This document shows, one piece after another, positions 1-64,000 of a stretch of 64,000 nucleotides of DNA. The DNA comes from a virus. Its lineage: Duplodnaviria > Caudoviricetes. Position 1 is the first letter of the stretch. Each line of letters opens with the position of its first letter. Below the pieces are notes generated by a model. That model saw nothing but the letters and a program-made list of their open reading frames with translations. It did no database searches and was not told the origin of the DNA. The position numbers and the translations under genes were made by a program. The stretch lies in IMG/VR virus record IMGVR_UViG_3300009285_001653, positions 43 through 64,042 of that record; one strand, 5' to 3'.

Positions 1-63
1 CCTCCCCCGTGCTCGTGCCTGGTGCGCGTGTGTGGCTCTCAGAAAATCAGCACAAAAGTTCTG

Positions 64-72
64 TGGTATGAT
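64..72 (+). promoter_or_regulatory. Putative extended -10 promoter (TGGTATGAT) for the first early gene
   Basis: TGnTATGAT about 70 nt upstream of ORF 142, which has an AGGAG RBS. Confidence 0.4.
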
Positions 73-141
73 GGCTGTGGTCGGTTCGGACGGCACTGAC
101 CCGTCGAAATCACACAGCCGATCGAGGAGAGGAGCACAGTC

Positions 142-549
142 ATGGCACAGCACGCGGTAGACCAGAGCAAGTGGCTACAGGATGCGATCAATGCTCAGAT
201 CGAGCACCAGAAGGAGCATCCTTCCTACACGACCCAGCGCAAAGGAGAGGCCCCGGTCGAGCACACTATCCCAGAGGAGAAGCGTACTCGGGTAGTGAAC
301 GCCCCCTACGTCGGGCTGTTGGGCAGCAATGCCAGCTTAGCAGCCTGCTTTCGCAGCGCGTTTGCAGGGGCGGACTTCCAGACAGCGCTTGAGGCCGCAC
401 ATTCTGCAGGCATGGTGACATTCCTGGGAGCCGCAAAAAGTCCCTGGAGGTCACTGAGTACGCCTCAGTACGCTGATAGCGCAGACGGCGAGGTCAGAGT
501 AACTATGCCCAGCGAGCTGGTTACGAAAATAGCTGGCTGGGGTCGCTAG
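142..549 (+). CDS. Hypothetical early protein
   Basis: 135 aa ORF with a strong GGAGAGGAG RBS. Confidence 0.7.
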   Translation: MAQHAVDQSKWLQDAINAQIEHQKEHPSYTTQRKGEAPVEHTIPEEKRTRVVNAPYVGLLGSNASLAACFRSAFAGADFQTALEAAHSAGMVTFLGAAKSPWRSLSTPQYADSADGEVRVTMPSELVTKIAGWGR

Positions 550-640
550 CACGTCAGGACACCTAGTGGGCCCGAGATCGCATCAAAGGCCCGCCAATCC
601 CCCACAAGTATCAGACAGAGACAGGAGAAGGGGGAAGAAG

Positions 641-907
641 ATGCTAACAGAGCAGGAAATCCACTTGACTGTTGTCACGGCAGAGAAAGAGCGCTACAAC
701 GCTAATATGAGAGCATGGCGGGCGCTCTACTTTGACACTACTATCTTGCCAGATGGGAAACTCCTGGAGACAGTTCTCAAGGCCATACGGGAACTCTATA
801 GGGCAAAGATAGACCAACAGCATGACCAGGCTGTCGAAGAGGAGTGGGAGCGCCACCATGTTGCTCTCACGGCAGAGAAAGAGCGCTACCAGGAAGGTGC
901 ATCGTGA
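641..907 (+). CDS. Hypothetical helical protein with an internal repeat
   Basis: Likely ATG start at 641 after a purine-rich RBS; TAEKERY occurs twice. Confidence 0.55.
   Translation: MLTEQEIHLTVVTAEKERYNANMRAWRALYFDTTILPDGKLLETVLKAIRELYRAKIDQQHDQAVEEEWERHHVALTAEKERYQEGAS
675..889 (+). repeat. 23-bp exact direct repeat TCACGGCAGAGAAAGAGCGCTAC
   Basis: Copies at 675-697 and 867-889. Confidence 0.85.
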
Positions 908-1493
908 AGTACCTCTACGTAACCGACAGATGGTTCACCAAGCTGCTATACGTGCCTAAACCATCTACCCAGGATCACGCCTGGAAGGTTTGCACATTTG
1001 TGGCGGCACAGTGCAAGTTGGGGAATGTGTTAAGCGTGAGCAAGTTCATATAAGAGGCACTATGTACACAAAACACTCCGTCCGAGTCAATCGTATAGCA
1101 AAGGAGCAAAAAGGCGTGAAATTACCTATATGGTTCCTGAGAATGTGGGCTATAGGGGTGACAATTATCTTATTAGCTATCCTCTATATGCTACTACCGG
1201 GACATATCACACATGGCGGAGTAGGCTTTGGTGTGTATGCCACAGAAGGCAGAGGCATATTGACTGTTACTATGCTGCCATAACGTGTATGCTTGTACAG
1301 GAGAAGGAATATGTTACAATTATACATATACTGCGACATCGCATCTTGTAGTGGCAAAGCGTCTGGTAAAATACAAGGAAATGGTGACGCGTTGTGGCTT
1401 TGTGCAGAGCATCTGGAGGACTTTTCTCTTATTATTCCAACACATAAGGTCAAAAACGCGGGCGGCGCGGGGGATATTCAGGTCAAAAAACTG

Positions 1494-1502
1494 TGCTATA
1501 AT
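1494..1502 (+). promoter_or_regulatory. Extended -10 promoter TGCTATAAT
   Basis: Consensus TGnTATAAT upstream of ORF 1539. Confidence 0.55.
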
Positions 1503-1538
1503 TAGAGCGGCCGGAAAAATCAGAGTGGTGGGGGGCAG

Positions 1539-2102
1539 ATGACATCATTTTACTGTATCCACAAAATCATTGCGACGGAGTGTTCGAGGTGTAGAAGATC
1601 CCTCACCTTTCGTTGCCTTTTCTGCTTCCAGGAACAGTATGAAGCAACAGGTCCTAGCTTCAGGACTAAGTGCCGGATAAAGAAAGGGCCTCTGTTGTCG
1701 CTAGAGCATAAGTTCGAGAAGGACCCAAAACAAAGCGGAGCGTTAAGCCACACATCCTCTAAGTGTTTGTTGTGTGGCAAAGAGAAGTACGGGGGGAAGA
1801 GGGAAGAGACAGAATGTTTAGATGGCAGTACAAATCATAGCCTCCGTCCTTATCCGTTCAGATGTGAGGAGTGCCGTGGGCTTGTGTTCGTGCTGGGGGA
1901 GGGGGACATAAGGAAAAGTATCTGCGAGAGTACCTGGACAGGCCAACACATCCTACTGCTAAAGGGGATGGTGGGTGAAGAGGTGGTACGCAGATTGCCT
2001 ACAGTGGATGTAAAGTCCCGAGCGCAGGTAGAAGCAATGCTACAGAAGATATCAAGGTCGCGGAAGACAAGAAGGAATGTATGGAGGAGTCCAAAGGCAT
2101 AA
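1539..2102 (+). CDS. Cys-rich putative Zn-binding protein
   Basis: Multiple CxxC pairs. Confidence 0.55.
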   Translation: MTSFYCIHKIIATECSRCRRSLTFRCLFCFQEQYEATGPSFRTKCRIKKGPLLSLEHKFEKDPKQSGALSHTSSKCLLCGKEKYGGKREETECLDGSTNHSLRPYPFRCEECRGLVFVLGEGDIRKSICESTWTGQHILLLKGMVGEEVVRRLPTVDVKSRAQVEAMLQKISRSRKTRRNVWRSPKA

Positions 2103-2145
2103 TCTATACTTAGCGTGGCAGAAAAAAGCAGAAAAAGGGGTCGTA

Positions 2146-2490
2146 ATGATTTTCGTGTTTGGTTCTAACAGGCAAGGGCGACATGGCAAGGGAGCCGCGC
2201 TAACTGCTGTGCAAAAATACGGCGCAATCTACGGACAAGCAGAGGGTATACAGGGTAGTTCCTATGCTATAGTCACAAAAGAGCTCAGACATAGTTATTT
2301 GCCGGTATCACTACAGGAGGTGGAATTGGGGGTGGAACGCTTCCTGAACTTCGCATTGCAGCACCCAGAACTCTCGTTCTATCTCACGCCTATAGGTTGT
2401 GGATTAGCGGGGTTCAAGCCAAGTCAAATATCTCCTATGTTCACCAATCACCCCGCTAATGTACAACTACCAAAGGAGTTCGTTATGTAG
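2146..2490 (+). CDS. A1S_2505-family (macro-like) phage protein
   Basis: IFVFGSNxxGRHGKGAA and TPIGCGLAG motifs; probable start at ATG 2146. Confidence 0.8.
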   Translation: MIFVFGSNRQGRHGKGAALTAVQKYGAIYGQAEGIQGSSYAIVTKELRHSYLPVSLQEVELGVERFLNFALQHPELSFYLTPIGCGLAGFKPSQISPMFTNHPANVQLPKEFVM

Positions 2491-2570
2491 CCTTCTCCTT
2501 AGCGTGAGACTCTGCTCCGTAGCTAGCGGCGTAAGAAGGCAGAGTAAGGTGAGTAAAAGGAGATAAAACA

Positions 2571-2954
2571 ATGCTCAATAAAATACTTCCCATAAGAGAA
2601 GGAGATAAGTTTTTCACCCCTGACACCTATCCCCAAAGATTCAAGGCAGGCGATCTGGCACGGGTACGATTGTGCAAAGAGTCACTTGCACAAAAACCAG
2701 AAGTCCCTGATGACGAGTACCTAAAATATCCTCTACAGGACTACGAAGGGAAAGTTGTACAGGTTGTATCCAGGGCGGAGGACGAAGACAATACTCGTAC
2801 CACGTTTCCTGATAACGAAGGACTGGTAGAGTGCTACCTGCCTTTTTCCTTCTCCTATATCACAAAGTACGTGGATGACGCTGGTAGGATGCGCAAGAGG
2901 AAGCATACTAGCTTCAAACTTCCTATTCTGTACTCGTGTTTAGAGGAGATATGA
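2571..2954 (+). CDS. Hypothetical protein
   Basis: ORF with AAGGAG RBS. Confidence 0.6.
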   Translation: MLNKILPIREGDKFFTPDTYPQRFKAGDLARVRLCKESLAQKPEVPDDEYLKYPLQDYEGKVVQVVSRAEDEDNTRTTFPDNEGLVECYLPFSFSYITKYVDDAGRMRKRKHTSFKLPILYSCLEEI

Positions 2955-3265
2955 TGCCGCAGTTACCACAAATTGGTAGAAGAGGCACTAGGATAGCTAC
3001 TACAACAGATGGGGTAGTCTCAGTCTATTACCACAACACGCCGATCGTTGTGATTTACCCCAGTGGCAGGCTGATCCTAGATCATGGGGGATGGATGACA
3101 CCTACCACCAAAACACATATGAATCAAGCAAGTAGGCAGTTCAACTTGGGATTCCATGTGTATCAAGAGGACTTTGTGTGGTACGTGTCAGTTGATGGAC
3201 ACAATATAGAGTTTGATCACACGCCACTCACAATACGCAATGGAGCATCATACTGGGGAGGGTAG
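2954..3265 (+). CDS. Conserved phage hypothetical protein
   Basis: YHNTxIV...GGWxTxTTKxxMN pattern; coupled to the upstream gene. Confidence 0.6.
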   Translation: MPQLPQIGRRGTRIATTTDGVVSVYYHNTPIVVIYPSGRLILDHGGWMTPTTKTHMNQASRQFNLGFHVYQEDFVWYVSVDGHNIEFDHTPLTIRNGASYWGG

Positions 3266-3707
3266 CAATGGCAGATCGAATCAGGGAGGAAGTAGCATGC
3301 CACAAGTAATACTAGAGATGCACACGCCAGATTATCCGAGAGACGGTATCCAGATCCTCAGGATTGACGTTTGGGCGATGTGGAGGTATGGGTACATATC
3401 ACTAGAGCTGCTTGGCTTTGGTGCTACTTTGTCAGTTCGCTGGTATAGTGGAAGAGATGAAGAAGCATAGAGTACGCAAGGACCCTATCACCAAAGCTGA
3501 AGAGAGCAAGCATCCTTATCGTGTGTTTGATGCAGATGGGAATGAAGTCAGGGTGGACGCGGAGAGCGATGAGGAAGCCAGGGTGTTGGCGAAAGCGTGG
3601 CCGTGGAAGGGCAAGGTCACGGTAGAGAGGGTAAAGGCGTGAAAACACTGCACACCGCACAAATATGGCCACGCTGGTGGGTAGCGGAGAATAGAGGAGG
3701 CGACGCC

Positions 3708-4040
3708 GTGAATAAGCAGACAGAGACAGCACTTGCAACACCGTGGGGGATAGCAGATAATATCTCCCGTATCGGAGGAGAAGGCATCCTACAAGTAGAA
3801 ACGCCTTCGCACGGTGGGTACTACGTGCCGGATGCATTACTAGGGCGAATGTCTAAAGACGCACAGGCGTCTGCGGTAAAGTGGTCAGGATCAAAGAACT
3901 GGTATGAAGAAGATTGCAGCTGGGCATATGTGGCGCTGGCGTTTCCTGAGTTATTCCTGCCGGACGCGATAGAACACGCCAAGATCATGATCGAATGGCT
4001 GTCTCGCCCATGGCCGAAACCTGCTCCGGTGTGTCTGTAA
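3708..4040 (+). CDS. DUF7007-like protein
   Basis: TPWG...TPSHGG...WYEEDC motifs; GTG start after GAGGAGG. Confidence 0.7.
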   Translation: MNKQTETALATPWGIADNISRIGGEGILQVETPSHGGYYVPDALLGRMSKDAQASAVKWSGSKNWYEEDCSWAYVALAFPELFLPDAIEHAKIMIEWLSRPWPKPAPVCL

Positions 4041-4256
4041 TAGGTGACCGCGTTGCACTGATGCGGCAAGCTGCGAGATGGTATCAAAGAGGTATGAAAT
4101 GAAGCATATAATGACCGCGGCCAACGGGAACAGGGTTCTATGTAATAACAGAGAACATTTTGATGAGGAGAGCTGTTATTACGGTATTGACATAGGTAGT
4201 GGATATTGTGAGATAAACCTAAAGTTTCTATATTTCAGCAAGCAAAGAGGTGAGCC

Positions 4257-4382
4257 ATGACAACCAGGACAGAAATCCATCGAGAGGAAGCGGCGAAGCG
4301 TCGGAAATGGATGCATCATGATCAACAGGCATACGAAAAACTCGAAGCAGCCATCGCGCTCGCAGAGAAGGAGACACCATGA
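4257..4382 (+). CDS. Small hypothetical protein (41 aa)
   Basis: GAGG RBS; ATGA overlaps at both ends; ends AIALAEKETP. Confidence 0.5.
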   Translation: MTTRTEIHREEAAKRRKWMHHDQQAYEKLEAAIALAEKETP

Positions 4383-4753
4383 ACGATCTTTACGATGTAG
4401 CAGCCGTAAGCCTCGAAGCTGGAACCGTGCGACTTATAGAGACGAGAAAACCGCGACGGGAAGCAGAAGCTATCGTGACTATGGCTGTGATACGCCGCGG
4501 GATAGACCAAGAGTTTTTCGTGGAGGTAGCCGCGGGCAGCTATCAAGAAGGCGAGCGATGGGTCGGCCAAAAGAAGAAGGGAGACAGCATGACACAACCC
4601 ATCGTGACCAAGCAGGGGTACAGGCTGGAAAAGCATGAGGATGGCTGGTATCGCTTCTATCACCACGGAGGCGGCAGATTAGCAGTCTTCAACGAGGAAG
4701 AACTCTGCAATCTGCACATCGCCATCGCGCTCGTTCAGAAGGAGACAGCATGA
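4379..4753 (+). CDS. Hypothetical protein, possibly two fused cassettes
   Basis: In-frame RBS and ATG at 4589. Confidence 0.6.
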   Translation: MNDLYDVAAVSLEAGTVRLIETRKPRREAEAIVTMAVIRRGIDQEFFVEVAAGSYQEGERWVGQKKKGDSMTQPIVTKQGYRLEKHEDGWYRFYHHGGGRLAVFNEEELCNLHIAIALVQKETA

Positions 4754-5019
4754 ACGTCACACAACCACGTCCCTGTTTGCCTGGCTATGACGGCCCCAAT
4801 GAGGGAGTTATTGCCTTCGTGCATCACGATGTCCCCGCTGAATACTCATCCAATATCATGGAGCGTGTAGAGTTCTACAATGACGGCGGAAAACCTGAGC
4901 ATGAGTTGGAGACCCGCCGCCGGTGTATGGTCTGGCTCGACCCTACAAACCAGCCGTGGGCCGAGCTTGCGCGTCAGCGGGCCGAGCTTTACCGGCAGGA
5001 GGCCGCGCTTTCCCATTAG
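4750..5019 (+). CDS. Hypothetical protein
   Basis: ATGA overlap and RBS. Confidence 0.55.
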   Translation: MNVTQPRPCLPGYDGPNEGVIAFVHHDVPAEYSSNIMERVEFYNDGGKPEHELETRRRCMVWLDPTNQPWAELARQRAELYRQEAALSH

Positions 5020-5306
5020 TGTTCCCAAAGGAGACACCATGAAAGTTGTCTGCTCTGGCAGAATAATGATGACTGATCGTGAACACGGTTTCTCCGAGGG
5101 CTATCTCCGAGCTCGTCTAGGACATATACTCTTTACGCTCTTTACGGAGTGGATATACGGTCAAACAGTTGTACTAGATGACAACTTAGAAACAGTGTAC
5201 TTCCCGCAGGACGTACAGAGATTCTTGGACGGAGGAAAGGTTCTTGACTAGGAGCGTATTATACAGACGCTAGCTACTTGCAAAGTTGCTCAGGAAGGAG
5301 TAAAAT

Positions 5307-5570
5307 ATGATAGTAGGGATCGAACGAGATGACGAGGGGATCATTTTACACCTACGAGAGGATGATAATGATCCCATCATAGACGAGAAGGACTGGCTTG
5401 AGTTGGGGTTTAGTTTTGGTAGGGTGTCTGCTGAAAGTGGTATTCTAGCTATACAGTGGCACGAGTACGGAACAGATACCCACCGGTGTCCAGACACATT
5501 TATCATAAGCATAGAGGACCTCACACTAATGTTAAGCGGACAGTTGGCGTTTCCTTGGCTCCATGATTAA
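5307..5570 (+). CDS. Acidic hypothetical protein
   Basis: AAGGAG RBS. Confidence 0.55.
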   Translation: MIVGIERDDEGIILHLREDDNDPIIDEKDWLELGFSFGRVSAESGILAIQWHEYGTDTHRCPDTFIISIEDLTLMLSGQLAFPWLHD

Positions 5571-5699
5571 AGCAGCGCTGCCCACGCTTCTAGCAGCTCT
5601 TGCAGGTAGTGTTGCTATAGCTTTGTTGCTTAACATATCTGCTGGTACTGGAACCTTACTGTTCTGGTTAGTTGTTATAGCAATCGCGGGTATAAGAAA

Positions 5700-6011
5700 A
5701 TGACAACAGCATTTAAGTATCTTCGACGTTTTGGACTGCCTCCTAGTACAGAACATCTTGGTTCTACAGAAATCTCTAATATACCATCAAACTCTGAGAT
5801 AAAACGATGGTTAGAGAAGGGAGCCGTTTCGATAAACCATAAGACACCAAAACCCCATGACGAGATTACTTTTCCTGTATTTGAACTAGTCTTCTTCAAG
5901 CATAGCAAAAGAGTATGTACAATGGTTCACGACAACTGGTGTTTCGATCTCGACCAGATGATGTTAGGAGACTTCGGACACTACGACAATATGGTCAAGA
6001 TATTAAGGTGA
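5700..6011 (+). CDS. S4-like RNA-binding domain protein
   Basis: PSNSEIKRWLEKGAVSIN resembles the S4 motif SxSEARRLIxxGAVxIN. Confidence 0.55.
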   Translation: MTTAFKYLRRFGLPPSTEHLGSTEISNIPSNSEIKRWLEKGAVSINHKTPKPHDEITFPVFELVFFKHSKRVCTMVHDNWCFDLDQMMLGDFGHYDNMVKILR

Positions 6012-6267
6012 TATCATGCCAGGTCTCTGCCTGATGGCAATAGAGGACAACGCGGATCGTGTAGGCGAGCTTAACTGCCGCTCGTACAAGCTACGTGATC
6101 TTGACTACTGCTTCTACCACGAGATGAAATGCTATGTAGAAGCGTTAGAGAGAGAGTTAGAGTGGGAGATCAAGATCAGGATAGTTGAAGCGGCTCCGTT
6201 TAGGGACCTTACCGATAGACCACGCCCGAGAAACTATACAGATGGGTATGATGGCTAGAAGGACAGA

Positions 6268-6810
6268 ATGATTAGTATCAACGGTAAAAGACTAGACTCT
6301 GTTACACCAGAACAGATTAAGAAGATCATTCTCGATAGTGCGATGGCGAATGGTAGAAAGTTATTCGTTGTAAGAATGAATGGAGAACCAATCTCTAGCA
6401 ATCAGATCCCCGACCCGATACCGGACGGCACGACATTCTGGACATCATTCCCTGTCGTCAACGCGATTGTGTTAAATGTTGTACTCGCAAACCCACAAGA
6501 GTACAGACAGAAGAATAGTATTACTAGGACACTAGAGTTACCTAAAAGGATCCCTAGGACTAGAGAACAGATCTTGGATATGCTTGGCAGGAAGTGTTGT
6601 AGATGTGGCTATGATGCTGATGTGCGCGCTTTACAAATAGATCACATAAACGGCGGTGGCCGTGGGGAGAGGAAAAAGCTCAGAGGCTATGATAGATATT
6701 ATAAGCATATTTTAGCAAATCCAGCTGGGTATCAAATCCTCTGCGCGAACTGTAATTGTATCAAGATGTACGAAGAAGATGAGATCAGCCAACGTTATCA
6801 GGTGGAATAG
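6268..6810 (+). CDS. HNH endonuclease with an N-terminal Ubl-like domain
   Basis: CCRCG...LQIDHINGGG...LCANCN HNH core; N-terminal 60 aa align by eye with ORF 7986. Confidence 0.8.
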   Translation: MISINGKRLDSVTPEQIKKIILDSAMANGRKLFVVRMNGEPISSNQIPDPIPDGTTFWTSFPVVNAIVLNVVLANPQEYRQKNSITRTLELPKRIPRTREQILDMLGRKCCRCGYDADVRALQIDHINGGGRGERKKLRGYDRYYKHILANPAGYQILCANCNCIKMYEEDEISQRYQVE

Positions 6811-7119
6811 CGTTGTAATACAGGGTCCAGTCATCGTCCGTTCCTGTTGTAGTACGTCATTACGAGGTTTTAGTTGTAGTCTAGTAAGGTCAAAAAGAAA
6901 ACAGCGAAAATGGACAGATTTGAACCGAGGATCTACTAGACGACGAGGATTTCTCTGTAATGATGTACTACATCAGACGTGGTTTGTGTCTAAGCCTTGT
7001 AGTACAAAGCAGATTGGAGCGGGGCTAGTTCTTATGGTCAAATGTCCTAAAGGAGGAAAGTGATGCTTATGGCGGTGATATAACTCTAGTAGAGCTTTGC
7101 AAGAAGGAGAACAGATAAC

Positions 7120-7275
7120 ATGCCATCACACATCATAACATGTACCTGTGAACACGAGTTTCAGGACGAGCGGTACGGCAAGGGAAGGAGGCTCGCTAAC
7201 GAGGTCAAGAAGAAAAGCCCGGGGGATCCGGTGTCGGCTCGCTGTACAGTCTGTTCTACAGTGAGGGCAGTTTAG
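7120..7275 (+). CDS. Small Zn-ribbon protein (51 aa)
   Basis: MPSHIITCTCEHEFQDERYG...RCTVC; AAGGAG RBS; below the ORF-track size cutoff. Confidence 0.65.
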   Translation: MPSHIITCTCEHEFQDERYGKGRRLANEVKKKSPGDPVSARCTVCSTVRAV

Positions 7276-7301
7276 CAATAGAAGACTAGAAGATTGGAAA
7301 G

Positions 7302-7509
7302 CCTGCGGAATATATGGACCTGCCAGTGAAGCGCGCTAGCTGGTGGAGTTGCTGATGCCAACTACTTTGGCTCGACTATCAGGATAATAGAGGTTATGCC
7401 TCCTGGTATGTCGAGTGCAGTACTCTGTTCACAAAGTAGTGTGAGTTGAGGCGGAGAAGGTTGAGTTTTATTCAGCCACGCAGGACAAGCAGCTATGGGG
7501 TGAGGCTGC
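7302..7509 (+). ncRNA. Predicted multi-stem structured RNA of unknown family
   Basis: Nested stems 7302-07/7479-84, 7361-69/7432-40, 7371-76/7410-15 and 7377-84/7401-08; hairpins 7459-77 and 7489-7509; gap without a long ORF. Confidence 0.55.
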
Positions 7510-7532
7510 AATAGTTTAATTGGGAGGGAAAG

Positions 7533-7820
7533 ATGGGTGTGTTTGATACCATAAAACTACCAAATGGTGACGAGGCTCAGGTAAAGCTATGGGGCCGTTG
7601 CGCACATACCTACCATCTGGGTGATATTGTGCCTGCGTTACACACCTCTAACGCTACCATGACCTACTTAATCGCGTTACGAGAAGGAGGCTTTGTAAAT
7701 ATCGTTAATGACGTGCTAGTGTCTTTTATTACTGAACTTCCCCCCATATTCGATAAGTGGGGCAGCGGGGACTGGCAAGATGAGGATTATTTGTTTAATG
7801 GGAAAGCCGTAGAAGGTTGA
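7533..7820 (+). CDS. Hypothetical phage protein
   Basis: GGAGG RBS; starts MGVFDTI. Confidence 0.65.
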   Translation: MGVFDTIKLPNGDEAQVKLWGRCAHTYHLGDIVPALHTSNATMTYLIALREGGFVNIVNDVLVSFITELPPIFDKWGSGDWQDEDYLFNGKAVEG

Positions 7821-7985
7821 TAGCAGACCAGCTCGAGGCCAATTATGACGCTGCGATAGTAACAACTGTAAGCAGTCATCTGGTCTGCTATGAGCCTTCT
7901 ACCCGTAGGGTGCTGGTACGGGCGAGGTTCAAGTTATTCGGGTTAGCTAACCCAAACAACAAAAGTCTAGTAGTGAGGAGGAAGC

Positions 7986-8222
7986 ATGGCTGGTTGGAAC
8001 ACGAACGCGACTCTGAACGGTAACGCGATTGAGCCGGGTGGCAACTTTCGTACAACCGTTACAGCAAAAGCAGCGCAGCTCGGGTACACAAACTTCCGAG
8101 TATTGCTCAATGGCTCTGAGTTAGATGTCGGCGGGGCACCAGAGCTGGTCAATGCCGGAGCGGTGATCGAAGTCCGGCCTTTCGATAAGGCTGGAAAGAA
8201 GGCTGGAAAGTCTAGCAGCTAG
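7986..8222 (+). CDS. Ubiquitin-like (beta-grasp, ThiS/MoaD-like) protein with a C-terminal extension
   Basis: 78 aa; FRVLLNG and terminal strand VIEVRPFDKAG followed by KKAGKSSS; GAGGAGG RBS; directly upstream of E1 and JAB genes. Confidence 0.75.
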   Translation: MAGWNTNATLNGNAIEPGGNFRTTVTAKAAQLGYTNFRVLLNGSELDVGGAPELVNAGAVIEVRPFDKAGKKAGKSSS

Positions 8223-8281
8223 GACAAGGTACATAGGAGACGCTGCACCCGTCTCCACTACCAACTCGAGGAGGAATTATT

Positions 8282-10066
8282 ATGGCTTTTATAGAAGTAG
8301 ATCGGAGCAGAGTAGCTAAGTGGCCCGGAGAACCAGGTGGCTATGAGCATGATAGGTATGGTCTACCTTTACCGGGCAGGTATATCTCCCTAGACGAGTG
8401 CTCTCAGACTGCGTCATATACTAGGATAGTTGGCGGGCCACTTGCCGGCAAGAGGGTGCTTACTGGCCGGTTATATGCAGCACGCGGGCCGAACACGCAC
8501 GCGACATATAGCGTGTGTACGGATTGTGGTTGTATAAGAGGGACTCCACCGGGGTATTGTCATAGGACCCCCACAGAGATAGATGATGCTCATCTAGCTT
8601 GTCCTACCTGCAGTCACCATTTTTGTAGACACTGCTATATGCCATCAGAAAGACCCCTTTGTGCGGTATGTGAGCAACGACGCCATGAGTATAGGAGTTG
8701 GACTACACAAGGGCGTGACCAGAGACTAGCTAACATACAGAGGTTGGGAAGAAGTGCTTTTCCTACAATATCTCTATGGGAGAGAGACGGGGCTGCGTTA
8801 CAAGAATCATTTCCCTTCGTATATGAGCCCAATCTTCTTATACTAAGAGGAGATCTGGAAGCGGATATTACAGAGGAGGCTCAAGCGCTGCTAAGAAGAG
8901 ACCTGTGGTGTCACATTACAAATGGTGGAAGGAGTAGTAGGGTATACATCACGACTGATATAGAAGGCACAGGTCTTTTTGAGCACTACCATGTAGGTTG
9001 TTGGGGTGATGTTCAACTTCCTGTGGGTGCTACTCCAGCACAAATAGCAGAAATAGCCCATGATGTGTTGACCGTAGTAAATGGAGCCTCGCCTGCACGA
9101 GAGCGTCCAATAGGACTACCTTATACCGTAGCTCACATACCACACGGGCCAACGAGATCAACTCGTGGCTGGAATACAGAGAGGATACGTGTGCTAACCG
9201 AGCGAGAGAGACTACTGCAAGACATATTTAGTAGGCAGCAGGGGGTAGATCTGGCTGTACCGGAATCTATAATGGTGGTGGGTTGCGGGGGGGTTGGGTG
9301 GTATGTCGCACTGCAAGCCGCTCTCATAGGAGTAAAGAGGATATTGTTAGTAGATTATGATCATATAGATCTCACTAATATGAGTAGGCTACCTACGAGT
9401 ATGGTGGATATGTTAAAAGCAACAGACCTGGCACACATGATAAATGGTAGTACATGGAGAGCTCTGGTAGGTACAGACACATATAACTGTGCTGTCTACG
9501 AGCGCCAAGTACAGGAGCTTTCGGAACATATAAACACGGGATTTTTTAGGACTAGCTTTGGGCCACATTATCCAATAGAGAACAGGCCTTTAGATGTTAT
9601 ATTAGATACTACAGATGACATAGCCACCCAGAGAAGTATCTACCGCATGGCTAGAAGGTGCGGGGCGAGGTATATTAGAGCGGGATACGATGGAGGCTGG
9701 CACGTTACTGTGAGTTCAAGAGAATCGCCGGAGTGGGAAGTAGAAGGAACAACTCCAGGTTATAGAGTAGCGGCGTGGGTTGGTGGAGCACAGTTCGCTG
9801 CTAGTATAGCTATTACGAAGATGTGCTATAAGCCTGAGTTGGAAATTAGCGCCGATATTAGGCATATGCTAGTGCAGTTCCATCAGGAGGATTTAGTAGT
9901 AACTGAAGACATTTCTACCTGGGTGGAGGTACCGGAGGAGGAAGGAATACCAGTACTAGAGGTGGAGGAAGGAATACCTACAGTAGAAGAAATACCTGTA
10001 AACCGTATACCATTTCCGCCACCGCAAATGTGGACGGTGTATAGTGATACAGCATCTACAGTTTAG
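8282..10066 (+). CDS. Zn-finger + E2-like + ThiF/E1 adenylyltransferase fusion
   Basis: Four CxxC pairs (8516-8671); HYHVGCWG (8984-9007); E1 motifs VVGCGGVG, DYDxIDLTNMSR and DTTDD. Confidence 0.8.
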   Translation: MAFIEVDRSRVAKWPGEPGGYEHDRYGLPLPGRYISLDECSQTASYTRIVGGPLAGKRVLTGRLYAARGPNTHATYSVCTDCGCIRGTPPGYCHRTPTEIDDAHLACPTCSHHFCRHCYMPSERPLCAVCEQRRHEYRSWTTQGRDQRLANIQRLGRSAFPTISLWERDGAALQESFPFVYEPNLLILRGDLEADITEEAQALLRRDLWCHITNGGRSSRVYITTDIEGTGLFEHYHVGCWGDVQLPVGATPAQIAEIAHDVLTVVNGASPARERPIGLPYTVAHIPHGPTRSTRGWNTERIRVLTERERLLQDIFSRQQGVDLAVPESIMVVGCGGVGWYVALQAALIGVKRILLVDYDHIDLTNMSRLPTSMVDMLKATDLAHMINGSTWRALVGTDTYNCAVYERQVQELSEHINTGFFRTSFGPHYPIENRPLDVILDTTDDIATQRSIYRMARRCGARYIRAGYDGGWHVTVSSRESPEWEVEGTTPGYRVAAWVGGAQFAASIAITKMCYKPELEISADIRHMLVQFHQEDLVVTEDISTWVEVPEEEGIPVLEVEEGIPTVEEIPVNRIPFPPPQMWTVYSDTASTV

Positions 10067-10087
10067 TAAGGAGGAGGAAAAGAGATA

Positions 10088-11008
10088 GTGTCAGGATATG
10101 ACGATACTTTCGGTCATTATGCAGATCATAGCGAACCAGCACCATTTTTGCCGCAAGACCAAGGCGGATGGACGACGGGGGATCAAGTACCTACTCACCA
10201 TTCTTGTCCATATACGACGGGGACTATTTACTTAGCACCACTGGCTTATGCTAAGATTACCGCTCTTATGGACAAGTTTAATAAAGAGTGGTTAGCATAT
10301 ATGCTAGGAAAGTGGGTAGATGAGAATGTCGTTGTAGACGACTTGTACATACCGGAACAGGTATCGTCAGCAGCAACCGTGTCAAACGTGGAAGAATCTC
10401 CTCCCGAGGGGACTATTGGCGTAATGCACTCTCATGTACGGATGGGAGCGTTCTTTAGCGGAACTGATGACGAGTTCATCAATAGCAATCATAGGATAAG
10501 TATAGTAGTTAGTAGATCGCGGGGCAGCGAAGATTTGGTATTTAAGTCGAGCGTGAGGAAGCAGGTAGCTTGTGGCATAACAATGCTACTAGAAATGCCC
10601 GTAAGGATGGCTGTTGTTACGCCACAGATACGGGACTGGATAGAAGAGTGCTCACCAAGAGTTAAAGACTGGGTTTATAAAGCACCAGTCCAGAAAGCAA
10701 GTATTCTGAGTGTAGAGAAGAGGAGGATACCGTGGTGGGAGAAGAAGGCAGAGGTTAATGATCCACTGTCTGCTCTACTAGAAAAAGTAGATGAGATGGC
10801 TTTGCTAACACCACAATTACTTACTTCATATAGTAATGCTTTTCCGCCCGGGGTAAGGGTGTTTGATGCTGTAAAAACAGTGGATAATAAGACACTACTA
10901 GAAGCGCTTACCTATATGGAGAGGTTCGGTCTTGACAAGCCGGGTCAGATACAGTATAACAAGTATACAGTAGCATATAGAGAGATGTCAAAGAGGTTAA
11001 AGGAATGA
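10088..11008 (+). CDS. JAB/MPN+ metalloprotease (Ubl-processing or deconjugating)
   Basis: EW...HSHxxMGAFFSGTD is a complete JAMM motif. Confidence 0.9.
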   Translation: MSGYDDTFGHYADHSEPAPFLPQDQGGWTTGDQVPTHHSCPYTTGTIYLAPLAYAKITALMDKFNKEWLAYMLGKWVDENVVVDDLYIPEQVSSAATVSNVEESPPEGTIGVMHSHVRMGAFFSGTDDEFINSNHRISIVVSRSRGSEDLVFKSSVRKQVACGITMLLEMPVRMAVVTPQIRDWIEECSPRVKDWVYKAPVQKASILSVEKRRIPWWEKKAEVNDPLSALLEKVDEMALLTPQLLTSYSNAFPPGVRVFDAVKTVDNKTLLEALTYMERFGLDKPGQIQYNKYTVAYREMSKRLKE

Positions 11009-11053
11009 TGAGGCAGACAACCACGATGAATCTAATGGGCCGGAGGAGTAGCC

Positions 11054-11290
11054 ATGATGTTGACTAAAGCACAGGAACGTTGTTTAAGCTACGCCAGAAA
11101 GGTGCGGGTGGTATCGGCGTGGCCCGCCGACATCTCAGATGCAACTATCCGTGCGTGCCGAAAAGCTGGTTGGCTGGACGCTTATGAGCTTACTGGGATG
11201 ATGGTAGGCGGACAAAGATTTGCGCCAGGGCCAAAAGAGCGTGACGAGTTGACTCCAACGGGTCGGGCAGCGCTGGATGAGAAGCCATGA
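11054..11290 (+). CDS. Small winged-helix-like protein
   Basis: LTKAQ...GWL...LTPTGRAAL pattern. Confidence 0.55.
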   Translation: MMLTKAQERCLSYARKVRVVSAWPADISDATIRACRKAGWLDAYELTGMMVGGQRFAPGPKERDELTPTGRAALDEKP

Positions 11291-11399
11291 TAACGAGAGC
11301 TCTTCTTACTATAGCTGCTGCTACCAACGGAGCATTGCTAGTTCTACAACTGATAGAGGTACATAGCATCTATTTACCAGGAGAGGAGCGGTAAGAGTC

Positions 11400-11711
11400 G
11401 TGAAGATTTATATAGCAGGCCCATACACCAACGGTGGGGTGGGTGAGAATGTGAGGCGGGCCGTCCTAGCAGGCGACCAGCTTAGTGAGTTGGGCCACAC
11501 CCCCTATATACCCCACCTCACCCATCTGTGGCATCTGATGAGCCCACATGCCTATGAATTCTGGTTGCGGTTGGATATGGAGTGGTTGATGGTGTGCGAG
11601 GCGGTACTGAGACTGCCTGGATACAGCCTAGGGGCTGATGGAGAGGTGGCGGTGGCAGAGGGGCTGGGGTTGCCCGTGTATTATGGAATAGAGGAGGTGC
11701 CACATGAATGA
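11400..11711 (+). CDS. DUF4406 / nucleoside deoxyribosyltransferase-like protein
   Basis: KIYIAGPY...PYIPH...S.GADGE; paralog of ORF 32829. Confidence 0.8.
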   Translation: MKIYIAGPYTNGGVGENVRRAVLAGDQLSELGHTPYIPHLTHLWHLMSPHAYEFWLRLDMEWLMVCEAVLRLPGYSLGADGEVAVAEGLGLPVYYGIEEVPHE

Positions 11712-11817
11712 GAATGAATTGGGTGGATTCGTAGCGGTTGCTGTAGCAGGGGAGAGGTGGCAAAGGGAGAAGGTGCTGTGAGAGGGGAGGGGGAGAAATG
11801 AGCGAGCTAAAAGTCCC

Positions 11818-12255
11818 GTGAGCTGGTATGACCGAGAGGCCAGTAAGGTGCGTCACTGGAAGGAAAAGGCAGAGGACTTAGAGAGACAGCTTAAGGAGGG
11901 GAGTCTTAGAGTGAAAGGAAAAACCACGACAGCAGAACACAAACAGGGAAAATACACAGGGTACGAAGTTGACAGCAACACGTATACACTAGCCCCCGTG
12001 TATCAAGCCGAGTGGGAGGAATTACGAACACAGCAAGAAGGCCTAGACATGACACTACAAACGATTCAAGCCCATGCCGACAAAGAAAATGCTCGCCTCG
12101 CTAAAGTCCGGCATAGCCTCTGGGTAAGGATTAGTGAGGATTTAGGTGTGCCGTTCATGCAACTTAACGCTTACTACAATCCTAGCAAGGGAGAGATCAT
12201 AGTAATACCATCCCCAGAGCCAGAAGAAAGCGATCCGAAAGAGGAGAAGCCATAA
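11818..12255 (+). CDS. Coiled-coil hypothetical protein
   Basis: ORF within the operon. Confidence 0.55.
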   Translation: MSWYDREASKVRHWKEKAEDLERQLKEGSLRVKGKTTTAEHKQGKYTGYEVDSNTYTLAPVYQAEWEELRTQQEGLDMTLQTIQAHADKENARLAKVRHSLWVRISEDLGVPFMQLNAYYNPSKGEIIVIPSPEPEESDPKEEKP

Positions 12256-12797
12256 TGGAAGGAATCACAAGCAAAGAGCAGTCTTGGGAGATTGACGGTC
12301 TGGCTCGACGGGTAGTAAAGCCCTGTCCGAGCGACAAAACCCGTGAGGGCAGTGGAGAGTGCCCTGAGGGTATCTGTGAGGGGTCGGGGGAAATCAAGCC
12401 TTATGCCAAGACGGGCATAGGCGGCTGGTTAGCTGAGAGACCGTGCGAAGGATGCGGGGGAACTGGGCAACCACTCGACATTATTTCGCGTAAAGAGGTT
12501 TGTCGTGGTTGTGATGGTTCAGGCAGGGCAGGCGTGTGGCCTAGCCTAGTATGGGCCGACTTTTCAGGTCGGCATGAACTGTGTCTGGCTAGCGACGAAC
12601 AAACAGTGTTTCCGTATGTCCATGCTCTCCCTTACACGCTCGCCTTAGAGTTTCTGGAAGTGTGCTACGGGTGGCAACGGCAGAGACAACCGAGGTTGGG
12701 CTACATGGCGTGGAGGAATCCAGGTTGGCCCATAGAGGATTGCGCTAGGGAGTCCGAGCTGCTGGACAGTATGTTGGCATTAATGGGGGTGAAATGA
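12255..12797 (+). CDS. DnaJ-type Zn-finger (CxxCxGxG) protein
   Basis: CEGSG, CEGCGGTG and CRGCDGSG repeats. Confidence 0.65.
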   Translation: MEGITSKEQSWEIDGLARRVVKPCPSDKTREGSGECPEGICEGSGEIKPYAKTGIGGWLAERPCEGCGGTGQPLDIISRKEVCRGCDGSGRAGVWPSLVWADFSGRHELCLASDEQTVFPYVHALPYTLALEFLEVCYGWQRQRQPRLGYMAWRNPGWPIEDCARESELLDSMLALMGVK

Positions 12798-13273
12798 GCA
12801 AGCCTTTGAAGTCTGATAGTAAAGTCGTCTGGCGGCAGGACGGGGATTATTACAAGCCTTCCGTTTCTATTCACGGTGAGGATGGTATCGGTATCCAGTT
12901 TCGCGGTACCGTCATAGTCAAAAAAGCGGAGCAATGGCAGGACTTGGAGCGTCAAGTTGGTAGCTACATTCTGCTTCACACTACTGAGGGCGAGAGGCGA
13001 TTAGAACTTGATGACTTTCAACGTCAAGACGAGCAAATAACTCAGGCGGAGCGCCAACTTGCCATCCTTGACGCTGACCGAGAGGCCGAGCGGCACAAGC
13101 GGATAGAGGCTGAGGCGAAGCTGGCAACAGCGATGGACTTGCTCTCCTTAGTGCACGGTCTTAACTGCCGCTTCTGCGGGAAGCTGATACGACTCGGCCA
13201 TGCGGATGACTGCGAGTATGCCGCCTTCCTTACCGACTCCTCGCAGGCCACGGCGCAGAAAGGACAATCCTAA
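12794..13273 (+). CDS. Hypothetical protein
   Basis: ATGA overlap; CRFC...HADDC motif. Confidence 0.6.
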   Translation: MSKPLKSDSKVVWRQDGDYYKPSVSIHGEDGIGIQFRGTVIVKKAEQWQDLERQVGSYILLHTTEGERRLELDDFQRQDEQITQAERQLAILDADREAERHKRIEAEAKLATAMDLLSLVHGLNCRFCGKLIRLGHADDCEYAAFLTDSSQATAQKGQS

Positions 13274-13638
13274 TGACACCTGAAGAAGCAAGAAGTCGTC
13301 TTGTTACTGCCAGAGTTGACTTAGAGTTACTGGCTGAATGGCTTACCAAAACCGACCGCCCAGGCGCAGACGATGAAGTTCAGCGTGACTTGTTCAGTAT
13401 CGTGGACGCTATTACTGTAGTCCTGGCGCAGTACCGTGAGGCGCTGGCGATCAAGGAGCGGGTTGTGGCATGGCTAGATAACAAGTACGTGTTTTCGAGT
13501 GGGGGAACTGATAAGCAGCCTGCAAATGACTATGATAGTGGTCTTACGGCAGGCTATGCTACGGCTCAACATGCGCTAGAAGCCGTGCTCACGCTGGCTG
13601 AGAATATGCCTCAGGAGGAGCACGATGATAACTCATGA
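13273..13638 (+). CDS. Hypothetical protein sharing a domain with the next gene
   Basis: GLTAGYATAQH segment. Confidence 0.6.
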   Translation: MTPEEARSRLVTARVDLELLAEWLTKTDRPGADDEVQRDLFSIVDAITVVLAQYREALAIKERVVAWLDNKYVFSSGGTDKQPANDYDSGLTAGYATAQHALEAVLTLAENMPQEEHDDNS

Positions 13639-14215
13639 ACAAGCTGAACGGTGCGTAACCCACCATCATGCCTGTGACTGTCGAGAATATCAGTTTCAAG
13701 ATGCGCTGGCGGTCGGGGCGCGGATAGAGAACTGGCTGGCTGAAATTATTACCTTTAGTCTTGGGACGAACCAGCCTCCTCGAAATGAGTATAACTGTGG
13801 CTTAACAGCAGGCTATGCGACGGCCCAACACGAACTGAAAGCCCTGCTGACACCGAGCGGTGATGCGCCTGTTGAGGGCGCGGTTTCTGAGCATCTTCCT
13901 CCCCCTAAGCCTGAACAGCCCTTGCCACCTGATTACACAAAGCGGGGTACGTCGGCCATGAGATTAACAGATGCGCAAAGAAACGCTTTGGAGATTCTCG
14001 TTGATAGTCCACCTTATGCTCCGTGGAAATTGACACATCGTATCTATCCATTTGGGGGTGCGTTATTAGAGCGGCTAGAACAGCGTGGTCTTGTAGAACA
14101 TACTGAAGGTCTTGATATTGGCGTATCCGAGTTCCGTTGGCGTATTACTCCTGCGGGGCGTGCAGCGCTTGAGGGTCGCCCAGGCACAGACTCGCCGCGC
14201 GGGGAGTTTGGATAG
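13625..14215 (+). CDS. Mosaic protein with a C-terminal winged-helix-like domain
   Basis: CVTHHHACDC; GLTAGYATAQH; LTDAQ...LEQRGLV...ITPAGRAAL. Confidence 0.6.
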   Translation: MITHEQAERCVTHHHACDCREYQFQDALAVGARIENWLAEIITFSLGTNQPPRNEYNCGLTAGYATAQHELKALLTPSGDAPVEGAVSEHLPPPKPEQPLPPDYTKRGTSAMRLTDAQRNALEILVDSPPYAPWKLTHRIYPFGGALLERLEQRGLVEHTEGLDIGVSEFRWRITPAGRAALEGRPGTDSPRGEFG

Positions 14216-14463
14216 GAGAAGCCATGAGCATATCTTTTTATTATGAGACTGACGTTACCCCTGAAAATGTTGAGCAACTTCTTCTGCTTCGTTTAGAAGC
14301 AGTGCGTAATGTTATCCAGCATTGTGGTGCTATGAGTCCCTTCACTGGCATGGCTATTGCAACACTACAGGAGCAATACAACCGCTCGCGTGCAGCGCTT
14401 GAGGGTCGCCCAGGCACAGACTCGCCGCGCGGGGAGTTTGGATAGGAGAAGCCATGAGCATAT
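14158..14463 (+). repeat. 76-bp perfect direct repeat with a 230-bp period
   Basis: Copies at 14158-14233 and 14388-14463; each spans a gene end, stop codon, RBS and next ATG. Confidence 0.95.
14224..14445 (+). CDS. Hypothetical protein bounded by the 76-bp repeats
   Basis: Starts within repeat copy 1 and ends within copy 2. Confidence 0.6.
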   Translation: MSISFYYETDVTPENVEQLLLLRLEAVRNVIQHCGAMSPFTGMAIATLQEQYNRSRAALEGRPGTDSPRGEFG

Positions 14464-14808
14464 TGTGGATACTTTGGCACGGTCTGGGTTATCACCTAGT
14501 AGATCAGGGAACTCACCGCTGTATTATCTGCGAAGCATACTTCGGAACGGCGAACCAATGAAGCGCACCTGGCCTCGTGCCGCATATTGTTGAGCATCGG
14601 GCCATAAGGCTCAGTGGACGCCAGGGCCAAGAATGGGGCCTTGCTGGCGCTATCCAGGGAGTCTTAGAATAAGGAGAAGCCATGAATGGTGACGATTTTA
14701 TGTATTTGTTTGGCGGGGTAGTCATAGTCCTTCTCGTCGTAATGATGCTTACTGATGTAACGAGAATAATTGCGCTGATTGGAGCAGGTTAGCAGTAAGG
14801 AGACCAAC

Positions 14809-15159
14809 ATGAACAATGCTATCCTCCTATGTCCGTTCTGGGCAAGATTTGTCCAGCGTCCTGACGGTTATTGGATGGCCTATTGTTCTAAGGCGGCTTG
14901 CGATGAGATGGAGGAGAAGAGACCTGGTTTTCTGACTGCTGGTGATTTTCCTAGAAGCGATAAGTGTTTAGTGGGGTATGGAGAGTATAGCGCCGAGGTC
15001 ATGCCCGTAATAATCAAGGGCATAGGAGATACAGTAGTTACATACTTCTCTGTTGAGCACGTTGACGAGGCATACTGGGGAAGTCTGGTAGATGGGTTTA
15101 TAGAGTGGGTGCCTGTTGTACCAGATATAGAAGAGATGTATGCAGCGTTTTCGGAATAA
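14809..15159 (+). CDS. Hypothetical protein
   Basis: ATG after AAGGAG. Confidence 0.55.
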   Translation: MNNAILLCPFWARFVQRPDGYWMAYCSKAACDEMEEKRPGFLTAGDFPRSDKCLVGYGEYSAEVMPVIIKGIGDTVVTYFSVEHVDEAYWGSLVDGFIEWVPVVPDIEEMYAAFSE

Positions 15160-15171
15160 AGGAGGAAGAAG

Positions 15172-15372
15172 GTGGGTAACTTCAAACGTCCACAGGCAGT
15201 AAGTACTAGAGAAGTTGGTAAACCAGTGCTTGCTTGGGTATCAAAGAAGGGGATAGGTCCAAACAAACTAAAGGCCTCACCAAAGAATCTACACATGAGT
15301 AGAGCCAGGAGAGCAAAGATTGAAGTGTCTCGTTTTATGGCTAAACTGTCTCGTAGAGCCAATAGAAGTTGA
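15172..15372 (+). CDS. Small basic protein
   Basis: AGGAGG RBS, K/R-rich. Confidence 0.5.
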   Translation: MGNFKRPQAVSTREVGKPVLAWVSKKGIGPNKLKASPKNLHMSRARRAKIEVSRFMAKLSRRANRS

Positions 15373-15397
15373 CAGGATTGAGCAAACGGAGTAGAAT
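15369..15397 (+). promoter_or_regulatory. Sigma70-type promoter TTGACA-17-TAGAAT, probably leaderless for ORF 15404
   Basis: Near-consensus boxes; ATG begins 7 nt after the -10 box and has no RBS. Confidence 0.7.
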
Positions 15398-15403
15398 AAT
15401 AAT

Positions 15404-15988
15404 ATGCCCTCTAAGAAACTAGAAGAGCCGCTGTGGGAGCTGACCGATAAACCCTACGGCACGGCTGATGAAGACGATCCCAAGTCTGGCTCTGTTCAAT
15501 TCCGCATACAAGGGCAGTGGTTGGGGCTCGCCACAGAACTTCGAGAAGATGTAGAAGGAGAGTTCTACCGCATATATCCTAGTCCATCAGCTATGTACCG
15601 AGATATTTTGATCAAAGGGCTTTTGGCTATGGCCGAGTATAACAAGAATACTCGCAGTAGGGCTAGAGAGCTGAGGCTTAGAGAAGCGTCCTTGAACCGC
15701 CTTGTACATAACAAGTCAAGGCGTCACCGAGTAGAAGAGTTAGTAGAGCCTCTGATAAAATCTATGCGTGAGGACGTAGAAGCTGATGATGTAGATAGTG
15801 CAGTAGATTTATTAGATCACTATCTCTCTGAAGTAGCAAAGATGGATGAGGGAGAGGACGGCAGAGGGGCCTATGCTAAAGGCTTGTTAAGCCATCCTGA
15901 GTTCAAGCGTTTAAGGAATCATAGAGGAGTGAGGAATAAAAGTGGGTTGTTAGGGGCGTTTGAGCAGGAATATGGAGGAGAGGTGTAA
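15404..15988 (+). CDS. Hypothetical protein, possibly a regulator
   Basis: 194 aa ORF directly behind a promoter. Confidence 0.6.
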   Translation: MPSKKLEEPLWELTDKPYGTADEDDPKSGSVQFRIQGQWLGLATELREDVEGEFYRIYPSPSAMYRDILIKGLLAMAEYNKNTRSRARELRLREASLNRLVHNKSRRHRVEELVEPLIKSMREDVEADDVDSAVDLLDHYLSEVAKMDEGEDGRGAYAKGLLSHPEFKRLRNHRGVRNKSGLLGAFEQEYGGEV

Positions 15989-16169
15989 GAGATGGCTAGT
16001 CCAGATTGTGTGGCCCATAGGATCAAGAAGCGTAATACTATCCCCTGGTGTGCCCTCTGCTGGGAGTTCTGGGATATAGAGCATGAGTATATGGAGGAGC
16101 TAGTAGAATTACGATCTGAGAAAGCTGAGTTAATTGGAAGAATAGTAGAAGCACTAGAAGGAAAAAGGT

Positions 16170-18347
16170 ATGACAGATTGGACTAAACAAGCTCTTACTA
16201 TCTTAGAGGCACGTTATCTCCTGCGGGACGATTCTGGAAAGATAGTAGAAACCCCTGACGAGATGCTATGGCGTGTAGCTAACCATGTTTCTAAAGCCGA
16301 GCTACAGTTTGGGGATAGAGACGCTGTTTATTGGGCTAAGAAGTTTTATAACATCATGGCTAATCTGGAGTTTCTACCTAACTCCCCATGCCTGGCCAAC
16401 GCTGGTAAACCCAACGGCCAACTTTCAGCGTGTTTTGTCTTGCCCATAGAGGACTCTATGGAGGGCATATTTGATGCAGTAAAGAACGCTGCATTGATTC
16501 ATAAGACAGGTGGTGGAACAGGATTTGATTTTAGTAGGTTGAGGCCAAAGGGATCAGTGGTTAAAAGTACCGGGCAGACGGCGTCAGGTCCGGTCGCGTT
16601 TATGGGCGTGTTTGACGCGGCTACGAGAGCTATTAAGCAGGGCGGGATGAGACGTGGCGCAAACATGGGTATTTTACGGGTAGATCACCCCGATGTTATA
16701 GAGTTTATCAATAGCAAGAGGGGTGATGGGGGTATAGGTAATTTTAATATCTCCGTGGCGATCACAGACGATTTCATGGGTGCTCTAAACGGAGATATAG
16801 CCACTATTGCTACTAGCGAAGCGTGCTATATCTGGAAAGAGATATGTCAAGCGGCTTGGGAGACGGGAGATCCGGGAGTTGTATTTATAGATAGGATCAA
16901 TCAAGGCAGGTCTAATCCGATTCCGGACAAGTTTGTGATAGAAAGCACAAATCCATGCGGGGAGCAGCCACTCTATCCTTACGAGAGCTGTATATTGGGG
17001 AGTATAAACCTAGCTAAGTTTATTGGGCCATCATTGGCAGATAAAAACCCAATAGGCGGAGTTATAGACTGGCTAAGGCTCGAAGAAGTAGTACATACAG
17101 CCGTCCGCTTTTTGGATGACGTGATTGACACCAACCACTATCCTCTGCCAGAGATCGAGAAAATGACAAAGGACATAAGACGTATTGGTTTAGGGGTCAT
17201 GGGCTGGGCTGATATGCTCCTCATGCTTAACATAGCTTATGACTCTGAGGAAGCACTAGACCTGGCCCGGAGGGTGATGGGGTTTATTCAGCACGTGGCC
17301 GAATACGCTAGCGAGAAACTCGCAAAAGAACGCAGGACATTTCCTCTGTACTTATGCAGCATATACAAGAGTTTGTCTAGGAGAAATGCGACCTTGACAA
17401 CCATTGCACCAACTGGTACAATTAGCCTTATAGCAGGGTGTAGTTCGGGCATAGAGCCAGTGTTCGCGTGGAAATTAACGCATCACGGGCTAGAAGGTAA
17501 GTTAGAAGATGAGGAGATGGTGCATCCGTTGTTTGCTGCTGCTTTAGCAAGGCGTGATCCGAGTATGGCCACAGTGTACAAGACAGCACACCAGATCAGC
17601 CCAGAGTGGCATATTAGGATGCAAGCAGCATTTCAGCTGCATATAGATAACGCAGTAAGCAAAACGATTAACTTGCCTAGTTCTGCTACGATAACAGATG
17701 TGGACAGAGCATATAGACAGGCGTGGGACATGGGATGTAAGGGGGTAACTGCATATAGAGACGGATCGAAGCAAGGTCAAGTTCTCACGAGTAGTAAAGG
17801 AGAGCAAGATGACAGACACATACCTATTGTGGGGAGCCGAGTTAGCAGTGGTGATATTTCTGGTTCTGATCTTAAGCAGGCCATCAGGCCCAACAGGCTC
17901 CCGTCCGTAACCATCAAGCAGCATACGCCATTTGGTAATGCTTACATAACTATAAGTGAAATTGCAGAAAGCCAGCCGTTCGAGGTGTTTATTACTATTG
18001 GTAAGGCTGGAAGTGATGTTCAAGCGATGAGCGAGGCGTTGGGTAGAGTAATAAGCCAGACGCTCAGACATTCTAGCAGCAGAAGGAGTACACTTGTACA
18101 GATATGTGGACAGTTGAATGGGATTGGCGGGAGTATGAGCGACGGTCTAGGGGAAGATAAGGTGAAGAGTGTGCCAGACGCAATATCCAAAGCATTAGGA
18201 GAATATATCATTTCTACTTCACCAATACCAATACGAGTAGACAAGTCTGAAATATCGTATAGCTTTTGTCCTGACTGTGGTCAGATAAGCGTCATACACC
18301 AAGCAGGATGTGAAGAGTGTGTAGAGTGCGGGTATTCTAGGTGTTGA
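16170..18347 (+). CDS. nrdJ: Adenosylcobalamin-dependent class II ribonucleotide reductase with C-terminal TSCPD and Zn-ribbon region
   Basis: PNSP, QLSACF, TNPCGEQPL, TIAPTGT, KGVTAYRDGS; C-terminal CPDCG...GCEECVECGYSRC. Confidence 0.95.
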   Translation: MTDWTKQALTILEARYLLRDDSGKIVETPDEMLWRVANHVSKAELQFGDRDAVYWAKKFYNIMANLEFLPNSPCLANAGKPNGQLSACFVLPIEDSMEGIFDAVKNAALIHKTGGGTGFDFSRLRPKGSVVKSTGQTASGPVAFMGVFDAATRAIKQGGMRRGANMGILRVDHPDVIEFINSKRGDGGIGNFNISVAITDDFMGALNGDIATIATSEACYIWKEICQAAWETGDPGVVFIDRINQGRSNPIPDKFVIESTNPCGEQPLYPYESCILGSINLAKFIGPSLADKNPIGGVIDWLRLEEVVHTAVRFLDDVIDTNHYPLPEIEKMTKDIRRIGLGVMGWADMLLMLNIAYDSEEALDLARRVMGFIQHVAEYASEKLAKERRTFPLYLCSIYKSLSRRNATLTTIAPTGTISLIAGCSSGIEPVFAWKLTHHGLEGKLEDEEMVHPLFAAALARRDPSMATVYKTAHQISPEWHIRMQAAFQLHIDNAVSKTINLPSSATITDVDRAYRQAWDMGCKGVTAYRDGSKQGQVLTSSKGEQDDRHIPIVGSRVSSGDISGSDLKQAIRPNRLPSVTIKQHTPFGNAYITISEIAESQPFEVFITIGKAGSDVQAMSEALGRVISQTLRHSSSRRSTLVQICGQLNGIGGSMSDGLGEDKVKSVPDAISKALGEYIISTSPIPIRVDKSEISYSFCPDCGQISVIHQAGCEECVECGYSRC

Positions 18348-18628
18348 GTTACACTTGAAGGTAGGCCAAAGGCATACCAAGTAGGAGAGTAGAGTATGAG
18401 GGGAATTAGAGGCTGTAATTATCTTCTAAGATCAGAGTGTAAGAAGGGGCCTATGGACATAATGCCATATATCCATCAGCGTTATTGCTCGTTGGATAAG
18501 AAGCATGGGGGGAACCATCGCGTCACTATACAATGTGGAGGAGTACATAGAGCGTTAGGAGAAGGGTTCGAGGTACTAGATGAGCAGACAGAAGATCAGA
18601 AGGATAGGGAGGGCAAGGAGGATTTGCT

Positions 18629-19432
18629 ATGATGAACTATCCAGAAAGAGAGCTCTCGCCACAGGAGATCGAGAAGATTGTTGCGGAGACAGCCCAGATA
18701 CGCATAGAGACCAGCTTAGCAGTAAGGAAGGTAGAGGCAGAGATAGCATTACTAACCGCCCAGAAATTAAGTGAGGAAACATCTGCGGCTAAAACAGCTA
18801 TAGATGTACGATACGGGATTGCTGTGGCAGAAACGCAGGAACAAAATGTAAGGATGGGTCGGAAACAGGAACAAGAGATAGATGCGTCTGATCGCTACCA
18901 TCATATCTACCGTTTCACGGAAGAGATCAGTCCACAAAGCACCCGTCTTTGTATGGAGAGGCTGGCTTACTGGGATAGAACATATCCAGGATGTGATATA
19001 GAGATTAGCTTCTCCTCTTCTGGCGGAGGAGTCATAGAAGGATTAGCACTATTTGACTACATACTCTATATTAGGAGCCTGGGCCATAGGGTAACTACCT
19101 CTGCTTTGGGTGTTGCGGCCTCTATGGCTGGGATCTTGTTACAAGCAGGCGATGTACGAGTTATGCACAAGGAGGCCTGGGTAGCGATACATGAGATCAG
19201 CTTCGGAGCTACGGGGACCCCTGGACAAGTAGAAGACACAACAGAATGGATCAAGAAAATACAAAATAGGACTGTCAAGATATTCGTAGACAGGTCGGTG
19301 GGAGCGAAGGAAGCGGGTACTGCCAAGACAGCCTTAACCGCTGCTTATGTAAAGAGTCATTGGTCAAGGAAAGATTGGTGGTTGAGCTCGGACGAGTGTT
19401 TATCTCTTGGGATAGTTGATATAGTAAGGTAA
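18629..19432 (+). CDS. clpP: ClpP-family serine protease with an N-terminal helical extension
   Basis: SSGGGV, AASMA (catalytic Ser), IHE (His), DWWLS..E....GIVD. Confidence 0.85.
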   Translation: MMNYPERELSPQEIEKIVAETAQIRIETSLAVRKVEAEIALLTAQKLSEETSAAKTAIDVRYGIAVAETQEQNVRMGRKQEQEIDASDRYHHIYRFTEEISPQSTRLCMERLAYWDRTYPGCDIEISFSSSGGGVIEGLALFDYILYIRSLGHRVTTSALGVAASMAGILLQAGDVRVMHKEAWVAIHEISFGATGTPGQVEDTTEWIKKIQNRTVKIFVDRSVGAKEAGTAKTALTAAYVKSHWSRKDWWLSSDECLSLGIVDIVR

Positions 19433-19445
19433 TAGGAGGAGAGTC

Positions 19446-20375
19446 ATGAATAGTTGGCACAGTTACCCAGAGGTGTTTGCTTTAGGACATAGGGCTGTAG
19501 AGGGTTTGTTAGGCGTGGATTTACTCATGGAAGAGAAGGTAGATGGGAGCCAGTTCAGCTTCGGCTACGATGATGAGAAAGCGGTTCTGAGGTTCAGGTC
19601 CAAAAACCAAGAAATCCATCAAGAAGATCCACCAAATATGTTTGCGAAAGCAGTAGATTTCGTGAAGAGTATACAGGATCAGCTGCATCCTGGGTGGACA
19701 TATAGAGGAGAATGTTTAGACGAGCCTAAGCACAACGCTTTACAGTATAGTAGGGTTCCTGTGGGCAATGTGATTTTGTTTGATGTAAGCATTGGGAACA
19801 ATTACTATCTCCCGTACCAGGAAAAACAAGAAGAGGCAGCGCGTCTTGGATTAGATTGGGTGCCGGCTTTGGGCGTCTGGGAACCCTCTGAGGGCAGAGA
19901 CGTTCTGTTAGAGAGAATTAAAGGTCTGCTCGACAGAGAATCTGTTTTAGGGGGGACTAAGATAGAAGGCGTGGTACTAAAGCCGCTCGGCTATAATCTG
20001 TTCGGAAGAGATAAGAAGGTGCTGATGGGCAAGTTCGTCTCGGAGGCATATAAAGAAGTACATAGATCAGCGTGGGGGGAGGCTAATCCAGGTGGTAAGG
20101 ATATTGTTCGTACTCTGATTACGATGTACAAGACAGAGGCGAGGTGGCAGAAAGCTATACAGCACATGGAGGAGGCTGGTATATTACAACACGCTCCCCA
20201 GGACATCGGGCCTCTGCTAGAAGAGATTACTCTGGATGTGAAAAAGGAAGAAGAGGGAGAGATTAAGCAAGTGCTATTCTCGTGGGCCTGGCCACAGATA
20301 CATCGAGCAATTACAGCGGGGTTTCCTCAGTGGTATAAGGAGCGGATAATGAAGGAACAGCTAGAGGAGATATAA
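19446..20375 (+). CDS. RNA ligase (Rnl2-like nucleotidyltransferase)
   Basis: Motif I EEKVDGSQ, motif III GE, IIIa FDV, IV EGVVLK, V K. Confidence 0.8.
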   Translation: MNSWHSYPEVFALGHRAVEGLLGVDLLMEEKVDGSQFSFGYDDEKAVLRFRSKNQEIHQEDPPNMFAKAVDFVKSIQDQLHPGWTYRGECLDEPKHNALQYSRVPVGNVILFDVSIGNNYYLPYQEKQEEAARLGLDWVPALGVWEPSEGRDVLLERIKGLLDRESVLGGTKIEGVVLKPLGYNLFGRDKKVLMGKFVSEAYKEVHRSAWGEANPGGKDIVRTLITMYKTEARWQKAIQHMEEAGILQHAPQDIGPLLEEITLDVKKEEEGEIKQVLFSWAWPQIHRAITAGFPQWYKERIMKEQLEEI

Positions 20376-20404
20376 GGCTATAAATGGTTTAAGGTGGTAT
20401 CACA

Positions 20405-22690
20405 TTGGGAATAATAACTCCTAGATCGCTCGGCCTCAAACACGATTCCTGGCGTCCCGGTCAGTGGGAAACTATACAGCAGATCGAGCAGGCACAAGAA
20501 CCGGTCATAATTATAGAAGCCCCTACAGGGTCAGGAAAGAGCGAGATCGCTCTTGGTACTGCTAGACATAGCCTAGACCGAACTATGACTCTCACCCATA
20601 CCAAGTCTCTGCAAGACCAATATATGAGTGAGGGAGGGGATCTTATAGTAAAGATGATGGGCAGGGCCAACTATCCCTGTGTCAATCGAATAGGAGATGC
20701 TGAAGAAAGAGAGCTGGCAGAGTTACTGGGTGAGATAGAGTGTGGTTGTACGAGTAGGGATGACTGTCCCTATCAGCAAGCAAAAAAGAGGGCTATGGAA
20801 CGCCCACTCGTGTCGCTTAACTATGCATACTGGTTGCCAGAAGCGTCATACGTTGGTGGGTTCAAGGGCGCGGATTATTTGTTCGCTGATGAGGGACACC
20901 TACTTGATAATGTTCTAGTGGACTTTGCTTCCCTATCCATTAGTAAAAGAATGTCTGCTATGATCGAGAAGTTGGGAGTGAACATGCCTCGTGACCTCGA
21001 TAACATACAGAGGTGGATAGAGTACGGGGTAAAGGCTAGAGAGAAGGCGGCGGATGCGGTTAGCGAGACTAGCGGACATGCTCAGGAAGTATGGAAGAAG
21101 AGAGTTAAGTTCCTCACCAAGATAGCCCAGTTGGACCCAGGACATGAGAGATGGATAGTTGAAGAAGATGGTGGTGGGATGAGTATAGGGCCGGTTTGGG
21201 CACCTAGTATACAACAGACTATACTGACAAAGACTAAAAAACTTGTCATAATGAGTGCGACTATCTTGGATCACAAGTTCTTTGCTCAGTTGATGGGGTT
21301 AGATGGAAATGAGTACCGGTTCATAAAGCTGCCGTGGACGTTCCCTGTAGATAGTAGGCCAATTTACTACAGGCCAGTAGCAGAGGTGACTAGAGAGACA
21401 CAGGCGGACGCTGCTCCATCACTAGCTGCCGCTTGTGATTATGTCCTAGAAAAGAGAACTACAGATAAAGGTGTAATACATACTAGATCATTCACACTAG
21501 GCAACCTCGTCTATCCTCATATCAAGAACAAGGACAGGATATTGTTTCATACTAGGGGCGTGGATAGGGGAGAGATCATCAAGAGGTTCAAGGAAGATAG
21601 GACTAATTTGTGGTTGATGAGTCCTAGCGTAAGCCACGGAGAGGACTTCGCCCATGATATTGCCAGAGTTCAGATACTATTGAAGATGCCTCTACCTGAT
21701 AGGAGCAATAGGAGAGTGAGAATTAGGTCGAAGCAGAGACCATACTGGTACTATTATGCAGCGGCTCAAGACCTAATACAGACATTGGGGCGGGTAACAA
21801 GAGATAGTCAAGACTATGGAGAATGTGTGGTGGTGGGGACAAAAGTTCTGACTGCTGATCTAAGATGGCTAAGTGTCGAAGAGTTAGTGGTGGGGGATAA
21901 GGTACTATCCTTCGACGATCATACTGGAGGACGAGGCACAGCAAGACGGTGGCGTGTTGGAACTGTAGAACAAGCGGCTAAGATAGTACGTCCTTGCTAC
22001 ACAACTATATTAGAGGATGGTACAGAGTTGACAGCCAGTACATCTCATAAATGGCTGACACGTGGCTATAACAATGTAACAGGCTGGAGAAGAGCGGATG
22101 AGTTACTTGGACAAGGTAGAGGAAACATACGTGTATTTAAGTACCTTAACGTATGGGAGGAAGGCCTTGACTATAAACACGGCTGGCTGGGAGGGTTTTT
22201 CGATGGAGAAGGCACTATAAGCCTAGACCAAGGCCTAAGAAATCCTAAAGTGATGGTCATAAGTGCGGCGCAGCGCGTTTCTCCTACAGCAGATAGGGCA
22301 CTTAACTATCTATCAGACACAAGGTTTACCTATACTACTAGGCTACTCGTACATGGAGGTTTGGGGAAACATAAGCTACTATCTATGAGAATCACTGGAG
22401 GATTTAGAGAAGGACTTAGGTTCTTAGGACAGTGTAGACCAGGCAGATTGATAGATAAGCTAGTAAGTAGTGGTTATGGTAACAGAATGTCTGCGTACAA
22501 AGCACTGAGAGTAAAAGATATAGTTGATGCCGGAGATCGAGAAGTGGTATCATTGAAGGTAGATGTCGGTACTTATGTAGCAGAGGGGTTTGGATCACAT
22601 AACTCATGGATCTTTGATGGTAAGATGGAGATGTTCTTGGGTAGATATAGGCAGCTAATGCCCAAAGAGATTTTGGAGGCTATGGTATGA
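20405..22690 (+). CDS. DinG/XPD-like SF2 helicase containing an intein
   Basis: APTGSGKS, DEGH, MSAT, QTLGRVTR; Cys cluster compatible with an Fe-S site. Confidence 0.9.
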   Translation: MGIITPRSLGLKHDSWRPGQWETIQQIEQAQEPVIIIEAPTGSGKSEIALGTARHSLDRTMTLTHTKSLQDQYMSEGGDLIVKMMGRANYPCVNRIGDAEERELAELLGEIECGCTSRDDCPYQQAKKRAMERPLVSLNYAYWLPEASYVGGFKGADYLFADEGHLLDNVLVDFASLSISKRMSAMIEKLGVNMPRDLDNIQRWIEYGVKAREKAADAVSETSGHAQEVWKKRVKFLTKIAQLDPGHERWIVEEDGGGMSIGPVWAPSIQQTILTKTKKLVIMSATILDHKFFAQLMGLDGNEYRFIKLPWTFPVDSRPIYYRPVAEVTRETQADAAPSLAAACDYVLEKRTTDKGVIHTRSFTLGNLVYPHIKNKDRILFHTRGVDRGEIIKRFKEDRTNLWLMSPSVSHGEDFAHDIARVQILLKMPLPDRSNRRVRIRSKQRPYWYYYAAAQDLIQTLGRVTRDSQDYGECVVVGTKVLTADLRWLSVEELVVGDKVLSFDDHTGGRGTARRWRVGTVEQAAKIVRPCYTTILEDGTELTASTSHKWLTRGYNNVTGWRRADELLGQGRGNIRVFKYLNVWEEGLDYKHGWLGGFFDGEGTISLDQGLRNPKVMVISAAQRVSPTADRALNYLSDTRFTYTTRLLVHGGLGKHKLLSMRITGGFREGLRFLGQCRPGRLIDKLVSSGYGNRMSAYKALRVKDIVDAGDREVVSLKVDVGTYVAEGFGSHNSWIFDGKMEMFLGRYRQLMPKEILEAMV
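21824..22603 (+). mobile_element. Intein (260 aa) with a LAGLIDADG homing endonuclease
   Basis: Starts CVVVGTKVLT; block B H in TSHKW; LGGFFDGEG; ends GFGSHN followed by Ser. Confidence 0.92.
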
Positions 22691-23055
22691 GTAAAACTAT
22701 GAAATATATGAAAGAAATAGTGGTGCTATTCTTAGTCCCATTGGTGGTTATAGTGGGTATTGCAGGTGCGGCTATACGCACCTATAACAACAGTGGTGTA
22801 AAGCTGTCGTGCGAGCCTGGCATAGTTCTTGGCTACATTTCCACGTCTCAGGCAGCAATCTACGATGCGTATAAGGGCTATCAAGGAGCGTTTGGCCCAT
22901 ATAACAAGTCTTATGTAGTAGTGAGGGGGGAAAGCGGCACAGAGAAGCTGTATGAAGTGGGTTGGAAGAATGGTTGGAGTGGGCCCGAAACTATAAGTAC
23001 AGCCTGGTTATGCGTCAACGACGCAACTAACCCGTTAAACCAGAAGGGTGTGTAG
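22687..23055 (+). CDS. Membrane-anchored hypothetical protein
   Basis: N-terminal hydrophobic helix. Confidence 0.55.
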   Translation: MSKTMKYMKEIVVLFLVPLVVIVGIAGAAIRTYNNSGVKLSCEPGIVLGYISTSQAAIYDAYKGYQGAFGPYNKSYVVVRGESGTEKLYEVGWKNGWSGPETISTAWLCVNDATNPLNQKGV

Positions 23056-23061
23056 CCAATT

Positions 23062-23310
23062 ATGACTATTAGAGAACTTCTGGAGCAATATAAGTGGATG
23101 TTTGGAGACTGGAGAGATATGGATGACCAGGAGTTCTTCGAGTTAGTCCAAGAGCTTATAAACAAACACTTCTGGATAATTGAAGAGGATAGCCCAGAAT
23201 CCTCTAGGTACTATAGTCTAAGAGAGGCGAGTGATGCAGGATATGGTATAAGGGATTTCCACAAACCAGGAGGATGTTTAGGTAGACAATCAGGAGGGAG
23301 TATGGTATAA
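23062..23310 (+). CDS. Hypothetical protein
   Basis: ORF within the operon. Confidence 0.5.
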   Translation: MTIRELLEQYKWMFGDWRDMDDQEFFELVQELINKHFWIIEEDSPESSRYYSLREASDAGYGIRDFHKPGGCLGRQSGGSMV

Positions 23311-23311
23311 T
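23283..23311 (+). promoter_or_regulatory. Promoter TAGACA-17-TATAAT with extended TG
   Basis: Upstream of ORF 23360. Confidence 0.65.
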
Positions 23312-23359
23312 TAGGGATACAACGGACGGGTTTAGTAGTTTCCTAAGAGGAGGAAAAGG

Positions 23360-24205
23360 ATGACACAACTGAATAACTATGATGAAGAGTTTGGCCTAAT
23401 TGGACAGACTCCTCGGCTAGCACCCAGCGCGTTCGACGATTTCTGGGCGACTATCACAGACATGGCTCATGTAACAGGCGAGGACGAGGAGAGGCATGAG
23501 TTCTACCGTCAGATCGAGTTTACTCTCCGCTTCGATAGTCCCATCGGTGATGTAGCCGATACGCCAGAACGGTTCAACATGCCGACGGATCGTAAGACTG
23601 GTGGGTCTCTGGTAGACGAGACAGGGAAACCTGTACTGCCTAGCGAAACAGGCAAGTGGGGTAGGTTCTATGCCGTACTAGATACTCTTGGCGTGCCGTG
23701 GGAGCATAAGCCTAGTAGACTACTTGGTCTCCACGCCCACTTCCAGCGCAAAGGCACAAGAGTGACCAGGGAAGATATAGCAGCTGGTAAGAGAGCTGCT
23801 AGAGGTGAGCTGCCTTATGGACGGTACGTGGTAGAGTGGGACGGGTACGATAATGCCTTTAGGCAGAGCCGCGGGTTGAGTTCTATCACGGAGACGGCTG
23901 CTGCTACTACACCGCCTGCAAGTAATCCTGCAAGTGATATAGCTCCTGGTGTGGTTCACGTTGGTACTGTCCAAGAAGCTCCTGTGCTAACAGCTTCGTC
24001 TGAGGATCCGCTAGAGGTCCAAGCAGCCATCCTCGCTGCTGGTAAGGACTTCTTCAAGGTCCTGGGAGCGATTAGAACCAGTCATAAGCATCTAGCGCCG
24101 TATGCAAATAAGGGCGCGTTGGACAAACTTGTGGATGATGGGCTACTAGCGAAAGAGACCGTTGATGGGAAAGAGGTCTATAAGCTGGGGCCTGCATTAG
24201 CTTAG
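23360..24205 (+). CDS. Putative single-stranded DNA-binding protein
   Basis: Position at the head of the recombination module and an Ala/Pro-rich linker; function is an inference. Confidence 0.4.
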   Translation: MTQLNNYDEEFGLIGQTPRLAPSAFDDFWATITDMAHVTGEDEERHEFYRQIEFTLRFDSPIGDVADTPERFNMPTDRKTGGSLVDETGKPVLPSETGKWGRFYAVLDTLGVPWEHKPSRLLGLHAHFQRKGTRVTREDIAAGKRAARGELPYGRYVVEWDGYDNAFRQSRGLSSITETAAATTPPASNPASDIAPGVVHVGTVQEAPVLTASSEDPLEVQAAILAAGKDFFKVLGAIRTSHKHLAPYANKGALDKLVDDGLLAKETVDGKEVYKLGPALA

Positions 24206-24212
24206 GGTTTCA

Positions 24213-24281
24213 GTCTCCGAAGGTGTAAAGTGCATTGCAGCCTGGCTGTAGGGCAAGTGCGATTCTTGTAGGAGACAACCA
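24213..24281 (+). tRNA. Degenerate tRNA-like element
   Basis: Acceptor GTCTCC/GGAGAC; T-arm GCAAG-TGCGATT-CTTGT; shortened anticodon arm with CTG; ACCA 3' end. Confidence 0.45.
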
Positions 24282-24302
24282 ATACTAAGAAGGGAGGAAG
24301 AT

Positions 24303-24554
24303 ATGGATTTTAGTCCAACACCAAAGCACCTGGCAGGTGTAAAGCAGGTCATGGATATGCTGGTGCCAGACTATCTGGAAAGAATACCAGGCGAACACTT
24401 GCACGATTATGCAAGTATCTGTGCCCAAATCAATAACCTACATTGGCAGATGGATGCGGTGGATGTAGCACGAGAGGAACATGCTAAAGAGGACGCTGCA
24501 TCCAAGGTTCAGAGTCCTCTGCTACAGTTGAGACGCGATAGCAATCCAGCCTAG
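24303..24554 (+). CDS. Hypothetical protein
   Basis: GGAGG RBS. Confidence 0.6.
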   Translation: MDFSPTPKHLAGVKQVMDMLVPDYLERIPGEHLHDYASICAQINNLHWQMDAVDVAREEHAKEDAASKVQSPLLQLRRDSNPA

Positions 24555-24571
24555 AGAAGGAGGGTAGAAGA

Positions 24572-25714
24572 GTGGGTGAGACGCTTACGGATAAATACAT
24601 AGGAGGGTTAAGATGTTCTGGTCTAGGTTATTGTCCTAAGCGTCTTGCTGCTCCGTTTCTACAAGACTGCGACGCGGGAGAATCTTCTAACACGCCGGCC
24701 GATAGTCCACGCTTCCGAGATGGTCATTGGCACGAGTACGATGTTAAGACTAGACTACTACGGGATAATGTTCGCTTCGAGAGCGGTATCAAGACGGTTA
24801 CGAAGGTCAACTTTCGTCTAAATAGCACTATACTCGTGCCAGGCCACTTGGACGGTGTTATTCAGGTTGATGGCACAAGCTCACTAGCACCCCCAGGACG
24901 GTGGCTGCTCGAGGCTAAGAGTATGAATGATGGGCTTTATTGGAAGTTGCTCAAACAGGGCTATCAAGAAGGGTTTCCTAGCTACTATGACCAGATACAA
25001 GCCTACTTGAGCGGAGAGTACCACGAGCAGATGCTTATGCCAAATGACGTTGACAATCCAGCCTCTCCACTATATGCGCTGCTTGACTACACTGAAGAAG
25101 AGACTATGCGCCAGTTGCCGGCTATGGGGCTGGTTGTGGCAAAGAACAAAGGCAGCGGACAGTTGAAGGTCCTACCTATTATAACCGATGACAGCTATGC
25201 TGATGGGCTAAGGAGACGGTGGTTGGCAGCGATTGAATCAGTAGATCAACTAAGGTGGCCGGAACGCCTCTACGAATCTCCCGATAATTATGAGTGTAGA
25301 AGTTGCCCCATAGGAGAGGTGTGTTGGGGCGAGGTTGTGGGTGTACCTGCGATAGTAGTTCCCCCTACACCAGACCAAGAAGCCGCCGCAAAAATGTACC
25401 AGTTTGGCAAGACACTGGGTAAGTTTGCTGAACAGCTTCAGGACGCAAGCAGACCAGCCCTTGAACCTGATGATCCTGGAAAGTTGGTGATAGGGCCTAT
25501 ACGTCTCAACAAATATTCTTATAAGCGTGTGTTTTGGAACCATAGCCTAATAGAGAGAATGTTAAGCCCAGAGCAAGTCCAGATGGTCAAGATAGAGAAG
25601 GATGGGGTTGCTACTAGGATTGATGTTAAGGAGATGCTCAAAGAGGAGTTTACAGAAGCGGTGAGAGTGTTGTTAGAAAGGCCAGAAGCAGTAAAGATGC
25701 TAGAGGAGGGATAA
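24572..25714 (+). CDS. Cas4-like PD-(D/E)XK exonuclease
   Basis: YCPKR, GHLDG, LEAKS, QIQAY and CRSCPxxxxC (four Cys). Confidence 0.85.
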   Translation: MGETLTDKYIGGLRCSGLGYCPKRLAAPFLQDCDAGESSNTPADSPRFRDGHWHEYDVKTRLLRDNVRFESGIKTVTKVNFRLNSTILVPGHLDGVIQVDGTSSLAPPGRWLLEAKSMNDGLYWKLLKQGYQEGFPSYYDQIQAYLSGEYHEQMLMPNDVDNPASPLYALLDYTEEETMRQLPAMGLVVAKNKGSGQLKVLPIITDDSYADGLRRRWLAAIESVDQLRWPERLYESPDNYECRSCPIGEVCWGEVVGVPAIVVPPTPDQEAAAKMYQFGKTLGKFAEQLQDASRPALEPDDPGKLVIGPIRLNKYSYKRVFWNHSLIERMLSPEQVQMVKIEKDGVATRIDVKEMLKEEFTEAVRVLLERPEAVKMLEEG

Positions 25715-25715
25715 G

Positions 25716-26552
25716 ATGAGTAGGGAACGGATTCTAGTAACAGGAGATACAGGTAGTGGGAAGACCAGACTGCTCTTTGAGATGGCGGTTGAGGCGCTAA
25801 AGAAAGGCCATAATGTATTCCTTCAGTCGTTTGATGGTGGACATCTACGCTTTTTAAGAAGGGTAAGGGGGTGGGAGGATAAGAGTTTCTTTGTATTTGA
25901 CTGTCCTAATTGGTCGTCTGCAAGGCAGGCGTATAAGGACATGAAACCACTGTGGCAACCCGGTGATTGGGTCATGCAGGACAGGGTAGACATGGTATGG
26001 GATTTTGTGCGAGAGTATTGGGCTACCGCAAAGTTTGGCGTAACTGATGACGAGCTAGATGACTACTTCGCCCAAAAGAGGCTTAGAAATCTGGATGAGG
26101 CTAAGAAGCTCCCCACTCAAGAAGCGGACAAGATCAAAAACGCGCTCACTGTAGAAGAGCTCTCGACAATGGACTGGGATATTATTAAGGGATTGTTGAG
26201 GAGTATCGTGTTTGACCCGACTGGTGGGACTGATGCTCGTATGATGCAGGTAAACGTTATAGCTACAGAGCTAGCGTTGCCTGGGATTAGCAGATTTACT
26301 ACTAGAGATAGGGAAAGCGAGGCTAGCAAGAACGACCCTAGGAAAATTAGAGAGCACTCCTATACTATTCAGGGGGAGAAGAATGTTCAGAGCTGGTATG
26401 ATACGGTACTGTTACTGAAGTATGGTATGAAGGGTTATACGGTTTCTACGCTCAAGGACAGAGAGAGGCCAGGAATGTTCGAGGAAGTAGTGTCTGAGGA
26501 GCTGGGATTCTTGGGCACCTATCAAAGCGTTATTAGAGAGGAGATCGTATGA
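25716..26552 (+). CDS. AAA/RecA-like ATPase (Sak4-like recombinase)
   Basis: Walker A GDTGSGKT; adjacent to the exonuclease. Confidence 0.7.
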   Translation: MSRERILVTGDTGSGKTRLLFEMAVEALKKGHNVFLQSFDGGHLRFLRRVRGWEDKSFFVFDCPNWSSARQAYKDMKPLWQPGDWVMQDRVDMVWDFVREYWATAKFGVTDDELDDYFAQKRLRNLDEAKKLPTQEADKIKNALTVEELSTMDWDIIKGLLRSIVFDPTGGTDARMMQVNVIATELALPGISRFTTRDRESEASKNDPRKIREHSYTIQGEKNVQSWYDTVLLLKYGMKGYTVSTLKDRERPGMFEEVVSEELGFLGTYQSVIREEIV

Positions 26553-27193
26553 GTGGAGGGCTCAAAGTATGCTCCTACTGCCAGCATAAGGCAGTCATGC
26601 ACGAGATGGTATCAAGCAAGACTAGCTGGTGTCAGGGGCTCTATCCAAGCTTCCAATTTTGTTACTGTCCGAGAACACCAACCGAGATTTTTAGTCAGGA
26701 GGAGAATAAGGTGAAAGTTTACCACAAAACAGGCGGGTGTGCTGTATGTCAGGAAACTAGACCACACTGGCACGAGACGGATCCTAGACCCATAGATATG
26801 GGCTATGCTCAAGCGCCAGTAGATGTAGAGGGACTAAGAGCGTATGTATGGCAGAAGTCTAGCCCGGAAGCGCGAGACGCGTATATCGTGAATGGTGGAA
26901 CTATGCCGCCAGAAATAGAAAAGTTATCAGAACCTGCTCCCATCTTTCAGATAGGCACATCGCACGTTGTCTGGCCTACGCTTTATACCTATATAAAAAA
27001 GCGAGTAGAGCGAGGGCTGGAAAAGTATGCACAACATCTGTCTACCCATGATGGAAGAGATGGGATGCATGATGCATTGGACGAAGCGATTGACCTGTGC
27101 TTTTATTTGACTAAGGTGGTAATGGAAGAACAAGATAAGCGAATAAATGCCTCTGAGATTAGGAGAGAAGTAGAGAATGATTGCCAAACATAG
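26549..27193 (+). CDS. Protein with a C-terminal all-alpha NTP pyrophosphohydrolase-like domain
   Basis: RGLEKY...DALDEAIDLCFY. Confidence 0.55.
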   Translation: MSGGLKVCSYCQHKAVMHEMVSSKTSWCQGLYPSFQFCYCPRTPTEIFSQEENKVKVYHKTGGCAVCQETRPHWHETDPRPIDMGYAQAPVDVEGLRAYVWQKSSPEARDAYIVNGGTMPPEIEKLSEPAPIFQIGTSHVVWPTLYTYIKKRVERGLEKYAQHLSTHDGRDGMHDALDEAIDLCFYLTKVVMEEQDKRINASEIRREVENDCQT

Positions 27194-27406
27194 AGTAGTA
27201 TTTGACAGTTATGGTGGCTATGATCGTATGACAGGCGCGTATAGTATAGTGCCTCTATGTTTGCCACACTATACGATAGTAGCAGACGTAGAGACCGGAC
27301 ATGAAGAAGTTCCAGAACTCAGAGACCTTATGGAACAGCTGAGTAAGTTCTTGGATGCTGCGTGGGATGCTAGACTAGAGTATCCTTATGAAATCTCGAT
27401 ACGCTT

Positions 27407-28192
27407 ATGATAAAACAACTTGATGCTACTCCTATAACCCTTGATAGCCGCGAAGATCAACTGACGGCATCTTCCTTGTCTGACTATGCACCAGTAGAGT
27501 ATAACAAGGAGCTATTAGAGGCTGGCGATATATGGTGGGGGACTGAAGAAGTTACCTATGGTGGCGAGATGAAGTCCTGTTCGGATTTTCTCTCTTCCTT
27601 ATGGAGTCATGATCGTGGAGAGAGGTTAGAGTGGCAGTTAAACAGGCTGAGGGAGTTTGTAGATGTCCCATTCTTAGCCATACACGGAATCCTAGTCCAG
27701 CCAGGAAACTCAAGACATCTGTTTGTGGCATCTGGGCCACAGATGAAAATCAATACTCACACAGGACATGAGTATTTAGAGTTTAATGTGGACACAGAAA
27801 CAAAGTGGAGATTGGATGCGCTAGCGGGATTTTTATGGAGCATACAGAATCCCAGGGATGGTGGGCCACCAGTCAGATTACTCGTCCAACCTACAAAACA
27901 TATGCTACTTGAGAATATCGCAGAGGTATACTGGTGGAGTAGGAAGCAAGAACATACTACGTTTATTCGCTACAGCGCGCCACATACCAGAGCTAGAGGT
28001 AAGATAAGTTCGTGTATGAAAATGCTTATGGCAATTGACGGTGTGGGCGAGGATACAGCGAGGGCGCTGGCGGAGCATTGTGGAGATAGTATTGTGCAGT
28101 TGATTAGTAAAGAGGAGAAGGAGCTGCTAAAGATTAAGGGCATAGGGAAGAGGACAATGAAGAAGATATGGGAGGCGTTAGGTGGGACTTAA
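27407..28192 (+). CDS. ERCC4-family nuclease with helix-hairpin-helix motifs
   Basis: DSRE, GD, EMKSxxDF; IDGVG and IKGIG HhH. Confidence 0.85.
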   Translation: MIKQLDATPITLDSREDQLTASSLSDYAPVEYNKELLEAGDIWWGTEEVTYGGEMKSCSDFLSSLWSHDRGERLEWQLNRLREFVDVPFLAIHGILVQPGNSRHLFVASGPQMKINTHTGHEYLEFNVDTETKWRLDALAGFLWSIQNPRDGGPPVRLLVQPTKHMLLENIAEVYWWSRKQEHTTFIRYSAPHTRARGKISSCMKMLMAIDGVGEDTARALAEHCGDSIVQLISKEEKELLKIKGIGKRTMKKIWEALGGT

Positions 28193-28502
28193 AGATGCTA
28201 GTTATGATTTCAAGGTAGAAGCTAGGAAAACACTATCACAACCGTCGCTTCTAGCAGCATCATGGGAAGCCTATGAGTGGCACTGGGAAGGTATAGGTGT
28301 TCCAAAACCGTGGCGTAGACTAATGAATAAATGGTGTAATAGGTTTGGTCATAGAGCAGTAGTAGTAGACTGGGGAGAGGATCAAGCATTGTCTTTGTGG
28401 TGTAAGATCTGTGACCAAGAGAAGGATTTGATTACGCCTTTTACTATAAAAATACCTACCTGGTCATCTCCAGATCAGGCAGTATACACCGGGAGGGTTT
28501 GA
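28182..28502 (+). CDS. Hypothetical protein
   Basis: CxxxGH...CxxC motif. Confidence 0.5.
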   Translation: MGLKDASYDFKVEARKTLSQPSLLAASWEAYEWHWEGIGVPKPWRRLMNKWCNRFGHRAVVVDWGEDQALSLWCKICDQEKDLITPFTIKIPTWSSPDQAVYTGRV

Positions 28503-30283
28503 TGGAAGTTGAGCAGGTTTACGGACTATATGGTAAGAGCTGGAAAGGGCTAGTGGTTCCAGAGGCTATGTCCCATCCGGCAAAGTTCAGCCGCAAGCTA
28601 GTGTATTGGATTATTACTACTGGGCTGGAGCGCGGTTGGTGGGAACAGGGAGATTTGATTCTGGATCCGTTTGGTGGTGTGGGACTAGGTGGGATAGCAG
28701 CAGCCGACTACTATCTGAACTGGCTAGGTGTGGAATTAGAACCGAAGTTCGTTAATCTAGCAGAGGAGAACTTTGCGCTGAATATGCAGAGATGGGAGAA
28801 GGATGGGTGTCCGCTGCCTGATATAGTACAAGGCGATTCTAGGAACTTAGTTGATATAGTACATGGTATAATTAGTGGTTCTATTACCAGTCCTCCGTTT
28901 ATGACTAGTTCTCTCACCACAGATAAGAAGTTTATCGCAGCAGTAGAAAGAGATAAAAGGAACGGTTCTCGTCTACAGGGAGGTTTTGTTGGAGGTGAAG
29001 ATTCTGGGTATGGTACGACACCTGGACAAGTAGGTGTAATGCCGGAGGGCTCCCTAGCTGCCATAACCTCTCCACCTTACGCTAACAGCATCCACACTGG
29101 CGAGCAAACAGACAAAGCCAGACAGAGGAAGGCAGAGAGGTTTGAGCGCGGAGAGTTTACCACAACTCGTCCTGATATTTTTACATCGCAGAAGAACATA
29201 GGAGCGAGGGCGATGTATATTAGTGACTATGGCGAAGAAGAGGGACAAATTGGGGCGATGAAGGAAGGTCGGCTTGCGACAGTAACTTCTCCACCGTGGG
29301 AAGCACAATCTGTTATGGCGGGGGATCAATTACGGCACCCCGGTTTTAGAGATAAGACGCAGAATGTCCGAGGTTATAGAGGCGATAAGGACGTGTTGGA
29401 GTACCGTGATCCTGGCCCCATCGGATTTAGCAGCATAACCTCGCCCCCGTTTTCCCAACCAGAGACAAGAGATCGTTATGCTGTACAAGACGGGTCTATT
29501 TCAGATGTCATGACGAGAAATGCGACAGTAGACAGACAGGGATCATCTATAGAAAATATAGCTAGGTTGGCTGGTATCACTTCTCCGCCCTACGGTAACA
29601 GACAAGGAAATGAAGAGACCGCCGGTAGTGTCAAAGAGGGGATAAATGACACGTATGGAGTAAGTCCTGGGCAAATAGCGGGGTTGACAAGTCCGCCCTA
29701 CGAAGGCCAGATTGTGAGAGAACGGTCAAGCCATTTGGAACTGGAACGCATGGAGAGAAAGGGTATTTCAGGAGCTTCTTACGGTATGCGTGGAAATAGG
29801 CTGCTGTTCGATTCCTATTCCAACCTGGGATCCGTCACATCACCACCTTACGAGAAATCTCTCGAAGGTGGTAGTAGACACAGTACCGATAGTGGCATCA
29901 ATAAGCGGTTCAAGGAGGAGGGCAGGAAACCTATAGAGGGCGGGTATAGTGAGGCTGCAAACAATCTAGGCAATCAGAGGGGCGAGACGTACTGGGAAGC
30001 AGTGGCACAAGTTTACCAGCAGATGTATGATCTTTTCCAGCCTGGTTCTCACGCCGCGATTGTAGTCAAGAGCTTTGTCAGGAAGAAGAAGATTGTGGAC
30101 TTGCCACAGATGACGCTTGACCTGCTAATGCATATTGGGTTTGAGCCTGTGAGCTGGATTGAGACTATGTTAGTGAGTGAGGACGGGAAGAAGGGGTATA
30201 AAAGCTTCTTCCGAAGATTGGCCGAATCTAAGGGTAGTCCGAGGATTGATAACGAAGTCGTTTTGGTAGTAAAGAAACCATAG
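28499..30283 (+). CDS. N4-cytosine/N6-adenine DNA methyltransferase with 7 tandem TSPP(Y/F/W) modules
   Basis: HPAKF, SAM motif DPFGGVG, GVELE, QGDS, then seven motif-IV copies. Confidence 0.85.
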   Translation: MMEVEQVYGLYGKSWKGLVVPEAMSHPAKFSRKLVYWIITTGLERGWWEQGDLILDPFGGVGLGGIAAADYYLNWLGVELEPKFVNLAEENFALNMQRWEKDGCPLPDIVQGDSRNLVDIVHGIISGSITSPPFMTSSLTTDKKFIAAVERDKRNGSRLQGGFVGGEDSGYGTTPGQVGVMPEGSLAAITSPPYANSIHTGEQTDKARQRKAERFERGEFTTTRPDIFTSQKNIGARAMYISDYGEEEGQIGAMKEGRLATVTSPPWEAQSVMAGDQLRHPGFRDKTQNVRGYRGDKDVLEYRDPGPIGFSSITSPPFSQPETRDRYAVQDGSISDVMTRNATVDRQGSSIENIARLAGITSPPYGNRQGNEETAGSVKEGINDTYGVSPGQIAGLTSPPYEGQIVRERSSHLELERMERKGISGASYGMRGNRLLFDSYSNLGSVTSPPYEKSLEGGSRHSTDSGINKRFKEEGRKPIEGGYSEAANNLGNQRGETYWEAVAQVYQQMYDLFQPGSHAAIVVKSFVRKKKIVDLPQMTLDLLMHIGFEPVSWIETMLVSEDGKKGYKSFFRRLAESKGSPRIDNEVVLVVKKP

Positions 30284-30482
30284 GAGGAGAGATGTTTTCA
30301 GCTAACGAACAGATTATCCTGGAGGAACTACGCCGAAGCGGCTCTGATTACGAGACACGCATTGAACTAGTAATGAGGCTTGCTAAGGCAATAGATGAGT
30401 ACTGTCCTAATGATGAAATGTGCAGGTGCTGGAAAGCTGGTTATGAGAAGGCGCTAGAAGCAGAGAGGGAGCCGTTAGGAAT

Positions 30483-32789
30483 ATGAGCCTTAACCTCATA
30501 CCAGGTCTAGTAGACTGTAAAAACTGCGATCTATACCAGAACGGTTTTGTTGTGCCTGGGCGCGGACCTGTTCCCGCTCAGACAATGTTCGTAGGAGAGG
30601 CTCCTGGTCGCGAAGAGAACAATACTGGTGTACCATTTATCGGCGCAGCTGGTAAGTTGTTGACTAAGTTGATAGAGTTAGCAGGAATTGACCCAGCAGG
30701 CGCATATTTTACAAACGTTGTCAAGCATTGGCCTGGGGAAGGTAATCCTACTCCTAAGATAAAGTACATGAGGGCCTGTGGTGCTTGGCTTAACACGGAG
30801 ATAGAACAAGTTGATCCGTACATCATTGTAATGCTAGGCAAGACTGCTATATCTCGTCTAGCGCCGGACCTGAAACTCAAGCTGCATCATGGGCAGAAGT
30901 TTACAAGGGAGATGAACGGTAGAAACCGAACACTCATCCCGATGTACCATCCTGCTGCTATGTTACATCAACGAGCATTGAAACCAATTATAGAGTATGA
31001 CTTTAGACAGCTATTGGAAGATAATCTCATTCCTCCACCAGTCAAATCAATCCCAGAAGAACCGCCATTTCAGACTGTTCCTATCGAACTACCAGGAGTA
31101 GATCAGCCCACCGTCCTAGCTATAGACCTAGAGACTACTGGCCTTGACCCAGAGACAGATAACATTGTATGCGTGTCCTGGGCTTGGGAGAAGAATGAGG
31201 GCCACGTTACCTATTATGTTGCAGAGTTCATGGACTGGATAAAAGGGTGGAGAGGTCCAGTAGTCTTTCATAATGCTCAGTTTGATATGGCGTTCATGGC
31301 TAAGTACGGTGTGTATTTTCCTCCTGAGAAAATCTGGGATACGATGCTGAGTGGCTATGTATTGGGAAAAGAGAGGTTGAGTCTCAAAGGCCGAGCGATG
31401 TTAGAGCTCGGATATGAGATGGAAACGTTTGAGGCGCTCGCGGGGGAAAAGCCAAAGGATGCTAGTCTAATACCCCCAGAGGAACTCGTTCCGTATGCTG
31501 CTGCCGATGCTGTTGTAACAAGGATCTTCTACCAAAGAGATAGAACAGAAATAGCTATGAATCATGCGGGCCCTATACTTGATATACAGCATCAACTTAT
31601 ACCTGTGTTGGACAATATGCGGCGAAGGGGCATATTGGTAGATCGGGAAAAGTTACAGGCCTTGAAGGTCGAGGCTACTAGGGAGAAGATAGACGCTACT
31701 GTTAAGGTGTGGGAGACAGTAGGGCATGATTTCAACATGGACTCTCTACCGCAACTACGACACGTTTTGTTTGATGAGTTGGGACTAAGGCCACTAAAGA
31801 GGACAAAGAGTAGGGCGGCTTGGAGCACCGATAGCGAATCTCTAAAGATCCTTTCATCACAACATCCCATAGTACCAGCTCTACTTGACTATCGAGAAAT
31901 AGGCAAAATGCGAGGAACGTATATCGAGCCAGTAGAGAAGCATCTAGGGAAAGATGGTCGTGTTCATCCGACCTGGCTGCAAATAGGGACGAGGTCCAGC
32001 AGGCTCAGTTGTGAAAATCCCAACGCACAGAACCAGCCTTCTCGGAGCGAGGTATGGAAGAAGAAGATACGAGGGTTGTATGTGGCGGCTCCTAATAACA
32101 TTCTGCTCTCTGCGGACTACTCGCAGGTTGAGCTCAGGGTCGCGGCCGCGTTAAGCAGTGATGTGAGGATGAGAGAGATTTACGAAAGTGGTGGTAATAT
32201 ACATCTCTATACACTACATAACATACTAAGGTTGCCTGGGGCTGATTCTCAGTCCCATCCTGCTGAGTACAAATTAAGTAAGAACATCAACTTTGGCATG
32301 ATTTACAGGTTGAGTGACAAGGGGCTACAAAGATACCTATGGACTATGGCAGGCATACGTGTAAGTTTGGAAGAGTCCCACAAAATCAGAACACAATTCC
32401 TGAATGAGTTTCCGGGTCTTATGGCATGGGAAGATACTGTGGTCAAACAGGTTATGAATTACGGTTGGACAGAGACACTTTTGCACCACAGGCGCTACTT
32501 CCCAGAACTTGACCCACAGGATCCAGAAGAGACGCTTAAGGCCGCTATAAACCACCCAGTACAAGGCACAGCTGGAGGAGACATAATGAGGACAGCTATG
32601 GTTAGATTAGGGCATCTTCCCCTCATCCTCAACATACACGACGAGTTGGTGTTTGAGCTGCCAGAAAGTGAGGTAGGCGAGATAAAAAACGAGGTTTGTG
32701 GTATAATGATAGAGACAGCAGAGAGTCTGCTAGGCTTCCCGGTCGAGGTTGATGTGGCAGTTGGAAAGAATTGGGGAGAGCTGGATTAA
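30483..32789 (+). CDS. polA: Family A DNA polymerase with an N-terminal family-4 UDG-like domain and 3'-5' exonuclease
   Basis: VGEAPG...HPA (UDG); DLETTG and HNAQFD (exonuclease); DYSQVELR, KNINFG and IHDE (polymerase). Confidence 0.95.
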   Translation: MSLNLIPGLVDCKNCDLYQNGFVVPGRGPVPAQTMFVGEAPGREENNTGVPFIGAAGKLLTKLIELAGIDPAGAYFTNVVKHWPGEGNPTPKIKYMRACGAWLNTEIEQVDPYIIVMLGKTAISRLAPDLKLKLHHGQKFTREMNGRNRTLIPMYHPAAMLHQRALKPIIEYDFRQLLEDNLIPPPVKSIPEEPPFQTVPIELPGVDQPTVLAIDLETTGLDPETDNIVCVSWAWEKNEGHVTYYVAEFMDWIKGWRGPVVFHNAQFDMAFMAKYGVYFPPEKIWDTMLSGYVLGKERLSLKGRAMLELGYEMETFEALAGEKPKDASLIPPEELVPYAAADAVVTRIFYQRDRTEIAMNHAGPILDIQHQLIPVLDNMRRRGILVDREKLQALKVEATREKIDATVKVWETVGHDFNMDSLPQLRHVLFDELGLRPLKRTKSRAAWSTDSESLKILSSQHPIVPALLDYREIGKMRGTYIEPVEKHLGKDGRVHPTWLQIGTRSSRLSCENPNAQNQPSRSEVWKKKIRGLYVAAPNNILLSADYSQVELRVAAALSSDVRMREIYESGGNIHLYTLHNILRLPGADSQSHPAEYKLSKNINFGMIYRLSDKGLQRYLWTMAGIRVSLEESHKIRTQFLNEFPGLMAWEDTVVKQVMNYGWTETLLHHRRYFPELDPQDPEETLKAAINHPVQGTAGGDIMRTAMVRLGHLPLILNIHDELVFELPESEVGEIKNEVCGIMIETAESLLGFPVEVDVAVGKNWGELD

Positions 32790-32828
32790 GAGGAGGAGAT
32801 GTGTCAGGTAACATTCTGGTGGTAGAAT

Positions 32829-33194
32829 ATGAAGCCTAAGATATACATAGCCGGCCCCATCAGTTTGGGGGACTGGGGTAATAACGTACATAAGGCATTA
32901 GAAGCGGCAGAACACATAGTAAGAATAGGAGGGGTGCCTTTCGTACCGCACCTGTCTCTATTGTGGCAAGTATACCACCCACATGACCATACTTGGTGGC
33001 TGGAGCAGGATTTGGTTTGGTTGGACAGTTGTGATGCTTTGTATAGAATACGCGGAGAATCAGATGGGGCAGATAGAGAGGTAGGCCATGCGTTGGCAAT
33101 GCCTATTCCGGTGTTTCTAGGAGAGCCTATAGGGCTTGGACAGCTACTAGAGTGGATTAGAGAAAGGAATAGAGATGGAAATGAGACCAGTTAG
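32829..33194 (+). CDS. DUF4406 / nucleoside deoxyribosyltransferase-like protein
   Basis: IYIAGP...PFVPH...ESDGADRE. Confidence 0.8.
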   Translation: MKPKIYIAGPISLGDWGNNVHKALEAAEHIVRIGGVPFVPHLSLLWQVYHPHDHTWWLEQDLVWLDSCDALYRIRGESDGADREVGHALAMPIPVFLGEPIGLGQLLEWIRERNRDGNETS

Positions 33195-34008
33195 GATCGT
33201 CGTATGGTCGGACGTACAGTATCCATATCATGACACGGAAACAGACCGCGCATTTAACCGGTTCCTAGCAGACTTCCAGCCCGACTTTGCTGTGTTGAAC
33301 GGCGACGGGCTAGACTTTCCTACTATCAGCCGCTTTGATCGTAATCCAGTTAATCCCACATCAATACGCGCAGAGGTCGAGGGGTTTAAGGCGTATCTGA
33401 GAGAGAAGAGCCGGATACTGGGGCCAAACTGCCACAAACATTTCAACGAAGGCAATCACGAAGACAGACTAAGAAAATATCTGTGGAGGCAAGCCCCAGC
33501 ACTTTCGGACCTGGGAGGCTTATCCTTACAAAGTCTGTTGGATCTGGGCGATTGGTCATACACCCCATACTATGATCCCATGAACGTTGCCAACGGCTCG
33601 CCTGACGCGTCCCCCGGTATAGACATTAGCGGGTTGTTAGTGATACATGGATGGGAAGCTAGGAAGTGGTCGGGTATGACAGCCAGAGAGTGCTATAACC
33701 AATTTGGCGGTAGTGGCATAACTGGCCACACACATCGTCTCGCGGCCTTCTATCATACAAAGTTTGACGGTGGGGGAGATGATGGGATAAGGGAACTGGC
33801 GACCTATGTGTGGTTAGAGGGCGGCTGTATGTGTAGTCTCACACCACCATACGCACCAGCACCAGACTGGCAACAGGGCTTTGTGGCTGGTTATTTGTTA
33901 CCCGATGGAGGGGCCAGTGTTAGATTCGATATACGTCAGGTGCCCATTATACATAATAAGTTCATGTGGAATGGGCAGCTATATACACCACAAAGCAGGG
34001 GTAGATGA
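33175..34008 (+). CDS. Calcineurin-like metallophosphoesterase
   Basis: SDxQ, GD, GNHE, HG and GHTH motifs. Confidence 0.9.
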   Translation: MEMRPVRIVVWSDVQYPYHDTETDRAFNRFLADFQPDFAVLNGDGLDFPTISRFDRNPVNPTSIRAEVEGFKAYLREKSRILGPNCHKHFNEGNHEDRLRKYLWRQAPALSDLGGLSLQSLLDLGDWSYTPYYDPMNVANGSPDASPGIDISGLLVIHGWEARKWSGMTARECYNQFGGSGITGHTHRLAAFYHTKFDGGGDDGIRELATYVWLEGGCMCSLTPPYAPAPDWQQGFVAGYLLPDGGASVRFDIRQVPIIHNKFMWNGQLYTPQSRGR

Positions 34009-34196
34009 AAGGAACTAGATGGTTGCTTAAGTCCTGTCCTAAGTGTAGAGGCGATCTGGCATTAGTGAATGAGCTAGATGGTTGGGAGTGGCTTTGTAAT
34101 AATTGTAGCAGGAGATTCCAACCTAGACCAGCCCCAACTCCTCCTTCAGAAGCACAACAGCATCACGTAATTGCTGGCTTGCCTCTTTCGCAGTAA
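34005..34196 (+). CDS. Small Zn-ribbon protein
   Basis: KSCPKCRGDL...CNNC. Confidence 0.65.
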   Translation: MKGTRWLLKSCPKCRGDLALVNELDGWEWLCNNCSRRFQPRPAPTPPSEAQQHHVIAGLPLSQ

Positions 34197-34671
34197 TTTC
34201 GTCTAGCTTCACCGCCCAGCCCCAGATTACATTTAGGGCAAATATAATCCTGTCGAGATCCATAGTATCCTCCAGATGTGTATTTAGATATGCTTCTGGT
34301 TTTACTCTTTCTTGATCTACCCATATAACCAGATGAAGATGGGGTCCTGTAGACTGGCCTGTGCTGCCAACCGTACCAAGCACCTCTTCTCTTACAACCT
34401 TTTGGCCTGGGCCAACATAGATGCTGTTGAGGTGGCAGTAGCGAACACGAATAGGTACGCCATAGTACCAGAACTCGTAGTCAATGTGTAGGCCACAGTC
34501 GCCCATCCAGCCAGTAGATAGAATAGTAGCGGCGTGAATAGGGTAGAGATCGGTGCCAAATGGATAAGAGATGTCTACAGCAAAACCGCCCCCTCTAGCT
34601 ACATGGTCGCTAGAATCAGAGCTATAGAGCGGAGTTGGTTGTTCAGTTGTGCTTGGAAGAGGGAAGTACAT
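34123..34671 (-). CDS. Endolysin, M23 peptidase
   Basis: H...AVD, YCHL and STGPHLH motifs. Confidence 0.85.
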   Translation of the reverse strand: MYFPLPSTTEQPTPLYSSDSSDHVARGGGFAVDISYPFGTDLYPIHAATILSTGWMGDCGLHIDYEFWYYGVPIRVRYCHLNSIYVGPGQKVVREEVLGTVGSTGQSTGPHLHLVIWVDQERVKPEAYLNTHLEDTMDLDRIIFALNVIWGWAVKLDEITAKEASQQLRDAVVLLKEELGLV

Positions 34672-34673
34672 AG

Positions 34674-34928
34674 CTATAACCTCGCTATAACAGTTGCTAC
34701 AAGTGAAGAGGCTGTTAAAGATAAGGGAACTATCCAGCGTAGCAGGTTACGCTCACCTCGTTGTTCATTTGCTCCCTGTTCTAATCTATCAACGCGTCTG
34801 GCTAGGCCGTCCGTACCGTTACCTATAACATAGCTCTTTAGTACAGCTACATCGCTTTTAACTTCTCCCATATCCTCACTAAGTTTAACGAGAATAGCTT
34901 TCACTTCTTGTATTTGTGATGTATACAT
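34674..34928 (-). CDS. Coiled-coil plus TM protein, holin or lysis-associated
   Basis: GNGTDGL motif, C-terminal TM segment, next to the endolysin. Confidence 0.55.
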   Translation of the reverse strand: MYTSQIQEVKAILVKLSEDMGEVKSDVAVLKSYVIGNGTDGLARRVDRLEQGANEQRGERNLLRWIVPLSLTASSLVATVIARL

Positions 34929-34935
34929 AGCACTC

Positions 34936-35319
34936 CTATGGCAAAATGCCTAAACTGAGACGCCCTGGATGTTCATACCAATAATACTTCCAATACATTC
35001 GAGCGGCCCATATTTGCAAGTAAAGTGGAGAGTTGATCTTTCTAAATGTATGTAGCTCATATCTGTAAGCCATAGCCTCACGATTGTAAGGGCAACTATC
35101 GCTAAGATGTTTAGCCTCGTGTGCTAATGTACCAGCTGTATCGTATGCATTATGGTGTTGATCTATGACGATAACAATCGTCTTTGACTTACAAAGAGCG
35201 TATCCACCATAGCTACGTTTGCCTTCCTCTACCTGGATCTGGTATTGTTGTACAAGCGTATATTCCTCTGGCGCGAGGCTTTGCAGCAATAGTAGGGCTG
35301 CTACAATAAGAGGATGCAC
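34936..35319 (-). CDS. Secreted or membrane HExxH metallopeptidase-like protein
   Basis: Signal-like N-terminus; LAHEAKH...E. Confidence 0.55.
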   Translation of the reverse strand: MHPLIVAALLLLQSLAPEEYTLVQQYQIQVEEGKRSYGGYALCKSKTIVIVIDQHHNAYDTAGTLAHEAKHLSDSCPYNREAMAYRYELHTFRKINSPLYLQIWAARMYWKYYWYEHPGRLSLGILP

Positions 35320-35356
35320 TAATTACTGCTCCTTATTTCTACTAAAGGGACAACTA

Positions 35357-35635
35357 TCATACCTTTACCACCATGTATTTCGTTAGCTGCTTCAGGAACG
35401 TCCTGAGTTTTGCTAGGCTGGTTATCCCGTCAATGTAGGCGTCTATCTGGGCTGGCGTGTAGTACTCAGGCGACCAAACAGGCGAAACAAACTTCTGCCC
35501 GTCCCATGTGTCTCCAGGACTGCCTTGCTCAGACTGAAGAAGTTGAACACCTTCTGGCGGTTGCCACTTCGAGGTGTCGCCATCCCAGTCAATAGCATTT
35601 ACCACTAAGTTATTCTTCAGGATAAGATAGCGCAT
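35357..35635 (-). CDS. Tail-fibre-associated small protein
   Basis: VVNAI.WDG pattern; likely ATG coupled to the fibre gene stop. Confidence 0.6.
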   Translation of the reverse strand: MRYLILKNNLVVNAIDWDGDTSKWQPPEGVQLLQSEQGSPGDTWDGQKFVSPVWSPEYYTPAQIDAYIDGITSLAKLRTFLKQLTKYMVVKV

Positions 35636-37401
35636 TATAGCCACTCTGTCACAATACATTCTCCGCGGACGCCAGTGCCGCCAGCACCACCAACAGTCGT
35701 ACCACCGCCGCCGCCACCACCTCCGCCTCCAGGGGTGCCGCCATCGCCTCCAGTTCCCCCAGTACCTCCGCTATTAGCACCACCACCACCACCACCATCC
35801 CCGGATTTCCCGGTTCCTGTGCGAGATGTCCCTGCTGTTCCAGCGCCACCGCCTACTGCCCCTGCTGCTCCACCACCACCAACTGAGGTGCTATTAAAAG
35901 CTCCACCAGCAGCAGCAGCGTGTTGTGTATTGCCTACACTAACCCCACCACCAGCGCCACCACCACCAGCACCGTGCAGAGAACTGCCCCCCGGAAAAGA
36001 ATCCCCACTTGGTGCGCTGTCATTTCGTCCACCACCACCTCCACCTAGCACAGAGTTGCCGGCAGCAATATCACTAGCGTTTCCACCACTGCCTCCCCCA
36101 AAAGTCTCATTATTTCCTGTGATGAACTGTGGCACGCCACCTGTTGATCCGCTTCCTGCTCCTGCAAGACCGCCTCCACCACCAGCATTAAGAGAATCGC
36201 TTCCTTCTGCCCCTGCTGCACCATGCGCCGTCAAGTGGCTACCAAATGTGGTATTACCTCCGCTGGTAGCAGTACCACTATGGGCCGATGATCCCCCTGC
36301 ACTTCCTGCGCCACCACTACCAATAGTAACTAACTCGGTAGCCCCAAGAACACTGGGATCATAGAACTTCTCAGCATAAGCCCCAGCACCCCCGCCGTTA
36401 CCGCCTTGCCTGGCTGTATCTGCCGCTCCACCACGCCCACCACTCCCACCTCCCCCCGCTCCCCATAGTTCGACCTGTACCATTTTAGTGCCCGCGTTCT
36501 TTGTCCAAGTGCCAGACGATGTAAAGACTGTTACTACAGACGGTGTTGGCATCCCGTGAACATGGTTGAGGTCCGCACCAGTTGTGCTGCCTCCTCCTGC
36601 TGCGGCATCACCAAAGGATTGCGTAGTCGGTGTGCCACCTACAGCCCTATCCGTGAGGTTCTGGCCCTCCGCGGCTCCGAAGTCGGCAGCATTGTTACCA
36701 GCTAGGTCCTGAATTGGCGTTGCACCTGCCGTGTATGCCACGGTAAAGGTGTCGGAGGAAATAAGCGCCGTACTGATAGTGAACCTTACAATATGCCCTT
36801 CCACCACAGGGCTGCTTTCTGTCACTGCGCCGCTGTTCACCAGCACCGCAAAGGCTGTGATCGTGGGTGAGTTCTCGGTAAGTTGTTCGTCGTAGTCGAG
36901 AACAATCTGTGTGCCAGAACCATATATCTTAGAGAGCCGGGGGGCCTGGGTGTCGGGAACCACCACAGGATCGGTGAAGTTCTCCACGCTCTGAGCTACC
37001 AGGTTTGCTGCGTCATTCCCCGCGATGTCCTGTATTGGGCTGGCCCCCGCTGTGTAGGAGACCGTTACTACCTGTCCTTCCGTCGCAGCGGTCGTCAGCG
37101 TGAGCTTAACCGCGCTGCCATTGACAGCCACGACTGTCACTACATCCGCGCCGCCTGCCACGACCACCGCAAAGTCCCCCACCGCTGGAACGCTCCCCGT
37201 GTCCAGCGCCTCATCGTAGAGCAGCCAAAGTGAGCTTCCGTCCACAAAAGCTAAAAAGAGACGTGGGACTGTAGTATCTACTCCAGCTTCCCAATACCCA
37301 CCAGTGTTCCAAACCAGCTTATAGTTAGCACTAGAAGGTATGGTACTGCCTTTGACATATCTTCCAGCGATCTTAAACTTGTACATGCTGGAACCTGGCA
37401 T
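35635..37401 (-). CDS. Tail fibre with two SwmB-like repeats and a glycine-rich domain
   Basis: Two copies of YDE.L...VxYTAG..PIQDxAGN; FTSSGTW...WGAGGGG Gly-rich C-terminus. Confidence 0.8.
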   Translation of the reverse strand: MPGSSMYKFKIAGRYVKGSTIPSSANYKLVWNTGGYWEAGVDTTVPRLFLAFVDGSSLWLLYDEALDTGSVPAVGDFAVVVAGGADVVTVVAVNGSAVKLTLTTAATEGQVVTVSYTAGASPIQDIAGNDAANLVAQSVENFTDPVVVPDTQAPRLSKIYGSGTQIVLDYDEQLTENSPTITAFAVLVNSGAVTESSPVVEGHIVRFTISTALISSDTFTVAYTAGATPIQDLAGNNAADFGAAEGQNLTDRAVGGTPTTQSFGDAAAGGGSTTGADLNHVHGMPTPSVVTVFTSSGTWTKNAGTKMVQVELWGAGGGGSGGRGGAADTARQGGNGGGAGAYAEKFYDPSVLGATELVTIGSGGAGSAGGSSAHSGTATSGGNTTFGSHLTAHGAAGAEGSDSLNAGGGGGLAGAGSGSTGGVPQFITGNNETFGGGSGGNASDIAAGNSVLGGGGGGRNDSAPSGDSFPGGSSLHGAGGGGAGGGVSVGNTQHAAAAGGAFNSTSVGGGGAAGAVGGGAGTAGTSRTGTGKSGDGGGGGGANSGGTGGTGGDGGTPGGGGGGGGGGTTVGGAGGTGVRGECIVTEWL

Positions 37402-39287
37402 TAGTTATTGCTCCTAATCTCTGCCAGATAGAACGCGTATGTGCCATGTTCGTCAGAGCCAGCCATCTCTACGCCTTGCGGCCTCTGAGGCTTAACTAGG
37501 TAAGAACGCCTCTGACCAGTATCATCTAAATAAGCAAATGTACCCATCGTATCAGTCTTCATCATTGTCCAAAGATTTTCTAACTGTTCACCGGCGCTCT
37601 TGTTAAAAAACATCCCGCTACAGATAATCTGCACAGTAAAGCCGCGGAGAACTTCCGGCAGTCTCATGTAATCAAAAGAGAATGATTCGAGTTTTGGAGC
37701 GTTAGTGGTGGTAGAACCACGAGCGAAAGCTAGGCGAAACTGAATAGACTTGAAGCTCATCCCGACATTGTTTGTGCCAAACCATATAGTAGTTTCTCCG
37801 TTAGCTGCAATGGCCGAACCTAGTGTAGTAAAAGAACCTGTACTAAAATCGGTGCGATAAGAGACGGTGATAGTCTCATTAGCACTCATTCCTAAACATT
37901 TTACCCTTACCCTTAAAGCTAGCTTATCCCTACTCTCCTCAAAGTTATCAAACCACGGCAGATCTACTTGTGCGCTTGCTGCATAGTTCACGGTGGCGAA
38001 TTGAGACGGATCACGCTCTAAATCTAGCAACTCTATCCATCGTACAATATGGCCGTCTGCACTATTGTTATCGTGGTAGTAAAGCCTATGCCCCACGCTA
38101 CTGGCGATGATCGCGGCTACGAGGGGCTGGGTGCTGTTGTCTGCCGTGTTGATGGAGAGAGGGTGCCACACGGGTACATCGTCATCATCATTGTAGACAA
38201 AAACACACCAGTTAATCCCTGAGATAGTAGAACTATCGCCAATAAGCACATAGAGATGGTGGTTATCAGCTACTATAGATGTAATCTCGCCAGCATAGGC
38301 AGACGGAAGGAAGTTGATGCCGGGAGTAACATTTTCCACCGTATAGGCGGTATTACTCATCCTTGTCTTATAGAGCTGATGATCTGATCCCTTGACAAAC
38401 AAAGCATCTCTACCATCAATACCCATACCACGTCCAGTAACAACTCTGTCAAACTCCGGGAATTGAAAGCGTGATTGAAACCACTTATCATTAATAGGAT
38501 CATAAATCCAAGGGCCGAACGCTGTTAATGCCCAGATAGTAGGATCTCCCGCAGAATCGTCATAAACTACCAGGTCTATATCTGTAGTATTAGGGACAGG
38601 AAGATTTGCTAAACCAGTCCAGCTTGCTGCGTTACCTGTAGTGCTACTCCATAATCTTCCAGCAGTATCAATAGCGTAGAGCGTTTCGTCCCATACAGCA
38701 AAGGAATGAGCGGCAGGATCAGAAGCTCCTGCGGCCACATCTGTAGCAACTCCACCAGCCGTAGCTAGATAACTATAGCCAGAACTATCAAGCGCGAAAA
38801 AGATACGTGCATTAAACCAAATGTCATCTACAGGGGTCGCTGGCAATGTGTCTGTGCTTGCACTCCAGGTTGTAGGCGGCGTAAGATTATAGAGATCAGG
38901 GCCAAAAGCAACTATGATAGTACCACTCAACGCAGTAATCGCATTTACTGTAGCAGTCTCGCCTGAAGGCTTACTAGAGCTGTTGGCTAATAGACTGGGA
39001 GTGATTGAATGAGCGAATCGTGGGGCGAAGTTTATACCTGTAGCATAGCGGTTTAGGTCCTTTAAGTCTCTGTACCTAAACAACCCCATACCACCACGTA
39101 GATCATTAACTGTTATAGTAGAGATGAGGGGACTATCACCAGCAGGTACACCAGGAGAGAGACTCATCTTCTCTGGTGATACAGTAGCCATGTCAACGCG
39201 TACCGGGCCTGCTATCTGATAGTAGTTCCCGTAGAGCAGGATAGTATCGCGGCTCTCTATTTCAGGCGCGGAAACAAAATCAGCCAT
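37401..39287 (-). CDS. Tail nozzle / tubular protein B-like
   Basis: Beta-rich 628 aa protein following the adaptor. Confidence 0.6.
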   Translation of the reverse strand: MADFVSAPEIESRDTILLYGNYYQIAGPVRVDMATVSPEKMSLSPGVPAGDSPLISTITVNDLRGGMGLFRYRDLKDLNRYATGINFAPRFAHSITPSLLANSSSKPSGETATVNAITALSGTIIVAFGPDLYNLTPPTTWSASTDTLPATPVDDIWFNARIFFALDSSGYSYLATAGGVATDVAAGASDPAAHSFAVWDETLYAIDTAGRLWSSTTGNAASWTGLANLPVPNTTDIDLVVYDDSAGDPTIWALTAFGPWIYDPINDKWFQSRFQFPEFDRVVTGRGMGIDGRDALFVKGSDHQLYKTRMSNTAYTVENVTPGINFLPSAYAGEITSIVADNHHLYVLIGDSSTISGINWCVFVYNDDDDVPVWHPLSINTADNSTQPLVAAIIASSVGHRLYYHDNNSADGHIVRWIELLDLERDPSQFATVNYAASAQVDLPWFDNFEESRDKLALRVRVKCLGMSANETITVSYRTDFSTGSFTTLGSAIAANGETTIWFGTNNVGMSFKSIQFRLAFARGSTTTNAPKLESFSFDYMRLPEVLRGFTVQIICSGMFFNKSAGEQLENLWTMMKTDTMGTFAYLDDTGQRRSYLVKPQRPQGVEMAGSDEHGTYAFYLAEIRSNN

Positions 39288-39296
39288 ACTCTCCTC

Positions 39297-40640
39297 CTAA
39301 GCAAAGACTTGAATAGCATTTGGAGGAAGATGACGGATGGGGCGCGGAGTGGACTTCATAACATGCTGTGCCCAAGCACTAGCCTGTGCTGCGCTATCCC
39401 TACTACCACGGCGACCTGACGCGTTCGCTAATAGCTCTTGTATAGCATAAGCAACCACATATTCCGAGCGTACAGGGATGTTATCGGTTTCGGCAGAAGG
39501 TTCAGCTATAGCCGCCCCACCACGAATACGGATAGGAGTACCTTCACGCGGTAGGTGTGGTAGATAGATAAAGTCGGAGCCAACCCTTTTATACTCCCAG
39601 CCGCTCTTATGCCGTAACGGTATCCATAACGTAGAAGCGGCAAATATAGCAAAGCCGATGTCAGAGCCGCTCACAGCAGTCCAGGTAGAATTATCAAAGG
39701 TAGATAAGGTGCCGTCGCCGTAGACATTACCAGTGTCCTCAGCAAGACGATAGTAGTTTACTGAGTCAGCCGCGCCAGTCCTGTCTACAACTAGATGGTA
39801 TGTCGTGTTAGCAGCTAAATATACGGGGGGGTCAAAGCGGAAGACTACATAGCGTAGGCGCTCGTCGAGTGTACTACCAGTAACCGTACCAGAGGTCCCA
39901 TCGGTAAGCACTGTGCCGCTTGGTACACCACTAGAGTTTGTCTGTATAGCTACTGTTAGGTTATCTGTGGGACTAGCAACTTTGTTCATCGCCACACTTA
40001 CCCACTCGTACATACCGGCCTCGTAGACCTTAAACCCCTGAGCTAATGAGGTACGGGCTGTAGCATCTCCCAACGCCCTATGCGTATCCATATAGGCAAC
40101 TGGGTGGAAGGTTCGTGGCGGAGACGCTAGATAATCTACGCCGAAGATATAGTTGAAACCAGACGGCATGGGGTACTCGAAGCGCGGCCAGCCAGGAGCG
40201 CCTTGTGGGTCAGCGTGTTTCTCTACGCCGAAGTAGACGTTATAGGTATCTGTGTAATAGGCATCTGCTAAAGAATCTACAGCGTTCTTTATGGCGTTGT
40301 CATACTGTTCCTTCTCCCAACCTATACCGCCGATGTCGTGTATTTCATAGGTAGTGGTGGTATCGGGAGCTGTCCAAGTGGAGACAGTTAAAGTGACTGT
40401 ACCACCAGTCTTAGCATGGGTAGTAATTCGACGTGTTTGGCCGCTACCAGTATTTTCTATGGTGCTAAGTTCTGCGCCGAGGAGGTACTGTGGAGTAGTG
40501 GGGAAGCGATCAATATCACCAGTGTCGGTAAGCGTAGATGCACTACCCCCACTAGCTGTACCATAGATATTATCACCAAGCGTAGCAGCGGTACGCCGTC
40601 TGACTACTTGGAATGTGTTTGCGATTGTTGGAGCTGCCAT
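39297..40640 (-). CDS. Head-tail adaptor-like virion protein with an inserted beta-sandwich
   Basis: Position; internal LAQGF...LTVAIQT..SGVPS domain. Confidence 0.55.
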   Translation of the reverse strand: MAAPTIANTFQVVRRRTAATLGDNIYGTASGGSASTLTDTGDIDRFPTTPQYLLGAELSTIENTGSGQTRRITTHAKTGGTVTLTVSTWTAPDTTTTYEIHDIGGIGWEKEQYDNAIKNAVDSLADAYYTDTYNVYFGVEKHADPQGAPGWPRFEYPMPSGFNYIFGVDYLASPPRTFHPVAYMDTHRALGDATARTSLAQGFKVYEAGMYEWVSVAMNKVASPTDNLTVAIQTNSSGVPSGTVLTDGTSGTVTGSTLDERLRYVVFRFDPPVYLAANTTYHLVVDRTGAADSVNYYRLAEDTGNVYGDGTLSTFDNSTWTAVSGSDIGFAIFAASTLWIPLRHKSGWEYKRVGSDFIYLPHLPREGTPIRIRGGAAIAEPSAETDNIPVRSEYVVAYAIQELLANASGRRGSRDSAAQASAWAQHVMKSTPRPIRHLPPNAIQVFA

Positions 40641-40722
40641 GAATTACTCCTATAATGAAAAAGCTGGGCAGCCTACCCCTGGAGGAGGAACAGAGGTTAC
40701 TTACCCAGCCAAGATAATAGGA

Positions 40723-41004
40723 CTACGCTCCTTCTGTAGGCTGCGCGAGCTCAGGCACACCTTCCTCCGCATTTTCATCTACCGTAATCACGCCCGTATC
40801 AAGCTTCACACCCACCACCTTACCTTCAATACCCATAGCATCAAAGGTTAATTGGAGAGCGGCGTCGAACTGCTGGTTTATTGACTCCCTCTGCTGGAAC
40901 GCTGCAAAGAGCTTCTCGCGTGCCTTCTCAGGCATCTGTACTTCCATGGTTCCTCCTGTTGGTTCTACCAAATGTAATCTCCGTCGTTGTGTGTTCTTAC
41001 CCAT
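40723..41004 (-). CDS. Hypothetical protein
   Basis: GGAGG RBS and an upstream TGGTATAAT. Confidence 0.6.
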   Translation of the reverse strand: MGKNTQRRRLHLVEPTGGTMEVQMPEKAREKLFAAFQQRESINQQFDAALQLTFDAMGIEGKVVGVKLDTGVITVDENAEEGVPELAQPTEGA

Positions 41005-41082
41005 TTCATCCTCCTACTTCTATTATACCATATGTAGTGTTGAGGTGCGATTGCGGCTCACACCTCAGGGCCATCTATTCTG

Positions 41083-41184
41083 TTACTTACTGACTACTTT
41101 CTTGCCGGTTTTCTTAGCTTCTTTCTTAGCAGCTTTTCGACCAGTTTTATCGTAGCTAAAGTGCTTCTGACCTACTTTCGGCGT
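41083..41184 (-). CDS. Small basic protein (33 aa) with an ACG start codon
   Basis: Reads (T/M)PKVGQKHFSYDKTGRKAAKKEAKKTGKKVVSK; AGGAG RBS; TAACG overlap with the upstream stop. Confidence 0.5.
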   Translation of the reverse strand, partial: TPKVGQKHFSYDKTGRKAAKKEAKKTGKKVVSK

Positions 41185-42953
41185 TACTTACTCCTTGCTA
41201 GCTCGGACTTCAATCCAGCTATCTCCACCGCCTGAGCTTCCAGATCCTCATAGAGAGCCTGGATAGCAGCCCTGGCATAACCCAAAGCGTTAATGTTGCT
41301 GAAAGCAATACCAGACCTGCGCCCCTCCCTCTTACCATGCATAGCCCAGGGTGCTTCCTCTGCAAACACACCCGTCATACGATCGGGCGGTGCCCATATA
41401 CCAGGAGGCATAACCTCTGGCTTATAGGTGAAGATGTGGGTCGGAGACTCCACAACTGCCCTCAACGCTTCGTGTGGGTCAAGTATACCGAGGTCATTCT
41501 TCCACTCTCCTAGAGAAGCTGCTGCCCAAGAGGTGACACCATCGCCAGCAGCATCAGTAAGCTGGAATCCGCCTGTGCCCGCCACACCAGTGGGTAGGGT
41601 CATCGTCCAAGCGCCAGCCGCAGCCGCAACCGTGAGGTTGACAGTCCCGGAGGTAGTTCCGTCTATGCCTATAATGCCCGTGGTGGTGCCACTGACTCCA
41701 ACGTCAATCCGAGTGTTGCCCTGGATACTGCCCGTAAAGGTCGCAAGGCCAGCGTTGCTGATAGTCAGACGGGTTGTTATACTCTGTGTTCCGTCAGCAG
41801 CAGTTCCGAACAATAGCGCCCCGCCAATTTGGTTTGCGGCCATTGTGCCACTAGCAGTAGCCCAGATTGCTGCCGCGTCTGATTGCATGTCAGTGCCATC
41901 ATCTGCAGTCCACAAAACGCGTCCTATTTCATCACCGTTCTGCACAATTCCTGCGGTTCCGACTGAGCCTCCACGGGATTTGCCGAATATGAATCTTGGT
42001 ATAGATGTATCATCTGACCAATGGCTTAATCCAATGGCAACAGCATTATTGCTAATTCCATGACCTGATATGGCAGGAGAGATAACACTCTGTCCCATAG
42101 CAACGGAGTTGTTCTGAGTCATCCTGAGACCGCCTGAAGCTACTACAAGCCCTGATGCTACCGTCACCAACTGAGCCGCACTTATGGTTAGGGCTGTAGT
42201 CAGAACTGAGGGGGCTGCATCGGTAGCCGTCTGGAAGGTGATTACACCAGGGCCACGAGTAGTAGCAATAGTACCCGTCATCTCAAACAGGATGCGGGCC
42301 GCCTGCACGTACTCACCTGCCGCTACAGCACCGTAAGCGTCAATGCTGAATAGATCATCACCAGTGGTTACAACGGTGGGGGCAGCAATAGTGCCACGAG
42401 CTTTATAAACCCTGACTCGTGGGCCGGTGGTCACAGCACCAACACCAAACACGGCAATGGTCGGGTCAACTACGCCGTTGAACAGTCCTAGGTCAACGCT
42501 CTCAATACTCTGGCCGATAGCTAGAACAGGTACATCTACAGCACCACCAGCAGGCATCTGCAAGAGCAATTCGTTGGCGTTGGCATCAGTAGTATCCCAG
42601 GAAAAGCGGGCCGTATTACCTGTACCAATACCTAACAATACGTCATCGTTATAAGTAAGAGCAGTACCAGTGAACGTTATACCGGATGTCGTAAGCTGTA
42701 TCTGGCTCACACCTCGGATTAGAAGATCCACCGTGCTTGCTGAGACATCAGCGAACAAAAACGCTTCAGAGTTCCCACCCCTATTACCAGCTATCAGAAT
42801 ATCGCCTGATGCTGTCTTATTGCTGAAAATCAGCGAATCGGCTGCAAGAGCCGGAACAACGGGAGTACCGACAAGCGCACCAGCTACAGCTGTATTAGCA
42901 TTTGTAGCCGATACCTTTCTTAGCAACCCATACTTTGCGAATAAACCTTTCAT
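41184..42953 (-). CDS. Tail fibre/spike with a C-terminal intramolecular chaperone (S74-like)
   Basis: Two K(A/S)RG...GD repeats; SLGEWKND resembles an autocleavage motif; terminal coiled coil. Confidence 0.75.
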   Translation of the reverse strand: MKGLFAKYGLLRKVSATNANTAVAGALVGTPVVPALAADSLIFSNKTASGDILIAGNRGGNSEAFLFADVSASTVDLLIRGVSQIQLTTSGITFTGTALTYNDDVLLGIGTGNTARFSWDTTDANANELLLQMPAGGAVDVPVLAIGQSIESVDLGLFNGVVDPTIAVFGVGAVTTGPRVRVYKARGTIAAPTVVTTGDDLFSIDAYGAVAAGEYVQAARILFEMTGTIATTRGPGVITFQTATDAAPSVLTTALTISAAQLVTVASGLVVASGGLRMTQNNSVAMGQSVISPAISGHGISNNAVAIGLSHWSDDTSIPRFIFGKSRGGSVGTAGIVQNGDEIGRVLWTADDGTDMQSDAAAIWATASGTMAANQIGGALLFGTAADGTQSITTRLTISNAGLATFTGSIQGNTRIDVGVSGTTTGIIGIDGTTSGTVNLTVAAAAGAWTMTLPTGVAGTGGFQLTDAAGDGVTSWAAASLGEWKNDLGILDPHEALRAVVESPTHIFTYKPEVMPPGIWAPPDRMTGVFAEEAPWAMHGKREGRRSGIAFSNINALGYARAAIQALYEDLEAQAVEIAGLKSELARSK

Positions 42954-43014
42954 CGAACTCTCCTACGTGCTAGGGCACGAAACCACTAGATTGTCCTCCA
43001 CCCCAATCACGTAA

Positions 43015-43380
43015 CTATTTCTCATACCAAATATCTACTACTGCTGCATTTGTCAGCGCGTCACACTGAGCGAGCGCTACGTTGATAGTACCGTCTACTA
43101 CGAAGTGATCGTATGAGTCGGTTATAGCAGCATTAGCACTATCAACCAGCGTTGCTCTAGGTTGTGCATACAGATCAGTCACAGAACTTGTTACTACCAG
43201 GATATTGTAGCTGAACGGCTGCGAACACGCGATAGTTGTATCTGTAGTAGCAGGTGCAGACGCGTGGAAGTTTATGGCAACAGCTAATATCCTGCCTCTT
43301 ATGGCCTTACTATTCGCGTTGCCAGTAGCAGCGCCAGCCGTACCTGTAGTAGTAACACTAACCCTTTCCTTATAGATCAT
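43015..43380 (-). CDS. Virion structural protein
   Basis: T/A-rich beta protein in the late operon. Confidence 0.6.
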   Translation of the reverse strand: MIYKERVSVTTTGTAGAATGNANSKAIRGRILAVAINFHASAPATTDTTIACSQPFSYNILVVTSSVTDLYAQPRATLVDSANAAITDSYDHFVVDGTINVALAQCDALTNAAVVDIWYEK

Positions 43381-44076
43381 CTATACTACCTTTCTCGGTC
43401 TACCACGACCACGCTTTACCGCGTCTGGGTTAAAGGTTGATACTACTTGTGGCTCCACCTGTTCCTGGGCCCCTTGTATACGAGTGAACAGCGGGTCTTT
43501 TGTGAACGCTGCTATTCTACCGTGCCTCACTCGGATGTGCTCGGCCAACTTAAACGTCACATCATTGATAGATGCAGATAAATTGTCTTGCATACCAGGA
43601 TATTGCTCCCTTAACAACCTCAGAGTCTCTTCGTCTAACTGTGCCTTAGCCGCATTAGCACTAATCTCCTGCTGTGTGGATGGGCGGAACTTCTTAAAGC
43701 AGTACCGACAGACGTTAGTGTTTGCTGGCAACTTCACAGGAGGGTTAGTAAACCATTGCACCTCGCCCTTCGCTCCACGCTTATTCAATAGCCTCTGTCT
43801 CTGAGAAATTGCAATCTCCCGCTCCTGTCCATCAGCACGATATAACTTTGTCTTAGTCAACCGCCGTCGTACAATCATTGGCCCCGACTGTGTAAGTACC
43901 ACCTCTGGTTCTGTTACCATGCTAATAGGTGTACTGTCAAAGTTTACAGGTACTTGCTGTATCATAGGTTGTCGCGTACTATTCAATTGCTGGATTTTAT
44001 CCAGCGCCTCGGCTGGGAGTGTAAACAGCTGCTCAGGCGGCTGATCTCCTTGCGAGACAAACTCTTCCTCTGCCAT
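43381..44076 (-). CDS. Protein with a split C2H2-like finger and a C-terminal AT-hook
   Basis: CRYC...HIRVRH; KRGRGRPRK. Confidence 0.6.
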   Translation of the reverse strand: MAEEEFVSQGDQPPEQLFTLPAEALDKIQQLNSTRQPMIQQVPVNFDSTPISMVTEPEVVLTQSGPMIVRRRLTKTKLYRADGQEREIAISQRQRLLNKRGAKGEVQWFTNPPVKLPANTNVCRYCFKKFRPSTQQEISANAAKAQLDEETLRLLREQYPGMQDNLSASINDVTFKLAEHIRVRHGRIAAFTKDPLFTRIQGAQEQVEPQVVSTFNPDAVKRGRGRPRKVV

Positions 44077-44077
44077 G

Positions 44078-44479
44078 TTACTTCTCCTTACTTATTGGGT
44101 TTGATTGTATATGGAACACTGTATGCCCCACAGCGTTTCTCCGTTGTTTATCAACTATGGTATGTATTGTATCCATAGGACGTGGTTTGGGGTTGCGAGG
44201 TCCGTTGGGCAAGAACGGGCGCTCTGCTCTCTTCATAGCCATCTCCTTTAGCTCTTGTCGAAAATACTGCCCTCCACCAATTACGACAATCGGCCTATCT
44301 GCGTCATTATACACGTAGAGGTCTGGCTTCGTATCCTGGAGGCGCTTATCTGCGTCCTTAGCCAATTCTGCATCCCTTTTCGCTTTCGTCGCTAGAGCCA
44401 TGTTGCGTTTAATACGCATCTCGGCCCAACGCTTCAAATCATCCATAGTACGAATAGGAACGTAAAGTTTAGTTGCCAT
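44078..44479 (-). CDS. Hypothetical basic protein
   Basis: Probable start MATKLY after AGAGG. Confidence 0.55.
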   Translation of the reverse strand: MATKLYVPIRTMDDLKRWAEMRIKRNMALATKAKRDAELAKDADKRLQDTKPDLYVYNDADRPIVVIGGGQYFRQELKEMAMKRAERPFLPNGPRNPKPRPMDTIHTIVDKQRRNAVGHTVFHIQSNPISKEK

Positions 44480-46757
44480 AGTTCCTCTGTAGGTGTAAGA
44501 TAGGACGTTGGCGATCACTTAGCCCCAACACTCTAGCCGCCCAACCCTTCCTTCTAAAGGAAACTATCCAGTCTTCTGTAGTAGTTGTGCTACCATACTG
44601 TCCCACAGTAGGAGGCTCGAAATACACTTCCTCCGCCTGGTGCTTATCTATCAGTTCCCATAGATGCTCTGGATGCTTGAGGTGCATCACTACGGAAAGG
44701 GCGAAGACTATATCAACGTTACCAAACAGCGCCTTAGTTGTTGCGTCAGGAGTATCTATATCAATGGCAAGAAACCGTCCAAGCTGTACTAATTCTCTAG
44801 CTGCTCGAATTATCGCTTCGTCTTTATCTATACCTATTGCAGAAAGCGCTCCTTCTTCTAACGCCTTCCTCACAAACCACCCGGCATTACACCCTATATC
44901 CAAAACCTTCTTGTCTCTGACACTAGGCTTCATAATGTCCCAGCGCACCTGATTGTCGCGCTCAAACTCCATACCCAGTCCCATATCAGCATAGCTTTTT
45001 ACAGAACCAGTGCTAGAGCTTAACGCCAAGTCCTTGCGTACATCGTCTTCTGGTATGAGCTCTTGAAGCAAGATACGAAGACCTGTAGGAGCTGAGTCGG
45101 GAGCTATCTTAGTCTCTGTGCTATCAGCAGTCATCCAATAGCCGTCCTTGTCTTCAATCGCCCAACCATAATCCACTAGCGACGCCTTACCATAGCCATC
45201 TACCACCACATTCTCGAACTTAATATCTCTATGTGCTATATTATGTTGGTGAAGGTAGTCAACAATCTTGACAACCTGGTTATAAATGTCCCAACGAGTT
45301 TCGAGAGGCAGGTTCATGTCTACAGGCTCTCCTCTATACTCTTGGACTAAACAAGTTCTGCCAAACTCATTCCCAAAGTGTGCAATAACCTTTGGTATGC
45401 CAGGATGATCTAACTTATCCATGATAGCAATACGGTCATCGAATCTCTTTCCACCATGACCGCCATCTATGCTAATTACTACATCCTGTTCCTCATACCG
45501 CGCCTTATACACACTGGACGAAGTATTGCCGCTAAGCTTCTCACCAAACTCTACACCTTGACCACTAATTGTAGCTGGGGCAGGTGTCTCAAGCTCTGAC
45601 TTTACCCTTGCCAGAAACGGCTGCCACAGTTCAGCGTACAGATGATCCCAATCGTAGTTCTTTGCAAACGTACTAACTATTCTACGCCACGGGTAGCCAT
45701 CGCAGGTTCCAGCATGACAATCACAAGGCTTACTTAGCTGGTCATAGGCTTTAATCATAGCCTCGGTAAGTTTATCAGGATCCACGTCCCACTGTGCCGC
45801 ATATCCTACGCCAATGTACTTCTTACCAGGCACCAAAATCCTCATATCTTCTTGCGTAAGCTCTGGCATTGAGGTACAATCTGTGGCTATCACGGGTACT
45901 CCGCAAGCCTGAGCTTCTAGTACCGGTATACCAAATCCCTCTCCCTGAGTCGGTAGTACAAAGCAGTCAAAGCTGTTGTACATAGCTCTCATATTAGCTT
46001 CGTCATAGCCCAAAAAGAGCGGATAAGGGTCGCTAAACATATACGCGTCCTTGTCCAAACCTATTACCTCGGCTATTCGGTTGAGGTCGAAATGAGGGTC
46101 GCTAGTAGCAGTAGAAGTAGTATGCAGATAAAGTAGGGTGTTTGGTCGTTCATCACGCACTGTCTTGTACGCTTCTAGCAGTCTATCAAACCCTTTTCTA
46201 CTAGGCCAGTAGGCATTAAGCCCCACTATGCCGTACACAAACACGTCTTTACCTATTCCAAATGCTTCCCGCCATGCCTTTCGACCACCATCGTCCTGGT
46301 AGTAGTTCTTACTAATGCCGATGGGGATAAGCTCATTTTCTACGCCCGCCTCATCCAGTTGTTTCTTACCATGCTGGCTCATTGCGAGAACTTTCCATGT
46401 ATACACTAATCTGTCTTTGTAGACATAGGAGAGTGGCTCATGGTCAATCGGCACCCACGCAACCCACTTGAAACTCTCGCCGCCAAACCCGTCCGTATGC
46501 CACAAGTCCCATAAACTCATCACAAAATCAGGCTTCCAGAAGTCTATATGAGCAAGGATGACATCGGCTTGGGATATGAACTGGCCTTCGGGAAAAACTG
46601 GTATCCCCTCCCAGTCCGTCTGTCCACCTTTGAGACCGAACACCGCGGCAATCGCCACCTCGTGTCCGTCCTTTTTTAAGCTACGCGCAAGTCTGGCTGT
46701 TACAGTGCCATAACCGCTAGCGCACCACGGCGCTACACTAACTAACATGATCCGCAT
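44469..46757 (-). CDS. GT4 glycosyltransferase + kinase-like + SAM methyltransferase fusion
   Basis: SGYG, RKG and EGFGIPVLEAQACG (GT4); HRDIKFEN and DYG (kinase); VLDIGCNAG (MTase). Confidence 0.88.
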   Translation of the reverse strand: MRIMLVSVAPWCASGYGTVTARLARSLKKDGHEVAIAAVFGLKGGQTDWEGIPVFPEGQFISQADVILAHIDFWKPDFVMSLWDLWHTDGFGGESFKWVAWVPIDHEPLSYVYKDRLVYTWKVLAMSQHGKKQLDEAGVENELIPIGISKNYYQDDGGRKAWREAFGIGKDVFVYGIVGLNAYWPSRKGFDRLLEAYKTVRDERPNTLLYLHTTSTATSDPHFDLNRIAEVIGLDKDAYMFSDPYPLFLGYDEANMRAMYNSFDCFVLPTQGEGFGIPVLEAQACGVPVIATDCTSMPELTQEDMRILVPGKKYIGVGYAAQWDVDPDKLTEAMIKAYDQLSKPCDCHAGTCDGYPWRRIVSTFAKNYDWDHLYAELWQPFLARVKSELETPAPATISGQGVEFGEKLSGNTSSSVYKARYEEQDVVISIDGGHGGKRFDDRIAIMDKLDHPGIPKVIAHFGNEFGRTCLVQEYRGEPVDMNLPLETRWDIYNQVVKIVDYLHQHNIAHRDIKFENVVVDGYGKASLVDYGWAIEDKDGYWMTADSTETKIAPDSAPTGLRILLQELIPEDDVRKDLALSSSTGSVKSYADMGLGMEFERDNQVRWDIMKPSVRDKKVLDIGCNAGWFVRKALEEGALSAIGIDKDEAIIRAARELVQLGRFLAIDIDTPDATTKALFGNVDIVFALSVVMHLKHPEHLWELIDKHQAEEVYFEPPTVGQYGSTTTTEDWIVSFRRKGWAARVLGLSDRQRPILHLQRNYGN

Positions 46758-46787
46758 AACTCCTCCTCAACCTAAGCTTGGTATGGA

Positions 46788-46803
46788 GGGTGGTTTCCCA
46801 CCC
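46788..46803 (-). terminator. GGGTGG-GAAA-CCACCC hairpin after the capsid and cement genes
   Basis: 6-bp stem with GNRA loop and no U-tract; may be an attenuator or stabiliser. Confidence 0.45.
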
Positions 46804-46824
46804 CCTCTACACCCTTCTAACTAA

Positions 46825-47238
46825 CTAAGCACTGTCCTCATACGCGCCTACGATATAGTCCATTTGTACCGTAGCCCGAGTCCAAGTACCAGTACCAGTC
46901 TCGTCATACTCTACAGCCAACCACGTACCAGAAGTGGTAATGCGCTGGTTAGCAGCAGTAAGCGCACCAGTACGGGGCGTATCCGCTGCCCATGTAGATG
47001 TAGATACAAAGTTCGCGATGGTAGAAGCAGCATCAGTACCGCTTGTACCTCTGCTTACTAAAGCCAACCGCAACGTGTTAGTTGCCGTAGCAATAGCCGC
47101 ATCATTGACCGCGTACACCGCCAGAACTTTACCTTGAGACGGCATACGGAAAACGTTGAACGTAACATCACCAGCCGGATCAGCAGCAAAGTTCCACGAC
47201 TGACTGTACGGATGTAATCTCGGATTAAAACCACCCAT
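46825..47238 (-). CDS. Putative capsid cement/decoration protein
   Basis: Beta-rich 137 aa protein downstream of the major capsid gene. Confidence 0.55.
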   Translation of the reverse strand: MGGFNPRLHPYSQSWNFAADPAGDVTFNVFRMPSQGKVLAVYAVNDAAIATATNTLRLALVSRGTSGTDAASTIANFVSTSTWAADTPRTGALTAANQRITTSGTWLAVEYDETGTGTWTRATVQMDYIVGAYEDSA

Positions 47239-47258
47239 TTTAACTCTCCTTGTGGCTC

Positions 47259-47489
47259 TTACCAGTCAGTTTCCTGGCCGACTTTCACCACTTTTACCTC
47301 CTCGACTTCTTGCTCTTTCTTCCTACTATTCTGACTAGCCCATTCATGTGGTTCTAGTTCTCCGCCAGCCTCAGGATTTTCTGAGCGCCTGAAGTAGCTG
47401 AAATGATCCGTAGAACAGAACAGCTTCCCTTTGTAGAACTGGCGGTGCTTCTTCGCCTCGCCACTACACCAATCGCAATACTTAGCCAT
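47259..47489 (-). CDS. Small Zn-binding (TRASH-like) protein
   Basis: CDWC...FCSxxH. Confidence 0.6.
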   Translation of the reverse strand: MAKYCDWCSGEAKKHRQFYKGKLFCSTDHFSYFRRSENPEAGGELEPHEWASQNSRKKEQEVEEVKVVKVGQETDW

Positions 47490-47508
47490 ACCCTCCTCCT
47501 AGTTCCTC

Positions 47509-48393
47509 TTATTGGGTGGGAGAGGCCATATCAAAAGTTCCGGTAAAGCCCCAAGCATCCAAGTACTCGCCATACCCATAGGTGGCGACCATGTTCACTT
47601 CCCAGCCCCGCAGAGCGCTATCGTAGTCGTCCTCAATATCCTCTTCCTCGTAGGGAACGTAGATGAGAGTGTTTTTGGCAAAGATGCCGGCACTACCATC
47701 ATCTGAGCCGTCGGCTGCAATGAGAGGATCCGACCAGACCTTTACGCCGACCACATCGAACACGTCATAGTTCTTCACGATGTCGTCCTGGATGCTGCCC
47801 ACCGGTGGAGACACGTTACCGAAACTCCCAGCTACCATAGAAAGGAAGTCTTCGTAAAGAGCATGAAGCATGTAGGGATGAAACACACCCTGAATAGCTG
47901 ACTCCAGAGGCCTCGCACCGGACTGTAGACGTACCTTAGCGGCCATAATATGACCCAACGCCAACGACGTACCAGCCGAACCAATCGTGTTGGTTGTGAA
48001 GCCCGCTAGGAGGGTGATGAGATCATCATCGCGTTTATTTTCTACAGCATTAGCCATAGACGCAGCGGCCTTCCGCATCATATCTTCCCGCATAGCGTTC
48101 ATAGCCAGTTTGGTCAAGATCACCTGTACACCAGCGTTCTCGGCCACTGTGATAGCCACGTTAGCGTCCGAAAGCTGCTGCGCCTGAGCCATCCTAACAC
48201 CTTCGGTCAAGGTGTAGGCAGTAGGCTGTGTCCAGGTGGGAATATTCAGCGTCAAGCCAGCTTCCTTTTTGAGAGGAATAGTCTCAACCGCTTGTTTCAT
48301 CACACCTACCTGACTTAGTGTGAGCCTAGCTTCCTCGATAAACTTGGGAAGCGTGTTCGTAAATTGTGCTGAACCAGAAGTTCCAGCCGGCAT
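47509..48393 (-). CDS. Major capsid protein
   Basis: LTEG, MANxxExxxD, VFHP and YGYG patterns; 294 aa; follows the scaffold. Confidence 0.85.
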   Translation of the reverse strand: MPAGTSGSAQFTNTLPKFIEEARLTLSQVGVMKQAVETIPLKKEAGLTLNIPTWTQPTAYTLTEGVRMAQAQQLSDANVAITVAENAGVQVILTKLAMNAMREDMMRKAAASMANAVENKRDDDLITLLAGFTTNTIGSAGTSLALGHIMAAKVRLQSGARPLESAIQGVFHPYMLHALYEDFLSMVAGSFGNVSPPVGSIQDDIVKNYDVFDVVGVKVWSDPLIAADGSDDGSAGIFAKNTLIYVPYEEEDIEDDYDSALRGWEVNMVATYGYGEYLDAWGFTGTFDMASPTQ

Positions 48394-48407
48394 CTCTTAC
48401 CCCTTTC

Positions 48408-49169
48408 TTACCAACCAGCGACTCCGGGAAGCCCAGCTGCCCTTCGTCCCTCATTGTAACGTCTCTTCTCGGCGGGAGTTAGTGATTTAACTCCATACCT
48501 AGGATCTGCTATCCTGCGCCCGATAGTTTCCCAATCTTGCAAATTACCACCTGTCACCACGGCGGACGGCGCATTGTCCACACCAGACTGGGCTCTTGCC
48601 TCAGCAGCGGCTTGTGATGCAGCTGTCTGGCTCGTGCTTCTAGTATTACTGAGGATTTTAACATGAGCATCCATGAGGCGGGCATCACCGTACTTTGCCA
48701 GTTCTCCACCCAGACTCATAAGCTCTTTGACTACAGCGGCTTTAACAGGATCAGCCATTAAATGTTGTGCTGCATAATAAATAGCGCTGGCTGCTACTCG
48801 CTCCTGAGCCACATTACCCATCTCCTGCTCATATTTCACACCGTTTTCGAGCAGTGTTTTAAGCCTACCTCGTTGCTCGGTACTCAGTGGTTCGTCGGAA
48901 GCTTCAGAGGCCTTCTCTATAGACTCAGCAATCTGAGTAGCTTGGGCCAGCTCTTCCGCCGCCAAGCGATCAGCATCTGCTCTCCGACTTTCCTGCCATT
49001 GCTGAAGCATCGGAGCTAGTTGCTCCTGCTCAGCCTTACGAGCAGCCTCTAGCTTTTCATATTCAGCCTTATAATCTACTTCAGGCGCGGTTTCTACAAC
49101 AGCTTCCTGTAATTCAGGAGCCTCTGTACTCTGTTCCGGCTCCACAGCCGCGATGGTTTCTTCTGCCAT
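48408..49169 (-). CDS. Capsid scaffolding protein
   Basis: Acidic coiled coil directly upstream of the major capsid gene. Confidence 0.7.
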   Translation of the reverse strand: MAEETIAAVEPEQSTEAPELQEAVVETAPEVDYKAEYEKLEAARKAEQEQLAPMLQQWQESRRADADRLAAEELAQATQIAESIEKASEASDEPLSTEQRGRLKTLLENGVKYEQEMGNVAQERVAASAIYYAAQHLMADPVKAAVVKELMSLGGELAKYGDARLMDAHVKILSNTRSTSQTAASQAAAEARAQSGVDNAPSAVVTGGNLQDWETIGRRIADPRYGVKSLTPAEKRRYNEGRRAAGLPGVAGW

Positions 49170-49203
49170 GACCTACTCCTCGTGTTATTTCTCTACTATT
49201 CTT

Positions 49204-49233
49204 ATTATACACATACTTTACCTATTTTGTCAA
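49204..49233 (-). promoter_or_regulatory. Promoter TTGACA-18-TATAAT for the head operon
   Basis: Perfect consensus boxes. Confidence 0.75.
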
Positions 49234-49247
49234 CTATTACCAGGGAA

Positions 49248-50186
49248 TTACTCTGTGGCACCATTAGGCACTGACAAGATCTTTCTGCCCCGCCTCCGTA
49301 ACAGGGACGATAACCTACCAGCGGGTAATATCCCTTCATAGAACCGACGTAACGGCAGAGGAATCTCTGCCATAGTTAGTCCTAAATCTATTGCGGCAGT
49401 AAAGATGTGTGCCATGTCCCCCAAATTGGGTACGGTATTGGTAATGTACGAGCTCTCTATGGGATATTGTTGTAAGGATTGGGCGACTGCTTCCTTAAAC
49501 TCTTTGGTGCTGGAAATGCCTTTTTGTTGCCAGTCGTAAGCATGTATAGCTTCATGGTATGCCGGCTGTAAAGTATCAGCGTCAGAAGAGTCGGGAGAGT
49601 TTAATAGATTGCTTAGTATTATGCCGCCCGGCATCTGACCACCCCGCAGGTCTCTTCTCGGATAGTACCCATATCCCTCCCACTGACCTGGCCCCTTCCC
49701 GAAGTGGACAGGTAATCTCTCGTATTGGCTAGACACCGGCTCTGCTCCGCCAGCAGCCTTGATGAAATTGGCTAAACCTCTAGCCGGAGGAGTACCCGGT
49801 TGTGCGTTAGAACCGAAAGCTCCTCCGCGTACTACAGCAAACGCAGGATTAACGGCCCTCCGATTCCTATCAGGAGAAGGTTGTACTGTGTTTCGCCTCT
49901 TTAGATAATCTTGGTAACGTCTCTCGCTTTCTCGCCAATCCGCAGATAACCGAAAACCACTCCTATCAAACGGCACCCTAGGATCATCCTCTTCTAACGT
50001 AGTATAATCTAGCTCACTACGTTGAGTTTGATTCCTGGACGAAACCAGTGGTTTTATAAGATCTGGGATGGATGGGGCGGGGGAGAGACGATTTAAGGTC
50101 ACGTCATAGCCTGGAGGTTTTGGCCCCCAAGGATCATCTGGATCTTTCTCAAACCTCTTCAGTAGATCACCAAGCCAATTTATCAT
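49248..50186 (-). CDS. Putative ejected zincin-like metallopeptidase
   Basis: YHEAIHAYD HExxH motif; Pro-rich N-terminus. Confidence 0.6.
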   Translation of the reverse strand: MINWLGDLLKRFEKDPDDPWGPKPPGYDVTLNRLSPAPSIPDLIKPLVSSRNQTQRSELDYTTLEEDDPRVPFDRSGFRLSADWRESERRYQDYLKRRNTVQPSPDRNRRAVNPAFAVVRGGAFGSNAQPGTPPARGLANFIKAAGGAEPVSSQYERLPVHFGKGPGQWEGYGYYPRRDLRGGQMPGGIILSNLLNSPDSSDADTLQPAYHEAIHAYDWQQKGISSTKEFKEAVAQSLQQYPIESSYITNTVPNLGDMAHIFTAAIDLGLTMAEIPLPLRRFYEGILPAGRLSSLLRRRGRKILSVPNGATE

Positions 50187-50197
50187 TTTCTGCCTCT

Positions 50198-51517
50198 CTA
50201 TTGTAGGTATTTTCTTACAAACTCCAACATCCCCTGATTCTCTAGCTCAGGTGCGCGGTTCATAAACCTCTCTTGAGATTGAAGGTAGGCTTGACGAGAT
50301 GCTTTTTCAAGTCTACTGGGTAAGTTCTGGCTACTCCTAATTAGTTCGTAGCCAAATGCTGGATCATTTGCTAGCAACGCGGCTAACGATTGCTGCGGCT
50401 CGTTTAGTCCCTCAGTAGTCTCTAGTCTCTGTAAGCCTGATATTAAATCAGCCCTAGACATTGGAGCAGCTCTCCCCTGTTGTAGTGCATCTGTAATGTC
50501 TTGCGCTATCTGCCTCTGATTGGTAGTCTCGCCCCTCATCCATCGTGTAGCTAGTGCTTGTGGCGCTTGACGCTGGATATTTTTTTCTAAGAAAGCAGTG
50601 TAAGGATTGCCGATATCAGGATTCATACCCATAGCGCGAAGAATATTGCGTGACGCTCTGGACTCTCCACCTAATGATGGCTCAAAGAAGGGTAACTGGT
50701 ACTCAGACTCAATATCACTTACATCACCAAATCCCTGGAACCCGGATAGTAAATCTGTGAGAGCACGACCCCTCTCAGGTGTTTTGGAGAATAGTCCGCT
50801 GGATGGTATCTTGCTACGCTGAGCCATTGGCAACGCCCCACTAAGTATGTCTGTTTCGTAGTCTTCTAGCTCGTTGCTATAGATGCCAGGCGCTCCGCCC
50901 ATACGACTTCTCACGCTCGATGGCCCAACGGCTTGTATACCAGCCGGCCCCAGATCTTTTAGGTATTGGAAAAAACCACCAGCCTTTAGTATCTGGCTAA
51001 TTGGAGACCCAGAAGCACCGCCCGCCGTGGGGAACTCTCCAGTATCATCAGGCCCTTCAGGTGGTTCTTCTTCCTCGTCGCCACCAAAAAAGTCACCGGT
51101 TTCATCATAAGAAGGACCCAAACCACCCCCAAAACGTTTGATGAGAGGGGCTGGATCAACATAACTACCAGTAGAGTTTTGCAGGCGGAACTCGGTATGA
51201 GGTCCAGTTGAAGCACCAGTAGACCCGCTCGACATCAATACTGTATTCACTCCAACCTCATCACCTATCTTCACCCTAAGTCTGCTGCCATGAAGATAAG
51301 TAGTAGTACCCCAACTATGCTGCACACGCACAAAGTTCCCAAGCTGGGGGTCAAACCCGGCCTGAATCACCTTGCCACGATCAACAGGAGTAATAGAAGT
51401 ACCTTTAGGCGTAAGAATATCTACTCCCTTATGTGGCCCTGTTCTTCTTCCACCTACTGTATCAGGATCACCAAACACAGAACTTATAGGATAAGTTGTC
51501 CAATGTGGCCCTGCCAT
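50198..51517 (-). CDS. Virion-associated M23 peptidase fused to an ejection-protein module
   Basis: HKGVD, YLH and STGPH; C-terminus paralogous to ORF 56833. Confidence 0.8.
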   Translation of the reverse strand: MAGPHWTTYPISSVFGDPDTVGGRRTGPHKGVDILTPKGTSITPVDRGKVIQAGFDPQLGNFVRVQHSWGTTTYLHGSRLRVKIGDEVGVNTVLMSSGSTGASTGPHTEFRLQNSTGSYVDPAPLIKRFGGGLGPSYDETGDFFGGDEEEEPPEGPDDTGEFPTAGGASGSPISQILKAGGFFQYLKDLGPAGIQAVGPSSVRSRMGGAPGIYSNELEDYETDILSGALPMAQRSKIPSSGLFSKTPERGRALTDLLSGFQGFGDVSDIESEYQLPFFEPSLGGESRASRNILRAMGMNPDIGNPYTAFLEKNIQRQAPQALATRWMRGETTNQRQIAQDITDALQQGRAAPMSRADLISGLQRLETTEGLNEPQQSLAALLANDPAFGYELIRSSQNLPSRLEKASRQAYLQSQERFMNRAPELENQGMLEFVRKYLQ

Positions 51518-51521
51518 GTTT

Positions 51522-54500
51522 TCACCTCAATAGCGGTTTCTTAAGCCCGCCAGTTTCTTTATCTACTGCCTCACGCACTATATCCTTATCATCTCCAGGT
51601 AATTCTCGCCACTCAGTATACCCCTTCTTATTATACATCTGTATCGTCTTTGTGTTAAGCTTATCCATGTAAGCAGCTATTCGCAGCCTACCAGCAGGAG
51701 GCAGTTCGCCCCAAACAGTAATATTGTCAGGCCCGGAGAACTCTTTATCTATTTCCCATTGCTTAGCAAAACCATCAGCTAGATAGTCCTGTACTGTCTC
51801 CACACTCCAGTTGTTACCGGTGCGGGGTTTTGGATGAACTTCGCTTCTCTTAGCTTGCTCTTTGGATGCATCAAACGTATCCAGCTCGTCTTTATAGCTT
51901 TGTAGATAGGTATTAAGTTCAGGACTATCAGCCCTCAGATATTTTCGTAGCCGCTTGTATTCGCTAATCGCCACTTTTGCGTAGAGTGGAGAATCTTTTA
52001 TGAACTTTTTCCAAAGAGCTTCTTCTCCTGGAGTTCTGTTCCGGTCAGCTACATCCGCCTCCAAAAAGAGCTTTATACGCTTAGCCTTGTCTGTAGAACC
52101 TTCAGCCAAAGCTTCGGCTGTTACTCCGGCAGCGTTCCTATATTTTCTAAGTACCTCGCCCTGACCAACATCTTCCATCATATCACTAGCGTTCACAGCT
52201 GATCCTTTAATGCCAAACACACTAGGTATCGAGCCGGCTGCTTGTTCAGCCTCGGACGCCCCTGTAAAACGATCCTGTGGAGTTCCCAAAGAGAATGGCT
52301 TAAACGTCTCTCCGAGTAACCTAGCCCAATCTATCGGGTTGTTGGGATCATAAATAGTCCCCCACATATCCTTACCGTCACGGAATATGGATTCTATATT
52401 GCCTGCGAGGGAAGGAACAGCAGCTAGTAGTGGCTTTACTACATCTTTAGCGCGTCTAGCCTTCCCCCTAGTATCTTTCGCTGTAGGAAGAGTAGCTGCG
52501 TTGATGATCAAACCTAAGATACTATCATAAGGCCCCAACAACTTCCAGTCCTGACCAAGTGCTCTCAACGCTAGGAAGTTTGAGTTGTAACGCCAAGATC
52601 CGTCAGCGTTCTGTATCACGGGGGCAAAATCCGTCTTTCTACCTTGTACAGCGTTACCAGCTACCGTAAGCGCTGTCGCTACTCCAAAAAGCTTTACCAA
52701 TGAATCTCTTGCTTGTATCTGCTCCGCCGATGCCCCAGGCCTAAATCCCCCTATACCATTTATCAGGGTTTCTACTCTAGCCTGAAAGAATCTGGGCGCG
52801 TACAAAGCCAAGTCACCAAGACCGCCAAACGCTCGATCCTGGCTCCATCCAGTCATACGATTAACTGAATCGGCCATCCTGCGTAATTCACCAGAGGATT
52901 CTAGCTGTGCTAGAGGTATTCCTTTTTTGATCTCGGCAAGAACCAGATCTCTATACCATGATGCTCGTATAGTATCAGAGTATGAAGTAAACATCCGGTT
53001 GATTTGTTTTATGCCTGGAGCTTTCTCTAATAACTTTGCTGCTTGTCCAAGCCCGGTCTCACCCGCTATAGTACCAGTAGTACCAGCAATATGAAGACCA
53101 TTCCTGGTTGCTTGCACTAAGGTAGGAGTTCCTTCTGCTTTGGCTCTAATGTCATAATTCTTGAAAAAATGCCCTAGCGCCTTCGGATCTATAATAGACT
53201 TTACATGTACTTTTACTGCAATAGGCACTGCTTTAGGATCTGCTGCTGCTGCAAGCAATCCCTGAATACCTATGGCAGAATCGTCGCCGGTTGCTGTACT
53301 CAACCGTTGTAGAGAGTTGATGTTCATAATTACATTTTCGAGCATCCCAGACGGCAACCTCTCTTGTTGCAAAGCATGATTAGCTGCATTTGCCATCGCT
53401 GTGGGTAAGTCTACTCCCGCCATAGAAGGTACATCTACTGTGGCACGACCATGTCCCACTCCTTCTGGGGGAGTCTTCTTTAACACCAATTCGCCGTTTT
53501 GCTTGGCCTTAGCAAACTGGTTGGCCATGTGCTTGCGATTTATGTCTCGTCCTATCCACAATATGTATGAGTGTACAGATTCTTCTGGACTAACATACTC
53601 ATAACCTTTCTCTATGCCCTCGGCTTCGGAACCAAACTTAGCAGGCTTTTTATATGGAGAGGTTCCCTGTCCCCTCGAAGGGCGCATCCTTACCGGCTCG
53701 TCATAGCCCAAAAGCGAAGCGCTCCCTCGTGGAATGTAAAAACCGCCCTGCCTCGGATCTATTCCAACTCTGCTGCCATATTCTATACCAACCTCATTAG
53801 CTAGCTTAGCATATGGAGCTACCAGTTGCCTAATTTTTTCGACAGCAGCCTTTTGTTCTGCATTTAGATTGAAAGATGCCGGAGCGTCTGTAACATCACG
53901 GAGACCTGGGCCCCTAGGAAACTCATCATTAGCCAACGAAGGTATAAGTCCCGACTTATCTACATTGAACACCTCCATCTCTGCCTGGATCCTATCCGAT
54001 ATAAAAGCCCCCTGAGAAGATATAATATGACTTTTATTCTTATACTGATCCATGATAGCAGTAGCCGTTTCTTCATACTTATTTGCCATACCTGGCACAA
54101 CCCTACGAAATTGATCTTCAATAATCTGGGCTGGCGTCAGAGGCTTAGAAGTAAAATCTTGTAGGCCAAGAACGTTCTCTTCTAGCGGTGGTTTGCCTCT
54201 AGGTGGTGGTAGGCCTTCAATACTTTTAGTGGCCTCTCTAGCACCGGCTTCATAAGGAGTACCACCAAGCTGATCGCCGGGAGGAAATCTACCAGACGGC
54301 TCTTCAGGCCGTCTGCCCCTAGGAGGCTGTCCACCACCAGGAGGCGGTTTTTGCGGCGGAATCGTCGGGCCAGGAGCTTCTTCTCTTAGCCTCTTTGACT
54401 CAGCGGCCTGCTCCTCTAAATCAGCCAAATACTTCTCTCTTGCTGCTCTTTGCTGTACTGTTTCACCAATAGAGACTTCGGGCGTGATAGGCTCTTCCGG

Positions 54501-56522
54501 CAGTCCACTAGCGGGAGGCGTTGGCTCCGCAACCTCTCCTATCCTAGTAACAGGCTGTGCATCTACAAACTTACTGTGAAGATCAGCGATAGCATTTCTA
54601 ACTCCTACACCCCGACCCTCTATCTCTCCCCCGCCAGGTACAGTAGCTTTAGCGGTATACACTCCACCTTCCAACTGTCCTGTTTTGAGAAGGACACCAG
54701 GATGTTTTGCTTTCCAGGTTCCGTGGCTATAAGGAAAGTTCCCCTCAAGTATTTCAGCTTGTGTGAAGTTTAGCTCGCCTGGCGGCTGTGTTTCGAGAGT
54801 AGGAGGTTCTACACCCTTTCTTCTGCCCCTTACTCTCACACCAACCCCAGTAGGAGGTGCTTCTTGTACAGTCGGAAGTTGGCCACCACGGAGCTTCGGA
54901 GTAACCTCCATAGCAGGTTGTTCTTTTAACGCCTGTTGTATATCTGGGTAGTCAGTTACGGCTTCTGGAAGAATACTTGCTCTACGCTCTAAAAGCTCAT
55001 CAAACATCGCAGCAGGAACCCGAACAGCTTCTCCGGGCAACACCTCTCTACCATATACTGCCTCAGTAACAAGTACGCGATGCCGTTGTAATGCATCTTC
55101 GTAGTATGTTATGGCTGTTTCCTTAGTAGGTTTGTGTAAGGCAGCCTGTATCGCAGCCCACTGATGTCTAGGAGTACGTAGAGCATCTAAAAGACCCTGA
55201 GACTCGACCTGCTTTCTTAATTTTGATACATCTTTAGACTGTTTAAGGATATAGTCAGTAAGAGTTCCTGGAGACAATTCCTCTGGTAATGCAAGTGCTG
55301 TCGGCTCTTTGTCTCGTCCGAACTTAATCTCAGGCTCCCCCGCTCTCCGTTGTTTCTCTATAAGCACCTCTGCTGGTTTCGGTTCGGTTTTAAGAAACTC
55401 GGTTACTGGTACTGGCTTATACGCGCCAGGCCCCTCTTGCAACCTATTTATAATAGCCTGTCTGACATCATCAACCTTTTCATCGAATATCTTTTTGTAC
55501 GCGTCAGCCTCCTCCAGCTCTCCCCGCGCCAAAGCATTAGCCCTACCACGAGATGCTTGTAGGATCTTGGCCAGATTATTCGCATTATCCTTCATCCCAA
55601 GCTGTCTTACATAACGTGGTAGAGCGTCGGCGGGAAGACCCATAATATCAGCTACGGTTATGCCCTCTGGTATGCTTTCTTCTGATGGAAATATTCTGCC
55701 ACTACCACGCTCCTCTTGAAGCCAGCGGCGGATTTGCGGAGAGATGTCTTCAGGAACTGTACTAGGCTTAACACCACGAACCACCTCTCTACCAGGAGTC
55801 AACCATCCTTCATTAGCAGCTTTAATAATAGCCTCTACTGCCGGTCTCGCCGCCCGCCCCGCTAACTTAATTCCACCCTGGACTAGTGGATCCACGAATG
55901 GAGCCGGCGCAAACTGTGCTATATCTACAGCAGTTCTTCCTAATCTCTGTTCAGTTGGTAAGAACGGGTTAGGATCAGTTGACGGAAAGAGCTCTTGCAT
56001 AAACCCTTGCCGACGTGCTTCGCCTGTTCTTGGCCCAATAGTGGGGGGACCTGGTTGTACTCGAGGAAATCTGTCTGGTTCTTCTGGCCCCGGAGGCGGA
56101 TAGGCTCGCGAGAAGTCACTAACACGTTCTTCAAGAGAGCGTCCTGGAGGATCACCGGTAGCAGGTGCTCCTAAAATGTTTAGCAAAGCACCGAGAATAG
56201 GGATTTTTGTGACATCAGGCCCGCCATATTCGTCGGGCCTCTGTCCGATTGTTTGGCCACGAAACTTAGCTAGTTCACCCGGATAGTAGTCAACGAGAGG
56301 CCGAGGAGGTCCTACTGCCTGGCCGCGAAACCGCTCTATTCCAGCATAGGGATCAGCGGGCCCATCTACTGGCCCCGGGACTTCTGGCCCTCCGCCATAC
56401 CCCTCCGCAATCATCCTGAGCCGATTGAACAGCTCCAGCTCATCCTCGTCCTCTAGTGGTGAACGCGGACCTATATCTGGCGCTAAAAACCGCCTAAAGC
56501 TGTGGGGAGAAGCTATTGGCAT
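51522..56522 (-). CDS. Large internal virion (ejection) protein
   Basis: 1666 aa; Pro-rich N-terminal half and helical C-terminal half; podovirus-type position. Confidence 0.7.
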   Translation of the reverse strand: MPIASPHSFRRFLAPDIGPRSPLEDEDELELFNRLRMIAEGYGGGPEVPGPVDGPADPYAGIERFRGQAVGPPRPLVDYYPGELAKFRGQTIGQRPDEYGGPDVTKIPILGALLNILGAPATGDPPGRSLEERVSDFSRAYPPPGPEEPDRFPRVQPGPPTIGPRTGEARRQGFMQELFPSTDPNPFLPTEQRLGRTAVDIAQFAPAPFVDPLVQGGIKLAGRAARPAVEAIIKAANEGWLTPGREVVRGVKPSTVPEDISPQIRRWLQEERGSGRIFPSEESIPEGITVADIMGLPADALPRYVRQLGMKDNANNLAKILQASRGRANALARGELEEADAYKKIFDEKVDDVRQAIINRLQEGPGAYKPVPVTEFLKTEPKPAEVLIEKQRRAGEPEIKFGRDKEPTALALPEELSPGTLTDYILKQSKDVSKLRKQVESQGLLDALRTPRHQWAAIQAALHKPTKETAITYYEDALQRHRVLVTEAVYGREVLPGEAVRVPAAMFDELLERRASILPEAVTDYPDIQQALKEQPAMEVTPKLRGGQLPTVQEAPPTGVGVRVRGRRKGVEPPTLETQPPGELNFTQAEILEGNFPYSHGTWKAKHPGVLLKTGQLEGGVYTAKATVPGGGEIEGRGVGVRNAIADLHSKFVDAQPVTRIGEVAEPTPPASGLPEEPITPEVSIGETVQQRAAREKYLADLEEQAAESKRLREEAPGPTIPPQKPPPGGGQPPRGRRPEEPSGRFPPGDQLGGTPYEAGAREATKSIEGLPPPRGKPPLEENVLGLQDFTSKPLTPAQIIEDQFRRVVPGMANKYEETATAIMDQYKNKSHIISSQGAFISDRIQAEMEVFNVDKSGLIPSLANDEFPRGPGLRDVTDAPASFNLNAEQKAAVEKIRQLVAPYAKLANEVGIEYGSRVGIDPRQGGFYIPRGSASLLGYDEPVRMRPSRGQGTSPYKKPAKFGSEAEGIEKGYEYVSPEESVHSYILWIGRDINRKHMANQFAKAKQNGELVLKKTPPEGVGHGRATVDVPSMAGVDLPTAMANAANHALQQERLPSGMLENVIMNINSLQRLSTATGDDSAIGIQGLLAAAADPKAVPIAVKVHVKSIIDPKALGHFFKNYDIRAKAEGTPTLVQATRNGLHIAGTTGTIAGETGLGQAAKLLEKAPGIKQINRMFTSYSDTIRASWYRDLVLAEIKKGIPLAQLESSGELRRMADSVNRMTGWSQDRAFGGLGDLALYAPRFFQARVETLINGIGGFRPGASAEQIQARDSLVKLFGVATALTVAGNAVQGRKTDFAPVIQNADGSWRYNSNFLALRALGQDWKLLGPYDSILGLIINAATLPTAKDTRGKARRAKDVVKPLLAAVPSLAGNIESIFRDGKDMWGTIYDPNNPIDWARLLGETFKPFSLGTPQDRFTGASEAEQAAGSIPSVFGIKGSAVNASDMMEDVGQGEVLRKYRNAAGVTAEALAEGSTDKAKRIKLFLEADVADRNRTPGEEALWKKFIKDSPLYAKVAISEYKRLRKYLRADSPELNTYLQSYKDELDTFDASKEQAKRSEVHPKPRTGNNWSVETVQDYLADGFAKQWEIDKEFSGPDNITVWGELPPAGRLRIAAYMDKLNTKTIQMYNKKGYTEWRELPGDDKDIVREAVDKETGGLKKPLLR

Positions 56523-56830
56523 TAGTATGTCCTGTTGATGTAACGAACCCGGGGACTAAAGGCTCCTGGACGCTCGCCTCTCTGTGAGGGAGACATCCCA
56601 GCATACTCACCCCGAAGATCCAATCCACCAAGAAAGTCGCGGAAGCTGCGGTTGGGGTTTTGTGGAAGTTCGGCTAAATACTTGTTATAGGCACGGGTTT
56701 GGCTGCCACGCAAAAACTCTCCGTAAGGATTAGCTTTATAGGCTTTAGGAAAGACGCTATAGAAGCCAGCAGATGGCTCACCGCCGTAAAACTCTTCGTT
56801 GAGTAGATCCGTCCAGTTGAACTCGGCCAT
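56522..56830 (-). CDS. Small internal virion protein
   Basis: NPY.EFL motif shared with neighbouring genes. Confidence 0.6.
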   Translation of the reverse strand: MAEFNWTDLLNEEFYGGEPSAGFYSVFPKAYKANPYGEFLRGSQTRAYNKYLAELPQNPNRSFRDFLGGLDLRGEYAGMSPSQRGERPGAFSPRVRYINRTY

Positions 56831-56832
56831 AA

Positions 56833-57930
56833 CTAGCCTCCATAAAGAAACCGCATGAATGTTTTATTGCCGAGGCCAGGAGCCAGATTCCTATATCTTT
56901 CTTGCATAGTAGCCCCAGACCTTGATTGAGCACGGCGCAAAGCACTAGGCAAGTTGCTAGCCTCTTGGTAGAGATCGAGGGCTTCGTTAGGATCCATGTA
57001 CCTCTGTGCTAAAATCCTCTCACCTTCAGATAGAGATTCCGGACTAGCAGCGTATTTGTCCTGGAGATTGGCTATATTCCCTATCATACCCAATCCAGGA
57101 CCTCCACCACCCTGCTTTAACGCGCCTGCCACACCCCCAGGCAATCTTTCTCTAAGTGTTTCTACAGCACCACCGCCAAGTAAATCTTGTGCTGTAAACG
57201 TTTCAGACATGCCTGGTATACGACCTTGTAGGTAGGCATTGTAAGGATTGCCCACATCCATATTCATACCCAAACCACGCAATAAGTTACGCGCTGCAAA
57301 ATTACCTTCCTCTTCGCCTTCTAAGAATGGAAAGTAGTAGGGGATGTCAGAAGGAGCCGTACCGCCTATGTCCAATCCTCCAGCAATCAAGTCCGCGGCT
57401 GTACCTGTACGCGGTTTAGGGGCAAAAACGGTGCCCGGTTTGTAGTCCTTGCCGGGAGCGCCTGGGATCTCACCTGGTTTTGGAGCTGTAGGAGGCGCGG
57501 CTGAAGGGCCAGCGGGAGGTATGGCTGAAGGGCCAGCAGTCTTTCCACCACCAGCCGTAGATGGCACTCCAGGATCCGGAGCGCCAATACCTTTCAAATG
57601 TTGTCTAAACGCGTCCATATCCATGTAGTCCTGGGGGGGAACAGCCGCCATCCTCTCCAACCGCCACTCCCTATACTGTTCTTCTACATTGGGATTGATC
57701 ATAAAATAGCCTGGGAAGGTGAGGCTGATGTTAGGGCCCATTGAGGGGCCGGCAGAAGGACCCGCTGAAAGATTCGATCGAGCCCCCGCGAGTATTTCAG
57801 CAACGGTCTCGTCAAGACCTTGCTGATACGATGGAGGAGGTCCCCCTCCTGGCAGTCCATATTCACCACTCGCACTTACATAGGTTGGGGGTGGAGGCGG
57901 CACATAATAAGAACCTGGTTGGTATGGCAT
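56833..57930 (-). CDS. Pro/Gly-rich internal virion protein
   Basis: Low-complexity N-terminus; C-terminal module paralogous to ORF 50198. Confidence 0.65.
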   Translation of the reverse strand: MPYQPGSYYVPPPPPTYVSASGEYGLPGGGPPPSYQQGLDETVAEILAGARSNLSAGPSAGPSMGPNISLTFPGYFMINPNVEEQYREWRLERMAAVPPQDYMDMDAFRQHLKGIGAPDPGVPSTAGGGKTAGPSAIPPAGPSAAPPTAPKPGEIPGAPGKDYKPGTVFAPKPRTGTAADLIAGGLDIGGTAPSDIPYYFPFLEGEEEGNFAARNLLRGLGMNMDVGNPYNAYLQGRIPGMSETFTAQDLLGGGAVETLRERLPGGVAGALKQGGGGPGLGMIGNIANLQDKYAASPESLSEGERILAQRYMDPNEALDLYQEASNLPSALRRAQSRSGATMQERYRNLAPGLGNKTFMRFLYGG

Positions 57931-57938
57931 AATTCTAC

Positions 57939-58052
57939 CTACTTCTTTCTCTTCTGCAGAGTTCCATAAACATATCTATCCTGGCGCTTCTTATTGCCAG
58001 GAAACTTTTTCTGTGCTGCCTTCTTCAGAGCCTTTTCCATCGCTGCTGGCAT
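57939..58052 (-). CDS. Small basic protein (37 aa)
   Basis: MPAAMEKALKKAAQKK...YVYGTLQKRKK fills the intergenic gap. Confidence 0.55.
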   Translation of the reverse strand: MPAAMEKALKKAAQKKFPGNKKRQDRYVYGTLQKRKK

Positions 58053-58058
58053 AGCTAT

Positions 58059-58343
58059 TTACCCTTTTTCATCGGCATTTTCTCTGGGACCTGATGCTTC
58101 GACATTGCTGCTCACTACTTTCCTTGTTATTATGGAGCTCTTTGGAATCTGTAGAACCTCACTAATTCCATTGTGTTCGGTTAAACTTTGTGCTAGAACC
58201 ACCTGCTCATCATTCTCAAAGAACAAATAACCCACAGAGAACGCCTTAGGCAATCCTTCTTCGAGTGTTTTCTTTAACCACTCAACAGAGTTCCAACCAG
58301 TGATAACATTGCTATCTACCCAAGTGATCTCTATAATATCCAT
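58059..58343 (-). CDS. Conserved phage hypothetical protein
   Basis: ITWVDS...GW...SVG.L...LAQS...IP pattern. Confidence 0.7.
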   Translation of the reverse strand: MDIIEITWVDSNVITGWNSVEWLKKTLEEGLPKAFSVGYLFFENDEQVVLAQSLTEHNGISEVLQIPKSSIITRKVVSSNVEASGPRENADEKG

Positions 58344-58363
58344 CTCTCCTCTTTCCCTCCCTT

Positions 58364-58393
58364 ATTATAACAGTTCTTGACCTACTTTGTCTA
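58364..58393 (-). promoter_or_regulatory. Promoter TAGACA-18-TATAAT with extended TG
   Basis: Upstream of ORF 58343. Confidence 0.6.
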
Positions 58394-58500
58394 CTATCTA
58401 AATGATTCGCGAGGCGCGCTAATTCTATCCCGGCCCACAGAAACCAATGAGCCATGAACCTAAGTAGCCACGCGATGAGCCGCTGCACCGATTGCCCTCT

Positions 58501-58701
58501 TTAGACATTTTTGAACCTGGCTAGACCAATTAACGCCGCCGCAGCAGCCGCTCTCACCAATCCCGCCCCTACTCCTACAATCCATACCTTCCAGTCAGTG
58601 ATCTTCTCAGGATTAAGCTCGGCTAAGACCTGAAACAAAGCCGTAGCCACAGATACTCCAACCAGCCATAAAAACTCCTCTTTCTTCTTAAAGTCATACA
58701 T
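58501..58701 (-). CDS. Two-TM holin-like membrane protein
   Basis: Two hydrophobic helices. Confidence 0.55.
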   Translation of the reverse strand: MYDFKKKEEFLWLVGVSVATALFQVLAELNPEKITDWKVWIVGVGAGLVRAAAAAALIGLARFKNV

Positions 58702-60845
58702 TACCCTCTCCTTTGGTTAGTTCGTCTCCGTACTGTTTTGCCGCTTGGCATACTAGCCCCCGCACCAACGTTATTCTCAGCGCCTACAGCGTTCATCTGG
58801 TTTACGGCAGATTCGAGTGGGTTGGTGGCCGCTGGAGGTGATTCTGTAGCTGTTCTGCCCCTAGCTTGTCCGCCTCCGGGCTGTGGTATTGGATTCTTTC
58901 CAGATGCTTCTGCTGCCTGTAATTCCATTTGCTGCTGGATCATAAACTGCTCTTCTATCTGAGCTGCAGTAATAGCTGCCTTCAACATTTCGTTCCCACT
59001 GGTCATACCCGCTAATCTAGCCAAGTGCTTCATTACAAGCGGATCCTCGAAGTTCTTACCCTCGGCTAATCTCCTCATAGCCTGTCTGGGATCCTTCACA
59101 CCAATCTGCTTCATAGCATCATAAATCGGCAGCAGTCCGGCCTGCATAGCTCCCACCACTGTAGGTATCATCACCGCCTGATCCTTCGGCATCACCTCGT
59201 CGTAAGAGACCGTGACATTTACGCCATTTGCTCTAATATCTTCTACACTCAAAGACGCTCCTGACGAATACATCCTGTCCTGATTTCTGTCATAGAGTGG
59301 GAAGTTAAGCTGTGGCATCCACTGCGATGCCACACCAGCATACATCTCCAACATCCTGGTATATTTTAACTCTCTATAGAGCTTTATACCATTCAACAAC
59401 GGCCTTACTACATCACTTGCTCCCTGGCTCAGCAAGTTAATAGCATAACCTGCTAAGGAAAACCCCGCCTGTCCATATAGCACTGCTGGAACCGATCCTC
59501 TCTGTACTCTATCACTGATTAATTGTAGGAATGGGCCTGTATCTGGTTTCATGGCCGTTGTATCCAGTACCTTTGCATCTTCTGCCTGAAAGACGAGATA
59601 GTTTTGCATACCCGCTCCAACGTTAATAGGCTCAGGCTTGTTATGACCATCATAGTAGACCAACAGCGTGGGATTTACTCCCTTGCCTATCTCGGTGAAC
59701 ATCATTGATGCCAACTTCTCCAACGTTACTATCATATCTTTAATAGGATATAGTACGTCAAGACCAATAAACGCCACTAATCTGTCCTGATCCAATTTAC
59801 TCTTAAACTTCCCTATTCGCCGCGTTGGTGACCCTCTGGGTGTAACAATCAGCCACGGATTGATAGGCACTCCCTGCAAGTCCACATAACCATGCCTAGT
59901 GAGCGGTTGGAGGATGAACCTAGGCACAACTTGTCCTATTCCCCCGTTTAGTAGCGTCATCCGGTAAATATCATCATAATAATCTACAACACTAATCTCT
60001 TCATCGTCCTGCCTATCATTTAGGAAGGTAGCCGCGCCAGGAAACTCACCCCTAGCCTCTAACCCCAACATCGTGTATTGGTGTGTTACCCTGGTCAGTC
60101 CGTTGCTATTGTAGCGAGGATAAACGAACAAGGGATCCTCGAGGATATAGCGCAAAGGCATATAGTTGCTCTTAGGATTAGGAAGAATCATGCCAGTAAG
60201 CCAACCACGCAACGCGGCATAGTGTATCTCGTCTCTATCAATAGTACCATGCAACGTTTGTCCGTGCTTCTTGTTCAGTTCCCGATCCATCCACCTCAAA
60301 GCGTCCTCTATATTTTGTGCTTTATCATCCATTTCTGGTGATTTTGGCTGAACATCAAAACCCCAACCAGCCGCCTCCACCATACTGGTGATCTTATCTA
60401 CAGTCAAATAGCCGTCATTGAACTCTACCTGCTCTGATGGAGTCTCGTCTGGATCATTCTCTAAAGCTGCCCCTTCCTCTATAGCCCTTCTGGTCGAGTT
60501 CGCGTACCTGCTCCCTAACTCCCAGAAGCTCTGGCTGTCCATCATCCTATCATCTCTAGGCTTCCAGAACTTCTTATCATCCTCAGCCATTGTTACCACG
60601 TATGTTACGAGATCATCCATCTGGCTTTCGTCTAATTGTTCTGCAATCACGCCATAATTCGCCATACTCCACATATCCAGTGGCGAGGTTAGTTCAGCGG
60701 TCTGTGGTGTCTGCATAATCGGCGCTACTCCGCCCATAAGGCCCTGCATAAGCTCCATTAGCCCAGCTGACCCACCCATCTGTGGCATAACAGGCATATT
60801 ATCACCCATACCTGGCAACATCGGCTGCTGCATCATACTTACCAT
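58701..60845 (-). CDS. Portal protein
   Basis: 714 aa directly after TerL; DP..VYP motif; Gln-rich C-terminus. Confidence 0.8.
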   Translation of the reverse strand: MVSMMQQPMLPGMGDNMPVMPQMGGSAGLMELMQGLMGGVAPIMQTPQTAELTSPLDMWSMANYGVIAEQLDESQMDDLVTYVVTMAEDDKKFWKPRDDRMMDSQSFWELGSRYANSTRRAIEEGAALENDPDETPSEQVEFNDGYLTVDKITSMVEAAGWGFDVQPKSPEMDDKAQNIEDALRWMDRELNKKHGQTLHGTIDRDEIHYAALRGWLTGMILPNPKSNYMPLRYILEDPLFVYPRYNSNGLTRVTHQYTMLGLEARGEFPGAATFLNDRQDDEEISVVDYYDDIYRMTLLNGGIGQVVPRFILQPLTRHGYVDLQGVPINPWLIVTPRGSPTRRIGKFKSKLDQDRLVAFIGLDVLYPIKDMIVTLEKLASMMFTEIGKGVNPTLLVYYDGHNKPEPINVGAGMQNYLVFQAEDAKVLDTTAMKPDTGPFLQLISDRVQRGSVPAVLYGQAGFSLAGYAINLLSQGASDVVRPLLNGIKLYRELKYTRMLEMYAGVASQWMPQLNFPLYDRNQDRMYSSGASLSVEDIRANGVNVTVSYDEVMPKDQAVMIPTVVGAMQAGLLPIYDAMKQIGVKDPRQAMRRLAEGKNFEDPLVMKHLARLAGMTSGNEMLKAAITAAQIEEQFMIQQQMELQAAEASGKNPIPQPGGGQARGRTATESPPAATNPLESAVNQMNAVGAENNVGAGASMPSGKTVRRRTNQRRG

Positions 60846-62284
60846 CTATAGCCTCCTCTTACTGGTTGAAACCTCTCTATGCCTCTCTCATAAGCCATTT
60901 TGCGCCTTACTGGAATGATGTTCGAGAGTCGTGGCGTATCTCCCATCCCAAAGTGGTCAATTATGCCATAACAGATCGCCTTTGTGCTATGGTTATCAGC
61001 GTCAATAGGCGTTCCTTGCACCTCAGTACCATCATTTCTAGTATGCCTTCTGTACCCTTCCTCAAACTCCCATATCGTCTGTTCACACTTTGGTGAAAAC
61101 ACCATAAAAGGCTCGTTTGTGAGCGGATTCACAAGCAACTTATCATGTGTACGCTTGATCCCGTCCAGCACCTTGATGTACTTCGACCTAATCCCCACTC
61201 CTCTGCCTCTAAACCCCGCTCTCCACGCCTCTGCCGCCGGATCCTGCGCACCGGCATGAGTATTTGCTGCTATATCAATCACAATCTTCTCTACAAACTG
61301 CGTCAGGGGATGGTTCAGCGTCAGATCCACCGCTTCTTTATTCACCACTTGATGAAGATAGAGCTCATCTAGCACTCTGATTTGGTCATTGACCACCTGT
61401 ACAAACAAAATCGCGTAGGCCGACGGCTGGTACCCTGGATCAACCCACAGTTCAACAGGATAACCAGGCGTGTGAGCAATGGTTTTGACGTGTAATGAGC
61501 GCCGAAACTCAGGAAAAACGACGCCGATGGGCGATCTCGGCTCACCAAGAAACCTCTCAGCGAACTCTTCCTCAGTCATTGTGGCTTTAGCAGCTAAAAC
61601 CTTCGGATCCCGTGCTCCTTCGGGGTAAAGGATGGGGTTAGCATAGGTTGGTAGGCTCAGACTTACGCCATGATATTCGTTTTCACCCTGGCAAGCCCTC
61701 CAGAGGTCGGGAAACCACCTTCCGTGGTACAATTCGAAGGTCCCGGACACCAAAAACCAAGCACTTCGGTGCATAGCCCTAGTCCATAGCGTCTTGAACG
61801 CTTGAAATGTCTGTCTGCCAGCCTCAACCATCAATATCCCATCAGGAGATTCACCTTGAAGCGTAGACGCATCAGCCGAACTTAACGTCCTGACCCGTAA
61901 ACCTGTCCTAAACAGAGCCCGTGAAGGAGATGGATTCTGGGATGACCATACACGCTCTGTTGCACCAACAGCCTCTCCATTAGCTACCAAATACTCGAAC
62001 TCTTTCCTCGTATCCTCGTACCTCTCACCCACAATCCACACAAGCTTATCACGCCAGTGCATACCAAATACATGAGCGCTGCATGCGGTACTTTTTCCGG
62101 ATTGCTCTCCTCCGGCCAAAACCACCAACGTAGGCAGTGGTCTCTCTAACTCATCATAGTGTGGAGTAACAAGTGCTTTATGTACTGGCTCGTGATACTG
62201 TGAACTCATCTGGTAGTCCTGTGCCTGATCCAGCCAGAACTTCACTAACCTATAGTCCACAGCTTCCAAAGGATGCTTAGCCAT
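60839..62284 (-). CDS. terL: Terminase large subunit
   Basis: Walker A GGEQSGKS, LQGE, GT coupling motif, RNase H-like VDPG and DNH; true start likely ATG 62284. Confidence 0.9.
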   Translation of the reverse strand: MAKHPLEAVDYRLVKFWLDQAQDYQMSSQYHEPVHKALVTPHYDELERPLPTLVVLAGGEQSGKSTACSAHVFGMHWRDKLVWIVGERYEDTRKEFEYLVANGEAVGATERVWSSQNPSPSRALFRTGLRVRTLSSADASTLQGESPDGILMVEAGRQTFQAFKTLWTRAMHRSAWFLVSGTFELYHGRWFPDLWRACQGENEYHGVSLSLPTYANPILYPEGARDPKVLAAKATMTEEEFAERFLGEPRSPIGVVFPEFRRSLHVKTIAHTPGYPVELWVDPGYQPSAYAILFVQVVNDQIRVLDELYLHQVVNKEAVDLTLNHPLTQFVEKIVIDIAANTHAGAQDPAAEAWRAGFRGRGVGIRSKYIKVLDGIKRTHDKLLVNPLTNEPFMVFSPKCEQTIWEFEEGYRRHTRNDGTEVQGTPIDADNHSTKAICYGIIDHFGMGDTPRLSNIIPVRRKMAYERGIERFQPVRGGYRW

Positions 62285-62303
62285 AATGTCCTTACCTAGC
62301 TGT

Positions 62304-62666
62304 CTAATTGGGTGAACGTGGTTCAAATAATCTTCTATTGAGCTTGAAGTGCTGTAACCATGTAGGCCATCCCAGCATCTCTTGTAGAGATGCCCGCCCA
62401 TGAAACGGTACACTACTCCCACCAAGCTCACCAGCCGCCCTGTACATGCCAGGCGAGCTCCACGTCTCTCTTTCTGGCCATGGGAACGCTCTACGAGATG
62501 ACATAGCAGACCAGTCTCCTCCAGGCATCCTACCAGGCCCGAAATCGGGTATGGGACCTCCACCTCCGCCCCACTGTATACCCTCTGGATCCTTATCGAA
62601 AGGATCAAGCTGCGGCTCACCATCTTCGGGGAAAAGGAGATTCCATAATCTAGGTCCGTATGCCAC
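62304..62666 (-). CDS. Gly/Pro-rich hypothetical protein
   Basis: AGGTG RBS; explains the spurious N-terminal extension of the TerL ORF. Confidence 0.55.
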   Translation of the reverse strand: MAYGPRLWNLLFPEDGEPQLDPFDKDPEGIQWGGGGGPIPDFGPGRMPGGDWSAMSSRRAFPWPERETWSSPGMYRAAGELGGSSVPFHGRASLQEMLGWPTWLQHFKLNRRLFEPRSPN

Positions 62667-62686
62667 TAATCACCTATCCTTCATCA

Positions 62687-62902
62687 TTAGCCATGCTTTG
62701 CTCCCCAAACATCCACATAGGGGAAAGTTAGCACAATACTTTCTCCTCTATGAATATGAAACATTTCATCTGGAGTAAATGTGAGCTCGTAAACCTTCCA
62801 GACAGGTTTACCAACCAGCTCCACGCGTCCTCTCACATCAATAGCCCTATCTTCTCCCACCACCTGCACTATCGCATGAAACCTATCCTCCATCTTCGGC
62901 AT
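62687..62902 (-). CDS. Hypothetical protein
   Basis: AAGGAG RBS; overlaps the end of TerS. Confidence 0.55.
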   Translation of the reverse strand: MPKMEDRFHAIVQVVGEDRAIDVRGRVELVGKPVWKVYELTFTPDEMFHIHRGESIVLTFPYVDVWGAKHG

Positions 62903-63752
62903 CGTGAAACGCTCCTTCTACTACTTTCTCTTCTGTAATCTTCGCCATCAGCTTGCCGAACTGATCCATAACGGTGACATACTGAGTGTTCTGTACCACT
63001 CTTGGCTCAGTTCCCCACTCACCCAACCATCTGCTTGCGCCTTGTATGCCCTGGAACCGCGCATTATAATCAGGCTCTTCTTCTATAATCTCCTGTGCGC
63101 CGTCCTCTGTCTGTACTGTACGCCGCACCTTCCGCACCGCGTCAAGCTGCTCATCTATCCTGTTCACCGTTTTCCAAGCCAACGAGTTCATTTTCTTCTG
63201 GCTAGCTTCCTTTGCTCGCTGCATCAACTCCTCATAAGCCCGAAGAAAATATACGGGCGGGCCATGTCTATTCCACTTTTCTGGAATTGACCACCGCCAT
63301 GCATGAGGAGTACGAGGGGCCACACCCACCGCTCTAGCCGCGTCCGTATCAGTATTAAAGTTCAACCTCACCGCTAGAAAATTAGCCATGTTCTTCGTCA
63401 GGTGGTATTTTTCAGTAAGCTCTTCTACTATAGCTATGAGCGGAAAGTCTAAGGCTTCTTGAAGATCCGGCCTAATCGCCACCGAACGCGCCTGATGTGA
63501 CTTCACGCGGTCTGCGTCGGTGAACGCGTGGTTGTTGCGGGTAGGCGCGCGTGGCTGTGCTACTGGGAGCTTTGGCGTCTCAGGTGCTTTCGGCGGTAAA
63601 ACGCGCTTCATAAAAGCCCCCCTAGGCCCCATAAACACGCCGCCGCCCTGGGTCTTAATCTTGACATAGCGAATAGCGCCCTCAGGCACATCCACGCCCT
63701 CTGGCACATCCTCAAACCCCTCCCTCCGCTCTATCGGCTTCTTCTTGCTCAT
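62883..63752 (-). CDS. terS: Terminase small subunit (HTH)
   Basis: DAARAVGV...W HTH; upstream of TerL. Confidence 0.65.
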   Translation of the reverse strand: MSKKKPIERREGFEDVPEGVDVPEGAIRYVKIKTQGGGVFMGPRGAFMKRVLPPKAPETPKLPVAQPRAPTRNNHAFTDADRVKSHQARSVAIRPDLQEALDFPLIAIVEELTEKYHLTKNMANFLAVRLNFNTDTDAARAVGVAPRTPHAWRWSIPEKWNRHGPPVYFLRAYEELMQRAKEASQKKMNSLAWKTVNRIDEQLDAVRKVRRTVQTEDGAQEIIEEEPDYNARFQGIQGASRWLGEWGTEPRVVQNTQYVTVMDQFGKLMAKITEEKVVEGAFHDAEDGG

Positions 63753-63780
63753 GTCGCTTTAACTACTCCTTACCATTATC

Positions 63781-63810
63781 ATTATAACATAAGTCAAGTC
63801 ATTAGGTCAA
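63781..63810 (-). promoter_or_regulatory. Promoter TTGACC-18-TATAAT with extended TG
   Basis: Upstream of terS. Confidence 0.7.
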
Positions 63811-64000
63811 CTTTTTGCGGGGTTTCGTAAAATGGGAATTATATACAGGATACCACCCACAGTACCGCGCGTAGCCCCCGCCGCTGCCCGCGAGGAGGAA
63901 CCGAGAGAATGATGCAGCGGAGAGCGATCCGTGGTGCTGACCTCAAGCCCAATACGAATCAGAACGTGGGAATGCTCAACGCAGAGAAATGCATCAAATA

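Follow-up and report, generated by a model that had tools for sequence, protein, structure and literature searches.

Integral, non-conjugated UBL domains that act as docking surfaces are found in eukaryotic proteins such as Rad23, Dsk2 and parkin, and ZRANB3 is an HNH nuclease that is recruited via a ubiquitin-binding zinc finger. All of these proteins are eukaryotic and unrelated in sequence to the phage protein described here, and they can serve as a functional analogy only. In bacteria, protein conjugation has only lately been demonstrated for operons that encode a ubiquitin-like (Ubl) protein together with E1, E2 and JAB proteins (CBASS, Bil and Bub). Type II CBASS with Cap2/Cap3, Bil and Bub resemble the phage operon treated below in combining a Ubl, an E2-like/E1 part and a JAB protein. 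Their Ubls may bear extra N-terminal domains, yet in the sections of PMC11601603 that cover these systems the Ubl is always the conjugatable C-terminal end. In the phage fusion, by contrast, the additional domain of the Ubl family stands at the N terminus and appears to be non-conjugatable.

Ub-Mut7C (Thermotoga maritima TM_0779 type), described by Iyer, Burroughs and Aravind (2006, PMC1779556), is built in a similar way to the fusion: in their description an N-terminal ThiS/MoaD-like Ubl without a free C terminus precedes a C-terminal nuclease with a zinc module. Compared by description, the nuclease of Ub-Mut7C is a PIN-like Mut7-C RNase, whereas that of the fusion is an HNH enzyme. Ub-Mut7C is given there as widespread in bacteria and without a conserved genome context, whereas the fusion was found in one phage only; its Ubl, unlike that of Ub-Mut7C as portrayed in that account, comes from a conjugation-type family encoded beside E1 and JAB in the same phage. 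In phage lambda, according to a conference summary (PMC12908700), gpK (JAB + NlpC/P60) cuts the N-terminal Ubl domain off gpI as an assembly checkpoint, a cleavage predicted in the corresponding passage of PMC1779556. As summarized in these sources, gpI (TAPI) is, like the fusion, a phage protein in which an N-terminal Ubl precedes a functional C-terminal domain, with a phage JAB at hand; it is a tail assembly protein whose Ubl has Gly as its last residue, followed by a Gly-rich linker, in contrast to the junction of the fusion, which has no Gly. The fusion further differs from gpI in its nuclease partner, its location in the early/middle gene region and an operon that adds E1 and an E2-like part. 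A Ubl-HNH fusion is not described in the main texts of the open-access literature searched, and neither is the operon of this phage. The Ubl-HNH fusion is a variant of already known Ubl-domain fusions.

The fused gene and the neighbouring Ubl operon

The window, i.e., the whole stretch of 64,000 nt of DNA from an uncultivated phage analysed here, contains a chimeric gene upstream of an operon for a Ubl, a Zn-finger/E2-like/E1 protein and a JAB peptidase (Table 1). The reading frame had been placed exactly in the initial annotation, and the distance of 1.2 kb to the operon was confirmed as well, with 1176 bp between the end of the HNH ORF and the start of the Ubl gene at 7986 and two small ORFs in between. 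The TAG stop codon of the upstream gene (6256-6258) stands immediately before the Shine-Dalgarno-like AAGGA.

Table 1. Features of the chimeric gene and the adjacent operon (positions in the window).
Feature	Position	Strand	Description	Evidence
Shine-Dalgarno-like AAGGA	6259..6263	+	4 nt 5′ of the ATG at 6268; abuts the stop of the upstream gene	read from sequence
Chimeric gene, Ubl-family domain + HNH endonuclease	6268..6810	+	180 aa, ATG start	ORF list
Diverged phage-Ubl-family member	6271..6435	+	aa 2-56	hhalign, hmmsearch, alignment with Ubl family
Junction	6436..6519	+	aa 57-84	alignments with HNH family, L012 orthologue and Ubl family
HNH (endonuclease VII-like) core	6520..6795	+	aa 85-176	PHROG 2255 E 3.6e-13; 5 further HNH PHROGs at E ≤ 0.001
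Conjugation-type Ubl	7986..8222	+	78 aa, ...PFDKAG-KKAGKSSS; family of the fused domain	family alignments
Zn-finger / E2-like / E1 (ThiF) fusion	8282..10066	+	594 aa	Pfam ThiF E 1.7e-14
JAB/JAMM peptidase	10088..11008	+	306 aa, HSHVRMGAFFSGTDD	Pfam Prok-JAB E 2.5e-7

Every gene from position 1 to ~34 kb lies on the + strand; therefore, the co-orientation of the HNH gene and the operon carries little meaning. Scanning for promoter or terminator signals that would tie the two together or separate them revealed none above chance. An Rfam scan of positions 6700-8300 gave no match, and positions 6000-11100 had no DNA match in the phage GenBank collection.

For the free Ubl, the ESM Atlas model of aa 5-70 found ThiS-like and viral clusters (TM 0.59-0.76), and Pfam ThiS matched none of six free family Ubls. 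Seven relatives of the Zn-finger/E2-like/E1 protein were recovered, and in the distant ones the N-terminal part and E1 are split into separate ORFs; the JAB gene is kept downstream of E1 in related loci. In viral contigs, a scan with the single E1 protein found nothing and one based on an alignment gave matches. No E1 relative was detected in the genomes of 185,579 species, so that the members of the family observed come from viral and metagenome contigs only. The E1 part weakly matches 24 PADLOC 'E1-E2' (Cap2) models (best E 2.7e-10), all within the Rossmann region, and no PADLOC model matches the Ubl, JAB or HNH proteins.

Family membership of the N-terminal domain

The N terminus of the fusion had initially been aligned by eye with the Ubl encoded at 7986. 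As a comparison of these two sequences by themselves, this likeness stayed at chance level: BLASTP returned nothing at E ≤ 100, the Smith-Waterman score of 26 (z 0.98) was matched by 17% of 2000 shuffles, and hhalign with a 2-sequence Ubl profile gave a probability of 17%. Against profiles built from the Ubls gathered in related phage operons the similarity became significant, and it did so in the same register that had been drawn by eye, with aa 2-56 of the fusion corresponding to aa 8-60 of the Ubl. The hhalign probability rose to 91.7% (E 7.8e-7) with a 6-sequence profile and was 89.9% (E 1.7e-6) with a 16-sequence profile. In hmmsearch, the 6-sequence profile scored 17.3 bits (maximum among 5000 shuffles 8.4) and the 23-sequence profile 20.3 bits (maximum 12.4). 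Leaving out the window's Ubl and P0122 changed the former value to 16.8 bits (maximum 9.7), and a 21-sequence profile without the window phage and its nearest relative still yielded 18.7 bits (maximum 14.4); none of the 5000 shuffles reached the respective score in any of the four cases, a margin that may be overstated as shuffles do not keep the periodicity of secondary structure. A natural background was obtained from 4952 six-frame segments of the window and the loci L002-L005 and L011-L046. There, the HNH ORF was found at E 0.0017 (16.7 bits), the noise began at E 4.2 with at most 5.8 bits, and the only non-Ubl ORFs above it were the HNH ORF and L021_420_683. Searching with the fusion N terminus alone, phmmer matched the family Ubls of L004 (E 0.0024) and L040 (E 0.0021).

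The matched segment extends across the beta-grasp core as far as the final conserved Gly; the pattern of the family in this core is NG ... G.F ... G.KFRV.LNGEEI...AP...G. In the whole protein, the Ubl-family part takes up about the first 58-66 residues. The segment keeps the family-invariant V35, N38, G39 and P48 as well as G29 and G54, and has lost the equivalent of the family's G18 (now P14) and the family-invariant D67. At the level of sequence, the profile matches establish homology between aa 2-56 and the Ubl family, as the by-eye alignment had suggested. Identity amounts to 16% when the fused domain is compared with the Ubl of its own phage and to 15-25% across the family; at only 16%, the domain does not stem from recent copying of the tag. 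No other family member diverges as far: the fused domain scores 17-20 bits compared with 52.7-137 bits for true Ubls.

Standard searches returned little for this domain. Pfam ThiS (PF02597, cut-off 22.5 bits) did not match the fusion protein at E ≤ 1 and had no candidate in the whole phage record at E ≤ 10. Searching the PDB by sequence, aa 1-71 found only a Kelch match (E 1.1), and the 16-sequence Ubl profile nothing below E 0.2. With aa 1-85 as query against 1.84 billion representatives, phmmer reported nine proteins at E ≤ 0.001, one of them the fusion protein itself. The other eight were rejected as repeat-protein artefacts: the four that were scanned with Pfam are unrelated repeat proteins, and in P0123, the top match examined, the similarity is confined to a repeated DG(S/T)T.WTSF unit. 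As a methodological aside, the fused domain escaped pairwise and Pfam searches and was recovered as a Ubl relative by profile methods.

In the ESM Atlas, the nearest neighbours of the model of aa 1-61 were ThiS clusters (TM 0.56/0.57, 59 residues aligned). Single-sequence AlphaFold2 (AF2) gave low-confidence models (pLDDT 35 for the full length and 53 for aa 1-70) with the secondary-structure order b-b-a-b-b-b, an order compatible with the b-b-a-b-b-(3-10)-b topology of the beta-grasp (ubiquitin/ThiS/MoaD) fold. With these two models, Foldseek found no PDB match at E ≤ 0.001 (all E ≥ 1.3), and the best Z in a wide VIA search was 3.6. The predicted beta-grasp fold of the fused domain accordingly comes from one predictor. 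Among the weak Foldseek hits of the full-length AF2 model (E ≥ 2.1) are several ubiquitin-fold chains, to which we give no weight.

An unrelated small domain could share the spacing NG...F.V..NG..I...P...G by chance or convergence. The pairwise tests, the 17% of the 2-sequence profile, the uninformative AF2 models and the possible overstatement by shuffling would fit such an origin. It is highly improbable in view of four significant profiles, two of them free of the window phage's Ubl, the distance to real six-frame noise, hhalign values of about 90% and an independent structure-based neighbour search that ends at ThiS.

The nuclease half and the junction

The C-terminal 95 residues correspond to an ordinary free-standing phage HNH protein (endonuclease VII-like) of the PHROG 2255/3106 type, with the arrangement CxxC...DH...N...CxxCN. 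The reading that the Ubl-like segment runs into an HNH domain is borne out by six HNH-annotated PHROGs at E ≤ 0.001, among them PHROG 2255, whose match spans aa 85-173, and PHROG 3106 (E 2.8e-11). The core motifs C110/C111-x-C113, D125-H126, N128 and C159-x2-C162-N163 are invariant or nearly so in the HNH family; C110/C113, D125, H126, C159, C162 and N163 fall into invariant columns of a 15-sequence HNH alignment, and the window's residues fit all 25 such columns, including CxxC, DH and CxxCN. Their catalytic roles we take to be those of the corresponding residues in T4 endonuclease VII. The bba-Me core residues and two CxxC pairs place the protein in the HNH/endonuclease VII superfamily. Pfam Endonuclease_7 matched at E 0.022 with 15.1 bits, i.e., below its cut-off of 23.6, and a PDB sequence search with the 15-sequence HNH profile gave nothing at E ≤ 1. 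Judged by these motifs, the nuclease core is intact-looking.

A search with the fusion protein gave 230 homologues (E ≤ 0.001); all but one of the 120 listed span only ~38-92% of the query. In the 14 that were aligned, the HNH part is the sole alignable portion. The N terminus of these other family members consists of basic YR..N..KI repeats, and that of the orthologue in L012 likewise of basic repeats, where the fusion has its Ubl-family domain.

Between the two halves, the junction shows in order TFWTSF (possibly a last strand), FPVVNA and the hydrophobic IVLNVVLA; it also contains NPQEYRQKN, the last remnant of the basic N-terminal repeats of the HNH family. The alignment with the Ubl profile stops at aa 55-58, short of the tail. 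The tails of 16 aligned family Ubls end in AG (14) or PA (2), and eight of the 16 proteins terminate exactly there. In the fusion, FPVVNA occupies the site of the family's P[YF]DxAG, and 114 more residues follow, in line with the earlier remark that this copy has no KAG end. The D of this motif is invariant in all 16 sequences and is V or P in the fusion; Gly is absent from aa 55 to 106, and neither AG nor GG stands at the end of the domain. The fusion has no P[YF]DxAG or xPA within 8 residues of its protein end, nor is it a stand-alone ORF directly upstream of an E2-like/E1 gene. With its tail replaced by FPVVNA and the invariant D lost, the domain is therefore a family relative and not a functional conjugatable Ubl. 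We infer that, as it stands, it could be neither adenylated by E1 nor conjugated, because it has no free C terminus and no AG.

The same stretch bears on the idea that the domain is a cleavable pro-domain, which the operon's JAB would trim off the HNH part so that the nuclease is set free or switched on at a given stage, perhaps freeing a second Ubl species. The JAB is intact and adjacent, and several family Ubls are pro-forms with 1-8 residues past AG; thus, processing after the beta-grasp belongs to the biology of the family. Two family members end in P-A, so Ala does occur at the last position, and the fusion has N-A there. A precedent exists in the cleavage of gpI by gpK as outlined in the conference summary (PMC12908700), and JAB-mediated release of fused Ubls was proposed in the part of PMC1779556 that treats such fusions. 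Against this stand the missing P[YF]DxAG recognition motif with V or P in place of the invariant D, the stretch without Gly or AG where a JAB-cleaved domain would end, and a profile match that ends ahead of the tail, and we consider a pro-domain quite improbable.

Distribution of the architecture and possible roles

Across the related operons we found 36 Ubl matches representing 23 distinct sequences. All of them are stand-alone small ORFs on viral or metagenome contigs, and none of the 23 is fused. Only one other phage (L012/L013) has an HNH from the family of the fused nuclease in the vicinity of the operon, and the N terminus of that protein is not Ubl-like. HNH scans of genome and viral contigs yielded eight further loci (L047-L054), with a Ubl-like segment in none. 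As far as these sequences go, the fusion is lineage-specific and so far a one-off.

L012, the closest relative, carries the orthologous HNH gene at the same site, between the same upstream gene (72% amino acid identity) and the Ubl operon. The HNH cores of the two phages are 53% identical (47/88), and over the first ~85-100 codons neither the DNA nor the protein sequences give an alignment. As the L012 orthologue has the usual basic repeats, the N-terminal module was swapped for a Ubl-family domain in the lineage of the window. We are confident in the identity of the domain together with this swap within the lineage.

What the swap means for function is less certain. According to a somewhat unlikely account, the fusion is an evolutionary by-product without a tie to the Ubl system: the 5′ part of a resident, probably once mobile, HNH gene would have been replaced by recombination with a Ubl paralogue, with the remaining beta-grasp serving only as an unspecific fold at the N terminus or to bind nucleic acids, or else the segment would have drifted neutrally, its frame kept open by the need to translate HNH. 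Mobility and a modular build are typical of phage HNH genes. The architecture is a singleton, the nearest relative has a standard N terminus at the same locus, and the low identity to the phage's own Ubl as well as the loss of G18, D67 and the AG tail in the most divergent family member are in keeping with a by-product; judged from the residues, relaxed constraint would fit this extreme divergence as well as a new function would. The Ubl of Ub-Mut7C is, moreover, read as RNA-binding in the pertinent section of PMC1779556. A by-product is harder to reconcile with a 55-residue profile match that has outlasted deep divergence and with an ESM fold that is complete through aa 61, both of which suggest that the domain still folds. 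A pure by-product model would also have to treat it as coincidence that the donor belongs to exactly the family encoded beside the HNH gene. Finally, the protein is the same in contigs of at least four further runs, an identity that shows a clonal population and not selection. The 180-aa protein is recorded in identical form on 19 contigs, and contigs from four other runs cover the region 5300-8300 with 0 differences, no joints and coverage gaps only; none of these contigs joins across the HNH gene, and there was no RNA among the sequencing runs with the region in the 19 rows listed.

We favour, with a probability of about 0.4, the reading of the fused domain as a built-in, non-covalent ubiquitin-like docking or regulatory module for protein-protein contact, which may be likened to the integral UBL domains of eukaryotic proteins. 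A Ubl-family module would then take the place of direct DNA-binding repeats, and the nuclease would be brought or gated by partners that recognise the beta-grasp surface. Candidate partners are the E2/E1 protein, the JAB, the free Ubl, or readers of Ubl-modified proteins. The predicted complex of E2/E1 with aa 1-70, for which the partner alignment consisted of the fusion N terminus with the Ubl family, scored 0.15 and 0.01 compared with a mark of 0.32, values that speak neither for nor against docking.

A functional link of the fusion to the Ubl machinery is possible. From the proposal of a genetically pre-tagged nuclease in the initial annotation, a second Ubl-family domain, in frame, with an intact-looking HNH part and no conjugatable end, can be retained; a role as a targeting or assembly tag that links the system to DNA cleavage would be conjecture, the fusion being not conserved and the domain only 16% identical to the phage's own Ubl. 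A more specific version, in which the Ubl-family domain is a handle that couples the nuclease to the phage Ubl machine, by docking or by timed removal through the JAB, appears rather unlikely. In the docking case, the handle would place the HNH enzyme on E2/E1, JAB or Ubl-marked proteins, and DNA would be cut where the Ubl system acts; in the other case, removal by the JAB would be a timed activation step of the kind reported for lambda gpI/gpK. In both cases, no earlier example would exist of a nuclease tied to a viral Ubl pathway via a genetically fused, non-conjugatable Ubl.

A functional graft would be a natural bait for whatever recognises the Ubl and the first hint of a Ubl pathway touching DNA transactions. 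As a by-product, it would still illustrate neatly how a resident phage HNH gene can capture a domain. With regard to presence or absence of the kind seen for homing endonucleases, the gene occupies the same site in the window phage and in L012, the only close relative that could be compared.

Setting of the HNH ORF and the Ubl operon

In this phage, a tail-less Ubl-family domain is joined to an intact-looking HNH, and the same phage encodes a cognate Ubl, E2/E1 and JAB. Its viral record (64,042 bp, nearly all inside the window; CheckV completeness 67%) carries + strand genes up to ~34 kb and, beyond, − strand genes including large structural genes. AAGGA lies 4 nt 5′ of the ATG of the HNH ORF, abutting the stop of the upstream gene. 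Between the HNH ORF and the Ubl operon there are two gaps of ~260–310 nt. No promoter or terminator signals above chance were found in this interval, and Rfam gave no match at E ≤ 0.1 for 6700–8300. The segment 5300–8300 showed 0 differences in contigs of 4 further public runs (3 studies), and 16 of the 19 runs listed contained half or more of the sampled words; thus, the phage population looks clonal across samples.

Features of the window and of related loci
Feature	Position	Strand	Remarks
HNH ORF	6268–6810	+	180 aa, ATG start
Junction of Ubl-family domain and HNH	6436–6480		NAIVLNVVLA
Gaps	6810–7120; 7275–7533		no convincing ORF
ORFs	7120–7275; 7533–7820		without counterpart in L012
Ubl gene	7986–8222		1176 bp 3′ of HNH ORF
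Tail of Ubl	8184–8222		KKAGKSSS after AG
Zn-finger/E2-like/E1 gene	8282–10066		594 aa, 3′ of Ubl gene; Pfam ThiF, E 1.7e-14
JAB peptidase gene	10088–11008		after E2-like/E1 gene; Prok-JAB, E 2.5e-7
Conserved gene (103–109 aa)	2936–3265; L012:3090–3401		...YPxGRxxLDHGGxxTxTTKTxMNQAS...
Pro-Ubl C-terminal extension	L002:7285–7305		NAG-NVVLV
Short ORF	L021:420–683	+	abuts E1 on its upstream side

The E1 was aligned with 7 relatives, and this alignment was used to fetch 4 viral and 18 metagenome loci; the Ubl sub-alignment yielded 18 further viral loci. The longer loci hold Ubl, then an E2-like ORF, E1 and JAB, the short ones part of these only. The E2-like part and E1 are separate ORFs in distant relatives and fused in the window and in L012, its closest relative. 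This operon (window 7986–11008; L002–L005, L011–L046) defines a phage family; no E1 relatives were found in 185,579 prokaryote species, one genome each.

The family Ubls are stand-alone ORFs (36 matches, 23 distinct sequences from viral and metagenome contigs). All 18 Ubls of the later-fetched viral set end in Y[DE]xAG plus 0–1 residue, and the 16-sequence alignment has AG in 14 and PA in 2 members, with 8 stopping exactly at AG. The mature end is Y/F-D/E-x-A-G, or P-A in two members. As about half of the Ubls stop there and the rest carry 1–8 extra residues, processing after AG seems to be an optional step in this family. The second KAG in the tail of the window's Ubl is not kept in L012 or in P0122, a protein omitted from one of the profiles used below.

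Relationship of the fused N-terminus to the Ubl family

Pairwise evidence taken alone would reject the by-eye alignment of the HNH N-terminus with the Ubl made in the initial annotation. BLASTP of aa 1–80 against the free Ubl gave no match at E ≤ 100, and the best local alignment (score 26, z 0.98) was reached by 17% of 2000 shuffles. A search of 1.84 billion representatives with residues 1–85 yielded no true homologue, and Pfam ThiS did not match the fusion. The hhalign comparison likewise failed with a profile of the Ubl and its one 74%-identical relative (Prob 17%) but succeeded with family profiles of 6 (Prob 91.7%, E 7.8e-7) and 16 sequences (Prob 89.9%, E 1.7e-6). These recovered the register seen by eye, aa 2–56 corresponding to Ubl aa 8–60, as did hmmsearch (17.3 bits; 16.8 bits without the window's Ubl and P0122). 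A 23-sequence profile scored 20.3 bits, and a 21-sequence profile lacking this phage and L012/L013 scored 18.7 bits. For each profile tested, 0 of 5000 shuffles attained the score. In a six-frame search of the window and loci L002–L005 and L011–L046 (4952 segments), the HNH ORF had E 0.0017, with noise from E 4.2; phmmer with the fusion N-terminus alone matched two family Ubls, one from L004 (E 0.0024) and one from L040 (E 0.0021). A chance likeness, to which the pairwise scores would correspond, is thus very improbable, and we take homology to the phage Ubl family as established with high confidence.

The ESM Atlas model of the fusion protein (mean pLDDT 0.68) placed aa 1–61 nearest to ThiS clusters (TM 0.56/0.57); the free Ubl was nearest to viral and ThiS-like clusters (TM 0.59–0.76). 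Single-sequence modelling with AlphaFold2 gave poor models (pLDDT 35 and 53) and no significant structural match, so that the predicted fold rests on one predictor plus homology.

The profile match stops at aa 55–58. At the family's P[YF]DxAG the fusion has FPVVNA, followed by IVLNVVLANPQEYRQKN and then the HNH, which bears out the earlier remark that this copy has no KAG end and runs into the HNH. The family-invariant D and the equivalent of the invariant G18 are gone, and Gly is absent between aa 55 and 106. Judged from its sequence, the fused domain cannot be adenylated or conjugated in its present form. With 16% identity to the phage's own Ubl and 15–25% to the family, it is not a recent duplicate. 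Over a very short stretch, the junction is similar to the residues that extend the pro-Ubl of L002 at its C-terminus; the captured Ubl might have been a pro-form with a hydrophobic extension.

The HNH half and the origin of the fusion

By its database matches, the part from residues ~85 to 176 is an ordinary phage HNH (PHROG 2255, E 3.6e-13; PHROG 3106, E 2.8e-11; 6 HNH PHROGs at E ≤ 0.001; Pfam Endonuclease_7, E 0.022, under the family cut-off), with no solved structure related to it by sequence. The fusion protein has 230 homologues at E ≤ 0.001, with query coverage of 38–92% among the matches listed (119 besides itself). Fourteen homologues were alignable over the HNH part only, where C110, C113, D125, H126, C159, C162 and N163 are invariant; their N-termini are basic YR..N..KI-type repeats.

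L012/L013 share 58% (E1), 67% (Ubl) and 72% (upstream gene) identity with the window and carry an HNH gene at the same site, directly 3′ of the same upstream gene. The HNH cores of the window and L012 are 53% identical (47/88). DNA similarity to L012 runs through the upstream gene, is lost over the first ~85–100 HNH codons and returns in the core. As in other family members, the N-terminus in L012 belongs to the basic-repeat type, and the Ubl profile did not match it at E ≤ 10. Most simply, therefore, the fused domain would be a replacement within this phage's lineage.

Co-occurrence of the fusion in related phages, considered initially, was not borne out: the 40 operon loci (many short) hold no second Ubl-like segment except in L011, the same phage, and L021, which is ambiguous. 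An HNH of the fusion's family occurs only in L011 and L012/L013 among them, and a Ubl-like part is missing from 8 other HNH loci. The fusion is a singleton, a real observation and not an obvious one. The L021 ORF aligns to the second half of the Ubl profile only (19.7 bits, E 0.0002) and continues into a CxxC...CxxC segment, not YDxAG; it could represent a further Ubl fusion without a tail, or else result from a frameshift in the contig. In the window, the conserved 103–109-aa gene precedes the HNH by 3 kb; in L012 it is placed between HNH and Ubl, indicating that the HNH–operon interval was rearranged.

Possible role and comparison with known systems

Our preferred reading, at a probability of roughly 40%, is that the fused domain acts as an integral, non-covalent Ubl: it would take the place of the DNA-binding repeats of the HNH, and partners recognizing the fused beta-grasp could dock or gate the nuclease. 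Less likely, the fusion would be a recombination by-product unconnected with the Ubl system and its domain a generic fold or nucleic-acid binder, the latter role being proposed for Ub-Mut7C in the available text of PMC1779556. Ub-Mut7C likewise has an N-terminal Ubl domain on a nuclease. Less probable still is a pro-domain cut off by JAB; such cutting of a fused N-terminal Ubl is reported for the phage protein gpI (lambda gpI/gpK; conference summary, PMC12908700), but the motif is missing from the fusion. In contrast to the domain preferred here as a non-covalent Ubl, the CBASS Cap2/Cap3, Bil and Bub Ubls, as far as the available text of PMC11601603 describes them, may carry extra N-terminal domains and always keep a free conjugatable end. 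The open-access literature searched contained no description of a conjugation-family Ubl grafted on an HNH beside its own E1/JAB operon; N-terminal Ubl fusions as such are already known, and this combination appears to be new.

What the first reader, a model, noticed from the sequence alone, without database searches (positions are those of the whole stretch)
8516..9830. All-in-one ligase architecture: 8-Cys finger, E2-like Cys motif and an E1 without an evident catalytic Cys
Seen: the N-terminus has CTDC...CPTC-xxxx-CRHC...CAVC, spacing like a binuclear RING/FYVE-type finger. The middle has HYHVGCWG, followed later by LTVVNGASP, which recalls the H-x-H/N...C active site of prokaryotic E2s. 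The E1 lacks the usual CxxC Zn site and has no Cys in the crossover region after RAGYDG. Inference: Ubl-AMP may pass directly to the E2-like Cys (codon 8999-9001), with the finger acting as an E3-like substrate selector. That would put E1, E2 and E3-like functions in one chain.
Basis: partly seen in the sequence, partly recalled or inferred. Interest (0 to 1): 0.8.

Follow-up and report, generated by a model that had tools for sequence, protein, structure and literature searches.

The report
Phage single-chain ubiquitin-like ligase
An uncultured phage encodes one protein that joins a zinc finger, a cysteine-bearing carrier domain of an unnamed family and a stripped-down activating enzyme, flanked by a small ubiquitin-like tag and a trimming protease; together they look like a compact protein-tagging kit of a new variety.

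Summary
ORF 8282-10066 (594 aa, strong RBS) has three modules: a Cys-rich N-terminus, a middle domain with F-x-HYH-xx-CWG, and a ThiF-type E1. The E1 lacks both CxxC zinc motifs and any crossover cysteine.

New here: the middle domain defines an unnamed family (320 cluster representatives; Cys240 invariant in 150 of 150). No Pfam, PHROG, NCBIfam or PADLOC model covers it. In other uncultured phages it is a separate gene, always between a small tag ending D-x-A-G and a minimal E1, with a JAMM peptidase after the E1.

Best reading: a phage Ubl ligase relaying the tag to Cys240, probably via Tyr494. The E3 role of the finger is unproven.

The scan noted this stretch before (e1-6204377) and other phage Ubl kits on other DNA. 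I found no paper on this one.

The parts
7986..8222 (+). 78-aa ubiquitin-like tag precursor. It ends ...RPFDKAG(70)-KKAGKSSS; the Gly70 codon is 8193-8195.
   Evidence: In 7 of 7 aligned relatives the C-terminus is D-x-A-G followed by 0-8 residues, and 3 end exactly at the Gly. A profile of this protein hits an ORF directly upstream of the Cys domain in 14 of 17 distinct loci; the other 3 start at a contig edge. No Pfam or PDB sequence match. The fold was not predicted.
8268..8274 (+). Shine-Dalgarno GAGGAGG, 8 nt before ATG 8282
8282..10066 (+). 594-aa fusion protein: N-terminal Zn module, Cys (E2-like) domain, minimal E1, acidic tail
   Evidence: ORF listed. Seven other full-length homologues at 35-58% identity, and two more distant fused ones, P0127 and P0143.
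8282..8701 (+). N-terminal module (aa 1-140); the Cys-rich finger is aa 79-130 (8516-8671)
   Evidence: Ten invariant Cys/His ligand candidates in 8 of 8. The spacing C79-x2-C82-x27-C110-x-H112-x2-C115-x2-C118-x8-C127-x2-C130 fits the recalled RING C3HC4 consensus, with extra C84, C93 and C107. Pfam gives only sub-threshold hits: IBR_1 in 2 of 8, zf-C3HC4 and zf-C3HC4_2 in 1 of 8 each. No shorter stand-alone homologue was found.
8753..9181 (+). E2-like Cys domain (aa 158-300)
8978..9007 (+). Signature loop FEHYHVGCWG; the Cys240 codon is 8999-9001
   Evidence: C invariant in 150 of 150; F, H, Y, H, W, G each at least 90%. The spacer between HYH and CWG varies from 2 to about 18 residues across the family. 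C240 is the only invariant Cys outside the finger.
9068..9094 (+). LTVVNGASP: end of the helix after the Cys loop and the following turn
   Evidence: L263, N267 and S270 are at least 90% conserved and P276 is invariant in 150 sequences.
9179..9886 (+). Minimal ThiF-type adenylating (E1) domain (aa 300-535); Pfam ThiF match at 9266-9688
   Evidence: PF00899, 54 bits. A profile hits MccB, UBA6, ThiF, TcdA, UBA5, Cap2 and BubCD. GxGGxG (9281-9298), D358, N366, R369, K379 and D442-T444-D445 are invariant in 12 of 12.
9695..9778 (+). Short crossover segment (aa 472-499) with no Cys; the Tyr494 codon is 9761-9763
   Evidence: W485, Y494 and W499 are invariant. Tyr is present in 15 of 15 fused and split E1s, and Cys in 0 of 15. 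Y494 lies one column from the ThiF crossover Cys in MAFFT alignment A6.
9887..10063 (+). Acidic, low-complexity C-terminal tail with a ...QMWTV... motif (W584, 10031-10033)
   Evidence: Full-length model pLDDT below 50 from residue 517. A D/Q-x-W-T-like motif recurs in the tails of fused homologues.
10088..11008 (+). JAB/JAMM metallopeptidase (306 aa); HSHVRMGAFFSGTD at 10427-10468
   Evidence: Pfam Prok-JAB, 31 bits against a cut-off of 25. The H-x-H-x7-S-x2-D motif is present. An ORF with this motif follows the E1 in 7 of 17 loci; the other 10 contigs end before a full JAB gene could fit.

Best explanation
The ORF is the ligase of a three-gene, four-function ubiquitin-like tagging cassette carried by an uncultured tailed phage.

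Proposed steps:
1. The JAMM peptidase trims the 8-residue tail of the 78-aa tag and exposes Gly70 (inferred).
2. The C-terminal ThiF-type domain adenylates Gly70. The adenylation residues are shown to be conserved; activity is inferred.
3. The E1 has no crossover cysteine, so the acyl group probably goes to the invariant crossover Tyr494 as an oxyester, as in bacterial Bub E1s. This step is inferred by analogy; I put it at about 2:1 over direct attack on the adenylate.
4. The acyl group then passes to Cys240 of the middle domain. This is a very diverged UBC-like carrier and the only invariant Cys outside the finger.
5. From Cys240 the tag is passed to a lysine of a target.
6. The variable N-terminal module chooses or positions the target. 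Here it is a RING-like zinc module; in most relatives it is a coiled coil.

The targets and the benefit to the phage are unknown.
For: Domain make-up and conservation.

Synteny: Ubl, Cys domain, E1 and JAMM in this order. Ubl lies upstream in 14 of 17 distinct loci. E1 lies downstream or is fused in 14 of 17. JAMM follows the E1 in 7 of 17, and the other 10 contigs end before a full JAB gene could fit (L005, L007 and L015 dropped as duplicates).

Fusion: the Cys domain and E1 are separate genes in L001-L004 and L013 and fused in 10 proteins. The domain order is that of Cap2 and BubBD. Cap2 profiles of 575-600 positions align their E1 part to residues of about 297-390 of this 594-aa protein.

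Cys240 is invariant in 150 of 150.

The His-to-Cys spacer varies in length, 2 to about 18 residues. It also varies in the nine Prok-E2_A sequences I fetched.

E1: adenylation motifs are invariant. Tyr494 is present in 15 of 15 and no Cys occurs in the crossover. Tyr494 is one column from the ThiF crossover Cys. Bub precedent: Y370F and Y342F abolish conjugation (Ye et al., sections 9 and 10).

Tag: D-x-A-G end in 7 of 7.

JAMM motif intact.
Against: No sequence method sees an E2. Pfam finds nothing on the domain at E <= 0.1 (window protein) or E <= 5 (150 members). PHROGs, NCBIfam and PADLOC also find nothing.

hhalign of the family against Cap2-type (Prok-E2_B, 4 sequences) and Prok-E2_A (9 sequences) profiles gives probabilities of 0.4% and 0.2%. 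Those two families recognise each other at 81.6%.

The tools give no residue-level superposition. That Cys240 sits where the E2 Cys sits is inferred only from aligned ranges (model 16-140 against UbcH5 24-136) and from the helix that follows.

H-x-H...C could instead be a metal site.

The tag has no detectable beta-grasp signature and was not folded.

The E1 is not specially close to Bub E1s: BubCD 38 bits against MccB 63 and ThiF 62. The tyrosine may therefore be convergent or structural.

Finger: the strict RING spacing fits only 5 of 10 and no Pfam zinc-finger hit passes its cut-off.

There are no biochemical data.
Confidence: 0.58

Rival explanations
1. There is no covalent E1 intermediate. 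Cys240 of the fused E2-like domain attacks the tag adenylate directly. Tyr494 is only structural, and the zinc finger acts as a RING-type E3.
For: No Cys in the crossover of 15 of 15 E1s. Fusing the carrier to the E1 could place Cys240 at the adenylation site. ThiF/MoeB-type enzymes are known to hand adenylates to outside nucleophiles (established knowledge; MoeB has no reported covalent link, passage in Iyer et al. 2006). The finger spacing fits the recalled RING consensus in the window protein and 4 others.
Against: Tyr494, with W485 and W499, is invariant across fused and split forms at 25-67% identity. It lies within one column of ThiF's crossover Cys. In Bub, the only other E1s without a crossover Cys, the equivalent Tyr is required. 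In most of the family the carrier is a separate protein, so proximity through fusion is not general.
Confidence: 0.25
2. This is a sulfur-carrier pathway, not protein tagging. The small protein is a ThiS/MoaD/CysO-like carrier that is adenylated and turned into a thiocarboxylate. Cys240 carries a persulfide. The JAMM peptidase only trims the carrier or releases a product, as with QbsD or Mec+ (both recalled).
For: Ubl + E1 + JAB sets do serve sulfur transfer in bacteria (Iyer et al. 2006, passages seen). The E1's best profile matches include ThiF, MoeB, Uba4 and TcdA. The tag ends in a single Gly after Ala and has no Ub-like sequence signature.
Against: No rhodanese, cysteine desulfurase, ThiG/MoaE-like or thiolation enzyme turned up among the eight neighbouring ORFs scanned, nor by eye in the ORF lists of the cassette neighbours in L001-L004, L006 and L013. 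The Cys domain carries swappable N-terminal modules (coiled coil, zinc finger, others), which suits target selection. Its best fold matches are E2s.
Confidence: 0.1
3. The middle domain is not a carrier. H235, H237 and C240 bind a metal, or the domain is an adaptor or peptidase. If conjugation happens at all, the E1 does it alone, as in archaeal SAMP/UbaA systems (recalled).
Against: The spacer between HYH and C varies from 2 to about 18 residues, which is unusual for a fixed metal site. The top of both structure lists is exclusively UBC-like. The gene position and fusion partner are those of an E2.
Confidence: 0.07

Closest known systems
Type II Bub (6E.2) BubBD E2-E1 fusion with the BubA tag (Ye et al., bioRxiv 10.1101/2024.11.21.623953; abstract and sections 5, 7-10, 12 read)
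   Same: One chain with the E2-like domain N-terminal to a minimal homodimer-type E1. The E1 has no crossover Cys and one invariant crossover Tyr. The tag is a separate small protein ending in Gly.
Type II CBASS Cap2 (E2-E1) with Cap3 (JAB)
   Same: An E2-E1 fusion of about 575-600 aa followed by a JAB peptidase. Cap2 profiles align co-linearly on the E1 part, residues about 297-390.
   Different: Per the Bub paper, all E1s other than Bub's carry a catalytic Cys in or near the crossover loop. That Cap2's E2 domain also uses a Cys, and that it conjugates the CD-NTase itself rather than a dedicated tag, I recall rather than read. hhalign probability between the Cys domain and four Cap2-type E2 domains is 0.4%.
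BilABCD (bacterial ISG15-like) operons (Chambers et al., PMC10557695, passages; summary in Ye et al., section 5)
   Same: The same four functions: tag, E2, JAB, E1. Conjugation to protein lysines without a dedicated E3.
   Different: The Bil E1 is large (IAD-AAD-CYS) with a catalytic Cys. The genes are separate. It is a bacterial anti-phage system, whereas this cassette is phage-borne.
Canonical UBC E2 enzymes (UbcH5, Ube2T, UbcH10, Pex4p and others)
   Same: These are the best and only top structural matches. Model residues 16-140 align on UbcH5 24-136, 90-97 residues at rmsd 3.5-5 A. A Cys lies in the long loop before the main helix, preceded by His.
ThiF/MoeB/UBA5/MccB minimal E1-like adenylyltransferases
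   Same: Rossmann adenylation core with all motifs.
   Different: No zinc CxxC pairs. A very short crossover, with Tyr where ThiF has Cys. Fused to a carrier domain.
RING (C3HC4) fingers, including the rare prokaryotic ones (Burroughs et al. 2011; known to me only from the reference list seen, paper not held)
   Same: The ligand order and spacing of the window protein fit the recalled RING consensus.
   Different: Three extra conserved Cys. The C5-C6 spacing varies from 1 to 3 in homologues. Pfam hits are sub-threshold. The cross-brace fold was not shown.
Phage TAPI/TAPK (Ubl plus JAB in lambdoid tail assembly; Iyer et al. 2006, PMC1779556, passages)
   Same: A phage-encoded Ubl with a JAB peptidase predicted to cut at the C-terminal Gly.
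   Different: No E1 or carrier there, and that pair lies in the tail module. This cassette lies upstream of the ribonucleotide reductase, helicase and DNA polymerase genes of the window.

Membership tests
E1/ThiF/MoeB superfamily (PF00899) | Profile match above the curated cut-off | tested here: met
   54 bits against 28.1, residues 329-469. 8 of 8 full-length homologues match.
E1/ThiF/MoeB superfamily (PF00899) | Nucleotide-binding GxGGxG and the conserved Asp/Asn/Arg/Lys/Asp adenylation residues | tested here: met
   G334-G339, D358, N366, R369, K379 and D442/D445 are invariant in 12 of 12. The roles of these residues are assigned from established knowledge.
Canonical Ubl-activating E1 | Catalytic Cys in or inserted into the crossover loop | tested here: not met
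   0 of 15 family E1s have a Cys between AGY(D/N)G and the following helix.
ThiF/MoeB/UBA5-type E1 | Structural zinc site made of two CxxC pairs | tested here: not met
   ThiF's first CxxC aligns to a gap in 7 of 7 phage E1s, and the second lies beyond their C-termini.
Bub (6E) pathway | Invariant Tyr in an E1 crossover loop that has no Cys | tested here: met
   Tyr494 in 15 of 15. Catalytic use was not tested.
Bub (6E) pathway | E2 with catalytic Ser in place of Cys | tested here: not met
   The invariant residue is Cys240, 150 of 150.
Bub (6E) pathway | BubE (DUF6527) serine protease in the operon | tested here: not met
   No such Pfam hit among the 8 ORFs between 6268 and 11711 that were scanned. 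A JAMM peptidase is present instead.
UBC/E2 superfamily | Sequence or profile match to UQ_con or a Prok-E2 family | tested here: not met
   No Pfam hit on the domain. hhalign gives 0.4% (Prok-E2_B) and 0.2% (Prok-E2_A), against a positive control of 81.6%. The profiles were thin, 4 and 9 sequences.
UBC/E2 superfamily | UBC alpha/beta fold | tested here: inconclusive
UBC/E2 superfamily | Catalytic Cys in the loop between the sheet and the main helix, preceded by a conserved His | tested here: inconclusive
   Cys240 lies 12 residues before helix 252-262 and 3-5 residues after H237/H235. No residue-level superposition was available.
RING finger | C3HC4 ligand order and spacing | tested here: inconclusive
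   The strict recalled pattern fits 5 of 10 fused proteins, including the window's. The others differ at the C5-C6 spacing.
RING finger | Profile match or cross-brace fold | tested here: inconclusive
   Pfam zf-C3HC4, zf-C3HC4_2 and IBR_1 hit at E 0.003-0.06, all below their cut-offs. The full-length model is of low confidence here, pLDDT about 55-65.
JAB/JAMM peptidase | Profile match and H-x-H-x7-S-x2-D metal motif | tested here: met
   Prok-JAB, 31 bits against 25. HSHVRMGAFFSGTD at residues 114-127.
Ubiquitin-like beta-grasp tag | Small protein with a conserved C-terminal Gly, next to an E1 | tested here: met
   D-x-A-G in 7 of 7. Lies upstream of the carrier and E1 in 14 of 17 loci.
Ubiquitin-like beta-grasp tag | Beta-grasp fold or profile match to ThiS/MoaD/Ub | tested here: not met
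   No Pfam or PDB sequence match.

The most novel reading that the evidence does not exclude
This is a true all-in-one tagging enzyme: a RING-type E3 module, an E2 of a new, phage-specific lineage and an E1 in one polypeptide. Its relay mixes chemistries, a tyrosine oxyester on the E1 followed by a cysteine thioester on the E2. Lytic phages use it to tag host or phage proteins during infection, for example to disarm host defence or to direct replication or assembly.
Probability: 0.2. Interest if true: 0.85.

Novelty: new variant of a known kind. Interest (0 to 1): 0.62.

Why it matters
Ubiquitin-like conjugation in the prokaryotic world is known so far as a bacterial weapon against phages (CBASS Cap2, Bil) or as bacterial operons of unknown role (Bub). 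This cassette sits on the phage side. It recurs in hundreds of uncultured-virus protein clusters, and its carrier domain is named in no family database I could search.

If the reading holds, three things follow.
1. It adds a fourth lineage of E2-like carriers, one that only structure, not sequence, ties to UBC.
2. The cysteine-free, tyrosine-bearing E1 would not be a Bub peculiarity, and it could feed a thioester carrier.
3. It offers a very small system (tag of 70 aa, E1 of about 200 aa, carrier of about 140 aa, or all in 594 aa) for working out the minimal chemistry of Ubl transfer and for finding what phages tag in their hosts.

Tried and rejected
Full-length fold with 8 sequences: mean pLDDT 56, and the Cys loop below 50. 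I did not use it for any fold claim.

Foldseek against PDB and BFVD: no hit at E <= 0.001.

ESM Atlas: best scores 0.85, to MlaD clusters, which is chance level by the tool's own figures.

PDB sequence or profile searches with the Cys domain, the tag and the JAB protein: nothing meaningful.

hhalign against Prok-E2_B and Prok-E2_A: no relation.

I could not obtain canonical UBC (PF00179) sequences through a tool, so that profile comparison was not run.

Complex prediction of the N-terminal module (1-140) with the Cys domain and 3 Zn gave 'no answer' (score 0.00, mark 0.32). The partner's own fold was uncertain. This is neither for nor against binding.

Stand-alone or differently fused copies of the N-terminal module: none among shorter proteins.

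Cellular genomes:
- The motif scan of genome contigs found no relative.
- A looser DNA pattern gave 21 stretches. None is a family member: one scored E 7e-4 in a local hmmsearch, but its sequence around the motif looks unrelated by eye.
- Both scans see only the 2-residue HYH-xx-CWG spacing, which most of the family lacks. They cannot show absence.
- A profile search of 401 sampled genomes of one phylum found 0. The same profile found 3 of 3 virus records.
- tblastn of the whole protein against 50,697 GenBank phage records: no match.

Literature: searches found no paper on a phage-encoded Ubl/E1/E2/JAB cassette or on this motif. Subscription journals are mostly not held. Burroughs et al. 2011 on prokaryotic RING fingers was not held. 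Supplements were closed, and Table S1 and Figure S5 of the Bub preprint might list Cys-type or phage-borne variants that I could not see.

Rejected ideas:
- That ORF 7533-7820 is a RING protein: the weak zf-rbx1 hit (E 0.015) falls on a protein with a single Cys.
- That the cassette is a PRTRC system: only E 0.003 for PRTRC_A and 5e-4 for PRTRC_ThiF, far below their cut-offs.
Full report
WHAT IS THERE

The window is almost all of a 64,042-base IMG/VR virus record, estimated 67% complete. It carries ribonucleotide reductase, a helicase, a DNA methylase, a family A polymerase and tail-fibre-like genes. Its polymerase is under 30% identical to that of any GenBank phage.

The finding lies in ORF 8282-10066 (594 aa). 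GAGGAGG sits 8 nt before the ATG. The database's own gene call for this contig is only 440 aa (P0001). The N-terminal 150 residues are nevertheless conserved in seven other full-length homologues at 35-58% identity, so the long ORF is the gene.

The finger has ten cysteines, not eight.

THE CASSETTE

Upstream (7986-8222) lies a 78-aa protein ending RPFDKAG-KKAGKSSS. Downstream (10088-11008) lies a Prok-JAB protein (31 bits against a cut-off of 25) with an intact HSH-x7-S-x2-D motif.

Motif scans of viral and metagenome contigs gave 4 and 15 loci. I dropped three duplicates (L005 = window, L007 = L006, L015 = L004), which leaves 17 distinct loci including the window. Local profiles then gave these counts:
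- A tag directly upstream of the Cys domain in 14 of 17. The other three begin at a contig edge.
- An E1 directly downstream or fused in 14 of 17. The other three end inside the Cys-domain gene.
- An ORF with the JAMM motif after the E1 in 7 of 17. The other 10 contigs end before a full JAB gene could fit.

In L001-L004 and L013 the Cys domain is the C-terminal half of a separate protein of about 290 aa. Its N-terminal half is helical and coiled-coil-like, and the E1 is a separate protein of about 195 aa. L008, L010 and L012 have yet other N-terminal halves.

The tag ends D-x-A-G in 7 of 7, with 0-8 further residues. This fits trimming by the JAMM peptidase.

THE MIDDLE DOMAIN

A profile of 16 domain sequences found 320 cluster representatives at E <= 0.001, and 230 at <= 1e-10, among 1.84 billion proteins. 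In an alignment of the window domain with 149 of them:
- The Cys (Cys240) and Pro276 are invariant.
- F233, H235, Y236, H237, W241, G242, L263, N267 and S270 are each at least 90% conserved.
- The spacer between HYH and CWG runs from 2 residues (this protein) to about 18.
- Nine of the 150 carry a ThiF domain. Ten of the 157 proteins checked (the 156 stored proteins plus the window ORF) combine an E1 motif with 10-11 N-terminal cysteines.

No Pfam, PHROG, NCBIfam or PADLOC model covers the domain. In a sample of ten clusters the only names are 'hypothetical protein' and 'Uncharacterized protein ... viral metagenome'.

FOLD

With the 150-row alignment AlphaFold2 gave pLDDT 89.2 and pTM 0.80 for residues 150-300.

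Foldseek found nothing at E <= 0.001 in PDB or BFVD. UbcH8 and UbcH5 appear at E 1-2.

Model residues 16-140 align on UbcH5 24-136. Cys240 (model residue 91) lies 12 residues before the helix at 103-113. From recalled UBC numbering, that is where the catalytic Cys sits before helix 2. No residue-level superposition was available.

Against homology, hhalign of the family gives 0.4% against four Cap2-type E2 domains and 0.2% against nine Prok-E2_A domains. Those two families find each other at 81.6%. I therefore call the domain E2-like in position, chemistry and probably fold. I do not file it as a member of a known E2 family.

THE E1

Pfam ThiF scores 54 bits. A family profile hits MccB, UBA6, ThiF, TcdA, UBA5, Uba4, MoeB, Cap2 and, more weakly, BubCD. 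The nucleotide and adenylation motifs are invariant in 12 of 12.

Aligned with E. coli ThiF (fetched), both CxxC zinc motifs are missing. The crossover is very short: SRESPEWEVEGTTPGYRVAAW. It contains no Cys in any of 15 fused or split E1s. W485, Y494 and W499 are invariant. MAFFT places Tyr494 one column from the Cys of ThiF's ...NCRTAG segment. This is the cysteine that links to ThiS (passage in Iyer et al. 2006; the residue number is only recalled).

Ye et al. show that Bub E1s also lack a crossover Cys and keep one invariant Tyr (Y370 in BubCD, Y342 in BubBD). Mutating that Tyr to Phe abolishes conjugation (sections 7, 9, 10). This is why I favour a Tyr494 oxyester step over direct attack on the adenylate. 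It remains an inference, and the E1 here is not specially close to Bub's by score.

THE FINGER

Invariant in 8 of 8 are C79, C82, C84, C93, C110, H112, C115, C118, C127 and C130, with a further Cys at 107 or 108. Eight of these fit the recalled RING C3HC4 order and spacing in the window protein and in 4 of the 9 other fused proteins. In the rest the fifth-to-sixth ligand spacing is 1 or 3. Only 6 of 100,000 shuffles of residues 1-140 fit the pattern.

Pfam gives only sub-threshold IBR_1, zf-C3HC4 and zf-C3HC4_2 hits. No shorter stand-alone homologue exists in the 5.8-billion-protein set.

Other family members carry unrelated N-terminal modules, so a role in choosing or positioning targets is reasonable. 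A RING-type E3 activity is not shown.

COMPARISON AND NOVELTY

The nearest described systems are type II Bub (E2-E1 fusion, Tyr E1, but Ser E2, BubE, bacterial), Cap2/Cap3 (E2-E1 plus JAB, no tag, and per the Bub paper a conventional Cys-bearing E1) and Bil (the same four functions, large Cys E1).

This cassette differs in four ways: its carrier family, the Tyr-E1 with Cys-carrier combination, the finger fusion, and its location on virus records.

I found it in 0 of 401 sampled genomes of one bacterial phylum, with a positive control of 3 of 3 virus records. It is in no GenBank phage. The two genome-collection scans were limited to the 2-residue spacer and prove little.

Six literature searches found no description. 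A preprint on Asgard viruses reports viral E1-like genes only.

The scan's own notes list this stretch (e1-6204377) and other phage Ubl kits on other DNA. A sequence look-up found no look-alike of this domain elsewhere in the scan.

VERDICT

This is a new variant of a known kind, of moderate to high interest.

Noticed in passing
window 6268-6810 (+): A 180-aa ORF. Its C-terminal half is HNH/endonuclease VII-like (Pfam E 0.022, below cut-off). The ORF also matches my local profile of the Ubl tag at E 4.5e-4.
   Followed up: partly
window 9170-9172 (W297) and 10031-10033 (W584); C-termini of the split Cys-domain proteins in L001-L004, L013: A Trp in an acidic-x-x-W-(S/T)-(T/V) context ends the split carrier proteins and is at least 90% conserved in 150 sequences. 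In the fused proteins it marks the carrier-E1 junction (GWNTE). A similar ...VWT... motif recurs in the disordered C-terminal tail. It may be a docking peptide.
   Followed up: no
window 9452-9595 (aa 391-438): The fused-lineage E1s carry an insertion of roughly 30-50 residues with an invariant T-W-R start. The split E1s lack it.
   Followed up: no
window 8282 versus the database gene call: The public gene call for this protein is 440 aa (P0001, 74% of the ORF). It misses the zinc module. The strong RBS and the conservation support the 594-aa form.
   Followed up: yes
L004 8956-9627 (-) and L003 9097-9561, 9588-11051: In L004 (and its duplicate L015) an opposite-strand ORF that looks by eye like a GIY-YIG homing endonuclease sits between the E1 and JAB. 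In L003 an extra 154-aa ORF sits there, and the JAB protein has a long Cys-rich C-terminal extension (487 aa).
   Followed up: no
window 44469-46757 (-): A single 762-aa ORF with glycosyltransferase group 1, protein kinase and class I methyltransferase Pfam matches.
   Followed up: no
window 30483-32789 (+): A family A DNA polymerase with an N-terminal uracil-DNA glycosylase superfamily domain in the same ORF.
   Followed up: no
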